Origin: Podarcis filfolensis
Taxonomy: Eukaryota
Direction: 5' to 3' (one strand)
DNA length: 64,000 nt
Assembly (NCBI GenBank): GCA_964270895.1
Contig: OZ185442.1
Shown piece after piece: positions 1-64,000 of the stretch; within the stretch, counting starts at the first letter, position 1, and every line of letters begins with the position of its first letter. The notes below the pieces were generated by a model. The model was not told the DNA's origin. It did not search any database and saw only the letters and a list, made by a program, of their open reading frames with translations. The position numbers and the translations under genes are program-made.

Positions 1-2169
1 TCCTGCTGCCTCAGTGTGAATGTCAGCCTTTCTTGCAAAACCTTAGCTGTGCCTTCACATTTTCCAGCAAAACTTCCACCATACAGATGTTGCTGTTGTA
101 AAAATGGAGCCAGAGGGAAGTTTGAAAATACAGCCAACAAGCTGGATGCCTTAACGTGAGCCTGAGCTGACCATGCAGCCTCCAGGAGGGTTCCCTCTCC
201 TTATAGTTTTGTCCTGTGAAGGATATATTGGCTGCAGAAAGGCAACTGGTGTAGATCTCTGCCAACAAAGTAGAGAGCAAAGGACAGGGCAACACTGTGG
301 CTTGGTGATTTATTAGCTACCAGGCTCAGCTGGCTGGTTGGGACATCCATGATTTGCTAGTTCCCAGAAGAGGTTGTAATCTTGGCTTGTGGCTGGCTCC
401 CATCAGTTCCCAACAAAGAGTCCAGATTTTCCATTGTCAAAATCAATGGGATTTTGTTTTCCTTTTTTTTTTGTTTCATGTATTCACGAAATGAGTTGGG
501 CTTTGTGGCTACAGATGGGCACAGGCTGGCTGGTGAAATTCCAATCTGTCCAGCATAGCTCTTTCAAGACTTGGCGCCCAAGAGAGGCTTGCGAGCAAAT
601 GCAGTTGCACCCAAGGTTAAGCAGGGCTGCCTATTATGCCAAGAGTTCTTTAAAATATATGTATTTTAGGGAGAATTCCATTATGTAATGGAATCTGAGA
701 TATATTACCGCCCCCCCTTTGATATTATATATATAGTATATAATCACCCAAAAGCTGCAACTTGCTCATTTTACTCCTCAAGTAATAATTATTATTATAA
801 GCAGGAGGGAGGAAAGGAATTTATAGCATCAACTTCTCTGTTGGAGAGACGCCTTCTTGCAACCGGCGGCTCAGAGCTTCCTGGAGCTCCGGGAGGGACT
901 ATTTGGGGGCTGAGTAGAAGAGAGAGGCAGGTTGTTTTCCAGAAATGCATCTGGAGCCCTTGCTTAGACACGAAGGAGGAAAGGCGTCATTATTTGTCAT
1001 TATTGCTGCCGGTCCCCTTTCGCCCCCGACTGCAACTCTTGAGATCCTCTGCATTTTGCCGAGCCTGCTGATATCATCCTGGCTGCTGCTAATATATAAA
1101 CCAGCATATTGCCCTCCCACTTACAGATTGAATTCTCACCCCAACATTTGCTTTAAATATCCGTGCTTAAGTGCAGATTTCTTTTGCTCACTGGGGTGGC
1201 AGCTTGCCAAGCTGAAGGGAAGCAAATGGAGGGAAGCTGATAAAGGGCGGAGAGCGGGGAGAAGGGAGGATTTCAGGTCCTGTGGAATGCCTAAGATGGG
1301 AATAGACTAACATGTGGCCACACAGTCTCCTAAATCAAAATTCAAAGTGGACCCTGGGGGTCTTACTTGAGAGAAACACTTTGGGCCTTTTCTAGGATAG
1401 CAAAGCTGGCTTTAGTAGGATTTGTGAAATTTCTTCAGTGCAGGGGTAGCTAATTTATGGCCCACAGGACATACCTAGACCTCTAGAGCACCCCACCTCT
1501 GGACAGACAAAATATTTGGGGCAAAAAGAATTCTGATTATACCAGAGATGTTAGGGGCTGTGGCCCTCCAGATATTGTTGAACTACAACTCCCATAACTT
1601 GCTGAGATAGGAAGGGTCCTATATCCCGATGAGTAGAATAAATGGACCCACACTTAGAGATCTGAGAGGTTCAGGCCAGGACCCTCTGTGATGTTGTACT
1701 GGAACTTGGGGCACACCTACCTTGTAGGGTATAGCCACTCGGGATAAGGATTTGTCTCAGGTTGGCCCTGGATCAAAAAGCCTGAAAGTTTCCTTTGTCT
1801 CAGCCAACCTCCTGATGATGGAGGCTGTGTGCTAGTGGGTGGGGGAAGGGACAGGAATCTGCTTAATGGTGCTCTCATCTTGAAGAATGGTGAGAGTCTG
1901 ATAAACAGGCTGAAAGTTTCCTATTCCCTCCAGCTCCCTCACCCCAAGCTCAAAAGAAGGCATTGATGGTGTGCAGGCATTGTTTCCTGTTACTAGACTT
2001 TATCAGGTAGAAGACGTTGCTTCACCAGATTCCTCAGACTCGGAAGACTTCATTATCCCTCAGAACACAGGAGACAGCGGCTGCAGAGTTGGGCAACAGC
2101 TCTGGCCCAACAGCAGTAACTGATTGGTGTCAGCATCCAGAAGGACTGAGATATGTATATTTGAATGTC

Positions 2170-2430
2170 ATTTGGCCTTGTATGCATTTTTACAAGTGAT
2201 ATTTCCTAAGTGGATGCTTTATGCTATTTTCTCTAGCATATGCAATTTTTTAGCACAGTGTCTCCGTAGTATATGCATTTTGGCATGGGGTCTTTGATCG
2301 GACAACTGTATTGCAAAGTCCAGAGGAGTGTGAATCTTGAAATATATCCACGTCTCAGTTCATGTGTTGCTTCGGGAAGCATGACTTTGGTCGATTCTCA
2401 TTAAAATTCAAATCGAACATCTCATCCTTA
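2170..2430 (+). mobile_element. Fragment of an AT-rich non-autonomous element (unclassified; ends ...CATCC(C/T)T), multi-copy in this window
   Basis: Shares TATGCATTTTT / TTGCAAA..TC.GAG.AGTG / TTAAA...GAAC..AATC...CATCCCT segments with copies near 5505, 13860, 18250 and 59385; ends approximate. Confidence 0.55.
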
Positions 2431-3650
2431 CATGCGGCTTGGCTTGCTTAGATGAGTCATCTCATGTCAGCTTTGGCACACAGACTCGGTTTAGCTGCTC
2501 CCTGCCCACCACTGATGAAGGGGGTGGAGTAGCGATGGCCTCTTCCCCAGCCCCCTCTCTTGATGAAGCTGGCTCTGGAGAGGAAGACAAAGCAAGCACA
2601 AGAGTTCAGAAGTGTAAGGTGTGTTAAGTATCTAAGCAACGGGAGCCGATGTGGGAGCTAGTGCCATTGTTTGCAGAGTGTACTTGCAAATCTTCCTGCC
2701 TGCACGCATGCGCGCCAACAGATGCCTCTGTGTGCAATGAGACAATGCAACCTGCTGACACAATGTGGCCTAGCAATTATTTTTAGCTCATCAACATTTT
2801 CTTGCCATAAGAGAATCAGATCACAAGCCCCCACCCCCCATGTGTTGCACTGCCAGGGAGATCTACTGTTGCTCCCACCCAGACGAGAGGTCCAAAGTTG
2901 GCTAAGAGCAGGACATGAAGCCTCAAGTGCCCCTCATTTGACCAAGAAGGACAGCCCCCCAAAAGCCTGGGGCCAGTGATTCATGTTATGAAGGCAGGAA
3001 CACCTGGCTGGGGAAAAAAAAGAAAGACTGAGTTGTCAGCAGAACGACAATAATCTCATTTTTAATATTTGATGGGAGGGAGGGGTGGAAAAGAGATTTT
3101 AGAAAAAGCTCCCAGAGGAATCCTTGCCAGCTTTCCAAAGCACTTAATTCTGCCTCTTTCTTTCCATCTCTGGATCAGTCTGGGAGCATGACAGCAATTT
3201 TTGAAATAGTCTTTCTTTTTCTCCTACAAGGAAGGAAGGAAAATGTATAGTGTGCCGAGCTACAATTCTTTTCATTTTTGTTCTTTTTCAAATCTAAATT
3301 TAATGGATCCCAACTGTTACCTGCCTCATTAGAATGTATGTACTCCAGATTGCAACTATCCAGGTTGTTTTCTTTGCTTTAAAATAAAGGTCACAAGAGA
3401 GAAGGGAAAGGAACTGCTGTAGATCATAGAAACAAGAGAGCAGCATCTGTCCCCTGTGCATAGATGGTGGCACTTGGGCCCCACTTACTCATGGGGGAAG
3501 TGGGGAACTGAAATTCCCAGGATACTGTGCCATGTGCTAGAGGACCGAGTAGCTGGTTCTACATGGCACATGCAGGAGATACCTGGATTACTTGCAGCAA
3601 TGAAAAATGGACATTTATACACAATTCTCTCAAAGTGGGGGAACTCGAAT

Positions 3651-3785
3651 NNNNNNNNNNNNNNNNNNNNNNNNNNNNNNNNNNNNNNNNNNNNNNNNNN
3701 NNNNNNNNNNNNNNNNNNNNNNNNNNNNNNNNNNNNNNNNNNNNNNNNNNNNNNNNNNNNNNNNNNNNNNNNNNNNNNNNNNNNN
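3651..3785. other. Assembly gap (135 N)
   Basis: Run of N in the sequence. Confidence 1.
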
Positions 3786-3899
3786 CACATATAATCCTAA
3801 TCTGAAAGAGACACATTACCAATTATTTTCCTATGAATATGGGACATTTTTACTACTCGAAAATGTTTAACAGAACATACATAATCGGTCTGTGACAAT

Positions 3900-4000
3900 A
3901 ATTTGTTTTAAACTGTTTTTTATATTGAGTTTTAAATTGCTATAACCCACCCTGGGACCTTACGATGAACCATGGTTAAGAAATTTGTAAATAATAATAC
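3900..4000 (+). mobile_element. L2-like LINE 3' tail fragment
   Basis: TTTTAAATTGCTATAACCCACCCTGGGACC...GGTTAAGAAATTTGTAAATAATAATA resembles L2-type tails ending in AAT repeats. Confidence 0.4.
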
Positions 4001-4596
4001 TATATTTCTAGGCACCCTAGAAAGCTTGTATTTATTATGTGTATAGTTGAAGACACACTAATTGCTAAGAAAGCATGAAATGAGAATTTGCCATTTGTAA
4101 ACCTCTCCCTAGGAATAGGGGGCATGAGTTATATTCCCAAATGCTTAAAGTACTTCAAATTTTTCAAGAAGGTGAAAACTGGCACACACATAGCCCTGTA
4201 CCTGCTGATCACTAGAAAAGTATGGAGATATAGTAGCAACTCCTTGTGATAGGAAGTTCCAGTGGCTGGGACTTTTACAGAATCATCTTCCTTGTGAGGA
4301 GGTATAATGGAAGTTTTTTGTAATATCCCTTCCACTATTTACAAATATTTACACTGAGCAGGGGCAAGTGGGCAGGCAGCCCCATCAAATTTCTACTTCT
4401 TCCTCATCAGCTCCAAGAAACTCAAACTTCAACTTTCTCTGACCAAATGCAAATAGCCATATGACTCCTAGCTAAGGTGTGACTTGTATTTCAGTGGTGT
4501 GGCATATTAAAGTATGTTTGTAAAACAGCTCAGAGTGTTTACTTGCAGCGGACCTGGGTTTCTTGGGTTTTCTTTCCTCATGGGCCTAAGGGTCTG

Positions 4597-4660
<64 letters not shown>
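4597..4660. repeat. (TCTT)16 microsatellite
   Basis: Perfect tetranucleotide run. Confidence 0.97.
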
Positions 4661-4661
<1 letters not shown>

Positions 4662-5504
4662 ACACTGATGCTTATGTATGCACTTAAAACTCTTAATGTA
4701 CATAAAACAAAAGTGGGTTTGCAAACAGACGCAACATATAAGAGCCCCTGTCAAAGAGCTTCCATTCACTGGAGATCCTTCCCAAGTGTCCACTTGGGGC
4801 AGACCCAACTCTGGTTCTCAGTAATAGAGGAAATGGGCCTGGGAAGGACCGGAGTGGGAACTATAATGGTCAGGGGCTTGGAGAGTGTGGACAAAGAAAA
4901 CAGAAAGAGCAGGGATGGGTAACTCTTGGAGCCCTCATGAGGGCCGGGGGGGTTTGTTGTGAATTAAGGTCTCTGGATCTGTTGGCAAGAACCGCAATGC
5001 TTTGATTGGAGGGGAGGGGGAGGTATACTGCCGACTGGGTTTCCGCCAAAGCCTTTATCATGCTCTTACAAAAGTGAGGTGTGTAATCAGTTCCAAGCTA
5101 AAGGGGGATTTACTGTTTCTTTCGGGGATTCTCGGAGCTCTCCGGCAACGAAATGGAAAGACTTTATCATCTGCCTCTGAGCTTTAGGGGGTGGCAAGGA
5201 GGGAATGCTGATGAATGGTTGGCCGGGTGTTTATGTGCCAGACTCTGCTCTCATGCAATTAACAAAGCTGGTAAAGGCTGGCAATTTATGCCACGTCTTT
5301 GGTCTCTCCCACCAATACCAGTGTCTCAGATAATGGGATCATCCTGACATTGGCTTATCAGTGCTCTTTGCTCCAACTGGCTTGTCAGTTCCAATATAGA
5401 CCTCCACACAGATATACTAGTGCTACCATGGGTATTTAGTTTCAGCACTGTGCTAGGAGCAGGACAGAGTGGTACAGAGTTGTTCTGAGCATTCAAAAAC
5501 CCAT

Positions 5505-5861
5505 CTAAGCTGAATCAAATGGACCCACTGCTTTACACAAATGTTCCTGGAAAAGCTGAAGCAGTCTCATAAAAATTCATCAGCATTTTGATGTGAATTT
5601 ATGCTAATACACATATTTTTGCCTAAATATTTCCCCTAATACAGTGTATGTTATGCATGTTTTCTCAAATGTTTCCATTTTCATATATAGTTTGCCCCAG
5701 TATGTGTAGCGGGGGATGGGGACAGGGGACCTTACTTGAGAATAGCATTGCAAAATTCAAAGAAGTGAGAATTTCAAATGATTTTTGCATTGTTTCAGGA
5801 AGGGTGAATTAAGTAAGTTTACCTTTAAATGTGGACTGAATCAAATATATTTCCCATCCCA
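5505..5861 (+). mobile_element. AT-rich non-autonomous element copy
   Basis: Same family as 2170-2430 and 18250-18612; ends TTCCCATCCC. Confidence 0.55.
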
Positions 5862-5995
5862 TAAAAACAATGGTATCACACAGGCTAAGATCTGCAGTGT
5901 CTACCTGATTTTGGCAGGTATTTCTGCTGTGCCAAAATAGGAACTTTTAGAAGAGGAAATTTGCCTCCACCCTATTGGCTGCCATAGTTCTACCC

Positions 5996-6131
5996 CAGGC
6001 TTCCTCAACCTCGGCCCTCCAGATGTTTTGAGACTACAATTCCCATAATCCCTGACCACTGGTCCTGCTAGCTAGGGATCATGGGAGTTGTAGCCCAAAA
6101 ACATCTAGAGGGCTGAGGTTGAGGAAGCCTG
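5996..6131. mobile_element. hAT-type palindromic MITE (136 bp)
   Basis: TIRs CAGGCTTCCTCAACCTCGGCCCTCCAGATG / CATCTAGAGGGCTGAGGTTGAGGAAGCCTG; 8-bp TSD TTCTACCC (5988-5995) vs TTCTATCC (6132-6139). Confidence 0.88.
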
Positions 6132-9100
6132 TTCTATCCTCTGTAGTCCAGGGTAGCATTCATGATTCACCTACCTAATCAAGTTTTCACCTGGATTCTC
6201 CCTGGAGATGTTGGGACTGAACCAGGGAGGGCATGCAAAGCAGCTTCTCTATCACTGAGCCACACAGCCCTTCAACAAGACACCCAATGCTTCCTATGAA
6301 CATGTTCACAGAGATATTTAGGGTTAAGTTTCATACATGCAGAAAAACAACCTTGTTTCCTGCACACAAGCAAATACTTGGTTGACCCATCATTCACGCA
6401 TGCTTAACACTTGAGGGCTGCATTAAGTGATCACTTGTATGTGTGAAAAAGCCAACACATGTCAAATGCTACAGACAGAAATTCCCTGTGCTTTTCAGTG
6501 GAGTTGGTTCACACATTCAGCTGCCAGTCATCAAGGATGGAGCAAACTGAGTGAAATTCCCCCTGATGCTTACTGGAACAACACTGAACAGTCAAGAACT
6601 GATCTGAACAAGCTCCCTCATTAGCTTCCTTTTGTTGCCTAATTAATTAATGTTTACAAGACTCTAAGATCCTCTTCTGAAAAGGCACTGACAGCAACAC
6701 CAAGTATTTTTTATAATAGTAATAATAACTATTCTTATTATCATTAATGCTGATGATTTGCATTAGCCCCTCTTTCAGTTGCATTCATTGCCAATGCAAA
6801 GATGTCATTGGGAATTGCTGTCCCAGCTGAAATAGACCAAGCAGACCTGCCTTAAGACTAGAGTCTTGAAATTTGGAGTGAAATTACGACTTCTCTCAAA
6901 TAATCTTGAGAAAAGGGGATTGTGAAGAAAAGGGCCTTTGGGTTAAAGAAGAAAGAGCAGTATCATCATTTGTGATTGGCTGGCAGTATCTGTCCCCTGG
7001 ATTGGCCAAGCCTACAATAAATATTCGGCTCCTAGCCCCAGAAGAGCCTTCATATGAGACCCAAGCTCCTGCTCAGGCTCAGCTGCCCTGCTCCAGTTGT
7101 AATACCAGACACTAGCAGTCTTGGAAAATGTATTTATTTAAAATTGTTTATATCTTCATTCCTCAGGAGATCAGAGCAATGTACAATAAATACAGTAAAA
7201 AAACAACAACCCAACAACCTACAACCACAGAATAAAATACAATGATGTAAAAAAACAGTATCAGATGCCACAGCAGCCAAAATATTTAGGATGACTCCAG
7301 AGTCTCTTTAAAAAGAAAAGGTTGTATCCAATGTTAGTCATACTCAGAGTAGACCCACTGAAATTCATGGACATAGCTAACTCAAAACCACGTCCTTAGA
7401 ACTTAGAACCAGACACTTTGGAAATGATGTTGCTCAGTAAACTGAACTGGTTTAAATGGGGTTTTCACTGTCATGGGCCTGCTTGATTATTGAGTTGTAA
7501 GTCACCTGGGCATTTGAATTACTAGAAAAGAATTACTCTTAGGTTATGTGTATGAATAAATTTATGTGCTTTGGGGAAGGGCCATAGCTTAGTGGGAGAG
7601 CATGTAGAAGGTCCCTGGCTGAATCCCCAGGAGAGATTCTTGCTGCTGGTTGAGCCTTGCAAAGCCCTTTGAGCTGGCCTTTGCAGCAATGCTGAGCAGC
7701 TGGTCACCTGTGTATGCAAACCCCTTTCAGCCAAGCCCCATCTTTACCTGCCCTGCACCTGGCAACATGTGTGGTGTCAGGTGTCACACAGGTAGGCATG
7801 GCTCACCTGAAATGACCTCACAGGTCAACGATGGAGTCCAGGTGGGCTAGAAGATCCCACCACTGACCTCAGTCCTGACCTTGCTGGAGGGGCTTCCTGG
7901 GAAGAGGAAGTAAGAATAAATTTGGGTCACACATTCTTGATCTTCCTCTCTTCACAATGGGCTCTTGTTTGCCTTTATTTGTTACCAGCAGCCCTGTCAA
8001 GACAACGGGCCCTTCCTGGATAGAGAATATTGACAATGCCCCTAGGTTTCTGAGAGCAAGAGCGGCAGTTGATTTGCCAGGAGAGATGAGTGCTGTCTTG
8101 TGAGTCACCTCCAGCCCTCAGAGAATTTGGCCATATTGGGGAGATAAGATGAGAGAGGATTACTTACCACTTAGCTACATCTATCAAAAAACATTTAGCC
8201 TTGAATGGAATGCAGCACTCAAGCTGAATTGGCTGCGGAGCCTAATTCAGGAAGAGGCTACCCAGGATCCTTTGCAGTGCTGCAGGACTTGCTGGGATGC
8301 AACGCTTGGGCTCTGCAATGTGGACATGGCTGATTGCAGTCTGCAAATTTAATGGGTCCTTTACTCTGGGGACAATTGTGACATTGGTGGCACAGCATTC
8401 TAGTCCGTGCTGGGGAAACCTGAAGTTTCCTGGCCGCAGAGTAGATTAATAAACACTTGCTGCTGACTATTACTGATGGAGCAGCTATATGATATCCATA
8501 CAACCAGAAGCCGTATTCCTTTCGAGGAGGAAAGTGGTTTTCTTTGTACCGGCAGCTAATTAAAAGAGAGCATTCCAAGCTGCTCTACAGTACACTTCAT
8601 TGTTGTCTTTATGGTTTAGATTCTGTCTCTGTGCCAGCCTCCCATTGAGAAACAAAAACACTTATCTTGTTCACTGCTATCTCCCTCACTTTTATATATT
8701 TATCCCCTCTCTTTCTTCCTCTGTCTCTCCTCAAGCCTTCTTGGTCCCAGGTGCCCCACAGAGCAATGATAATGCTGCCTATCACCATCTCCATGTGACA
8801 GCTCTGAGCTGCTAAAGCTCAACGATTCGTTTACTAATTGCCTGCCCTCCCTCTTCCCAAATTTGCTGGGAATGGGACCCAGATTGAATCGGGTGCAGCC
8901 AAGGGAGTCCAAGAAACAGCAAGAGCAGAAGTGGCCGCCTCATTGCTGAGACCAGCAGGGAAGTCAGATGCAGAAAACTTTGTAGAGTGTCATCCATGGG
9001 TTTTGGACTACAACTCCCATCAGCATGCTCAGATAATTTCAACATAGCCAATTCCTGCCTGGGCTATGAATTTTGGGAGGAACTAAAAGAATTACAGCAC

Positions 9101-10241
9101 AACAGAATGCCTATCTAGACACTGTATTTTATCTAAGTTTGGGGGTTCCTAGCCAAACAAACTATCTGAAGGCACCTGAAAGAGCTTTCGCAAACAAGAC
9201 TAGCAACATTCTGTAGAGGTTGGGTTTCTGTAACCGAAACTATTCCCTGTTTATAATTGGGGTATTGAAACAGAGAGAATGTGATTCCAAGGATGAAATA
9301 AGAGGTGAACCATCTCCTGGTTCCAAACCCAACAGCAAGCATCACTCTGTCAGGTGGACCACACACACAGCCTCTCATGCCCACCCAACCCTCACATTAC
9401 CAATATTTCTGGATTGCTGGGTCATGGCTGTGTACAGGGTCAGTTTGCCTGAGGTAAAGGGCGCCACATACAAATGCCAGCCAGAGTGGCAGTTGAATCT
9501 GAGCAGAACCGTCTACCACACCCAAGGACAGCAGTCTACCTTAGGGGACACAGGGCAACCCATATGTGGCACATACAATTGTGTCCTCCAGTGTCTCCCC
9601 ACCTGTTCCCCAGGATCTGCTGCCTGAGGCCACTGCCTCCCTTTGTCTAACCGTAGGGCTGGCTCTGGCTGTGCAGCTTTCCCATTAGGCCACCTCTCTC
9701 TGAGGTGACACTTGGCAGTAAAAAAGAAGCAATGGATGCTCCCGATAATGCTTTCTATGGCCTGTCTCACTCAGTAATAAGGTTATATTATTTTTATGGT
9801 AAAGCCAATACAAAGTCAATTAAAAGCGAAGGGGCGGGTAGGAACAATAGTCCACAGAGATTTGAGCAGCAGGCAGAAAAGGGCTTTGAGGGAGCAGTGC
9901 AGAGTGTTCCCTGGGACTGCAATGCGTGAATGCCCTCTGCACCTGCTGAAAATGAGAGATAGGGATGTGGGAAGGAGATAAGCCCCCTTACTGCATATTG
10001 ATTCTGTTGGCCAAAGCTTTACTCCATGCCACTCTTCCGCAAGAGTCAGCAGATCAATGCTGGGTGACGCCAGCTGAGGATATGGCCCAGGGAATTTAAA
10101 AAGGCAAAAGCTAAACTGGTGAGGTGGCGGGGGATGGGTGAGGAAAGGTCATTTATTCCATATTTTGTTTTAAATCCCTTGATTCCGTCTCAGGCTGCTG
10201 GGGCGAGAAAACCGAGGGCCGGTGCTCTGTGATTCTGAATC

Positions 10242-10242
<1 letters not shown>

Positions 10243-10282
<40 letters not shown>
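10243..10282. repeat. (GT)20 microsatellite
   Basis: Perfect dinucleotide run. Confidence 0.97.
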
Positions 10283-10285
<3 letters not shown>

Positions 10286-10878
10286 TTGACAAAGTGTTAT
10301 CGCTTTGCAGAGTTGTCATAATCACCCAAAGAGGCAAATTCTATTTATTTGATGCTTGAATGTCTGATTCATCAGACATCCTCTGCCAAGTCCGGGAAAC
10401 GGAGACAGTAGCGTGGAAGGAGCCGAGCTTCGCTTGTCTATCTCCAGGTCAATACATTTATTTTTGTGAAGGAAAGCTTCTCTCTTTCCTCGCATCCTCG
10501 CCATCCCCCCCCCTCACCACGCCATCCTCAATCCCTTTCTCAAATGTTTTGTTGAAGAGTAGAAGTGCTCTCTTCCATTGTCAGAGGCCTCTCTTCTGCC
10601 CAGAAAGAGATAAGAGGGGAGAGAGAAAATTGAAGGGTTTCCGACACAGCAGCTTTCCTTGGCTCACAAGCGGATGGCTGTTGTTGGTATGTTTATATCT
10701 ACCAAATGGGAGCAGCAATTGAGTTGGGGGGGGGGAGTACTTCTTGAAATGAAATGGGGAGGGGCAGGGAGTGGGAAGGTAGGTGCCTGAAATCAATGGG
10801 TAGAGCAGTTATGATTAGTAATAGACAAACCTATCAGTTTCAGCTTCTCTCAGTTTCTCATCTTCCTACTGTTGTTTA

Positions 10879-11104
10879 CAGTGGTACCTCGGGTTACAAA
10901 CACTTCAGGTTGCAGACTCTGCTAACCCAGAAATATTACCTTGGGTTAAGAACTTTGCTTCAGGATGAGAACAGAAATTGTGCTCTGGCAGTCCGGCGGC
11001 AGCGGGAGGCCCCAGTAGCTAAAGTGGTACCTCAGGTTAAGAACATTTTCAGGTTAAGAACGGACCTCCAGAATGAATTAAGTTCTTAACCCAAGGTACC
11101 ACTG
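10879..11104 (-). mobile_element. Tc1/mariner (Tigger/pogo-like) MITE, copy 1
   Basis: TIRs CAGTGGTACCTCGGGTT / AACCCAAGGTACCACTG flanked by TA on both sides; reverse-complement homolog of 14044-14269 and 60473-60687 (strand is relative to those copies). Confidence 0.9.
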
Positions 11105-11106
11105 TA

Positions 11107-11310
11107 TATTTGTTTATCTATTTGTTGCATTTTTATCCCCCTTTTTTTCTCCAAGGAGCTCCAGGGGGGTTTACATGATTCTCCCCCGCTCCTCATTTAT
11201 TCTCCACAATAACCCTGTGAGTTAGGTTAGGCTCAAAGGTGGTGACCAGCCCAAGGTTACCCAGGGGGCTTCATGGCTGAGTGGGGATTAAGATGGCAGA
11301 GCCAGCCCAA
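11107..11310 (-). mobile_element. Squam3/MIR-like SINE, degraded
   Basis: CCACAATAACCCTGTGAGTTAGGTTAGGCTC...CCCAAGGTTACCCAG...GCTTCATGGCTGAGTGGGG matches the MIR-core-like copies at 24321, 45222 and 59572. Confidence 0.7.
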
Positions 11311-11593
11311 TACATTTTGGCCCCTTAGGTGGATCCCAAAATGGACCCTTTCTCTGCCATGGAAGAAGGGGAAAGTTTTACATCAGGAACAAGGGGGAAG
11401 AAAGATCGACATTGGGATCTGGTGCCCCAGTGAATCCTGCCACCTGAGGCAGTTGCCTCACCTTGCCTCATAGATGGGCTGGCTCTGTTTAGAAGGCAAT
11501 TAATAAATCAGTAATAATAATGATAACAGCAATAATAATACCTGGAGATGCCTTCTGCATGCAATGCAGTTGCTCTACCACTGCACCAGAGTC

Positions 11594-11624
<31 letters not shown>
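11594..11624. repeat. (TAA)10 microsatellite
   Basis: Perfect trinucleotide run. Confidence 0.95.
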
Positions 11625-11625
<1 letters not shown>

Positions 11626-12169
11626 TTTACACACCCAGTTCAAGAATCCTTACATACAGACATATTTAATCTCCCTAGACTCAAACAAATGTTCCAATGT
11701 AAGACAAAAGAATACCATGTGGCAGAGCAGCCGGGGGATTTGCTTTATATAATTTGTCCATTTCTTCTTCTAGGTTAACCATGCATGCAGCTCCTAATGC
11801 TTTCAGTAGCCATTCTTTAAAGATGCAATAGTTGGATTTTCCCAGTGTCTTGCATGGACAATCCTTGCCCCAATTAAAAGATTGACAATCACATTTTCAC
11901 TTCCATTGTTTGATACATTCTGTATGTACTTTGAGAGTAAAGTCAAAGCACTGAAAGCCTAGTCTAATCCTTGTTATCTGGTTAATTATATGAGAAATCT
12001 AGTGTGTCGAATAGCTTTGGATGTTGGGGCAACTCCACAACACCTGAAATAAGCCTTCATCCAAAATACCACATTGCCAGCATCCCAACACAATTCATTT
12101 GATAAATCCTTTTCATTCTTTGTTCATTATCTTATCAATCCTATTCATTCTTTCCTCCCCTTCCTCGGG

Positions 12170-12362
12170 GAAGGGCTGTGTGGCTCAATGTGGCACATGT
12201 GTTGCATGCAGAAGGTTTCAGGTAGAGTCCCCAGCATCTCCTGATAGAACTGGGAGGAACCCCTGGCTGGAACCATGGAGAGCAAATGCCAGTTAGCATT
12301 GACAAAGCTGAGCTACATAGACCAGTGGTCTGTCTTGGTATAAGGCAGGTTTCTGTGTTCCT
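12170..12362 (+). mobile_element. tRNA(Cys-like)-head SINE, degraded
   Basis: GGCTCA...GCACATG.TTGCATGCAGAAGGT head; body ...CCATGGAGAGC..TGCCAGT...GAGCTA.A..GACCA.TGGTCTG.CT.GGTATAAGGCAG shared with several copies in the window. Confidence 0.7.
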
Positions 12363-12389
12363 TTGAATGTCATGGATGCTTTAACTGAG

Positions 12390-12457
12390 ATTCTTGCATG
12401 GCTGGGGGTTGGATTAGAGGACTCTTGGGATCCCTTCCAACTCTATAATTCTATGAA
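12390..12457 (+). mobile_element. CR1-type 3' tail
   Basis: GGGGGTTGGATTAGAGGACTCTTGGGATCCCTTCCAACTCTATAATTCTATGA is the typical CR1 terminal stem-loop plus ATTCTATG tail. Confidence 0.75.
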
Positions 12458-13710
12458 TCATATATGGCATCTGAACAGAATCTTAAACTGGGCCTTTCAT
12501 GCTTTTTTACAGTGTATTATGGGCATCGTGCAGGTAGGAACAGGAAGTTTTGCAACCCTTCCAAAAAAAACAAAAAAAAAAAAACAAAGGAGAACAACTG
12601 CTTAGTTCCAAAAGGAGGCAGTTCCATGACTCTGGGGCCACTGCTGTCTAGACCCTGCTACTTGCAGTATATATTTGTTTGCATAAAAGTGTAGAAACTT
12701 CTCATTTTGTGCAGTTGGAATGTAGGCTTGTGTACACAGGTAAGAGTCACACAAACTCTCCACCTACTTTTGCCTCTGGCCTCGTCCACCATAGGATTGG
12801 ACAAAAATGCTTCCCCCTACCTCAGTGAAAGACTGCAAATAATGGGGACAGGATGCAATGCTCTGCCACAGCTGAACCTTTTGACTGTCCCACTTCCAAT
12901 GTATCTTCTTCTCTTGAATGTACTTGGAACTGGCCAGTTCTGTCCTGTGTATATGAGGGAAGCTCAGGCCAAAGGAAGTGACTACTGAGCCCAAGAACAG
13001 CGCAGAGTAAAGATGGGCAGGCAATTTGTGTTTTGGATTGACTCAGAAGTAAACTGATCTGTTCGAAAGCTTGTCTCCTTTCAGAGCCAATTTGAATGAT
13101 ACCAACCTGCACACATCCTCACAAGCCACTTACCTTTAAACCTCTGCAAATGAGAGGGTTCAGGTGGCCAGAAACAGCCACCTCCTGGCTGCAGAAAGCT
13201 GTCATTTGCAGCCAAAGTTTATGGAGGTTTGCAATTTCCCACAGCCTCTGACTGCAAACACTAGGGACTTTCTATGTCATTTTGGAGCTTGGGTTTTGGA
13301 GAACTGGGTTGGTGAGAGGGGTGAATTTAATAACGAATGATGAATAGTAAAACATATATTATTATTATTATAAAAAGTGTCAACAAGCTGATGGGGAAGT
13401 CTTTTGGAAGGCAATCTTGACCGAGAACTGCATTTTCTGGTGCCATACACACCACACCTGTTTTGACAAGTGATCCTCAGATGGTTGGAGTCAATGCAGC
13501 TCTTGGCCTGGAAACCTTCAGCCATCCTTGGCTCTAAGGGATGGAGGAGCCCCTCTCCCCCACTGGCTGCACAAGGCTGCCTGAGGGTTCTGTCCTTAGG
13601 AAGCTGGAGTCTGTGGACCAGGCTATGCCACATGCTGCTGCTTCTCTCTGTGCTGCTACCTCAGGACACCCTCTCTGGACTACAGATGGGTGAATATGTC
13701 AGTTTTGGTT

Positions 13711-13856
13711 CATAGAACCATAGAATTGTAGAGTTGGAAGGAACCACGTGGGTCATCTAGTCCAATCCCCTACAATGCAGGAATCTCTTTTGCCCAGTGT
13801 GGGACTTGAACCCACAAGCCCGACATGAAGAGTCTCAGGCTTTATCAACTGAGCTA
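13711..13856 (-). mobile_element. SINE with tRNA-Lys-like head and CR1 tail
   Basis: Minus strand TAGCTCAGTTGATAAAGCCTGAGACTCTT..GGGTTCAAGTCCCACACTGGGC (A and B boxes) then CCTTCCAACTCTACAATTCTATGGTTCTATG. Confidence 0.8.
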
Positions 13857-14043
13857 TGGTTTCTCTCTGTTTCTCATTTTTCCAATCTTAAGTTTGGTTC
13901 TCCATATTTCCACATCAGTTTGTTTTTCCATGTCCTGATGAAAATTCATCAATATTTTATTGCAAATTTATCCTAACGTTCCCATTGTTGCACACAGTTT
14001 TCCCTAATATACACATTTGTGCAAATAAACTTCCCTCCACATA

Positions 14044-14269
14044 CAGTGGTACCTCTGGTTACGTACTTAATTCGTTCCAGAGGTCCGGTCTTAACCTGAA
14101 ACTGTTCTTAACCTGAAGCACCACTTTAGCTAACGGGGCCTCTTGCTGCCACCACACCGCTGGAGCACGATTTCTGTTCTCATCCTGAAGCAAAGTTCTT
14201 AACCCGAGATACTATTTCTGAGTTAGCAGAGTCTGTAACCTGAAGCGTATGTAACCTGAGGTACCACTG
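14044..14269 (+). mobile_element. Tc1/mariner (Tigger/pogo-like) MITE, copy 2
   Basis: TIRs CAGTGGTACCTC / GAGGTACCACTG, TA on both sides. Confidence 0.92.
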
Positions 14270-14297
14270 TAATGCATTTTTGTATGTTATTTTCACT

Positions 14298-14655
14298 AAA
14301 AGTAAAGGTAAAGGACCCCTGACCATTAAGTCCAGTCACAAAGGACTCTGGGGTTGTGGAGCTCAGCTCGCTTTACTGGCCGAGGGAGCTGCCGTTTGTC
14401 CGCAGACAGTTTTTCCAGGTCATGTGGCCAGCATGACTAAGCCGCTTCTGGTGAAACCAGAGCAGTGCATGGAAATGCTGTTTACCTTCCCGCCTATTTA
14501 TCCACTTGTACTTTGACATGCTTTCAAACTGCTAGGTTGGCAGGAGCTGGGACCGAGCAACAGGAGCTCACCCTGTCGCAGGGATTCGAACCGCTAACCT
14601 TCTGATCGGCAAGCCCTAGGCTCAGTGGTTTAGACCCCAGTGCCACCTGCGTCCC
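14298..14655 (-). mobile_element. Sauria SINE (Squam1), near full length
   Basis: Minus strand starts GGGACGCAGGTGGCACTGGGGTCTAAACCAC with B box GGTTCGAATCCC; body CTTAGTCATGCTGGCCACATGACC; tail (ACCTTT)n. Confidence 0.92.
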
Positions 14656-15672
14656 TTTATTTCTTTATTTATTTCTCTAGCATAGGTGTTATTGCGCACA
14701 GTTTACCTTTGTACTGTATATGCGTTTTTGTGCACATTACCTTGCAAACTTCAGAGACGTGTAAATTTCAATGGATGGATATATTTTGGTTCACATATTA
14801 CTTTGGAAAATGTGTATTGGATAGATTTGTTTTTAAATGGGAACTGCATTAAATGGCTCTCCCATCCCTGCTTTGGACTGGCTGCACCTCTCATTTTAAA
14901 CAGCAAGAATTATACATGATTATTATTTCCAGACAGATGCTGAAAAGCAGGAAAGATCCTCAACTCCCCCCACTTGGCTTTCCTTCCTGTTCTGTAACCT
15001 TTCCCCCAATAGTCACCCTAAAGGAAAAGATGTTCCCCTCCTTTTTCAGACACCAGTTCCTGCCTGATGGGGAAATAGAGCACATTCCTTTCAAGTTGCA
15101 AGAAAGAAGGGTGCTTCAGCTCAAGTGAAATATAGACATTTCTTTTCAATTTCTCTGGGAAGGCAGAGTCTCCTCTGAAAATACATTATTATTATTGTGT
15201 GTGTGTTTTTTGTAAGGTTGTGCCAAAATGCCCACCTTTCACTGCCTTCTTTACAGGTAGTAAAGCTGACAGCGGGGGCAGATTTCAGTCATTTTGCAGA
15301 GAGGGAGTAGGAGGAGAAGAAAGGAGACCTTCCTGAAAACCGTGGTGCTGTTCCTTGGGGCTGGCATCACCTTCCCCACTGCCACCAAAAATTCTTTCTT
15401 AGAACAAAAGGGCACCCGCTGCTGTGAAGCACCTCTTGGTACTGTTTTGCTTGTTCTTTTCTTTTTACTCTGCTTTTCCACTGCAAAAGACTGCCTGTCT
15501 GCAGGCTAAATGTTACAACACTAAAGGAAAAGGGATCAGGAGGGAGGAGGGAAAAGGCAAACTCAGGCACCAGATCATAGTTGCAGAGTTATTGGAATAA
15601 GCCACTTGGATGGAAATAGTTTTGGGCAGGGGGGAGACCAAAGTGGCTGGTGTCTCACAGCTTAGCCAATGC

Positions 15673-15814
15673 TAGGGTTGCCATATTTTGAAGAACAACA
15701 AAAAAAGAGGACACAATTGCCAACTTCTACTTTTAACTATGGATCTCTATGACAACTCTCATTTTACATACCCATGAAAAAGAGGATGGAAAAAGAGGAC
15801 ATATGGCAACCCTA
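15673..15814. mobile_element. MITE with TAGGGTTGCCATAT TIRs (hAT/Blackjack-like)
   Basis: TAGGGTTGCCATAT ... ATATGGCAACCCTA; flanks share only AATGC(T), so the TSD is degenerate. Confidence 0.7.
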
Positions 15815-17395
15815 GAATGCTGTAGTCCTGTCTCTTCCTCTTCTAAAGTCTGATGGGGCAGTTGTTGCTAGTAGGGAGAACAGAGCACAGCCACTTTGGC
15901 TAGTAGCCATTGATAGACCTCTCCTCCACAAAGTTGTCTAACCCTCCTAAGGTGGCTTACAAAGCAGTCAGGAAAAATAAAATAAAAGATTAAACTTATG
16001 AACTAACAAAAACAATAAAACAGCAAACGTTTAGTAAAGCTAAAACAATAGAAAGAAATAAAACGATGATTAAAATACCACACCATAAGATCAGCCCAAA
16101 ACATACTGGAGCAACAACAATAACAACAACAAAGGGCTTTCAGGGCTCTGCTAAGGAAGCTTTTTGGTGGCCTGTTTGTTTGCACAAAATTTGGTTGCCC
16201 TTTCTAGTGCAATTATTCCGTCCCTTTTCTGGCTGCAGAAAGTCTGATAAGAAAAAGTGATGGAAAATTGCGCTGAAAGAAGGGGATAAATGACCACTAC
16301 CTGGCAATGTCCTATAATCTCTGTGCAAACATTTCAGGATGACTGCTCAATAAACAGCTGATGCCAGAGAAGCTCTGTGCAAGTTTCGTGCAAATGTATC
16401 AGCAAGAATGTTCAATAAAAGCCAACAAAGAAGGGGTGCATGTCCATGTTTATTTCCTCAGATGTATGTTCTGCTTCCTTTCCATCATGGAACCTAAGGT
16501 GAATTATGTGTGGTACCCAGGCTGACACCCATCCAGGAACTCATCAGACTGAGTCCTGCTTAGCTTTAGCAACTTCAACTCCCATCATCCCTGACCACTA
16601 GCCAAGCCGGTTGAGGCTGATAGGAGTTGGAGTCCAACAATTCCTGGGCTCCCAACCCCTGCTTTGCCACACCTGAGGGCCGTGATCCCTTGCCTAATTG
16701 GCCGACAATGGCTCCCAAAGATTTCCAGTTTCCAGTTTCTCAACATCTCAACTCTTTTTTCTTGTTATTTTTTGCTTTCAGCCCAGATCTGACAAATGAC
16801 CTCAAACCGATTGAGAGAGTGAGAAATTATGAGTTGGGGCTTTTCAGGGTTGTCAAAAGAGACATGCCCACATCTGTCATGGCTATAGAGAGAGGAAAGT
16901 ACATCTTTTAAAAATGGCCTTAAAATGAGCTGGGAATTGGGGAGGAAGTCACTGTGGGAGTGGAGAGCTCTGGCAGGCCTGTCGCCAAAGTACCCGGATG
17001 GCTGAGACGTCGGCTGAAATTAACGAGAGCCCAGAGATTTATGAGCCCTGCGGAAGCCCCAAATTGGACATTTATTCTGAAGGCTAAAGCAAATGTGGCA
17101 GCAGAATCGGCAGCAACTAAAAGCAGATCAAAGAGCTCCAAGAAAGGGGGGGGAGAGAAGGGAGGGGAGGCAGACCAGGAGCTCATGCCAAGAGCTGGAT
17201 TTCTAGGAGGAGAAAGGTCTAGGACTAGGGATGCCTGGGGGGTCCTGGGGAGCATCAAGTCCCTGGTTGCATCAAGTCTCTTCCCACCCACCTGCTCCCT
17301 TTGTCATTTGTCAGATGCTTCTCAACTAGAGAGATCACTCAGTCAAAGGAACCTTACCTGATTAATCTGAAGAGTTTGAGTCCTTACATAAGTGA

Positions 17396-17416
17396 TTAAA
17401 TTTGCATAAATTTGCA
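17396..17416. promoter_or_regulatory. Tandem POU octamer-like site TTAAATTTGCATAAATTTGCA
   Basis: ATTTGCAT at 17400-17407 plus a 7/8 repeat 10 bp later; identical 21-mer at 22901-22921. Confidence 0.5.
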
Positions 17417-17486
17417 GAGGAGTAAAAGAAAAAGTGTTATGACCTAAGAAGTACATGTCCTTTGCTGCATGTGCCTGCATTGCAGT

Positions 17487-17793
17487 CACGGCCAGATTTA
17501 GGTTTGATGAGGCCCTAAGCTACTGAAGGTAATGGGGCCCTTTATATGTCCAATTGTCCTTTGTCAACAACAAATTGTTGCTGTTTTTTGTGTTGAATAT
17601 ATGCTATATGGTAATTTGTGGACCTACACAACACAAAACACTGTTGCTGTATGTAGGTTTTGTTTTATTTGTTTTTTATCTTATATTTTGGAAATGTACA
17701 TCCAGTTTTTCCCCCTTTTATTTTTTTGGGGGCCCCCAACAGAGTGGGGCCCTAAACTATAGCTTGTTTAGCTTATACGTAAATCCGGCACTG
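17487..17793. mobile_element. hAT-type MITE (307 bp)
   Basis: TIRs CACGGCCAGATTTA / TAAATCCGGCACTG; 8-bp TSD ATTGCAGT vs GTTGCAGT; subterminal GGGGCCC motifs. Confidence 0.82.
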
Positions 17794-18194
17794 GTTGCAG
17801 TAGACATCACCTTAGAATGGGGTGAGCTGGGGTGGGGGGAGGGATCAGGCAGGCCTCCTCACATGTTTTGGCCAAGCCACCTCCACTGCGCCAACCCACC
17901 CTATAACCAAGGACTGGAGAATCAAGCAGGCCAAATCCCTCCACTGTCATCTGGAGCAGCCATTCCAGCAATGGGGAAGAGGCACCTCATGCCCCTGAAC
18001 TGTGCCAGATGGTCATAAGAACAGCTGTGTAGAAATTAGTGTCTGAGTTTTGGTTTTGGTTTTCCTCTTCCCTCCTGGTCCCTTTCCCCTTGTGTGTTGC
18101 GATTTTAGATTGTAAGCATGTGGATAGGAAATGTCTTGTATTTGATCATATGCAAACTGCTCTGGAAGCCTATTTGACTGAAGAGAAGGACTCA

Positions 18195-18226
<32 letters not shown>

Positions 18227-18249
18227 GTTTCTCCTTTTCCTAATCTCTA

Positions 18250-18612
18250 CATTTCCACATCAGTCTGCAATATAATTTGCTAAAGTCCTCATGAAAATTC
18301 ATCAGTATTATAGTGTGACTTTCTCCCCAGTACTTATTTTTGTATTCAGTTTTGCTTACACATTTAGACAAATCAATTTCCGCTATTATAATACGATTCT
18401 GCATCTTATTTTCACTAAAATATGCATTTTTATGCACACTTTCCCCATATATATGTGTTTTCATACGCATTAGTTAGTTGGGGAACTCCCTAGCAAAATT
18501 CTTATAAGTGTGAATTTCAAAGGTCTGCATTTCGGGTCACGTGTTGTTTCAGGAAGTGTGACTTAGATAAGTTTGTCAATAAATGAGAACTGAACCAAAT
18601 CCCCCATCCCTA
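18250..18612 (+). mobile_element. AT-rich non-autonomous element copy
   Basis: CTCATGAAAATTCATCAG...ATGCATTTTTATGCACACTTTCCCC...GAACTGAACCAAATCCCCCATCCCTA. Confidence 0.65.
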
Positions 18613-19066
18613 CCTACACCTACATGATTTTAGGGATGGGGCAGGTAAAGATGCAGCTGGGTGAATCCAGGAGGACCCCCAAACTACAGACAATGGGTTG
18701 AATCCAATGCTAGCCCTTCTCAGAGTAGACACACACATGTGTGAATGCCATGGCAGTTTACTTCCCCATATGAACCTGCTCCCACTTGGGGTCAGATTAA
18801 ATACATACTTGACAGATATGGTTGAATTCTGTCCACCGCACACCTACACATGTGCAGCACATATGAAATGGCACACCAGCAAAGAGTTTTAAAAATAAAT
18901 AAATAAAAGTTTAAGTTCCCTCTAAAGCAGTACTCAGCCCCTTCTTCATTAGACCTAAGTGGAAATTTTCCACTTTCTCAAAATTGAAGGGAATCTTATG
19001 TAGGGCTGAGGCTCCCTGAGCAAAGAAGCAGTCAGATTAATCAACAGAAACCAGACACGCAGAATC

Positions 19067-19072
19067 CACACA

Positions 19073-19136
<64 letters not shown>
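19067..19136. repeat. Compound (CA)12(GA)23 microsatellite
   Basis: Directly visible. Confidence 0.95.
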
Positions 19137-19138
<2 letters not shown>

Positions 19139-20372
19139 TTCTGCTCAAGACAATTGACGGCTGCCCTCCCTTCCTCTCCAGAAACATCCTTCCCTCTTGC
19201 ATCCTGATAAACAAGGGCTTCTTCTCTCCTTGTTCCCCAAGTTTATTAAGCTCTCAGCCACTCACCGCTGCACCTCCCCTTCCTATGACCTCTAACAATG
19301 ATAATGACTCTGCTGGTGATGTGCAAACATGTCTTTTGACTCTCCTGCTTGATTGATAAGGAGACACAAGCCTCCTCCATCCCAATGCAGCTACAGTGAG
19401 AGCTTCTCTGCCCTGGCTCAGTGGGTTTGCTTTGCTCCTTATTTGAAATCTTGATTTTAAAACTGCAAGGCCTTTAAAAAAAAAGAAATCCTCTGCATGG
19501 GTTTCCAGATCCTGGGTTTCCAGAAGACTGGACATGAAAAAACCAACTCCTGAGACCCATCTCATATTGGCCACCCACCTGGACTCTCCCTGGGATAATT
19601 CTACAACAGGAAAGTGTGGCTTTCATTGCAAAGCTATGTTGTGTCTGTATCCAGAAGGTCATTGGTCCAAATTCAGAAGGCCAACTGGTACTCATATTTT
19701 GGTATACAGCACATATGGATGGGTAGCATTTTGCCTCAGTTCCCAAGGATCTATCCATCCATCCACTTTATGCAACCAACAGAATCGAACAGTGAAGTTT
19801 TCCCCCACCTTAAACTCAACTAGCTGTTGGTGTTCTGCACATTTGCCCCCTTTCTATGGACAAACAGCACCCCTGCACACAGAAAACTAGTATGTCAGAG
19901 AGAAGGTGAGAAGTCTGGCATGCCAGTTTTCTAATACATAGAGTTTTATTGGGGGGGGGCAGGCAGTGTTTAAATATGTAAGAGCCCTTCCCAAGTGCGT
20001 GAAGTGGTAGTAAATTCCATACCATGGAGAAATCTCTCATGTGAACAAGCCACAAAAAGGGGAACGATAAGCAGATTGGGTTAGCCTGGTTGTAGCAAAG
20101 AGAATCTGGGGGAATGTTGGCATTTTTGGAGAGTAGAAACTTCCATCCCATTCAATATCATTAGTTTCAGCCTGAAGTCAAATTGGAGACCATTCAGCAC
20201 AACTCCAGTTGGTAAACCAGTCAGCAACTAAGGCCTCATCTGCACTACACATTTAAAGCAGCACCATACCATTTTAAGCAGGCATGGCTGCCCCTGAAGA
20301 ATCCCAGGAACAGTGTCAGACGTTGGGCTCTCAAATTTCAGTGGCACCCTGTATTGTTAGGACACCTCTATG

Positions 20373-20541
20373 CAGTGGCGTAGCGTGGGTTGTCAGCACC
20401 CGGGGCAAGGCAAGTAATTTGCGCCCCCTAACCCATGGATTTGCGCCCCCTAACCTGTGGATTTGCGCCCCCTAACCCTAACCCCCAGATGTTGCGCCCG
20501 GTGCGGCCGGGCCCCCCTGCACCCCCCACGCTACGCCACTG
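20373..20541. mobile_element. hAT-type MITE (169 bp) with internal 22-bp tandem repeats
   Basis: Perfect 17-bp TIR CAGTGGCGTAGCGTGGG / CCCACGCTACGCCACTG; TSD CCTCTATG vs CCTCTATC; CpG-rich, so probably young. Confidence 0.9.
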
Positions 20542-20696
20542 CCTCTATCCCCTTCCCAGAGTTCTCAGAGTGGTTTAATGATCATTTTAGCTATGGAAGG
20601 AGAGTAGGCTAACAGCTGTTAGAACCCTTAACATTTTACAGTTCTTAGAATTTGGGTGGTGGTGGGGTGGAACCAGGCTGGTTGGGAGTGGCAGGC

Positions 20697-20810
20697 AGCC
20701 TGGATAGCTCAGTTGGTTAGAGCATGGTGTTGATAACACCAGCGTTGCAGGTTCAATCTGCATATGGGCAGCTGCATATTCCTCAGCGTCCCTTCCAACT
20801 CTGTGATTCT
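20697..20810 (+). mobile_element. SINE with tRNA-Ile-like head and internally deleted CR1 tail
   Basis: TAGCTCAGTTGGTTAGAGCATGGTGTTGATAACACCA..GCAGGTTCAATC resembles tRNA-Ile; followed by CCCTTCCAACTCTGTGATTCTA. Confidence 0.8.
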
Positions 20811-22900
20811 AAGCTACTGCTTTAAATGTGTAATGCAGATAGGGGCCCAGGCAAGCTTTGGTAGAATGAAAAAAGACTAAGGAAGGTCACACAGGGAGTT
20901 GGTGCCCCAGCCACCAGCAGAACCTCAGTGTCCTCTTCTGAAAGATGAGCTCTTGCAATTCCGCATTAATATATCAACCTTTTAAAATGTCAGCTGTTGT
21001 TTAGTCCTTATCTTTTGTTGGAACGGGGCGGCTCCTGATTGGAGGATCTGGATGATTTATTGGCTTGTCTCTGTCTGTATTATTGGAAAATGACAGGGCT
21101 ACTCAGGTGTAACGTACTTGGTTAGACAACATTAATAGAGCCGTGTAGATGTTCTGGACCCAGAATCCTTAGCAACAGATTCCTGTCTTTCACTCTAAAC
21201 TTCCCCCAGAAAAACAGAAGCATTTACTATGTGAAAAAGTTTGCTTAGTATATGGGGGAAGGAGAGGGGGGCAAGGATGGCTTTTAGGCTTCTTTGGTTA
21301 AAACATCCTGCTAGTGGAAATCGAACATTTGCATTTGCAGCCCAAAGAGCCCAGAGCACGAACTGTGTGTAGGATGACCTCCAGTTGCAAAGCTGGCTCT
21401 AGCTAGACTCCAGACACACAACATTAACTGCCCTGTGATTTGTTGAAGCTGAATATCATTATTGTGATTTTACTCATGTCTCTTTTATTCACATGTCTCT
21501 ATGTGACGTGTAAGCTGCCTTACAAGGATTTGTTCAAGTTAAAGTTGAACCACTCCCTTTCTCCCTCCCTCTCTGGATTTATTCTCAAAGTAACTTGTAA
21601 ACTATTTATGCAATTTGATGCACTTATTATACTATTTTCCTTATGTAATTATTATGCTATTCTTCATCCTCCCAATTGTAGTATTCCACCATACTGATTG
21701 TGGGGGGGGCTTAAAACGGGTCAGAAGGAGGATTTGTATCCTAAAAGGAAGGATATATCCTGGAGGTCACACAACAAGGGAGTGGGTTGTCTCAGTAACC
21801 TTGTTTTTGGGTTTCCTTGAAGCCTCTGGCTGGTTGCACTTGAAATCTGGATGCTTGAGTGGGCAAACTTTGGTCCTGATTCTGATGAACTCTTCCCATG
21901 ATCTTAGGTGCACAGTGATGTGCCTGCTTAGACTGGCTCAATTTATGGATTCTGTGTCCCAAACAGTAACGTTTGAGTGTGAAAAAAGAAACCCCCTCCC
22001 TTCATTGCAATCTCATTCCTGTTTTCCTGCCAGTACTGCGTCCTCTTGACTATTTTTCAGAAATGTTCTCTGCGCTCCAGCTAAATCCTTTTTATTGATT
22101 TCATTTCCTCTGGACTTCTGCTTTGAAGGTGAAGTGTAGCATTAGGAGGTAATGAGGAAGAGGAGAAAATGCAAGTATTTCTTCAGGAAGGGCTGCAATT
22201 CAAATCCCACTTTCCTGAATTCAGTGGGACTTACTTCTGAGTAGGCATGGTCAGAATTGCAGCTTGAGCTGTTCTGAGGGATAGGCACATTTTTTTGAGT
22301 TGTACACCTGCATCTCAAAACTGGGAGATGTGCAAATATTTTCAGTGATTAGCTGCATGTCATTTCCTGTTTATTTTGGGGAGTACAGAGTAGGGAGGCT
22401 CACCTGGAGCTGCAAAATGAATCAAATTTCTCCCCCTTCCATATCTGACGAAGCAGAATAATGGAGGGTGGTGTGTCCTTGTACTCAGGAGGACAGTGGT
22501 GCTTCCTGTGATCTTCAAAGTGGACACACATAAAATCACTCCCATTTGATTCTGTCTATGAGTGTTGGAGAGTGTGGACTCATCTCAGAAGGACCTGGCT
22601 CCTTAAAGGCTCCATTTGCCGTTTAGGGACTTCAACTGGGCAATGGGGAGAAATCATAATGCAATGCCCTCCTACTCAAAGTGTCTGGCTCCATTTTGAC
22701 ACGGATCCTGCCCCCTTTGAGTAGGACTTGGCTCGCTTCTCATGCTCCACCTCTCCTGTACTTCTTCCACAATCTATAAAAGGCTTACCTTGTGAATTTC
22801 CCACTGCTTGTTACTCACCACTCCACCCCACCCAGTAATCCTCTTTTTGTAGTTCTGCCACCTAATTAAAAGAGATCTGACTTGCCAATTAATCAACCAT

Positions 22901-22922
22901 TTAAATTTGCATAAATTTGCAT
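22901..22922. promoter_or_regulatory. Two perfect POU octamers (ATTTGCAT at 22905 and 22915) one helical turn apart
   Basis: TTAAATTTGCATAAATTTGCAT; preceded by CTAATTAA and ATTAATC homeodomain-type cores. Confidence 0.55.
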
Positions 22923-23189
22923 ATGGGCAAAACAGTAGTACTGAAGCAAGAGGCGTCCCCTTTTGTGCTTTCAGATGATGCATGTCTGTGTCACAACCTT
23001 TCACAAGAGAGAAAAGGACAGCCTTTTATGACAAGGCGTGTCACCTGCAGTCTTACTTAAAACCATTTTTAAAAGAATCTGCTGCCTGATTAATTGAGAG
23101 TGTGGGTTAGTTGGTTAAAAGTGTTTTAATGAAATTATCTTACTGATTAACTGATTAAATGTTGAAGTTTGGTGGGGGAGCAAACAAGT

Positions 23190-23750
23190 AACTGGAGAAA
23201 GTGAATAGAGAAAAGTTCTTCTCCCTCTCTCATAACACTAGAACTCCAATGAAGCTGAATGTTAGAAGATTCAGGTTAGATAGAAGAAAGGACTTCTTTA
23301 TGCAGCACATAGTTAAACTATGGAACTCACTCCCACAGGAGGGAGTGATGGCCAACAACTTGCATGGCTTTAAAAGAAGATTGGACAAGTTCATAGAGGA
23401 GAAATCTATCAGTGGCTACTAACCATGATGGCTCTGCTCTGCTTCCACCAATGTTGGCCAAAGTTGGGTCTCCAGCTGGAGACTACAACTCCCATGATCC
23501 CTAGCTAACAGGACTAGTGGTCAGGGATGATGGGAAATGTAGTCCCAAAACAGCTGGAGACCCAAGTCTGGGAAACACTGGCTTCCACAGTTGGAGGCAG
23601 TAATGCTTCTGAATACCAGCTGCTGATAATCACAAGAGGGAACAGTGGCTGTTGTGCTCAGGTCCTACTTACAGGCTTCCCATTGGGGCATCTGGTTGGC
23701 CACGGTGAGAACAGGAAGCTGGCCTAGAGGGGCCATTGGCCTGATCTACT
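23190..23750 (+). mobile_element. CR1 LINE 3' fragment (ORF2 C-terminus and 3'UTR)
   Basis: ORF 23201-23422 ..MKLNVRRFRLDRRKDFF..VKLWNSLP..FKRRLDKF is the CR1 ORF2 C-terminal signature; 3'UTR continues after a nested MITE. Confidence 0.85.
23449..23580. mobile_element. hAT-type palindromic MITE (132 bp) nested in CR1 3'UTR
   Basis: Perfect 8-bp TSD GCTTCCAC (23441-23448 and 23581-23588); imperfect TIRs with shared core TTGGGTCTCCAGCTG. Confidence 0.9.
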
Positions 23751-24320
23751 ATCATGAACTGGAAGGACAATGGAAAGGAGGAAGAGGATCCTAGCGAATG
23801 GTGCAGTCACAAACTGGGACCCACCAGGGGAAGACAGGGATGGGAAAGGAGATGTTGGGGTTGTGGAAAGTACACATGGGATGATAGAGGGTGGTGAGGG
23901 GATGGGGGCCAGAAGAGCAGGACCCCTCCTCAGAACCAGAGAGGCCCCTGTCTCCACAAACAAGGCATAGGGAGCAGTGGGAGGAGCACTCTGGGAGGCT
24001 GAGGCAGGAAGGACCCACAGCCCAGGTGAGGCTTGTTAGCTTGGGGAGGAGGTGTGAGATTCCTCGGCTGGAGTAGGCTCAGAACAGGTGAGGGTCACAT
24101 GCCTCATCAAACCCAGATGCTGCAATCAACATTCATCTGAAGGCAGCCCTGTTCAGGGAAGTTTTTAATGTTTGATGCCATATTGTGTTTTAATATGTTG
24201 GAAGCCACCCAGAGTGGCTGGGGTTTATTATTGCTGTTGTTATTATTACTGGTATAAAAAAAGAAGCTGAGTAAAGGTGCTGTGTCTGCTCAACTGCCCA
24301 TGTTGCTGGACCTCAGCTTA

Positions 24321-24572
24321 GAAGAAGAGAAGAGTTTGGATTTGATATCTCGCTTTATCACTACCCTAAGGAGTCTCAAAGCGGCTAACATTCTCCTTTC
24401 CCTTCTTCCCCCACAACAAACACTCTGTGAGGTGAGTGGGGCTGAGAGACTTCAAAGAAGTGTGACTAGCCCAAGGTCACCCAGCAGCTGCATGTGGAGG
24501 AGCAGGGGAAGCAAACCCGGTTCACCAGATTATGAGACTACCGCTCTTAACCACTAGACCACACTGGCTCGC
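24321..24572 (-). mobile_element. Squam3 (MIR/Ther1-derived) SINE, near full length
   Basis: Minus strand GAGCCAGTGTGGTCTAGTGGTTAAGAGCGG..CCGGGTTTGCTTCCCC..GGGTGACCTTGGGCTAGTCAC..CCCCACTCACCTCACAG..GCCGCTTTGAGACTCC. Confidence 0.85.
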
Positions 24573-24906
24573 TCCAGGACGACTATGGGTTTCTGCTTCC
24601 TGACTGCTGTACTTCAGACTTTGCTTACTTGGATTGTCCCTGGACTGTGTTTCCTGACCACTGAACTTTGGACTTGACATACTGTGTTCGCCAGCGGCAC
24701 TTGCTGTCAGGTAGGCCGGGGGTACAGTGTAAGAAAAACATTGGGGCCTCATTTGATCAGTAGAATGTCTGGTATCTGGTGGGCGGGGCTTGTGTGTTCT
24801 GCTCTGGAATCAGCCCCACCCCTCAGGGTGTTCTGTTAAGTTTCAGTGAAGAGGGACCAACTGTCTCATCTTGTTTCTTGCCTCAGATTTGCCTCGTGTC
24901 ATTGTA

Positions 24907-25277
24907 CCATATTGGCCCAAATATAAGCTGCACCTGAATATAAGCCACACTTTTAAAATTGCGGGGGGGGGGGATACCCTGATATAAGCCACTCCATTCC
25001 TCGCTGCTCCTGGCTGCATACTGGGGGGGGGGGGCGGGGAGCAGCGCTGCGTTGCGTTGCTGATGGCCTTTCCCCTTCCTTGCTCTTTCTCCCTTCCTGG
25101 CCTTGGGGAAGAGGACAGGGGACTACACGCAGAGCGGTAGCCGCTTTGCCATGCTCCGGGCGCTGTGTGCCCCACGCTCCTGGCTGCATAGCATAAGGTC
25201 GCGGATATAAGCTGCACTTTAACTTCTCATGGTCTGAATTTAGGGGGAAAGTGAGGCTCATACTCAGGCCAATACGG
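24907..25277. mobile_element. Tc1/mariner-type MITE (second family)
   Basis: Left CCATATTGGCCCAAATATAAGC vs reverse complement of right end CCGTATTGGCCTGAGTATGAGC; TA on both sides; internal ATATAAGC(T/C) repeats. Confidence 0.85.
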
Positions 25278-25979
25278 TATTTAGTTTTTCTCATGTTATT
25301 GTGTTAGTTTCCTTTTTCATTGAAGCTTAGCTTACACTTACGTGAGCCACTTATTTTTCTCAAAGAAAAAGAAACTCTGCCAAGGAAAGGTATGGAGTGT
25401 CCTAAACTGCGGGAGTGAGGGGATATTCCCAGTTTGCCAGGAGGTTTCCTGACCACTGGGCTTTGGACTTTGCTCATATGGATTGACCCCAGACCGTGTT
25501 TCCTGACCGCTGAACTTTAGACTTGGCATACTGTATATGCCATCTAGCTGGCTCTTCGTATGTTCTTATATGCATTTCCGGTCGATGTGATGTTGGTTTG
25601 GATGGAGGTGGGGGAGTTGATAGAGGGAAAGATTAAATGGTTGATTTTGTCTGATGCATTAATGTGTGAAATGTACACATCTGTCTGGCATTTTCTGCTG
25701 CAACAAGCAAAATCCCCACTGCCGATCTATACTATCCCTGCTAAAGAGGTCTTTATTGACACTAAGCAAGTGTGACGTGGCATTCCGGATTACCCTTTCC
25801 TTGCAGGAAGAGTCTCCCTTTTCTTGTCGCAGTAGAGAGTGGCCATCCAGTCTCATTTTGGTGACCCTGCTGCTCTGAAGCAAAGTTTTGCCAGCTCCAG
25901 TAAGCAGCCTAAACAGGTTGAGTTTTTGACACTAGCAAGTGGTTGTGGAGGCAGGTAGAGAGAGAGGTGGCCAGACATG

Positions 25980-26280
25980 GACTATGGTAGAACTGTAGAG
26001 TTGGAAGAGACCCCAAGGGTCCTCTGATCTCCTGCCATGCAGGAATTGCAGCTAAGAATCCCTGACCGGTGACCATCCCTCCTCTGCCTAAAAACCTCCT
26101 ATGAAGAAGAGTCCACCACCTTCTGAAAGAGTCCATTGCACTGTTGAGCATCTATTGCCACCAGAAAGTCAGGATCTTGTTTCTTGTTGTTTGAATTCTT
26201 TGGTTTGGGTACTATCATTTGGAGAAGGACAAAACAAGCTTGCTCCATCTTCCATGTGACAGCCCTTTAGATATTTGAAG
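25980..26280 (-). mobile_element. CR1 LINE 3' fragment
   Basis: TAGAACTGTAGAGTTGGAAGAGACCCCAAGGGTC tail; CCACCACCTTC and GCTTGCTCCATCTTCCATGTGACAGCCCTT ORF2 remnants. Confidence 0.75.
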
Positions 26281-26459
26281 TGAGGAGCATCTCAGAGGGG
26301 CTTTGGGGCTGATTAGGTCAGCATCAGGCTATGCAAGTGAGAGATCAGGATTGTATCTGCTCTGGCTTCAGAAACATCTAGACAGGGCCATAGAGGCAAC
26401 TGTAGAGCTCGCTAGAAGCCATACGTAGCACCAGTGTGGCAGTAGGCAATCTAAGGTTG

Positions 26460-26650
26460 AAACAGGGGAAGCTTCCTTATGCTGAGCCATAGCATTGGTC
26501 TTTCTAGCTCAATATTGTCTGACTGACTGGCAGCAGCTCCCCATGATTTTACGTAGGGGTCTATTCCTGTCCTACCTGTAGATTCCAGGGATTGAACCTG
26601 GAATCATCTGCATGCAAAACAAATGCTCTAGCACTGAGCTACTGCCCCCC
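26460..26650 (-). mobile_element. tRNA(Cys-like)-head SINE
   Basis: CAGGGATTGAACCTGG..CTGCATGCAAA..GCTCTAGCACTGAGCTAC (reverse tRNA head); body homologous to 12170 and 58712 copies. Confidence 0.75.
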
Positions 26651-27009
26651 ACTCCCTACTTGGCATGGTACAGGCAGAGATATGTGGCAAAGCTCTCAGG
26701 GATGGATGCCAGCTCTTGAAATCAAAAACTCTGGAACCTTGTTGGGTCATGATGGAAGAGCTTTCTTGTTCAGGAGCAGAGTGGAGAGCAGGTCTGACCT
26801 CGGAGCCCGGTGGTTATTGGTGGGTTTGGGGAGGGGAAGCTGACCATCAAGGAGATTTCATCACTTATAACCCTCTGTGTATGTTCGGACAATATGTGTG
26901 GGCATCCAGAGCACCACCCCAGCCCTAACATCCCCTCCGTGCCTGAACTTCCTGAATTGAACAGGAAGGTCAGAAGGGGGATTATAATAGCATTCTTCTG
27001 GTGAAGCAG

Positions 27010-27150
27010 GGGGTTCTGAAAACAGCCCTTCAGAGATTTGAATATGGTTCTCATATCACCCCGCAGTCTCCTCTTCTCCAGGCTAAACATACTCAACTCT
27101 CTCAACCATTTCTCATAAGGCTTGGCTTCCAGACCTTTGATCAGCTTGGA
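27010..27150 (-). mobile_element. CR1 ORF2 fragment
   Basis: Translates to LIKGLEAKPYEKWLRELSMFSLEKRRLRGDMRTIFKSLKG, the CR1 ORF2 motif. Confidence 0.85.
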
Positions 27151-27281
27151 GGGACATGGAGCTGGGATGGCATTCATCCCACTTCCCATGTGCACATTTA
27201 TGTCCATGCATGTTTTTTTTGAATGCCCCACATATCCACTGAACTACAGCTACCGCTGTTCAGCTTTTTAAAAACTGCTTG

Positions 27282-27284
<3 letters not shown>

Positions 27285-27340
<56 letters not shown>

Positions 27341-27396
27341 TGTGTGTGAAAGGCTTATCCCCTCCCCACTCTTCTGAAACTGATGCCACAGCAACA

Positions 27397-27458
<62 letters not shown>
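27285..27458. repeat. (CT)25-(TG)5 ... (AC)10(AG)22 compound microsatellites
   Basis: Directly visible; the two blocks are reverse complements of each other. Confidence 0.95.
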
Positions 27459-27461
<3 letters not shown>

Positions 27462-28513
27462 GGCAGTCCTTGCTACCTTCCTTCCCTGGTCAGTTTGTAC
27501 TTTTTGATTGCTTGTGGCTGTGAGTTCCGTTCCATGTATAAATCGCATACATTTGCTAAATGGTCACTTATTTTGCATAAAAGAAATTATTTTGCATAAA
27601 GGGAAAGGGCTATATCTTAGAACTCATCTAGATGGAGCAATGGTCTCACCTAGTATAAGACAGATTCCTATGTTCTTATACATTGCTAAGGTTTTCCCCC
27701 TCCTTTTCCTTTTAAAAAAGCATTTGTGTAATTGTAACTCTGCTTCTTCTCCTCATCCATGCATCAATGGATCCCAAACTGTATCTCAAGAGGAAAAAAA
27801 TGAGGGGCACAGTGCTCATGGGAGGGAGCGAGGGAGGGAGAGATGGGGAGAAATGGCACACACTAGAAAGATTTCCCTCCATGGTCATGTCTGCCCATTT
27901 AATCACAGGTTAATTGCCATGAAGCGGGCATCAGGGGGAGAAGCTTCCAGGCCAGTTACATCGTTAGAAGAGGGATAAATAAATAAATAATGCATTGTCT
28001 TCCAAAGCCCGCTGTGTGCAAGTTACACGGTAGCCATAATTACTTTTTTTTGGAGATGCAATTACTGGGCAATGTGGTGGAACATGTAATTTTCAGAGTA
28101 TTGACATAAGCCCTTTCCCAAGAACCCTCTTTATGTCTGGGGAAGGGGTCAGACTCTAACATCTTGCTGAAAAGTGGTCAGAAATCAAGAGCTCCTGCTG
28201 ATTTTAAACAAGTCTGTGTGGATAACCCATCTGAACTTTGTTGTTGTTACACATAAAGGGAAATGACCCATATGTAATGTTCACCAGCAGATGACTCCAT
28301 AATCAGCATATGGAATTCACTGCCACAGGATGGCATGAAGGCACCTACTCTGAGGCCTTCAAAAGTGGATTAAGCCAGAATAGCTTAAAAAACACCCAAT
28401 GCTGTTACCTGCAAGACCTGCAGTACACTTGACAGAGGGGTGTACAGCAGAGTTTTATAACATTATTCAGGATGTGTGGGAAACGGATTTTCTCCTTCTC
28501 TTATACTACTGGA

Positions 28514-28822
28514 ACTCTGGGGTTGCGGTGCTCATCCCACTTTATTGGCCGAAGGAGCCGGCGTACATCTTCCGGGTCATGTGGCCAGCATGACTAAGCC
28601 GCTTCTGGCGAACCAGAGCAGCACACGGAAACGCCGTTTACCTTCCCACCAGAGCGGTACCTATTTATCTACTTGCACTTTGACGTGCTTTCGAGCTGCT
28701 AGGTTGGCAGGAGCAGGGACCGAGCAACGGAAGCTCACCCCGTCGTGGGGATTCGAACCGCCGACCCTCTGATTGGCAAGTCCTAGGCTCTGTGGTTTAA
28801 CCCACAGCGCCACCCGCGTCCC
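28514..28822 (-). mobile_element. Sauria SINE, lacking its 3' tail
   Basis: Minus strand starts GGGACGCGGGTGGCGCTGTGGGTTAAACCAC; ends near CCCCAGAGT without the (ACCTTT)n tail. Confidence 0.92.
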
Positions 28823-28829
28823 TTCCTGG

Positions 28830-28912
28830 TCAGTAGCTTAGATGGCTTTAAAAGAAGGTTAGACAAATTCTAGGAGGATAAGGATATCAACAGCTGTTCA
28901 TCATTATGGCTA
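28830..28912 (+). mobile_element. CR1 ORF2 end fragment
   Basis: GATGGCTTTAAAAGAAGGTTAGACAAATT..GAGGATAAGGATATCAACAGCT is homologous to 23360-23420. Confidence 0.7.
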
Positions 28913-30277
28913 TATATTAGGGGTTTGCAAACTATATGTGCTGTGTTCATATATATTTTGTGTCTTGAAGTAGCCTGATCTGCTTTGGATCTGCTCTGTG
29001 TTGTTCTGATTCATTATTGTGCTCTAAATCTGATCTGCTAAATCTGAAGCCCTTTCTCACCCCCACTGATTCTAATTGGGAATGTAAAAATGTCTATATC
29101 CTTTCCCCCCTTCGCATAAGTGGATAAAATTTGCAGGCGAAGGAGTCCCTCCAGAGTGGTTTAACATGCCCTTGTAACTCTTGTCTAATTATTGTATTTT
29201 CAAATGCATTGTAATAAGCCTCCTCAAGAACTTAATCAGTAGGTGAGGGAATAAACATGCCATGTAAACACATAATAGATATTAGACCTCCTCAAACCTC
29301 ATATATTGAGTCATTCCAAGCAAACTTTATATGGCACAACCTTGGTTGTAGCTGTGACATTTCTGTCCAGAGAAATCTGGAAGAAGAAGCAGGAGAGCCA
29401 TGAGCATAGCAACAGAACTGCCAAGCCAAGGTGAGAATTTTGCAAAGGGGAAAGAGCATCGGCGAGAGCAAGATTTGCTCCAGGGCTCCAGCATTTCAGT
29501 AATGTGACCGATGTTTTTGAATGCGAAGCTGTTGACCCAATCAGGCTTGATGACTCTCAGCCATTCATCTTGTTGACTTGGCAAAGCACTCGCCTGTTCC
29601 AGCAAAGCATGGTGGGGGTAGTGGGGCAGAGGAGGCGATGTATTAAGAGCTGAAATGGTTTCACTGTCAGGAGCTGGAAGGAACACGATGCATGAATCAG
29701 CCCTCTTAGTCCCAGGAAGAAATAAGCAAACAAGCCCAATTAATCCAACATGTTTATACTTCCACAAATGTTTTGTTACTAATAATATTTCGGGAGGACT
29801 CATCCATCTTGCAGATGTCCACGGGCTGCCTAGCATTCATTCCATGAACACTTCAAGCTCAGGAACATGTGATCAGAGTCACATGCCGTGCTTTCTTTTC
29901 AGGGAGTACCTAATAATAATAATAATTTATTATTTATACCCCGCCCATCTGGCTGGGACTGACACCTCTTTTTTGTTGTTGCTAAAATGTGTGGCACTTA
30001 GTGTAACAACTTCCTGGTGAGTACCAACACCTATTTTTATAGAAAAGAAACACTGGTCACATGTAACCTGGGATTATTAGATGCCAAGAGCAGATCAGAC
30101 AAACAATTCTTCACGCTGTGGCTGCAGGCCAAAGCCACCTCTTGTTGAATTTTGGGAGAGAGATCTTGCAGTGTTCTTGTGAATGACTACAGCATTCGCT
30201 GCATTAATTGAATCAATGGCTAAATCCCAGGTGGGAAATGGGCACAGTCTCAGAGCTCTGGCCTCTGATGGGTATAG

Positions 30278-30630
30278 TAAAGGTAAAGGGACCGCTGACC
30301 ATTAGGTCCAGTCGTGGCCGACTCTGGGGTTGCGGCGCTCATCTCGCTTTATTGGCTGAGGGAGCCAGCGTACAGCTTCCGGGTCATGTGGCCAGCATGA
30401 CTAAGCCGCTTCTGGCGAACCAGAGCAGTGCACGGAAACGCCGTTTACCTTCCCGCCGGAGCGGTACCTATTTATCTACTTGCACTTTGACGTGCTTTTG
30501 AACTGCTAGGTTGGCAGGAGCAGGGACCAAGCAATGGGAGCTCACCCTGTCGTGCGGATTCAAACCGCTGACCTTCTGATCGGCAAGTCCTAGGCTCTGT
30601 GGTTTAACCCACAGCGCCACCCGCGTCCCC
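30278..30630 (-). mobile_element. Sauria SINE, full length with 12-bp TSD
   Basis: TGATGGGTATAG at 30266-30277 and 30632-30643; CpG-rich body; (ACCTTT)n tail. Confidence 0.95.
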
Positions 30631-31629
30631 TTGATGGGTATAGGCCCTGGTATAAAGCAGCTTTCTGGATGTCCCTTTGGGGTTCCACGGCTGGAGAAGC
30701 CAGAAAGCTCCTGCTTCAGAGAAACAGCAAAGGAATTTGGAAGTGAAGTAAAGAGAGGTTTCAATAAGACCAGACGAATTGTTAAGCCTTTCAATGTTTT
30801 CACTCCGCCGAACCCCCTCGTAACCCCTTTGGGCCTGCCTGATTGCAAAATGACGTTGAATCTCGGTGGCAATTTCTGAAGGGATGAAAAGTGGGTCAAG
30901 GCAATCTGTGAGAAGATCTCTCCCCCCACAACACACACCATTTTGTGTGTGAGGGGGGAGTGACGACGAGAAACAAGGAAAATCCGAGGACATGATGGAA
31001 TACGAGTGAGATAACAAAGCCGTTTTGCTTGTGTCCTAGAAACAAGGCGCAAAAATGCCAATAAGAAGAAGACTGTAAACAGGAATGAATCACTAACAGT
31101 TGGGAAGTGAGTGACAAATGATGTGATTTTAAGAAATGTGTTCACAAAAGACCTTGTGTGTAAGCAGGCGCTTTTGTAAGATTTTATGGGGGTTTTTTGC
31201 GTGTGCATGAGTAATTCTATACATTTTTAATAACAGACCCTGGAAAGGGAAGTCAATCACAGGGTGCACCTGCTGTTTCCTCTAGCATGATGGTGAATGC
31301 AATGCGCACTTAGCGGCAAACACATCACTTGCAGCCCTGCAGCCCCAAGACACAGCACAAGGGAGCTGTCCGTGGAAGGAGGGAAGGAAGTTTTGGGTCA
31401 GAATTTGTTTAAGCAGGGAGATGCACAAACCCTGTCCCATGATTTTCATTGATTCCACCACCTTCTTGCATGCTTGTATCACATGATCAGGATTACTTAA
31501 TCACAGCCACCAAAGTAGACTGGAGAGTTGCACACAATGGATCTGAATTCCATTTCTGTGTTATTTATCATTGTACGCTGAACTAGATGGACCAATGCAG
31601 TCTGTCTGGGTATAAGGGGTTTTTCTGTG

Positions 31630-31790
31630 TTCTTCCTCTTTGAATCAGCGCTCAGTGAGAGAACATCAGCTCTGCATGCTGAACGTCTCCAGTTCAATCT
31701 CCAGCAGCATTTCCAGGTAGGGCTTGGAAAGAACACTGTTTGAAATTCCTGAGAGTCGGTCAGTGTGGCCAACATTGAGCTAGATGGACT
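31630..31790 (+). mobile_element. tRNA(Cys-like)-head SINE, degraded
   Basis: GCTCAGTGAGAGAACATCAGCTCTGCATGC..GTTCAATC..CCAGGTAGGGCT..GAGCTAGATGGAC. Confidence 0.65.
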
Positions 31791-32150
31791 TGTGGATCCA
31801 GAATTGGCCTCCACAGTCATTTACAGACTCATTGTTAAAACCGTGTTTATGGAAGACAATCTTGCTTGGCTACGAGTGATTGCCAAAGGAGAAGGAGAAA
31901 GAAGAAGAAGAAGAGATGGACCAATTGCCTGACTTGGTATAACTCGGTTTTCTTTTTTCACTGCTTCAGTTGTAATATTCTGAAAATAACTGGCAATTCA
32001 GGACTCTGACACTTACAGCACTGAATTCCCACCATTTTTCCTTTGGAAGGAGAATATATTAGATCATTCACGGGAGCAGCTGATAAATTCTGCAAAACCT
32101 GAATTTTCAGTTGTCATTATACACCATCAATTAAAAGCGCATTTCCTTCC

Positions 32151-32242
32151 CCCCAAAGAATCCTGGGAATTGTAGTCTACACCTCACAGATCTGTAATTC
32201 TTAGCACCCTTAAGAAAACTAAAGTTCCCAGGATTCTTGGGG
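32151..32242. mobile_element. Palindromic MITE core
   Basis: CCCCAAAGAATCCTGGGAATTGTAGT / ACTAAAGTTCCCAGGATTCTTGGGG inverted arms; related to the inside of 20231-20848. Confidence 0.65.
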
Positions 32243-32689
32243 TGGGTGTGTTTTAAATACACACAGCTTACATTTTGTGAGCATGTCATTGTCGATCTCA
32301 TTGCAGACTGCATAGGAGGGACTCCAGCCCCCACTTTCATAATACTGAAATTTGGGGTATGCCAATTATGATCCTGGTGGCTTATTTAGGACAGTCAAAA
32401 TGAAGGTTTGTTTGTTTGTTTTCTGCCCTTCACCCTAAGGTTGCTTACGGCTGCAAAATTAAGTGATACTCTTCACGTTTAGGTGATTTAGAAAAGGATT
32501 GATTCACCAGTAGTTCTTTGCTAGGATAGATAAATGAAAGATCCATGCTCAGAGTTGGCATATAACTGAATTCTAGAAGCTCATTTTCGTGCCCTGTTCC
32601 TGGAAACAGAATGCTGGAGGGCATGGGCAGGATTCTAACGATGGTATGAGGAACGCATATCAAGCTGACCTTAACAGTGACCAACGCCA

Positions 32690-32872
32690 GATCACAGTGG
32701 CAGAGCACCTGCCTTGTACCCAGAAGGCAGGGTTCAGTCTCTGGGTTCAGTCTCTACAGAGGGCTGGGAATGCCTCCTGCCTGAAACACTGGAGGGCTGC
32801 TGCCAGTCAGTGCAGGCAGCACTGCACCAGATGGGCCAATGCTCAGAGTCGGTATAAGGCAGTTTCCTGTGC
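32690..32872 (+). mobile_element. tRNA(Cys-like)-head SINE
   Basis: CAGTGGCAGAGCACCTGCCTTG..CTGCCTGAAACACTGGAG..GCTGCCAGTCAGTG..TCGGTATAAGGCAGTTTCCT. Confidence 0.75.
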
Positions 32873-35800
32873 CCAGGCTCCATTAGGATCAAGAATTCCC
32901 AGCACATTTAATCAGGTGCCATTGCATGTTCATTGCAGGGGGAGAGGCTCTTTTCTTCACTTAGGCTCCCCTGAATCTCCTTAGCAGCTGTGCTAGTGCC
33001 AAGAGCTTTCCCTTTTGAGCTGTGGTCCAGAATCTCCTATCGCCCGCCGTGCCATTTCTGTTCACTATTCCTGATCCAAACATGTTACTTCTGCATTGTC
33101 TGTTTTGTGATGAACAAGGTTTTCTCTTTCTGACACTGGTTATTAGACTTCTATTTATATTTAATTTATTTGATTTGCATGACATAACTGAACAGCGATT
33201 GCAAAAGGGGAGGTGATGTCTGACCTACCTTAGCTGCATAACTTAATCTCACCCTTAGTCTCTCTTGTGCAGTGAGCCGGTGGGGAAAGGAATTATTTTT
33301 AGAAAGGGGAGTGTTCAGGTATGTTTCAGAATGAGCAAACCTTTGTTCTTTCTCATTTTTCTGGTGGTAAGTGGGCGGGTGGGGGCCCAGAACAACTAAC
33401 TTCCTTTTCTAACTTCTAAAATGCTTTATGAAGTAAAACATCCTGCTCCAATCCACCCTAAGCGCTCCAGCAACAGGAAACCATATACATAAGCAGCCTT
33501 CTTTGCACACTGTGAATATGGGTGCAATTGTCTCAGCACCATCACCATCATGACATCCATCCTGGACCTGCTAAAGTGGCTGGCTATGTCTTTTGATGGA
33601 GACCAGCGGGGATGCCTGAATGCTTTATTTTCATTTCAAGTCAGTTTCATATTCGTTTAACAAAATTTCTGTGATGCTTGATTGTAATAAAACCTCTAGG
33701 TGGTTTACAAGAAATATTAAAACTCATCAATAGAAAACAACAAGTAATGAATAGCATTTAAAAGACGATTAAAGTTAACAAGAAAAGATTAAAACACATC
33801 AACGTCTACATGCCTGGATAGGCTTGCCTAAATGAGCAGGTATTGAAAAGTGTATAGCAAAGGAATGAGATGCTTTGTAGGAAGTTCTTCATCAATGAAA
33901 ACAACAACAACAACAATGTCTCTAGAAGGTCTGGTGCCTGGTGGGCCCATTCCTAACCCTGTGACCTGCTCTACGTCTACCTCAGAATGTTGTGGCTCAG
34001 GACAGTGCTGTTAATCCATGCCACCAGAAAGGAGAGCATAACCTCCCCCCCCCCCGACCATCTTTCACTATCCTTAGGCAAATATCCTGACGGTAATCTC
34101 AATTCTCCTGGTCCTTGATCTCAACTGCAGTTCTGTAATTTTCAGTACCATCCTTTCAATTTTTTCTGGTGCTTTAATTCTATCTCTATAGTATTTTCTG
34201 CCATCAAAGCAACATCAGGCACCTTTGAGATGAATTTTTGCAGCCTATCCTATGTGCAATGCAGATGCTCTAACACTGAGCTATGGCCCCTCTCTAAATA
34301 CCAAATATCGCTGAGAAGACAGTCCCTGTCCTCAGACTCACAATCAAAGAGGCATGGCACAAAAAGAAAGGGGAGGAGGAAAAAAAGCAAGAGTAGGCAC
34401 TAATTCTTTTTTAAACAGATCATGTAGTGAGCAGCAGGGAAGTAATTTGGGAGAGGGCGGAAAGTTGGTGGTCTCTCAGCAGAGTGGAAAAAGAGGCCCT
34501 GCAGTATCCATCTAAACATGCAGATAACTGGGTGTTCTGATATTGATAAAAGGGAGCATTTTATTTACATTAGATGATGCCAGCCTGAGGCTGTACAGAT
34601 TTTAATAATTAGACGTTTCAGACACCTGCAGTTTGGACAAGTGTGTGCATGTGTGAGAGAGCATGTTCTGTATTGTAGTACGTTATACAGCAAACCTAAT
34701 TCCAAGGAGTTGTGAGTGGTGGGGGCGAGGGGAGGGGGTGACATTATCCAAGCTAATTTTGCAGCATGTTCAGGTCTGAATTGAATCTCTGTTCCAGCCT
34801 CCCACGTTCCAGCTGGAAGCTTTGAAAGCAGCATAGCAAGGTGGAGTGTAAATGCAACGAGGCCCAGAGACAGAGAGAGGGAGAGAGAGCCAGACAGGAA
34901 ATGTGTGTGCTGAGAAATTGAATTTTTATCTGTTTCTATGTAGATTGCGTTTATTCATGTGCCAGCTATTCATCTCCGCCTGCATCACCTGATTTCTCTT
35001 TACAAAATGACTTTCCTCCCTTGCCCTAATTTTGTTTGTACAGATAGCAGCTGCTTTCTCCCATTTCAGCATTTTAAAAAAGCCACCTTAAATGATGTGC
35101 TATATATCCCTGTTAGAAGTTTTAGCGGCTGCCCGACACACATTAGCTGCTTGCTCCAGCCAGGCTGATTTTCCATCACAAAGAGAGAAATGTTTTTGCT
35201 TGCCCTTGCAGATAAGGGTTCTGTCGCTTTAGCCATTGAAGGCAAACTGGAGGTGGTGACTCCGTCGGGTACATAATAGGAGCCCCAGAGAACGAGAATA
35301 CCTTGGGCATCCTTGCTTCTTTTCCTGCCCTGCCATCAATTATGCCATTAAAGGGCCTGATGGGGCAGCCAGTTGGATTCCACTATGGGCACACCAGAGA
35401 ATCAGAGTGGACAAAAGAGCTGGACCTTCATCCAGCAAAAGTCAGCACCCCAGGCCTGCCATGCAGTTGTCCTGCATTAATGCAAGTACCAACTTACCCA
35501 TCATCCAGTCTTCTGTGGTCACCAATGCTCCTCATCCTGAGATGCCAAGTTCAGGAAAAATCCCAGGAGAGCCAGAATGAAACTGAAGGGGAGATCAGGA
35601 GGCCTCATTACAAGCTGAAATTGGTAATCTCCGAAGGTGGCGAGAGGCTGCTGCCTTTGTGCTGTCAGTTTTGAGGCCCAAGCATCAAAGAAGATGGGCA
35701 CCAGAGGAGGTGGGGGTGAGAAGGAACAGCCAATGTTGCAAGGCCCCCCAAGGCCATGTGTGTGCCTGGCAGAGATGGAGAGTGGGGCTTTGTTGGGGCT

Positions 35801-36224
35801 GTTGCTGTTGCTGCCTGCCTCTCTCCCCTGGTAGCTGCTGGCTCCTTGCAGGCAACCTGTTGTCTCTGAAGTGATCCATGGGGGGAAAGGATGAGCGGAA
35901 GAAGAAGAAAGGGACATAAATGACAGTGGTAATAAAAGATGACAAATGGAGAGAGCGAAGAATCAGAGGGCTCCAGTGGGGTTTGTATTCGCACAGAACT
36001 GCCAGGAGCAGATATGTCATAGTGTGCATGGTGGGGGGGATGCTGAGGTGTGAGAGAGTGAGAGTGAGAGAGCAGGATGTGTGTGTATGGAGAAGGAGAC
36101 CCTTCTCAGTCTCTATCAGTTAAATCTATCAGGCTTTGCCACTTGTTTGAGGGGATCAAGGCAACCTGAGCTTCACCTAGTCAACCATGATCTGGTTGAG
36201 AGCAAAGAGCAAAAGATATTCCAG

Positions 36225-36390
36225 ACACAGAGGAAGCCTGAAATCCTGGGTCTGCCTAGTTCAGTAGTGTCCACACTGACTGGCAGTGGCTCACCAAAAT
36301 TTCAGGCAGGGACATTCTTACCTGGAGATGCCTGGGATTGAACCTAGGACCTTCTCGATGCAAAGCAGATGTGCCACTAAACTACTGCCA
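36225..36390 (-). mobile_element. tRNA(Cys-like)-head SINE
   Basis: ACACTGACTGGCAG..ACCTGGAGATGCCTGGGATTGAACCTAGGACCTTC..ATGCAAAGCAGATG. Confidence 0.72.
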
Positions 36391-38004
36391 TCCTGCAACT
36401 TGCTATTTCAGATATACTGTCCATCCCCTGACTGAGGCCAGGTGGGAGACCCCCGGACCTCCCAATACCACTCCTCCAGTCAGTTTGCAAAGCAATTCAC
36501 AGAAATTATTGTACATAAGAATCAGGCAACCACAGCCAGTGGTGGATTTGAGTACAGAGTTTATCTATGAGCATGTGCATAAACCTACTTTGTCCCTCTC
36601 GCTTGCAGAAACTAGCCACTAGCCTCCCATTCTTGCAAGCCTGCAGTTCATATAAGTGCTTTTGCATAAGCATAATTACAACCAAGAGAAACAAACGAAA
36701 AATAATAATGAAAGAAATGGTTGTCATTGAGCTCCTGCAGGCTTTTATTTGCCATGCTATTTTAAAAAAGGACACTAATTTCAGAATGGCATATTACACT
36801 CAGTATGGTCGCATCTTACACAGCAGTTTGGTTCCAAGGCTTCTGCATATACAGACTTGAACCTCTCCCATGTGAGCATCTGGAGCCATTGCACTGAACG
36901 GGCCTTGCCCACTAAGCAAGGCAGAGAGCTTAAAAGCTATTTCTGCCTTCACTGCCTTGGTTATTAGAAGCTCTTTTCATGCCAGGAAAATGTTGTGGGC
37001 ATTTAATTTGCACCATTTCAACTGGACAGACTTCAACAGCGAAAGGTTGAAATCACGCAAGTTAAATGTAGGTAAGATGCAATCATACTGTATTGTTACG
37101 ATTATCCTCTTCCAGATCTGTTATGGGTAGGTGCCTAAACACTGATTTTGGAGTCTAAAATATTTTTCCCCATCTGTAGACCCTTCCTGCTTGCAACCCC
37201 GTGTTTTAAAGGTGAGAAGAAGGTAGATCAAGATCTACTAGCAGATTTCTATGGGAGCTCTGGTAGATCACCATGGATTTCTGCCTCCCACTTGTTTAAT
37301 GATAGTGACAACTCTTCTCCCTAAATTAGACTGCTCAGAGAAAGAAAACTTGTTGGAGGAGACCAGGAATAGATTTTTGTGTGAAAGGACTGGGAGCTCA
37401 GTTCTGGTATTGAAAACTAATTCCTGGTCTGAGATGCACTTAGATGAGATGTCTGGTTCTTTTATTCTAAGCACATGCCTTCCATCACCCCCTCCACTAT
37501 GTTACACTTGGCTGCAGCTGGTGGGAAACCTGTGAGAGGGGGTACTAAATAGGTCCTACAAGCTTGAAGCCTGCCCACCTCCATGGCTCTACTGCCAGTT
37601 GTGCGGGAGTTATTTTAGGTACACCAGTGGAATAAGCGTCTGGATTGTTTTATAAACTTGCTTTAAAAAGTGATATGCTGAAACCAATTTCTCCAAAGTT
37701 TTCTTCCCCACCAAAGGAGGCTTACATTTTTCTTCCTCATTCTCAGGATGCTTTAGAATTTCTTTAGGATTTCAGTGACTGTAGCATTTGGCTTCCCTTG
37801 TTGTTGCAAGTTGCCCGAGGCTGGTGGGTGTGCTTTTCTTTCCATTAAACATGTTCTACTTTAGAAGGCTCCGGTGCTCAGCCGTTTACCTAGCTGGCCA
37901 CACCTTTTCATCTAGAAAAGGCCCAGGAGACAAGTTACCTCATGACATCTTCCCCAGGGCTTTAATTCAAATGCAGAAAGCTGGGTTGGCTTTAGGTAGA
38001 GGCC

Positions 38005-38215
38005 ATTTAGTCCAACACATCCAACTTCTACCTAAAAAATTCCAATGAAGGAGAGTTCACCACCTTCCAGTGTTGTCCATTCCACTATCAAACAGCTCAT
38101 CCCATCAGAAAGTTATTTTTAATGTTTAGTCGAGTCTCCTTTCTTGTAATTTCAAACCATTAGTTCAGGTCCTGTCCTTTGGAGCCACGGAAAACAAGCT
38201 CACTTCATCTTGAGG
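38005..38215 (-). mobile_element. CR1 3' fragment
   Basis: CCATTTAGTCCAAC..GAAGGAGAGTTCACCACCTTCC..CAGAAAGTT..TAATGTTTAGTCG..GGAAAACAAGCT; homologous to 25980-26280 and 52140-52466. Confidence 0.72.
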
Positions 38216-38458
38216 GCATCATTGTTTTCCTAGGAAATGGGGTCACCCAGGAAGGCTACTGATTGAAGAGGGCTGGTAAGTTCTAGAATGAAAGAAAAGA
38301 CAGTCACAACCCCCCTCAGTCACCTTTGAAAGCAAGGGAATCACAACCAAACCCCACACCACACCCATCGGTATACCACTGATTTCTTTCTCTCCCCTTT
38401 GCTAAATTTCAAATGCTACTTTTTATTTTTGTTAATTGAGGGAGAAGGGAGGGGTAGT

Positions 38459-38474
38459 AGAAATTTTCAGCACA
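38459..38474 (+). repeat. Left target-site duplication of L1 (AGAAATTTTCAGCACA)
   Basis: Identical 16-mer at 44565-44580 right after the poly(A); inferred nick TTTCT/AC resembles the L1 endonuclease preference TTTT/AA. Confidence 0.95.
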
Positions 38475-40608
38475 CTCTTTTCGTGCTAGCTTCTGGCTCT
38501 TGCAATGTAAGTACTAAGTCATCTGCAAATGCTCTCAGTTTATATTGTTTGGCTCCGACCTGAATCCCTTTAACCAACTGGTCCCTCCTAATCATATTAA
38601 GCAAAACCTCCAGGACCGATATAAAAAGTAATGGGGAGATAGGGCACCCCTGACGTGTCCCTTTTTCAATCTTGAACTCTTCTGTAACCACATTATTTAC
38701 AATTAGTTTGGCTTTCTGTTCAGAGTATATTGCACCTATACCATTTTCGAACCCTTGGCCTACCCCCATCCCCCGGAGGTTCTTCAACATAAAACTCCAA
38801 GAAATGTTGTCAAAGGCTTTCTCGGCATCCACAAATATCAAAACAGCTTTAGTGTTTATGTTCACTTCCAGCTTTTCCAAAATGTCAATTATATTCCTTA
38901 CATTGTTCGACAAGTGCCTTTTTGGGAGAAAGCCCGCTTGGTCCCCGTGAATCTCCTCCATCAAAACTCTCTTCAGTCTTTTTGCCAAAATATCAGCAAA
39001 GATTTTGTAATCCACATTCAATAACGAGATGGGTCGGTAGTTTTTAAGTTGGGTCTTTTCAGTCTCTGTCTTTGGTATAAGTGTAATGTAGGCCTCTCTC
39101 CACGTATCGGGTGCCCTTTTCCCTTCCATAATCTCATTGCAGACTTCCTTCAAAGGTTGTATCAACCCTTCCTTCAAAACTTTGTAGTATTTGGAAGTCA
39201 GTCCATCCGGTCCAGGGGATTTGCCCAGCGTCATGCCTTGAATGGCATCTTCTATTTCTTGTGCTGATATCTCCTGGTTCAATATTATCTTACTTTCATG
39301 CGAAACCTTTTTCAGCCCATTTTCCTCGAGGAACTGTTGTATGTCCATTTCTTTTTGCGGCCCTTGTGTGTAAAGTTGTCTAAAGTAGTTCTGAAAACAA
39401 TTCCTAATTTCCGCTGGGTTGCTTATGTTTTTTCCTTCCACTTCTATATTTGTTACCGTGTTGAGTTTTTGTCTCTTCTTTATTTGCCAAGCCAGTAACT
39501 TGCCACATTTATCAGCAGATTCAAAAGTCTTTTGTCTCATTTGTTTAATTCTCCACTCTAATTCTTGATTCATCAGTTCCATATATTGTGTTTGATGAAA
39601 TTTGATTTCTCTTAGAATCTCTTGGGATTTTGGCTTCGATCTTAATTGTTTTTCCCCTTCTTTTATCTTTTCCAAAATTCTCTCCTTTTTCTCATTTTGC
39701 TTTCTCTTCTTTAAAGTATTTTGCTGAATCAAAAACCCTCTCATCACGGCTTTGCTTGCGTCCCATACTATTCTTTTTTCTACTTCAGACCTTAAGTTGA
39801 TTTCAAAATAATCTTTCAAGGTTTTTTGGGCCTTCTTACAGATCTCCTCGTCTCTAAATAAGGTGTCATTCATTCTCCATCTGAAGGAACCAGTTGTTGT
39901 TTGCCTCATCACCATCTTTACAGCATTATGGTCGGAGAAAGTTTTTGGGCAGATTTCTACTTTTTTTATATTCGGAGCCATACTGCTAGTCACCCAGATT
40001 TGGTCAATCCTTGTCCATGTCATTTTGGCTTCAGAAAAGAAGGTCCCCTCTCTTTCTAATGGGTGTTTTGTTCTCCAAATATCAATCAAGTCCATATTGT
40101 CAGTCATTTCAAAAAAAGTCTTTGGTAGTCTTCCATCTTTTGTTATTACCTGTCTTTGTGCCTTGTCCATATTTGTTGAAACCACTCCATTCATATCTCC
40201 CATCAAAATTAAGTTGTAATCCATATGGTCCATCAAAATTTCATGCAACTTCTTAAAAAATTCAGCTTTCCCTTCGTTTGGTGCATAGATTCCCACTATC
40301 AAATACTTCTCTCCTTGAGATTGAATTTCAATTGCCAAATATCTTCCTTGATCATCTTTAAAAATTTGTTTCGGTTGCAATTTTTCTTTTGCATAGATCA
40401 CCACTCCTCTCTTTTTTACTCTGTCTGAAGATATAAATTCCTGTCCCAGTCTTTTATTTATTAATAATTTTCTGTGTGCTCTTGTCACGTGGGTCTCTTG
40501 TAGGCAAATCAAGTCCAATTGGTCTTTCTTTAAGGCATGAAATATATTTTTTCTCTTCCTGGGAATATTTAAGCCATTACAATTCCAGGTTAGAAGTTGC
40601 AGAGCCAT
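38467..40608 (-). CDS. L1 ORF2 N-terminal 712 aa (APE endonuclease plus RT to just past FADD), truncated by the inversion
   Basis: EN motifs WNCNG, QETH, IYAPN, GDMN, RID, SDH; RT motifs KSPGPDG, YRPISLLN.DYKI, QAGF, DAEKAFD, GTRQGCPISPLLF, FADD; final Cys and TGA come from the TSD. Confidence 0.95.
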   Translation of the reverse strand: MALQLLTWNCNGLNIPRKRKNIFHALKKDQLDLICLQETHVTRAHRKLLINKRLGQEFISSDRVKKRGVVIYAKEKLQPKQIFKDDQGRYLAIEIQSQGEKYLIVGIYAPNEGKAEFFKKLHEILMDHMDYNLILMGDMNGVVSTNMDKAQRQVITKDGRLPKTFFEMTDNMDLIDIWRTKHPLEREGTFFSEAKMTWTRIDQIWVTSSMAPNIKKVEICPKTFSDHNAVKMVMRQTTTGSFRWRMNDTLFRDEEICKKAQKTLKDYFEINLRSEVEKRIVWDASKAVMRGFLIQQNTLKKRKQNEKKERILEKIKEGEKQLRSKPKSQEILREIKFHQTQYMELMNQELEWRIKQMRQKTFESADKCGKLLAWQIKKRQKLNTVTNIEVEGKNISNPAEIRNCFQNYFRQLYTQGPQKEMDIQQFLEENGLKKVSHESKIILNQEISAQEIEDAIQGMTLGKSPGPDGLTSKYYKVLKEGLIQPLKEVCNEIMEGKRAPDTWREAYITLIPKTETEKTQLKNYRPISLLNVDYKIFADILAKRLKRVLMEEIHGDQAGFLPKRHLSNNVRNIIDILEKLEVNINTKAVLIFVDAEKAFDNISWSFMLKNLRGMGVGQGFENGIGAIYSEQKAKLIVNNVVTEEFKIEKGTRQGCPISPLLFISVLEVLLNMIRRDQLVKGIQVGAKQYKLRAFADDLVLTLQEPEASTKRVC

Positions 40609-40615
40609 GATGGGA

Positions 40616-41704
40616 TTATTTACTCCTTCCTCCTACAGCTCCCTGTTTTTGTTCCTCGTCTGTCGGTGGTACCGTGTTCGTGTCCAGTGATGGATGCCCT
40701 TGTCCTGGAAATGTCTCTTTCTGTAGGTCTTCTTCGTGTTCTCCCAAGAACTTGTCTTTATCACTTACAGTCTTTATTCTTCTCTTCTTTCCCTTATATT
40801 TAAAAGACAAGCCTTGGGGAAATTCCCACCTGAATGGTATGTAGTTCTTCTTCAGCAGTGTCACCAGGTCTTTATAATGTCCTCTTGCGTCCAAGATACT
40901 CTTAGGGATGTCTTTAAAGATCTCAATAAAAAAGTCTTCAATTCGAAGGGCTGTTTGGTAGTGCAGGTTCAATATTTTATCTCGCTCCTCCTTTGATCTT
41001 AAGGTAATAAGACAATCTCTGGGTCGATTTCTCTTCTGTCTTATTCCCAATCTAAATGCACTTTCTATCTTAAAATCTTCTTTCTTCAGCTCCTGCTTCC
41101 AAAAGTCAGAAAATTCTTTTGTCAAATCATCCACCAAGTTCTCTCCTTCCTTTTCCGGCACAAGTCTGATCCTCAGGTTCCTCTCCTTGCGTTGCATATC
41201 CTGCATAGAGAGTGCCAGTTCATATTCATCCAATTTCTTGTAAACTGGTGGAAATTTTTCCTCCGCAGCAGTTGCAATTTCCTTAGCTTCCTCGGCTATC
41301 TTTCGTGTTGTAGATGAATCTTCCAATAATTTCCCAATTGCTTCTGCATTTGAGTTCACTTTATTCCCTAGGTCAGTTATACTTTTAGTATTTAGGTCAA
41401 TTTTCCCAGAGATTTCTTCAATTTTTTTATTTGTTTCAGCAACTTGTACTTTAGTTTCAGCAACTTGCAATTTAGTCTCCGCACCTTGCTTTTTTAGTTC
41501 CTCCAAAGAGTCATTTATCTTCTCCAATACCTTGGCAAATGATTCTTCTGTAGACATTGCTTTCGCTTTTGGCTTTGCAGCCACTATAGTTCCAGAGGCT
41601 CCTGTTACAGAAGCCCTTCTTTGCATGTAAGTGTCAATTTTGTATTGTCTGCCAGATCTCAAGGTTGTTTCTTGTAACTCCCCTTTCTCTTTACCATCTG
41701 CCAT
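40616..41704 (-). CDS. L1 ORF1p (362 aa): coiled coil, RRM, C-terminal domain
   Basis: Heptads including AETKLQV-AETKVQV-AETNKKI; RRM-type RKERNLRIRLVPE..SAFRLG..PRDCLI; IFKDIP and FRWEFP; 7-nt spacer to the ORF2 ATG. Confidence 0.92.
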   Translation of the reverse strand: MADGKEKGELQETTLRSGRQYKIDTYMQRRASVTGASGTIVAAKPKAKAMSTEESFAKVLEKINDSLEELKKQGAETKLQVAETKVQVAETNKKIEEISGKIDLNTKSITDLGNKVNSNAEAIGKLLEDSSTTRKIAEEAKEIATAAEEKFPPVYKKLDEYELALSMQDMQRKERNLRIRLVPEKEGENLVDDLTKEFSDFWKQELKKEDFKIESAFRLGIRQKRNRPRDCLITLRSKEERDKILNLHYQTALRIEDFFIEIFKDIPKSILDARGHYKDLVTLLKKNYIPFRWEFPQGLSFKYKGKKRRIKTVSDKDKFLGEHEEDLQKETFPGQGHPSLDTNTVPPTDEEQKQGAVGGRSK

Positions 41705-42680
41705 AACAAAGTCTTTTAGTCAAGGTCATTCCCAGACTTTGAAACTCACAAACAAAGTTCTCAAATTTTAAACTCCACTTGTTGCTGAAACAATTTGTAG
41801 GTCCTCTAGGGGGCGTAGAGTCAGTTCTATACTTCTCAAAGTAACCCCACACTCTTCAAAAAAGAAGGAATAAAAGTTTCCTAGTCCCTTTCAATTTTTC
41901 TTTCCTTTTTCAAGGGGATCCCAGTCAATAGTGTCCTGTAAGTAACTTTGTAATGCCACAGAAACAGTGTTTCAAATTGGAAGTAACCAAAGTCAATTTG
42001 AGATATTTTTTAGCTTCTTATGGCAACAGTCCTTAGCCAGTTCCTTTTCTCCGGCAGTCCGATCCCAGGTTAAAGAGCAGCGATAATTAATCCAATTCTT
42101 TTAAATTGGCAGGGAAACACTTTTAAAATCTTCTTCCCCCTCCTCCTGCCTTCGGGGGGGGGGAGTTCTTTGCTTTGGTGGTGGATTTCTTAAATCCCGC
42201 AAATTTCCTCTCAAGCAGTTACAGCTAGAGTGCCTTTCGCTTTGATCTTGCTACAGAACGGAAAGCAGACTTCCTTTTTAGTGCTTGTCCGTCTCGGTGC
42301 CCAATTTCTTTACTTTTAGTGTCCAGTTATATTTTAGCGGTCAATCCTACTCACGGATAGTTGTTCTTTTAATCCAATTTCCCGGGAAGAAGTCAGCGCT
42401 CTCCGCTAATGGCGACGCGGCTTCGCTTCGCAGGCTGGGTGAAGACGACTCTCAGCACCGCTCCAAGACCCCTCCGCTCCTCCGGAGCCTTTAAAAAGGC
42501 TATTTCGCAGCGTCGGGGGGGCGCAAAGGTGCCCGCCGAGTCTCCAGTTCACAGGCAACGCGCCTGTGATTTTTAAGGGTCCCCGCTTCGCCGTAGCTGA
42601 CAGGACCCGAACCCACGAAGCAGATCTCTCCCGGAGCTCCGGTTGAGATCCGCCATTAAGCGCCGGCGCTGACCGGAAGT
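41705..42680 (-). promoter_or_regulatory. L1 5'UTR / internal promoter (~976 nt) with CpG-rich 5' end
   Basis: Minus strand begins ACTTCCGGTCAGCGCCGGCGCTTAATGGCGG; ~42390-42680 keeps many CpGs; lies directly upstream of ORF1. Confidence 0.85.
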
Positions 42681-42681
42681 T

Positions 42682-44283
42682 TTGGAAATAATCCAAGAGT
42701 TTGGTCAAATGGCAGGATTCAAATTGAATAAGTCTAAGACAAAGGTTTTGGAGAAAAATTTGACACAGATAGAAAAGGAAAGGTTCCAGAATGAGACAGG
42801 GTTGACTGTGGTTAAAAAAGTGAAATATTTGGGTAGAAATATGACAGCTAAAAATGTGAATTTGTTTAAAGATAATTATGAAAAAACTTGGAGAGAAGTG
42901 AAAAAAGATTTGGAGATTTGGTCCAACTTGAAGCTTTCCTTGTTAGGCCGTATTGCAGCTATAAAGATGAATGTATTGCCAAGAATGTTGTTTTTGTTCC
43001 AAGCATTGCAAATAATTGATAAAATGGATTGTTTCAAGAGGTGGCAAAAAGACATATCTAAATTTGTCTGGCAGGGCAAAAAGCCCAGAATTAAATTTAA
43101 GATACTAACGGATTCAAAGGAAAGAGGGGGGTTTGCCCTGCCAGACTTTAAACTTTACTATGAAGCGGCAGCTTTCTGCTGGCTGAAAGAATGGCTACTT
43201 CTTGAAAACACAGACATTTTGGATTTGGAAGGTTTTAATAACATTTTTGGGTGGCATGCATATTTGTGGTACGACAAGGTTAAAGCACATAAAAGTTTTA
43301 AAAATCATATTGTCAGAAAAGCACTACTAAATGTCTGGGACAGATATAAAGACTTGCTGGAAAATAAAACTCCAAGGTGGCTGTCGCCAATGGAAGCTAA
43401 GGCAGTTAAAAAATTAAATATGGAGCCCAAGTGGCCAAGATACTGGGAAATTTTGGAAAAGGAAGGGGACAAATTGAGATTGCAGAGTTTTGAGAAATTA
43501 AAAGGGAAGGTGAGAGATTGGTTCCACTACCATCAAATTAATGAAGCGTTTAAACTGGACAGTAAAATTGGCTTCCAGGTGGAAAAATCAAAATTGGAGA
43601 CAGAACTGTTAGAACCCAGTACTAAGAATTTGTCCAAAATGTACAATTTGCTGCTGAAATGGAATACACAAGATGAAACGGTTAAATCGGTCATGATTAA
43701 ATGGGCTCAGGACATTGGTCATAATATTTTGTTTGCTGATTGGGAAAAGTTGTGGACCACCGGGATAAAATTTACGGCATGTAATGCCTTAAGAGAAAAC
43801 ATTATGAAAATGATATATAGGTGGTACATAACCCCAGTCAAGCTTGCAAAGATTTACCATGTGCCTGACAACAAATGTTGGAAATGTAAAGAAACTGAAG
43901 GTACATTTTTTCATCTTTGGTGGACCTGCCCGAAGATTAAGGCATTCTGGGAAATGATCTATAATGAACTTAAAAAGGTATTTAAATATACTTTCCCCAA
44001 GAAACCAGAGGCCTTTCTCTTGGGTATTGTCGGCCAAGGGGTGTTAAAGACGGATATAACTTTCTTTATGTATGCTACAACAGCAGCTAGAATACTCATT
44101 GCGAAGTACTGGAAGACGCAAGAACTACCCACACTGGAAGAATGGCAGATGAAGGTGATAGACTATATGGGCTTGGCAGAAATGACGAGCAGAATCCGAA
44201 ACCAGGGAAGAGAAGCAGCGCAAGAAGAATGGAAAAAATTCAAGGACTATTTAAAGAAATATCATAAAGTTAATGAAAGTTAG
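42682..44283 (+). CDS. L1 ORF2 C-terminal 533 aa (late RT motifs and CCHC Cys-rich domain); no true start codon
   Basis: LEIIQEFGQMAGFKLN, KYLG, RIAAIKMNVLPR and CWKC..EGTFFHLWWTC; begins mid-ORF at TTG (Leu). Confidence 0.9.
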   Translation: MEIIQEFGQMAGFKLNKSKTKVLEKNLTQIEKERFQNETGLTVVKKVKYLGRNMTAKNVNLFKDNYEKTWREVKKDLEIWSNLKLSLLGRIAAIKMNVLPRMLFLFQALQIIDKMDCFKRWQKDISKFVWQGKKPRIKFKILTDSKERGGFALPDFKLYYEAAAFCWLKEWLLLENTDILDLEGFNNIFGWHAYLWYDKVKAHKSFKNHIVRKALLNVWDRYKDLLENKTPRWLSPMEAKAVKKLNMEPKWPRYWEILEKEGDKLRLQSFEKLKGKVRDWFHYHQINEAFKLDSKIGFQVEKSKLETELLEPSTKNLSKMYNLLLKWNTQDETVKSVMIKWAQDIGHNILFADWEKLWTTGIKFTACNALRENIMKMIYRWYITPVKLAKIYHVPDNKCWKCKETEGTFFHLWWTCPKIKAFWEMIYNELKKVFKYTFPKKPEAFLLGIVGQGVLKTDITFFMYATTAARILIAKYWKTQELPTLEEWQMKVIDYMGLAEMTSRIRNQGREAAQEEWKKFKDYLKKYHKVNES

Positions 44284-44565
44284 AATGATGTTGGACTGGA
44301 AAGTAAATGGTTACTATTAGCAATGGTTAAGACAAGGAAAATAAGGAAGAATAGTCTAAATTTAAATTAAAATAAGGGAAGATTTGCTGAACAATCGATA
44401 AGAATTTGGAATACAGAAAGGGGAAGCATGAGGAAGTCGGGGAAGATAGGATATGAAATTAGGATATGAAATGATACATGTTTTTTGTTTTGTTTTTGTT
44501 TTTGTATGTTTATGTTTGTTGTATTGTGTTTATATGGAAAAATAAAAATATTTAAAAAAAAAAAA
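44284..44565 (+). terminator. L1 3'UTR with AATAAA and short poly(A)
   Basis: T/G-rich tract 44478-44533, AATAAA 44541-44546, A-run 44554-44565. Confidence 0.88.
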
Positions 44566-44580
44566 GAAATTTTCAGCACA
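44565..44580 (+). repeat. Right target-site duplication of L1
   Basis: AGAAATTTTCAGCACA, identical to 38459-38474. Confidence 0.95.
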
Positions 44581-45221
44581 GCACTAGTTCAAAGTACACA
44601 CATTATCTCGTGATTTTAAAACCTAAATAATCTCTGCCTCTCTCTCTGTCTCTTAAAATAAAACCCCAATATGTTTCTCACCTGTTCTATTTTAAATGGC
44701 TTTTGTTTAATGGCCCATATGCTGCCTAGTAAAATTAGATGGCACCAATTCTGTTTTGTTCTTGGTCACTTGCTGATCCCAAAGCTCTAGTCTTTTGGGG
44801 GGAGGTGTCAGGGACACTCAAGATCAAAAACCTCACAGCAAGAGCATGGAACCTTGTGGCCTGAGGTTTCATGTCCTCAAGTTGTCTGCAGGCACAAATG
44901 ATCAGCTGGCAATATATGGCCTCTGGTCAGACCGGATATAAACATAAGAACCTGGACTTCTGCTCTTAACAGGTCAACACAGTAGGACTTTTCCTGGAAG
45001 GTCCCAGCTCTGAACACCTACACACACACACACACACACACACCAGTCTTAAGTTTAGTTCACTCCATTTCTTCATTAGTTAGCTATTTTAAAAAATCTG
45101 TATATTTTTGTGTGCATTTCTCCTAATACATTTGTAAATGTAAATGTGCCTAAAATGCACTTCTACCCACCATCCTGGATCCAGGGTTGGCTATCCCTGA
45201 AAATAATGTTTCTTTTTAAAA

Positions 45222-45435
45222 TTATTATTTGATTTATACCCCACCTTCCCTCCAAGGAGCTCATGGTGGCCCATGTGGTTTCCCCTCTCCCCATTTCATT
45301 TTCAGAACAACCCTTAGGTTACAAGACAGTGACTAGCCCAAGGTCCCCCATTGAGCTTCTTGGCTGAGTGGAGAGTTGAACCATGGCCTCCTAGTTCTAG
45401 TCCAACACTCAAACCACTACAGCACACTGGCTTTC
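45222..45435 (-). mobile_element. Squam3/MIR-like SINE
   Basis: GACTAGCCCAAGGTC..GGCTGAGTGGAGAGTTGAACC..CTAGTCCAACACTC.AACCACTACAGCACACTGGCT. Confidence 0.75.
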
Positions 45436-48400
45436 TCAGGAAGCTGCAGCGTAGAGAATGAGAGCACCTAGCTCAGGACCATCTATGTTGGCAGCATCTC
45501 TCCATGCTTGCAGATGGACTCTCTCCCAGCCCCACCTACAGATGCCTTCAGGGCTTGAACCACTGAGTGATGGCCCTTCCCCAAAAGCAGGATAACTGCT
45601 CTGACCTGAAAGTGACTAACAAGCCAGATGTTTCTGCTGCATTATACCATTTCTGTTTTCTCCAACTTTGTGATTTCCAGTAGTGTTCCTGCTTTATCCA
45701 ATTTTATTCTCTACAGATTGTCACTTGTTTAGCAGTTCTCACCTCCATCTCCATCCTTCTTGCTCCCAAGTCCATTTTCACTGCTAATGATCCACTTTCC
45801 CCCCTCCCTCCCGGCACAAAAAATGCCATCTGCCTTTTCACCCTGCATCTCCCTCTGCCACGCACACACACGCCACTGAATTAAGATTCGTTTACCCGGC
45901 CTCTAAAAACTCCCCGAGTCGATAATTTTCCTGCAAGCAATTAAGGGAAGCCATTTCTCCTCCATCAGTCCCATTTGAATATGGAAATGATTTTTAATTA
46001 CTTGGAGTCAATATCATTTTATCACCCAAATGTGTTTGAATTAGGTTTGCCCGTATTTGTAGGGTGTTCTAATAAGCTTCATGCAAATTTTCAATCCAAT
46101 TCATGTGGGTTTGTGTGTTTTTTTTAATGTTATCATTAGCTGGGAAAGGCTTTGTCCTTTTCAGGTTTGGAAGCATTTAATTTATGGGTTTCTTAGCAGA
46201 GCACAAAATGCCTGGGCTGCCATGTCATCTTCCTGAGATGAAGGGGAAATATTCCTCTTCATACGAGAAAATGAACCTCCAGCATCTGCAGCAGGAACCC
46301 TTTTCCTCACAGGATGTGAGATACCCTCATCTCAAACTCTGTTTTCCCTGTCTCCCCAAACCTTCTAAATTAAATGACCCAGAAACCCAAATGTTGTGAT
46401 TTGAAAAAAATCTGCATATTAAGTCCATTTATGTGTGCTTTGAACAATGTACTCTGAGATGCATGCGATGATCCACTTGCCAGATGCTACTGCTGCTGAC
46501 TTCTGCACCGTCTTGGCAACTCTGTACATGCAGTGAATGAATATGCTTGTGCTTAAATAGGACCTTGGGGTCATCTTTGGTGAGTCTACATCTGAATAGA
46601 TATAAGGGAGCTGGGGAGACACTTTGATCCAGTCAGGAGAGTCAGAATTGGATCTAGGGAGGCAGGTTTCACCCCCAAGGTGTTTCCTTCTGAGAACCTG
46701 AAGCTGCTGTCACCTATGAATATTATCCTCGGAATAGGTGTGTGTGTTGTGTATGAGTTCCCACCATTCTGTCACATTCTAGAATGGGTAGAAATAGAAT
46801 TCAACCCAGGATGGAGCTTTTGCAGACATTGCCAAGGTTCACTGAGGAGCAGATTTAACCCCTGCCTCACTGGTGTCTCTTTCCTTCTTTTGTTGTAAAT
46901 GTACAGTCACCACTCATAATAAAAAGGAAATGATCCTGGTCTGAGGACTGGGTCTGAATCCTGCTCATTTGGGGAGCTTCTGTGATGTTTCTCAGTATGT
47001 GTGTTTTAATTTTTTCCAAACTTTTTAGCTCCTCAGCATTCAGTGATCTATTTTATTTGGATGCTGATTTTATACCATTGCTGCTTAAGGCTAATTGCAT
47101 ATATTGGCAATTTTATGGCATTTTCAATACTTTGTTGTTAACTGCCCTGATACTGTATTTGCAAGGGTGGAGTATACATCTAAATATTAAATTCCATTCT
47201 GCTGGATTTAGTTGCAGATAAAGCTAGCAAGTTTTATTATTGGGGAGCTCCTATGCCATCTTGATTCAAGGAGGTGAAAATAGGCTACTAGGGAGAATTT
47301 TAGTTTGGTTCACATTTTAACACAGTCCTAACTAATTCATCCTTCCTAAAGCAATATGCAGACCCAAACACAGGATTCATTTCTCCAAATTTTGGGATGC
47401 AGTTTTCCAACCAAACAAGGTACACAAATATCTGTATGTTAGGGGAAAGTGTACATAAAAATTAATATATAAATAATCTACAAAAATGCATTAAAAATGG
47501 GGGGGATTACTTGCAAAAATGTGTATATTAGGCAAAAGTGCATACATATTTTAGGACTGTATATTCATGGCTTTACATGAGGTGTATTTTTTCCTTTTAA
47601 CTTGCAAACTGATGCAGAAATGTGGCAAACTGTCTTGACTCCCGCCTAAAACACACAGACAGAGGCTCTCACTTGTAAGAAAGAAAAAGGTTCAGGCAAG
47701 TAAGGGTATAGGTTTGGCAGAGGACACTTTGTTAAGCAGTTCAGGAGAAGACAAGAAACTCGGAACTTGGATGGAAGCAATGGAGATATCCCAACAAGTT
47801 TCCTGACCCCCTCCCACCAAACTCTGAAAGATAAGATGGGACTTCTCTTGCCTTGCACACATACACTGCATTGGGGCAAATGGGACTTCTCCCTTCTGTG
47901 ATGGCCACACCTGGTTCTGGTCAACAGGGTTGCACTCTCCTTTTAATCACTGCCACCTCCTGTTCAGCCTCGTGCATGGGCTGATCACAGTTCGCCACAG
48001 TCTCCACTGCTTTCCCTCCCAAAGTGGCTGAAGTCAAGGCAGAAATGGGAGATCTTCCCTCCTCCAACCCAGGTTCCCACAGCTCAGCTCCCTTCTGTTT
48101 CCTCCTCCTCCATCTAGGGTGCAGGCTTGGACTAGCAGGCCAAGAGCACTGCAGGCATCATGACACAAAATGAACTTAAAGCTGGAAAAGCGGGAGACAG
48201 CGAGAAACCAAAATGGGCAGGTCTACCCATCACCAGAAGGTGCCTGGAGAACACCCTGCTTCCTGTCATCCCTACTTTGACTACACGCTGCCTTTGGCTC
48301 TGATGCCGCATCAAATGTTCAGGAGCTGAGGCTTGTTACCAGCAGTGAGTGCTGACCTAGAAAAGGGAATCTCCAAGTTCTAACATCTATCCAACCTGAA

Positions 48401-51400
48401 ATGACTCTGAGTTATTTGAAGTTGGTTGCATGACCTGGGTTGCAAGACACCAATGTGCCTTAGGGCCCTAAAGTGCTTTTTGCATTAACCTTGTTGTTGT
48501 GACACAGCTGCTGGGAGGGCCCCTGCCCCACAAGGTGCGAAGCACCAACCCAACCCTTCTGAAATCCATCACTGCCAGTCCCCTGGTGGTTGTGAGGGGC
48601 TCTGTACAGGATGCTGCAGATTTCCAGGATGCTCTTTATCAAGTTAAAGCAGCCTCTGGCTGTGATGACAGAGTGCAATAGCACGTCTTCATCTCCCTGC
48701 TACTTACAGGGTCTTGTATTTTGCTTGATAGGCTCAGCTACCCTGGATGCATAATTGTTTTGACTTTTCTTCATTAGGGATCCCACCACCACCACCACTT
48801 TGAGCCAGGGGTGTGTGCATTTTGTACATAGGCAATTGTACCCTTTAAGGATGAAGTCTGGTATGGGGCACAAAATGTAGCCTCTTGAGAAACTCAGCAA
48901 GCTTTTGGTTCTCATGAATATGGAGAGACACATGAGACATGAGTGGTTCTTGTGCCTTGTGAAAATCTCAAAGCCCAATTTTCACCTTTTTGTAGTTCTT
49001 GGCTTCTTTCTCTTGCTGCCTACCCCTAGCATTAAGCCCTAATCTCTCAGATCTTTTCAGCAACAGCAGAGGCTTCAGGACTAGGAAATTAGATGTTCCC
49101 AATAACCCCATTTGCTACAGCAAGCCAGTTTTCTTTCTCGGTCCCTGATGAAAACAAGGAAGAATACTGTGGCACCTTGAAGACTAGCAAACTTATGAGG
49201 AGCATCTTATTCATTCAAAAGTGAGCTATGGATCACATGAATGAATGAATGAAATAATAAATGAACAAACATGGCGTTAATACAGGTATTTGATTGTATA
49301 CATAGGGGCTTAATATTCAGTATGGTTTGTTTTCACACTATAAAGGTATAATAAACCCCTATAAGAACTTTAGAATGTTGCCTCTTGATCTTTGGGTTTT
49401 AGCTGCCTTTTCCATTTTTCTTACTTCTGCCATTTTACCTTCTAACAGGATCGCCTCACGGTGCCATTGAACCCATAGCTTCAGATTTTCATGCATGCAC
49501 TTTGGTGGCCTCAAATCCTCTTCGTCTAACACTTTCCACATTCCCTCTTTGGGGTCAGATTTTGGGGGGTGTCATTTGGTGAAGGGGAGATGCACCTTGA
49601 CTTGTTCACCCCTTCAGTCAGCCAGTTCACACTCTGGGACTGCTGTGGCTCATTTTGAACTGTTGTTGAGACATTGTAGGCCAATTCTGAATCTAAGGAG
49701 CTTCTTAGGTGGTTCCTGGCTGCAGTGAGAACTTATTTGGCCCAGAAATGGAAGACACTATAGAGCTTAAACCTCCCATTGTGGTGCAAGGATATGTGGG
49801 CTCTGGCTGCTGCAGAGATAACTCACAAATCACACATTTCTAAGGATAAGGAAGTCCTGGAACATTTCTATGATGTTTGATGGGATTTCATTTCATATGT
49901 ATCAAATTCAGATATACAAAACTCTCCACCCACCCACCAAATTGTTAAATTTGGCTTTCATGATCTGTTTTGTTGCTTTTATTTTTCTTCATTATCTGCT
50001 CTCTACCTATTTGGAAAAATAGATAGCATTGTACTGTTCCTGTGTCTTATAATTTTGATTAGGGTTTTTTGTACTTTTGTAAATATTAGGAGAAAGAGTG
50101 TATAAAGATTTATGGATTGGTGAATATAACAGCAGTGGCTTGCCAGGCAAGGAGGCAGGCAGCAGAACCACTATGCCAGTCTCCCAGCAGGTGGGTTGCT
50201 GTTGCTTCATGAGAAGGATTAGGGAGGTGATTGGGAGGTTGGCAGAGTGCAAAGGCACCAGCAGGATTGAGATTGGTCAGTGCATTTGCACTGTGCCAGC
50301 CTCCCCTCCATCCCCCCTTCCTCCTGGGAAGCAACAGTGACCCACTTGCCTGGAAGATATCTTAGTGGTTCTGCCCCTCCTGATGAGCCACTTATGGAAA
50401 ATGAAATACATTATATGGGGGAAATTGCTTGCAAAAGGTGTATAGGAGACAATATTTAGCCAAGAATGTGTATATTAGGAGAAATGTACACTGACGAATC
50501 TTCAAAAATCTGCCCCCCCCAAAAAGCAAAGTGATGTGGAAATGTGGCAAGCTGAAATTAAGATGGCAAAGAAAGAATCCAAGAGAAACCAGGACTGACA
50601 GGTCCATCCATCCCAATCTTCTGTCCCCGCTAAATTTTCTAACTGAAAAGCAGCACACCCATCTTGTTTTTTCAAATCAGTACTGGGGAAATGATTGCGT
50701 AATAACTATGGTGTACAACAGAGCCTTGAGCAACCTGCCACGGTGGTCCATGGCATGTGTGCAGTCCAGGCACTGAGCCCCTGTGCGGGAGGAGGGCCAT
50801 CATGAGCACAAAAGCATGCCCTGATTTTCATCTGTGAAATATCAGAGGCTGCACAATGGCAATTTGGAGCCATTAACTCCTCTGCTCCTTTTCTCCCAGA
50901 TGATCTACTAAGGTGGCTCTCTTTCCAGGAAAGGCTGACTTGGAGGGACGGATGCTTTTATGGATGCCTTCTGTGCAGGCTCAAGAGGCATTGTCAGCCG
51001 TGGTCCTAAAGGGCACCTATTCTGCATGACGGTCAAGCTCCAATGCTCTGCTGCTGCACTCTCTCCCCCTCTTCCTCTATCCTCATTGTCTGTGAGCCAC
51101 GCTGTTTAAAGAGCCACTGGCAAGAATGTGGTGTGTTGCTGACATAGACCCCTGCCTGGCACGTCCTGCTGGTTTCTGCCTTCTGAGTTGAAATGAATCT
51201 GCTGTTTCCATGTTAGCCAACAGCTCAGGAGTTGGAGAGCTACAGGCTCCATGACAAATCAGTGGACTGTACTGCTGGAGGGGAAATCAGTCCTTGGTGT
51301 GAGGGCCAAAACAAAGTAAAACATTGCAAGGCTCATGGGAACATGCACTTGTTTCTTTAATTGTTAAAGTTTTCACAAGCAGGCTTTTGACTTAAAATCT

Positions 51401-52139
51401 CAAAGTGGTTCACAAAGTGAAGCTCAACTAGCTGCAGACAGACTAATATCATATTAAACCAAAATGAATTAAGGAATGGCCATTGCTAAAATTCTGTCAA
51501 CAGCCATCAGTTTTCATACAAATGTAAGAAGAGCACTGCAGGTTCAGCTCAGAGATCCACCGTGGAGCTTTCTGAGTGTTTTGGACCACAATTCCCATCA
51601 GCCCCAGCCAAAACAGCCATTTTGGACTGCAAATAACATTGGCCAGCCATGTTCACTGGGGCTGGTGGGAATTGTAGTACTAAACATCTAAAGGGCACCA
51701 AGTTGGCAAAGGTTGAGCTTGTCCACAGTAGCCAATCAAATTCCTGTGGGGCACCTGGGAGCAGGGCAAGAAAGCAATAGCAGTTCTCCTCTCCATAATT
51801 AATCTTGAAAAGCTCTCTGGAAGAGGGTTGTTTGAGATGGAGCCTGAAAGCTGCCAATGAAGGAGTGAGACAAACTTGGCGTAACAGGTAGTCAGTGAGG
51901 AACAGGTGGTGCCCAGCCTGGAATCTAAGTAAATGAACTAATAATAAAGCAGATGGTGTCTTTGAGCACACTGAGAGTACCGTCAGCAATGTGTGGTCAC
52001 AAGCAGCCCAGAACTAAGAGGCCCCTTCCGCTCGGATTCACCAAGCACAGGGGAAATACCAATGGCTGCCCAGTGGGGCCAGCCCAAGATACATTCTGCT
52101 TCCTGAGGTGAAAGACAAGATAGTGCCCCCTCCCAAGCT

Positions 52140-52466
52140 TCCCACAGAATTTCTGAAGGGCTGACATGTGGAGAATGGAGCACACTTGTTTTCTGTTGCT
52201 CCAGAGGGTAGGACCCACACCAATGGAGTCAAATCATCCAAAAGGAGAATCTGACTAAACATTAGGAAAAACTTTCTAATGGGAAGAGCTGTTTGACAGT
52301 GAAGTGGACTCCCTTGGAAGGTGGTGGTGGTCTCCACTGGTTCTGCTTTGTTTTGTTTTAAAGAAAGATGGGTTCCCAGGCATTCTTCAGTGATTCCTGC
52401 ATTGCAGGGGATTGAGCTAAATGACCCTCGGTGTCTCTTCCAAATCTAGAATTCTATGATTCTATG
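52140..52466 (+). mobile_element. CR1 3' fragment with tail
   Basis: CTGAAGGGCTGACATGTGGAG..CTCCAGAGGGTAGGAC..CTAAACATTAGGAAAAACTTTCT and terminal TTCCAAATCTAGAATTCTATGATTCTATG. Confidence 0.82.
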
Positions 52467-55400
52467 GTTATGTTTTAATCCAGCCAGATAATCTTTTGAA
52501 CAGTTTAGAATTTGTTGCTAGCAGCACCCCAGATTTCTCTGGTCCCCTTCTGAATCCCAGACACCACCTTTAGAATACCTGTGCGGGTAGCTTCAGATTT
52601 TTGTAGCTGAGCACCGTCCACTCCAAGCATGCTTTTATTTCCTAATGATTCAGAAGCACTCTCTGCTCTGAGTGCCGATTGCTCCTGGGACAGAACCCTC
52701 CAAGGCCTTTTGACTCACAGAGCTGAGGCAGCCCCCTTTCTCCTTATCTTCCCCATTTGAGATGCAAGGCCTCCTCAAAGATTCCTTTTCAGCTTCAAAA
52801 GCTTCTCCCGCCCCCACCTCCTTTGACTTTCAAGCCGTTCTGCCCCACAACAACTCTCCTACTCAGATTTGTCACAGTTCAGACAGAGGCAACTGTAAAC
52901 ATGGCTTTGTTCTCTGTTCAAAATGGCAAGTAACTGATTTGAGCCTCCACTGAGCTCGGCTGAATTAGTAAGAGCCAGAAAGAGTCTCCTGTCATTGAAG
53001 GGCTTCCAGATTTATTCCAGTGGAAACTTTTGTAAGCCAGTTAGTGTTAGTTCCACCCCCAAGTGTTTGACTAGAACTCCCCACATCTCTGATAATTGGC
53101 CATGCTGTCTGGGGATGATGAGATATTCCAGTACATGGAGGGCCACAGATTTTCCATTCCTGCATTAAGAATTATCTTATCTGGCTGGTCCAAAACAATT
53201 TGCTGCCTGAAGTAAAGGGCAAGATGGTGCCAAGTCTCCATTCTACATATAAAAGCCAACTTGACCAGAAGATGAACTTCAGTCCTGCTGATGGGGCAGC
53301 TTCCTTCACTCTACTTGAGAGCAACAAGCTGGCCTAGGAAGTGCAGGGTAGATCACATGGCACACCAACCCAGTGCTATCCATCACTCCCCACTCTACCT
53401 GGCCCCTAGCTGATGCCCGTTCAAGCAAATGGTGCAGGGTTCCCTAACTCCTGCCCAAATATGCAGACAAGCTCTTGTAAGTAAGTAAGTAAGTAAGTAG
53501 TCTTTGTTCAGGGAAGTAACAGTACAGGCTGGGCAGTGGACATGATGCAGGGCAAGAAGTTCAGAACCGGATGGAAGCGACAAAGGTGGTTCTGAGCAAC
53601 AAGGCTGCAGCCTTCTGTTCAGTCACAGCCTCCCTTGCCAGCTGATCAAAGCCCTCTCCAGCCACTACTGAGGTTCTCCGTTCCATAGGAAAGTCAAAGG
53701 GGAGAGCCAGCATCCCCCTTCTAAGGTGACTAGAGACAGGGTGGAAAGGGGCTATCTAAACTCCTTCAACCTAGGTTCCCCCAGGTTCCCCACCTACCCA
53801 TTTCTGCCTTTTCCTGCACCAGAGCCTGCCAAACTGGTCCCAATCCTGGCAACGCTGTAGGCTTCATGACACAAGGCAGCAGTGGGGCCAGCATAGATCA
53901 TGTTAGTAGACCAATGCATCTGTAATGGCTGCTGGGGTGCATTGCCTAGGCTGGCTCTTTCTCTCAGTGAGGAGCCTTTTCCAATCATACTAGCTGTGAT
54001 GTGCTGGGAGAAGGTCAGTGTATGAGGCAGGCAGCCCAGTTCAGCCACAAGGAAGCATTCCCACCCCTGGTTCATGATGTGGGGGCTTCTGGTAGTTCCA
54101 AGGGCCAGAAATAAAGGACCACAGGGCTGCATTCAGCCTCCAGGCTTGAGGTTCCACACGTCTAGAATTCTGGGAGGGAGCCGTCGGCAAAGGGGACATT
54201 GAAGGAGAAGGACTGGAATCACTCATGGGGGTAGCTGAGAGCAAGGCTGCTGGAGGTATGTGGGGATTACTCTGCCCTGCTGTCACGCTTCCTCTGAAAC
54301 CAGTTATTCAGTCACAGCTGAGGCGTCTCAGGACAGAAATTAAAGCTTTTGTGTCCCTGAGAAATAGTTGTGGAAGGTCCCTTTTTGAGAAAAAGAAAAA
54401 GGCTTTCATTGCTCACTGCTTCAAGGTGTTCCATTGCCCACTGCATAAATGGGGCCAGGCGGTTAAGCTGTGTGTTCCACAGTGGGGGGCTGGGAGGCTT
54501 ATTTTCCCACACATTAAAAGGAGAAGCCACTTTGGTTAGCTGCTTTGAAAAAAAGCTGCTGGGTGTATTTTCTTCCCCATAAAACGCCTCGCGACAGGGT
54601 GCGGGTGGGGAAAGGAGCAAAAAAAGAGATAACACTCCCACAAAAAGCTCAGACAGCGTCTTTTGCAGCTCTCATGTATATTAATTACCATGAATATTTA
54701 TGGCAACTTTCTTGCTCCAGAGCACTTCCTGCTCTTGTAGAATCTTTTAATTTCCAATGTTAGTTCATAAAGCAAAAGTAGAGTGGCATTATATGCCAGG
54801 GTGTGTGGTTTTAGAATCTAAAGTTTAGATCAGAAGCAGATCTGGGGTCACAGCTGGCCCACAGGCTAATTTCATGAAAGGGGGGGCGAGAACGGGTGCA
54901 GAAAGAAAGAGTAAAGGGATGGCCCACATCTATCTATGCCTCTCTGGCCCCTGACAGATTACCGACCAAGGGAATGTGACCTTCAATAGAAAAAACGATT
55001 ATCCACCCTGGTTTGGATGGTCTTGTGAACCTTCTTCACACCCAGACTTTCCTAATAGATGCAGCAAACTGTCAGTCACCCACAGTGATGTTGACCCAAG
55101 TCGGATTAATGCTAGAAATTGTAGTTTCTAGGATAGACATATTGCTGGACAGCTCCCTTCAACCCCCTCCCTCTTGGCCATGCTGGCTGGCACTGATGGG
55201 AGCTGGAGTCTCATTTGCCACCCCTGATTTAGGGTTGCCAAAGGGCATCTTGCTGCCATACGGGCCCACCTACTGCATTTTGGATTATAAGAACGGAGAT
55301 AGGATGCAGATCTCTGGCTTATAACTTGGCTTGAAAATAACTGGCTTTTTTTGGATGATATTAATGGAGCCCAATTACAAATCCCTGGGGGCCAGGGAAG

Positions 55401-55918
55401 GGAGAAGGAACCACCACAACACCAGACTGTGGTAAATTTTCCTCAACTGACACTTGTGCTCCCAAAGTGACCCAGGGTCATTTCCCATTGCTTTAGGCAT
55501 GAATGTCTGAACCAGGCCTTTGGACAGCCTTTCCCTAGCCTCACATCCTCCAGATATATTGGACTATAATGCCTATTAGCCCCAACTGACTGGGCCTGAT
55601 GGGGATTGCATGCCCACACTTCTGGCTGGCCTCTGGTTGGGAAAGGGCTGCCCTAGAAGCTCAGGCGCCTGGATCAGCTGATCTGATGCTGTCTTTTCTG
55701 GAATAGCAGCAAGGAGCCTTCCTCTCTCTCTCTGTGCCTCACTGACTCCCCCCTCTGCAGCCTTTCCTTGAAGCTGTTGAGATTTAATCCCTTGTCGAAA
55801 GGTCCCAGATGTTGCAAATGGATATGCACATCTTTCAGCAATCCCACGGCCGCCCTTCATTAACATGTACCTGTTTCCACGTGTCCCGCCGTGTTAGTTA
55901 AAGGTTGTGTAAGTGTCA

Positions 55919-55932
55919 GTTGCTACGGTAAC
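55919..55932. promoter_or_regulatory. RFX X-box-like palindrome GTTGCTACGGTAAC
   Basis: Close to X-box GTTGCCATGGCAAC; E-box CACGTG at 55878-55883 in the same CpG-retaining block. Confidence 0.5.
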
Positions 55933-56304
55933 CAGGGGGCTTGAGAAGAATGATAAATCCACCCACGAGAAGTCAACAGGGGGAGATTTGCCAATAACTT
56001 CAGCAGGCATATGACTGCTGGAAATACAGATATCCGGGAAGGGAGCAGGCCTGAGCAACTGCCTTATTCCTCAGATTCAAGCCAGCTGAAAGCCCACCCC
56101 CCACCTTGCCTTTTACCCCATATACCTTTTACCTCTCCCAGGTTGAACTAGGCAAGGACACATTTGTCCATTTCAGTATCCATCAATTTCTCCCTTTTCC
56201 AATCTGAAATTGTCCACATTTCCACATACAATCTAATATACACACTTCTGCAATCTTGCCTACTGTATTGTACATATTTTTTTGCAAAGCAAGTTCCACT
56301 AATA

Positions 56305-56517
56305 CAGGGGTGGCCAACTCCCAAGACACTGCGATCTGCTCACACGTGAAGGTTGTTGAGCTTTTTTTTTAGGAAGGAAAGCCCTGTTTCTTGGGGTTCA
56401 GGTCAAAGTTGAAAGTTGTTGAGCTTCTTTGGGGGGGAGCCAGTAATCTACCAGTGATCTACCACAGACGTCCAGTGATCTACCAGTAGATAGCGATCTA
56501 CCTGTTGGACGTGCCTG
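56305..56517. mobile_element. hAT-type MITE (213 bp)
   Basis: Perfect 8-bp TSD CACTAATA (56297-56304, 56518-56525); TIRs CAGGGGTGGCCAAC / GTTGGACGTGCCTG; subterminal GATCTACC repeats. Confidence 0.88.
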
Positions 56518-58711
56518 CACTAATATAATGCCTTTTAACGTTACTTTCATAAATGTATGCATTTCCACGCACAGTTTCCCCTGGTATATGCATTTCTCTT
56601 ACACACTGCTTGGCTGCGGAGCCACCTTGCAAAAGTCAAAGAAGTGCTAATTTCAAACGACTGTTGTATCTCTGTTTTGAAAGTGCAAATTAGGGAGGCT
56701 GGTGTCATGAGCCCAAAAGAAACATCATGGAGAAGCTGGTTGGAGCAGGATACGTGGTGGAAGGACCTGCCTGTTGATGACCCTGGGGAGGGGGCCAGCG
56801 GGTTGGAAGAGTCTGCATCAGGAGTCAGGACCCTGGGAGGCAGAGGAGTCATCCCAGGAGGGGGTAACAGATGAGGAGTCAGATCCTGGGGAGGGTTTTA
56901 GCAATGTAAACCCACCCCCCAAAAAACTCTACCTTGTTCTCTCTTATATCATCCAGGCACACTGTGCCCACTTCACCCCTAATTCCTGTGCCAGCCTTGC
57001 CTCTGATTCATGAGAAATTGAGCTTAGAGCTCCAGTTCACCCCACATTTTGTTGCCCTAACAGTGGATGCAACCAGATGGACTAACTGGAAGCCAAACTC
57101 TTGAAGCACAGAGCCTGAGGTGCCTTTGAAACGTCTTCCATGTTCTGCCTCAGGACCCCAACAGTTGCCCCACCCAGGGGCAGAGGAAGGGGGTGTGGTG
57201 GGGGCGGTTTGCCCTGGGTGTCACCACTGGGGGGGTGACAAAATGCCGGGCGCACGCAGGCTCCACGCTGCCCCAAATGGTACACCCACTGCCTCCCCCC
57301 AGCTCTGCTGCTGGTCCAACCTTCACCATCCTCCAGAGTCTGCCATTTGTTAACCAACACCATCTCCCCTGCTCTCCCCCTTCCCTGTCACTTTTTGGTA
57401 TAACCCTGCATACATTTATGTATTATTTCCTAAATCTCTGCTGCACAATGTGTGCTTTATGTAAGCAGTTCTTGTTCTGCAAATTACTGCTTTGTTTTGT
57501 TTAATGTTGTTGTTGTTGCTTTTTTTTAAAAAAAATCGCTAATCAGCCTTAAGTTGAGGCAACCTCCTGACTTAATACATCGAACAACCCGGTAAGAGCC
57601 TAGATAAATCTGTGTTCTTGTCAATATTTTCATTCAGGCTGAACAACTTGTCCAAGCTGAACTTATAATTGCAGAGAGATGCATTCCAGACTTGTTTTAA
57701 AAATGGAATCTCTGCATTGATTTAAACACTAGGGTGAGTACACAGACTGTTACAGTGTTACTTATGTGCACACACGTGCATATTAAATATTTTCAACATA
57801 GTCCACCCTCCACATTGCTTAATCTACACATCTGTTAAAGTATTGGACTGCCTGTTAGGACATCACCATAGCTGTTGAGAGATAGATGAGATACCAAATT
57901 AAAGCTCAGAACATCTAAATGAGCAAGATGGCTTAGTCAACTGGTCCTGCGAACTGGAGAAACTCAGCAAAGGAAAATCAAAAAGGCACTCTGGGGTAAA
58001 TGCAGGTGGCAGTCTCTGAAGTTGTTATTGGCTGTGAGAATTCTGGCTACAGCTAAAATGAACTTTCCCCAGTTATTGGCACATGTGTTGAGGTGGTATG
58101 GAATATGTATGAACATTCCAGCTTCTCAGAAGTGTTATCAAAAACTGACGGAATATCAGGCCCGGGGACAGATGGGGGCTGTATGCTGTTTGTGGGGCAA
58201 TTGTTAGGTTGTGTTTTTGTGAAACAGTCAAATGTGACTAGTGCTTGTGGGTGTCTGTATCAACCACTGGTTGGGGCTGATGGGAGTTAGAGTCCAAAAC
58301 ATCTGAAGGGCAGCAGGTGAGGTATATATGACAATTGTGTTTCATGGCAAAGCTAGCCATAACAATGGAGATGTGTGGATGCATCACCATCTCTTTAAAT
58401 GTCTTTCAAACAGCAACAGCAGGGATGGGATGATCTCAACTGCAACCGTAGTGCAGAAGGAAGGGTGTTTGACTCTTCATCCCAGCCAATTTCTCAGTGG
58501 AAATCCATCCCCAATAATTCCTCTCTCCTTGCACTGTGCTCCCTGTCTGGATTGGGCTCTACAGGAATACTTTATGGTTTTTTTTTATGGGTAGCTATAT
58601 TAATGTAACAAATCAATGAATATCTGGGGGTAGGGTTTTAAAGAGGAGATGCATTCACCCCACTCTGTCATCAAGCCTGGTTGTTTACTTACACAATAAC
58701 CAGGCTAGCCT

Positions 58712-58885
58712 TCTATGGCTCAGTGCTGGAGCATCTGCCTTGCATGTGCAAGGTTCCAGGATCAATCTCTAGCATCTCCAGGTAGCCCTGAGAGAGAACA
58801 ATGTCTGGAATCCTGGAGAGCCATAGCGCAGACTATACTGAACTAGAAGGACCAGTGGTCTTACTCGGTTTAAGGCACTTTCTAA
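58712..58885 (+). mobile_element. tRNA(Cys-like)-head SINE
   Basis: GGCTCAGTGCTGGAGCATCTGCCTTGCATG..GGTTCCAGGATCAATC..GCATCTCCAGGTAG..GACCAGTGGTC. Confidence 0.75.
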
Positions 58886-59571
58886 TAGCCACACTCACAA
58901 ATGCTACGCAGATGTGCCAGTCACAGAGCCCCATCATAACATGCAGTTTGGTCCTGAGTAATAGCCTGACAATGAAATGGTACAAGACTGTTAGCCCTAC
59001 TCAAGCACTGTTGTAAACTGGGAAGCCTTTTCTATTCATTCCAAGCAGAGGTTGTGTAGGATCCTGGAAAAACCAAAGAACAGATGGGGAACCTAGAACA
59101 GCAAGCTCCCTTCCTTCTTCACTCAATCAGCCTTTACCTCATGGAGAGGAGGTGGGGATAAATGAAAGAGCCATCATGTATGGGAGTAAGAGGTCCTGAA
59201 GAGGGCTGTAGAGATGCTGTTGCACATGCACATCCCAAGCAAACAATGAATTGCACATGCCTCCACTCGTTCAGAGATATTTTTGGGGAATGCATTACAT
59301 TAAAGCTTTTAGGAAGCTGTGTGTGTGTGTGCAGTGTATTTGTAATGTGAAAGTTTTGCCTCTGGTTTCTCTTCATCTTTCCAGCCTTGAGTTCAATTTG
59401 CTCTATTTTCACAACTTGCTCCATTTCCATAAATCTATGATTTTTTTTAAAGTCGCATTAAGTCACATTAATTTAGTGCACATTTTTCTGAATATATAAA
59501 ATTCGTAGGTGTTGTCGCCTGATAGAACATTTTAGTGAGCAATTTTCTTTAATGCCTTTTATTAGGGAAAC

Positions 59572-59795
59572 AGAGCCAGTATGTCGCAGTGGTTAAAGTC
59601 TTGGACTAGGATCTGGAAGACCAGGGTTCAAATCCCCACTCAATCATGAAAGTTCACTGGGAGACCTTGGGCCAATCACTGGCTCTCAGCCTAACCTACC
59701 TCACAGGGTAAAATGAGTGTGTGGGGGACCATGTACATACACCTTGAGCTCCCTGGAGGAAAGGTGGAATAGAAATGTAACAGATGAATAAATAA
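59572..59795 (+). mobile_element. Squam3/MIR-like SINE, inserted in an AT-rich element (~59385-59930)
   Basis: AGAGCCAGTATGTCGCAGTGGTTAAAGTCTTGGACTAGGATCTGGAAGACCAGGGTTCAAATCCCCACTC..CCTACCTCACAGGG. Confidence 0.85.
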
Positions 59796-60007
59796 TACAT
59801 AAATGTGCTATATTGCCTATAGATTTTCCACGTGCACTTTAATATGCACATTCCTTGTTCAAGATCTGAAAGGCAGAATTTGGAGAAGTGTGGGCTTTGA
59901 AGTATAGCTGTGCGTCAGTTCACATTTTTTGCTTGGGGTACGTGTGAATCAGGGCAGGTTCTCCTTAAAATGCCAACCAAATTAATCTCCCCATAAGTGC
60001 CTACTAT

Positions 60008-60028
60008 GGAGCTGTCTGTGGTGCTGAA
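60008..60028 (-). promoter_or_regulatory. RE1/NRSE (REST binding site), 19/21 match
   Basis: Minus strand TTCAGCACCACAGACAGCTCC vs consensus TTCAGCACCACGGACAGCGCC, with correct half-site spacing; not within a recognisable repeat. Confidence 0.75.
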
Positions 60029-60472
60029 TCTGTAAGCCCAGCTAGAATGGCCGCCTTCTTCAGATTCCTGTTTGGCCATTTCCTCTTTCCACCCCATTGG
60101 TGGGTGAAAATTATAAGAAGGCACCCAGGTTCATTGATCCTTAGCAAAGCCCTCCATCTGAACACATTTCATATTGCTGATCCTCTAGCTAACATGAGTG
60201 CAACTGTTAAACTCAGCCTTATATTATCTCTCTCTACCTCCAAATCCCTCCTCAAAAGCCACCTCTTCCGTGAAGTGTTGGATTCGATGCTTTCGACTTC
60301 ATCCCCAGCAGAGATGAATCCTAAGTTCACAAAACTGCAATTTGCTCACGTCCACCCGCTTTCTTTGCCTTCCACCCTTTCCTCTTTCCTTGTGTCGTCT
60401 CTCACACTGTTGAAATTCAGATTGCAAAAATTCATTTTGGCAGGGCCTTGCACTTTCAGTGGCTGCTGTTTA

Positions 60473-60687
60473 CAGTGGTACCTCGGGTTAACTATTTAAT
60501 TCATTCCGGAGGTCCGTTCTTAACCTGAAACTGTTCTTAACCTGAAGCACCACTTTAGCTAATGGGGCCTTGCACCGCCGGAGCACGATTTCTGTTCTCA
60601 TCCTGAAGCAAAGTTCTTAACCCGAGGTAGTATTTCTGCGTTAGCAGAGTCTGTAACCTGAAGCGTATGTAACCTGAGTTACCACTG
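60473..60687 (+). mobile_element. Tc1/mariner (Tigger/pogo-like) MITE, copy 3
   Basis: CAGTGGTACCTCGGGTT ... AACCTGAGTTACCACTG, TA flanks; homologous to 14044-14269. Confidence 0.9.
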
Positions 60688-61702
60688 TATTGTACTCAGC
60701 ACAGCTTCACTTTTGTTGTTGGAGTTATGTAACGAAATGCACCATATGGGGTCAGTTTCTCATCATGCTCCCCACCCTGAACTGGGATTTCATTTAAACT
60801 ATAGGGCATATTGTGGACAATAATACCCTGACTGGGATGCCCTGGAGAAATGGGGGGGGGGGCTAGCTCCCTACATCTCCCACTCAAACAGATCCTTCGG
60901 GAAAATCAATTCCTCCTTTTTATGGCTACGTATATTGACCCATCCCAAACTTCCTTTCCTTTCCTTTCCTTCTTTCTTTGTGAAGTTTTATGGAAGGATT
61001 GGTCAGTGAGGACATGGTGGCTACAGTTGGGGTGTAACATTACTTACTGGCATTTGGAACATAGCTCTTTGTGGCCTTTGAGAGATTTGTGGAGCGAAAC
61101 CTGGCCCTTTTGTGATTTCCTGTGAAATCAGCAACATCTGTAGGGCCAAAGGTCAGCCACGTCTGCACTATTGCCTCATGCCAACTTTGTTTGATGGCAA
61201 CTGGAAGGCTGGGGTGTGAGCAAGTGGCATTTCCAGGAAGATGAGGGGAAGTCTCACTGAATAACTCCAGAATCAGTATCCTTTCAGCCCGTCTCTAAGA
61301 TTCTTTTGTACCAACATTAAGGCTGATACGCCTGATTGTCAAAACAGACATGTAAATATTACTAGTTATTATTGCCCCAAAGGACAGGCCTAATTTCCCC
61401 TCTTTCCCACAATGCCCTGGTCTTATAACCTTCGCAATTGCATCTGCCATTCTAATTGCAACCTCTGTGTGCAGCCACGGTTAAATTTGATCTGCAGTGC
61501 CATGGAAATTTGCATTAATTGGTTCATAATGCACTGCCGGGAACTTTTAATATCTTTATGGGTGACAGAAAACATCACTTGAAAGAGGACATGGAAGAGG
61601 TTAGGCTTCAGTCACTTGGGTGAATCCAATCCCACATTACAGATAATAAGTGCTCTAAAGGATGGCTTGGTTTTTAAGTGGACATGGATGTTTTTCTAAT
61701 GA

Positions 61703-61715
61703 CCACTAGGGGGCA
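61703..61715 (+). promoter_or_regulatory. CTCF core motif CCACTAGGGGGCA
   Basis: Exact fit to CCACYAGRKGGCR, in context TGACCACTAGGGGGCAC. Confidence 0.6.
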
Positions 61716-61999
61716 CATCCTAAACTTAAAAACAAAACAAACCCCTGACCTGTTAATGCTATTTCAGTGCCTCAGAAGTGTAGTTAAAAGTCCCACTGAC
61801 CTCACAGGAATCTGACATTCAAGGAAAGTCACTTAGCACCACCATCTTAGCTACCTTTTAAGAAACTGAAGCCAAATGAGATCGCTGCAAATACCTTATT
61901 TAATAGTTGGGTTTGGGAGTTTACATGAAATTTCATTTAGACTCTGAGTGGAATGAGTTCCAGAGGCATCGCAAATTGGTAGTAGCCAAGATTTGCCTG

Positions 62000-62125
62000 C
62001 CTGCACGAAGGGATCAGAGCAGGCAAAAAGCTCCAGGTTCAATCCCTGGTGTCTCCAGATAGAGTTGGAAAAGGCTCTCCATCAGAAACTCTGGAGAGAT
62101 ACTGCTAGTCTGTGTAGGCCAGATG
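62000..62125 (+). mobile_element. tRNA(Cys-like)-head SINE, degraded
   Basis: CCAGGTTCAATCCCTGGTGTCTCCAG..GAAACTCTGGAGAGATACTGCTAGTCTGTGTAG. Confidence 0.6.
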
Positions 62126-62669
62126 TGGGGAGCCTCAGGCCAGTGATCTCTGCCAGGCCTATGGTTCCTCCCCAGGCCACACAACCCACTCAGCCACCGG
62201 CTTTACTCTTAATTTTTGACCATGTGTGGGGAACCCTTTTCACTCAGAGGGCTACATTCCCATCTGGGTAACCTTCTGGGGTCCACCTGCCAGTGCTGGG
62301 TGGGGCTAGAGGCCAATGTGGGCAGAGCAGCCAATGGAAAATTTACGTTTGTGCAGCTGGCTAGTTTCTACACACACCTCCCTGTCTTCCATCAAGACAT
62401 GCAAAAGACACATCACAACCAGCACAGACAATCAGGGCGCGTAGTGGGGCCAGTGAGGGACATGGCCGGGGGAAGAGTTCCAAGGACCAGGTGGAGAGGT
62501 TGAGGAGGGGGCTGGATTTGTCACCTGCGCCCAAGTTTTCCCACCCAAGACACATGCATTGTTATTTTTTCACTGATGTCAGCTGCTTTGAGCACAACAT
62601 TCAGAGTGAGAAGGTAGGATAAACACCTGACAATCAGATGAAGCATTGCATGGACTTTGCACGACCCTT

Positions 62670-62701
<32 letters not shown>

Positions 62702-63233
62702 CATGCTTTGTCTAGTCTAGAAAGTAAAGGCAGGATTTTCTTCTGCCTATAAATCTTTCCAAGTTTAAATCCATTGTCTGATGAGAAAAGATGCTTGTGC
62801 CTTAATGGTGACCACAGCCAGATTCGGTTGCCACTTATCTGCATAGAGTTACTGCAGGGCATTTTTCTCTAATGTAGCTACAACATATCAGCATTTGCAT
62901 ATATTAATCCCTGGGTAGTCCCTGCATTATACACTTATTAATTGCATTTATGAGGATATAGCTATATTATTGTGTCCTAGACTTTCTCTGCTAATTGCTT
63001 TTAATTACAGTTTCTTTCTCCCTGTTTATTACCACATAGACACTAATTTGCCATTATTGGTGGCACACATTTAACCAGGGGGTGGCAGCTCAACTAATGA
63101 TGATTCCTATACCCCACCGCCCCGCCCTTCATCAACAAAGAGAAGAGTGTTTCTTGTGTAATTATTTGATGCATCAAAGGCTTTTAAAGCAGTAGAAGGT
63201 CTGTGGCATATTAGCAAGCAGCTCTAAAATCAT

Positions 63234-63247
63234 CCACTAGAGGGCAG
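63234..63247 (+). promoter_or_regulatory. CTCF core motif CCACTAGAGGGCAG
   Basis: Exact fit to CCACYAGRKGGCR; same orientation as 61703. Confidence 0.6.
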
Positions 63248-63249
63248 AA

Positions 63250-63410
63250 GTGCATACAAGAAAAGGCCAGTTGGATTTGACCAAAGGCCTGTCTAGTTCG
63301 GCATCCTGTTGCACCCACTGGAAACAGCCAGCTCACAAGCAAGGTGTTCTCAACACCTGTTATTCAGAGGTGTACTGCCTCTGAATCTGGATGATCCATT
63401 TAGCTATCAA
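63250..63410 (-). mobile_element. CR1 3'UTR fragment
   Basis: GGATTTGACCAAAGGCCTGTCTAGTTCGGCATCCTGTT..GTATTCAGAGG-like segments; reverse homolog of 23590-23750. Confidence 0.6.
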
Positions 63411-64000
63411 AGTGGTGGGAAATAATGCACAGTTCTCTGCACCAATAGACAGCTGTTGCCCCCCAAATTTAGTTGCTTATATCAAAGGAATACATGCAAC
63501 ACAGACCTTCTTCTACTACCTCCGTATTTCCCCATCTCAGTGACCTGTTGGATATGTTCCCAGCAACTGAAAACATGTCATTCCTGTCCCTAGGTTTTTC
63601 CTCCATCCAAAGTGACTTTTTGCCCTGGTTGTCAACATCCAGTCCTTGGCCTTCCCTCTCAGAAGTCTGAATGTGTGACAACAGTCTATGACATCACAGT
63701 AGCTCAACCAGTTAAAAATTGGCACTGCTAGTGAAAGGCAGCAGCCATTTTGAACAAATTTTAAAACATACTTATGAAGTCCAACGTGATCTGATAAGAA
63801 CTTCTGCATTTTAATTTCTGGCTCTTAGAGCTTCTTTGGATACTTACTTCTAACGGTCACATGACCAACACACACACACCACATGCAGCAAAATTGTTTG
63901 GGTTTGTGCAGCCCAGTGTTGGCCAATACTGCAGAGTCTCCTGTGGATACTACAAAATCTCAGACTACACTGTTGTTGTTTTTAGTTTGGGACCTGTCCT

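Follow-up and report, generated by a model that had tools for sequence, protein, structure and literature searches.

A young L1 of Podarcis filfolensis with an inverted 5' part, best explained by lossless twin priming

The closest described counterparts of the locus reported here are L1 copies of human and chimpanzee that arose by twin priming (Ostertag and Kazazian 2001, cited in PMC2912911 and PMC12016303). These copies have one target-site duplication (TSD) of ~15 nt. Their 3' part is in sense orientation and has an A tail, their 5' part is inverted and meets the other TSD copy at a point inside the L1, and microhomology is seen at either junction. The two cDNA ends are close neighbours on the L1 map, and no full ORF2p can be encoded. 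Among human L1 insertions, 18-31% have a 5' inversion, and in 46% of the inverted ones the two cDNA ends fall within 20 bp (PMC12016303, PMC2912911). In ~70% of the human cases a microhomology of 2-5 nt is found at the 5' junction (PMC2912911), while the TSD measures 10-20 nt (PMC4245944). In cell culture, 5' inversions were obtained only with human L1 in human cells, and none in chicken DT40 cells (PMC4245944).

The L1 described below shares the structural traits named first with the human and chimpanzee copies. It differs in its host, which is a lizard, in the join of its two parts without loss, and in its dimensions: the total length is 6,090 nt against a median of ~1.4 kb for human germline twin-primed L1, and the inverted cDNA spans 4.2 kb and reaches the RNA 5' end, to within one G, against a median of 751 bp (PMC12016303).

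Two squamate systems were also compared. The L1AC1-15 elements of Anolis carolinensis resemble the present one in exceeding 6 kb, in having 5'UTRs of 800-1,500 nt and in forming young insertions, mostly polymorphic at low frequency; ~40% of the Anolis L1 insertions are full length, which indicates a processive reverse transcriptase (PMC5389967). Their ORF2p is only ~40% identical to the one found here, and inverted insertions are not described (PMC5389967). Much closer is a copy in Podarcis lilfordi (locus L004, record OX395131.1). It belongs to the same L1 lineage, with an ORF2 80-90% identical at the amino acid level, a homologous 5'UTR head, an A tail, a TSD (18 nt there) and a length of ~6.1 kb when a nested insertion is discounted. 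In contrast to the P. filfolensis element it is colinear and old, with broken frames, a 4.35-kb foreign insertion in ORF2, a G before the first letters CTTCCGG and an ORF1p that is only 53% identical.

Layout and identity of the element

In the window, i.e. the whole stretch of 64,000 nt of Podarcis filfolensis DNA that was analysed, an L1 of 6,090 nt lies between two identical 16-nt TSD copies, and its first 4.2 kb are flipped relative to its last 1.9 kb. The strand map and the identical 16-mers bear out the order proposed in an earlier note on this DNA (TSD, inverted part, sense part, TSD). The following features were assigned:

38459-38474, plus strand: left TSD copy, 16-mer AGAAATTTTCAGCACA; a microhomology of 1 nt exists between its final A (38474) and the U after the ORF2 breakpoint
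38475-40608, minus strand: N-terminal piece of ORF2, 711 codons plus the first base of codon 712, no stop
40609-40615, minus strand: spacer of 7 nt between ORF1 and ORF2
40616-41704, minus strand: ORF1, 362 aa plus stop; a long coiled coil, then an RRM and a C-terminal domain
41705-42679, minus strand: 5'UTR, ~975 nt, with CTTCCGG as the first letters on the minus strand
42378-42677, minus strand: CpG-island-like head of the 5'UTR, GC 63%, CpG observed/expected 1.09
42678-42680, no strand assigned: letters AGT at the inversion junction; the ORF2 breakpoint and the L1 5' end (CT, reverse-complemented) have AG in common, and T comes from ORF2
42680-44283, plus strand: C-terminal piece of ORF2, from the rest of codon 712 to the stop; 534 aa when read from 42679, no internal stop
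44284-44553, plus strand: 3'UTR, containing short repeats rich in T/G, and AATAAA at 44541-44546
44554-44564, plus strand: pure A tail of 11 nt (12 counting the A at 44565)
44565-44580, plus strand: right TSD copy, the same 16-mer, identical to the left copy

The identity of the TSD copies does not extend beyond 16 nt on either side, and no further occurrence of the 16-mer was found in the window on either strand; further copies of the L1 were likewise not found in the window. The A tail and AATAAA are present at the sense end only. As found, the frame of the N-terminal ORF2 piece enters the TSD, where a stop lies at 38467-38469. The CpG-island-like head of the 5'UTR is likely the internal promoter. 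No tandem promoter monomers were found in the 5'UTR, which rules out a truncation inside a monomer array.

The element is an L1-clade non-LTR retrotransposon. Its N-terminal ORF2 piece comprises an APE-type endonuclease as well as the reverse transcriptase up to and including FADD; the C-terminal piece contains the CCHC motif and ends with the stop codon at 44281-44283. Pfam matches of ORF2 were Exo_endo_phos and RVT_1, the catalytic motifs and a CWKC...HLWWTC motif were found, and both pieces matched human L1 ORF2p (8sxt), with E values of 3e-123 for the N-terminal and 4e-42 for the C-terminal one. For ORF1p, the Pfam search gave no match and the PDB sequence search only coiled-coil noise. 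Its AlphaFold model (mean pLDDT 69) displays a 93-residue helix followed by alpha/beta domains, and the 11 best PDB matches of this model were all human L1 ORF1p (E 1e-9 to 2e-4), the match at 1e-9 being a trimer. Exact-protein look-ups of this ORF1p, of the P. muralis ORF2 P0002 and of P0126 returned no record.

Complementarity of the two halves and position of the 5' end

Each half was placed separately on natural colinear relatives, namely human ORF2p, Podarcis muralis ORF2 proteins and the TSD-flanked P. lilfordi copy. On the 1244-1245-aa P. muralis proteins the two pieces abut in the alignment, with zero residues missing or doubled, and on human ORF2p the N-terminal piece ends near residue 717 and the C-terminal one starts at 718. 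In the P. lilfordi copy the residue matching N-terminal residue 711 directly precedes the one matching C-terminal residue 1; its DNA has AAAAGAG at the breakpoint, with TTTTGGAA as the very next letters. In run X1, the letters ahead of 42678 in contigs of colinear copies are ...GAAAAG. The blastn matches of the halves end at 13252 and 13250 in the coordinates of the P. lilfordi copy and overlap by AGT only, an apparent overlap that is due to microhomology. At the level of the sequence, these placements establish the two halves as exactly complementary parts of one L1, with a gap of 0 and no L1 base lost. The claim that a 1245-aa ORF2 (711 + 534) survives with nothing missing holds on all three sets of relatives. 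A fold-back inverted duplication was also considered and was rejected, as the overlap of the halves does not go beyond 3 nt.

The halves stand at 82% and 83% (aa) relative to P. muralis ORF2 and at 81% vs 79-85% (nt) relative to the P. lilfordi copy. They are thus about equally distant from their relatives, which points to the same source for both. This bears on the possibility of two independent insertions, a 5'-truncated sense L1 of 1.9 kb and a separate, adjacent antisense L1 fragment. Nested or adjacent L1 fragments are common in repeat-rich genomes. Here, however, the antisense part has neither an A tail nor a TSD of its own, one TSD encloses both parts, and the parts meet at the same ORF2 nucleotide, for which the chance is ~1 in 6,000 even given adjacency. 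Together with the equal distances, this makes two insertions hardly credible.

The inverted half ends with CTTCCGG at 42679, without a preceding G. The P. lilfordi copy reads its own 18-nt TSD, then G, then CTTCCGG, and a Logan contig of a third L1 family also contains G+CTTCCGG. As the end of the inverted half coincides with the start of the P. lilfordi copy, at most one G being absent, the data support that this half reaches the RNA 5' end to within one G, with the 5' end being fixed by a relative of another species at ~81% nt identity and the comparison covering related families rather than the same subfamily. To that precision, the earlier proposal that the inverted part extends to the very 5' end holds.

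Both novel junctions display short microhomology, 1 nt at 38474 and 2 nt (AG) at 42678-42679. The first value agrees with the earlier note; the 3 nt that it had given for the internal junction were reduced to two, as the T at 42680 matches ORF2 only.

Origin of the inversion

By far the best explanation for the locus, and in our view very probably the correct one, is a single retrotransposition event of a young lacertid L1 that was resolved by twin priming. Every structural prediction of this model that could be tested was found in the locus, as the earlier note had suggested: a single TSD pair surrounds the composite, poly(A) is present at the sense end only, an internal ORF2 position of the inverted half adjoins the other TSD copy, the halves complement each other exactly within one L1, and either novel junction has a short microhomology. 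The 16-nt TSD also fits the 10-20 nt range of human 5' inversions (PMC4245944).

The order of events would be as follows. The L1 endonuclease would first nick the bottom strand, at the left border of the 16 nt that make up the target, and the bottom-strand 3' end would prime cDNA 1 on the poly(A) tail. The top strand would then be nicked 16 nt downstream, releasing the free 3' end ...CAGCACA. Via its last A, this end would pair with a U of ORF2 located 14 codons past FADD, and it would prime cDNA 2 toward the RNA 5' end. cDNA 2 would extend over ~4.2 kb to the first letters of the RNA, and cDNA 1 over ~1.9 kb, up to the start point of cDNA 2. The two cDNA 3' ends could anneal via 2 nt (AG/CT), followed by fill-in and ligation. 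The product is the observed layout of TSD, inverted 5'UTR-ORF1-ORF2(1-711), sense ORF2(712-1245)-3'UTR-A tail and TSD. As ORF2 is cut inside the reverse transcriptase, this copy is unable to encode a complete ORF2 protein, although all of its parts are intact.

The first-strand nick of L1 takes place at TTTT/A-like sites. The bottom-strand nick site read here is T-rich, TTCT/A, or TTTC/T if the shared A is assigned to the tail. It differs by one letter from canonical L1 sites, which was counted against the twin-priming reading, as was the 5'-junction microhomology of only 1 nt, the human norm being mostly 2-5 nt.

The same layout could also arise in two steps, if a colinear full-length L1 had been inserted and its first 4.2 kb had later been inverted between the L1/TSD boundary and a breakpoint inside ORF2. 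Such a flip yields exactly the observed order and is lossless by nature, and microhomologies of 1 and 2 nt also suit end joining. It would nevertheless demand, on top of a rare event, that one breakpoint happened to lie only 0-1 nt from the L1 5' end (a coincidence of roughly 1-in-thousands), and this within the short life of an insertion that is apparently still segregating. No inverted repeats that could drive it are found at the breakpoints. Twin priming, which is frequent for L1, sets the breakpoint at this position by construction (PMC2912911, PMC12016303). A later inversion is therefore regarded as very unlikely, and a single twin-primed insertion is preferred.

Age of the insertion and significance for lizard L1

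Three observations support the claim that the insertion is very recent, namely intact frames, retained CpGs and flank contigs that point to an empty allele. No stops occur across the 1,607 codons of ORF1 and both ORF2 pieces, and the CpG observed/expected ratio, 1.09 in the terminal 300 nt of the 5'UTR vs 0.16-0.18 in the flanks, agrees with the CpG retention that had been noted earlier. In a second individual of this organism and in a sister organism, the match of the flank contigs breaks off exactly at 38474. The flank contigs of runs X1, X2 and X19, the last being the best-matching run, contain the 16-mer a single time and depart from the window at this position, running on for 182, 462 and 14 nt, respectively. 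The run-on would correspond to the right flank, so that other individuals appear to carry the empty site still, i.e. the insertion seems to be polymorphic. The overhang of 14 nt in X19 corresponds to k-TSD-1 with k = 31, the value that the presence of both alleles would give.

The same contigs bear on a possible assembly artefact, in which the element would be colinear, absent or stitched from different L1 copies by the assembler or by chimeric long reads. The family is young and highly repeated (thousands of contigs at >=99%), which makes assembly hard, and the flank contigs of all three runs, the best-matching one included, leave the window at 38474. Among the contigs listed, none bridges 38474/38475 or 42679/42680, and the inversion-specific junctions are those of the assembly alone. 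An artefact, however, would not yield a perfect 16-nt TSD around the composite, would not set the end of the inverted half exactly at the TSD or produce base-exact complementary halves, and would not make the inverted half terminate at the actual 5' end of the L1. No Ns are found in 38000-45000, and the X19 overhang is that of a k = 31 graph in which the path from A tail through TSD to flank is also present in short reads. An artefact is thus judged unlikely, and the twin-primed insertion is retained as the explanation.

The locus is a clean new example of a known mechanism and reveals no new one. No described case of twin priming in a squamate or lizard was found in the literature searched, and the copy adds a sauropsid case to a process that has been documented almost exclusively in primates and human cell assays. 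As a natural record of twin priming it is very clean: all 6,090 bases are kept, both novel junctions can be read to the base and the empty allele is probably still segregating, so that the steps of the model can be read from the sequence. It also points to a young L1 lineage with very recent activity in this lizard.

More tentatively, and we hold this to be rather doubtful at present, twin priming of lacertid L1 may be frequent, with a highly processive reverse transcriptase often reaching the RNA 5' end and giving complete but scrambled copies. If so, 5' inversion would not be limited to mammalian hosts, contrary to what the chicken-cell assays suggest (PMC4245944), and lacertids would be a natural system for gauging processivity and the timing of second-strand cleavage from the lengths of both cDNAs.

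Layout and identity of the element

The 16-mer AGAAATTTTCAGCACA was found in two copies, at 38459-38474 and 44565-44580, with no other occurrence on either strand of the whole window, and the identity between the copies ends at both edges of the 16-mer. This target-site duplication (TSD) encloses an L1 of 6,090 nt, and no N is present in 38000-45000. The layout is of the kind predicted by the twin priming model (PMC2912911, PMC12016303), and the element is very probably an L1 insertion that was resolved in that way.

Features of the L1 between the TSD copies (position; strand; feature)
From 42679 downward, about 975 nt; minus; 5'UTR
41704-40616; minus; ORF1, 362 aa
7 nt; minus; spacer between ORF1 and ORF2
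ATG at 40608 down to 38475; minus; N piece of ORF2, 711 codons, stop-free
42680 to the stop at 44281-44283; plus; C piece of ORF2, 534 codons
AATAAA at 44541-44546; plus; 3'UTR with AATAAA
44554-44564; plus; pure A run, directly adjoining the right TSD copy

Two independent insertions, each supplying one half, are exceedingly improbable: the TSD is single, a second A tail is missing and the breakpoint is common to both halves. ORF2 is split 14 codons past FADD, so no full ORF2 protein can come from this copy. The unit of promoter and ORF1 is unbroken and oriented toward the left flank. Within ORF1, a 21-nt unit occurs three times in tandem (41429-41489), encoding VAETK-like heptad repeats of a coiled coil.

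Its proteins identify the element as an L1. Pfam Exo_endo_phos and RVT_1 are present in the N piece, which matched human L1 ORF2p (8sxt) over residues 9-715 (E 3e-123), and the C piece matched it over residues 719-1239 (E 4e-42); the endonuclease motifs, FADD and the CCHC motif were all found in the ORF2 pieces. ORF1p gave no match in Pfam or by PDB sequence search. Its predicted structure (19 homologues as input, mean pLDDT 69) has a long helix and, after it, alpha/beta domains, and in a structure search of the PDB the best 11 matches of this model were human L1 ORF1p, with E down to 1e-9. The closest proteins are all from Podarcis: ORF2 shares 76-90% identity with P. muralis entries, and ORF1p 53% with a P. 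lilfordi protein whose UniRef name is L1 RRM-domain protein. These matches place the host among the lacertids.

Join of the two halves and the 5' end

Loss between the halves was evaluated by comparing each separately with natural colinear relatives. In the alignment with P. muralis ORF2 proteins (A1; 1244-1245 aa), the N piece ends in ...STKR and the C piece starts with VLEII..., where these proteins have STKRVLE; as 711 + 534 = 1245, no residue is missing. Aligned with human ORF2p, the two pieces adjoin at residues 717/718. A copy on P. lilfordi chromosome OX395131.1 (locus L003, or L004 with larger flank) served as colinear reference. By tblastn on L003, residue 711 of the N piece ends at 11250 and residue 1 of the C piece starts at 11251; the DNA at this join reads AAAAGAG and then immediately TTTTGGAA, the letters being those at the breakpoint ends of the two pieces in the window. 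By blastn on L004, the minus strand of the window matches up to 13252 and the plus strand from 13250, the overlap being AGT alone. Contigs of colinear copies from sequencing run X1 have ...GAAAAG directly ahead of 42678. The P. muralis, human and P. lilfordi comparisons bear out the earlier note, which had claimed a 1245-aa ORF2 with nothing lost.

The P. lilfordi L1 is itself interrupted by a 4.35-kb insertion (L004 13912-18263), which encodes a distant reverse transcriptase with 25% identity to the N piece.

The P. lilfordi copy was inserted in the standard way: an 18-nt TSD (AAAAGAGTAAGGTGAGCG) stands ahead of its head and behind its A tail, and the nick site is TTTT/G. In the head of the 5'UTR it is homologous to the window copy, and it starts with G, then CTTCCGG. 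A third family, represented by a Logan contig, likewise has G+CTTCCGG, with unrelated sequence upstream. In the window, the minus-strand end of the inverted half is CTTCCGG at 42679; the shortfall is thus at most one G, and this G may be either the first base copied from the template or an extra one derived from the cap. To within that G, the inverted part reaches the very 5' end, as had been proposed. The terminal 300 nt of the 5'UTR are CpG-island-like (GC 63%, CpG observed/expected 1.09 vs 0.16-0.18 in the flanks) and no monomer array was found in the 5'UTR; both agree with a complete 5' end. A colinear insertion inverted afterwards would produce an identical layout but requires a breakpoint within one base of the L1 5' end, and is very unlikely.

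The CpG-rich 5'UTR head also holds a 23-nt imperfect inverted repeat (42392-42414 / 42651-42673, 74% complementary). Each arm contains an ATGGCG core, and both the P. lilfordi and the Logan relatives have kept the motif (AATGGCGG, alignments A3 and A4). The core is similar to the YY1 site found close to the beginning of human L1.

Age, probable polymorphism and neighbouring repeats

The marks of youth are 1,607 open codons, a perfect TSD, a pure A tail and kept CpGs; the clean ORFs and retained CpGs reported earlier were confirmed by these codons and by the CpG ratio of the 5'UTR end. Contigs of four sequencing runs were compared with window 38100-44099, which ends short of the right flank. 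X1 has the organism code of the best-matching runs and comes from another sample and study, X2 has another organism code, and X19 is the best-matching run. The X1 flank contig matches through the 16-mer, departs from the window exactly at 38474 and continues for 182 nt; that of X2 departs at the same position and continues for 462 nt. The X19 flank contig continues exactly 14 nt past 38474. In a k = 31 graph, the empty-site path, given a 16-nt TSD, has 31-16-1 = 14 letters of its own and then merges with the A tail-TSD-flank path; the X19 run-on equals this expectation. From the contig geometry we infer that both alleles are probably present in X19 and the empty allele only in X1 and X2.

An assembly artefact is very unlikely. 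Among the contigs displayed none spans either novel junction, which is in its favour, but it cannot account for the TSD, for halves that complement each other to the base, or for the halt of the inverted half at the true 5' end.

At 38309-38387, the X19 and X2 contigs skip 73-77 nt of left flank, which probably reflects an indel polymorphism immediately upstream of where the L1 inserted. An interspersed repeat of ~230 nt starting TACAGTGGTACCTC, probably a SINE, occurs in three copies (10876-11107, 14041-14272, 60471-60692) that are 87-95% alike and lie in two orientations. Two compound (CA)n(GA)n microsatellites (19056-19154 / 27378-27476) are nearly identical, lie 8.3 kb from each other and have related flanks in inverted orientation (27285-27348); they may have arisen by local duplication or belong to a single repeat family. 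A 300-nt direct repeat (28514-28813 / 30321-30620; 93% identity) has its copies offset by 1,807 nt, and the minus-strand ORFs of 169 and 246 aa beside it gave no Pfam match. Part of the Rfam tRNA model (positions 8-63 of 71) matched the minus strand at 26585-26641 with 39 bits; this tRNA-like stretch is likely a pseudogene or the head of a tRNA-derived SINE. A run of 135 Ns occupies 3651-3785.

Junctions and probable resolution by twin priming

Microhomology at the left junction is 1 nt, the last A of the TSD (38474) being able to pair with the U after GAG in ORF2. At the internal junction the shared letters are AG (42678-42679), which correspond both to the first L1 letters, CT, in reverse complement and to the ORF2 AG before TTTT. 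The earlier note had read AGT (42678-42680) as 3-nt microhomology; its letters are right, but the length is 2 nt, since the T at 42680 matches ORF2 alone. Under twin priming, a bottom-strand nick would prime cDNA 1 on the A tail and the top-strand 3' end would prime cDNA 2 at an internal site of the L1 RNA. cDNA 2 would extend to the RNA 5' end, cDNA 1 would extend to where cDNA 2 had started, and the cDNA 3' ends would anneal via AG/CT.

At 16 nt, the TSD lies in the 10-20 nt range reported for human 5' inversions (PMC4245944). Both cDNA ends lie <=20 bp apart in 46% of human inversions (PMC12016303), so the exact abutment in the window is within the known range. The inverted cDNA, at 4.2 kb, greatly exceeds the median of 751 bp in the human germline (PMC12016303). 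Such a length fits a lizard L1, judging from Anolis, where full-length copies make up about 40% of the polymorphic L1 insertions (PMC5389967).

In cell culture, one study observed 5' inversions only for the combination of human L1 and human cells (PMC4245944). In the literature searched, the papers that mention both twin priming and lizards describe no lizard case, and the term does not occur together with squamate. The mechanism of twin priming is already known, and the P. filfolensis element is a clean further example of it.
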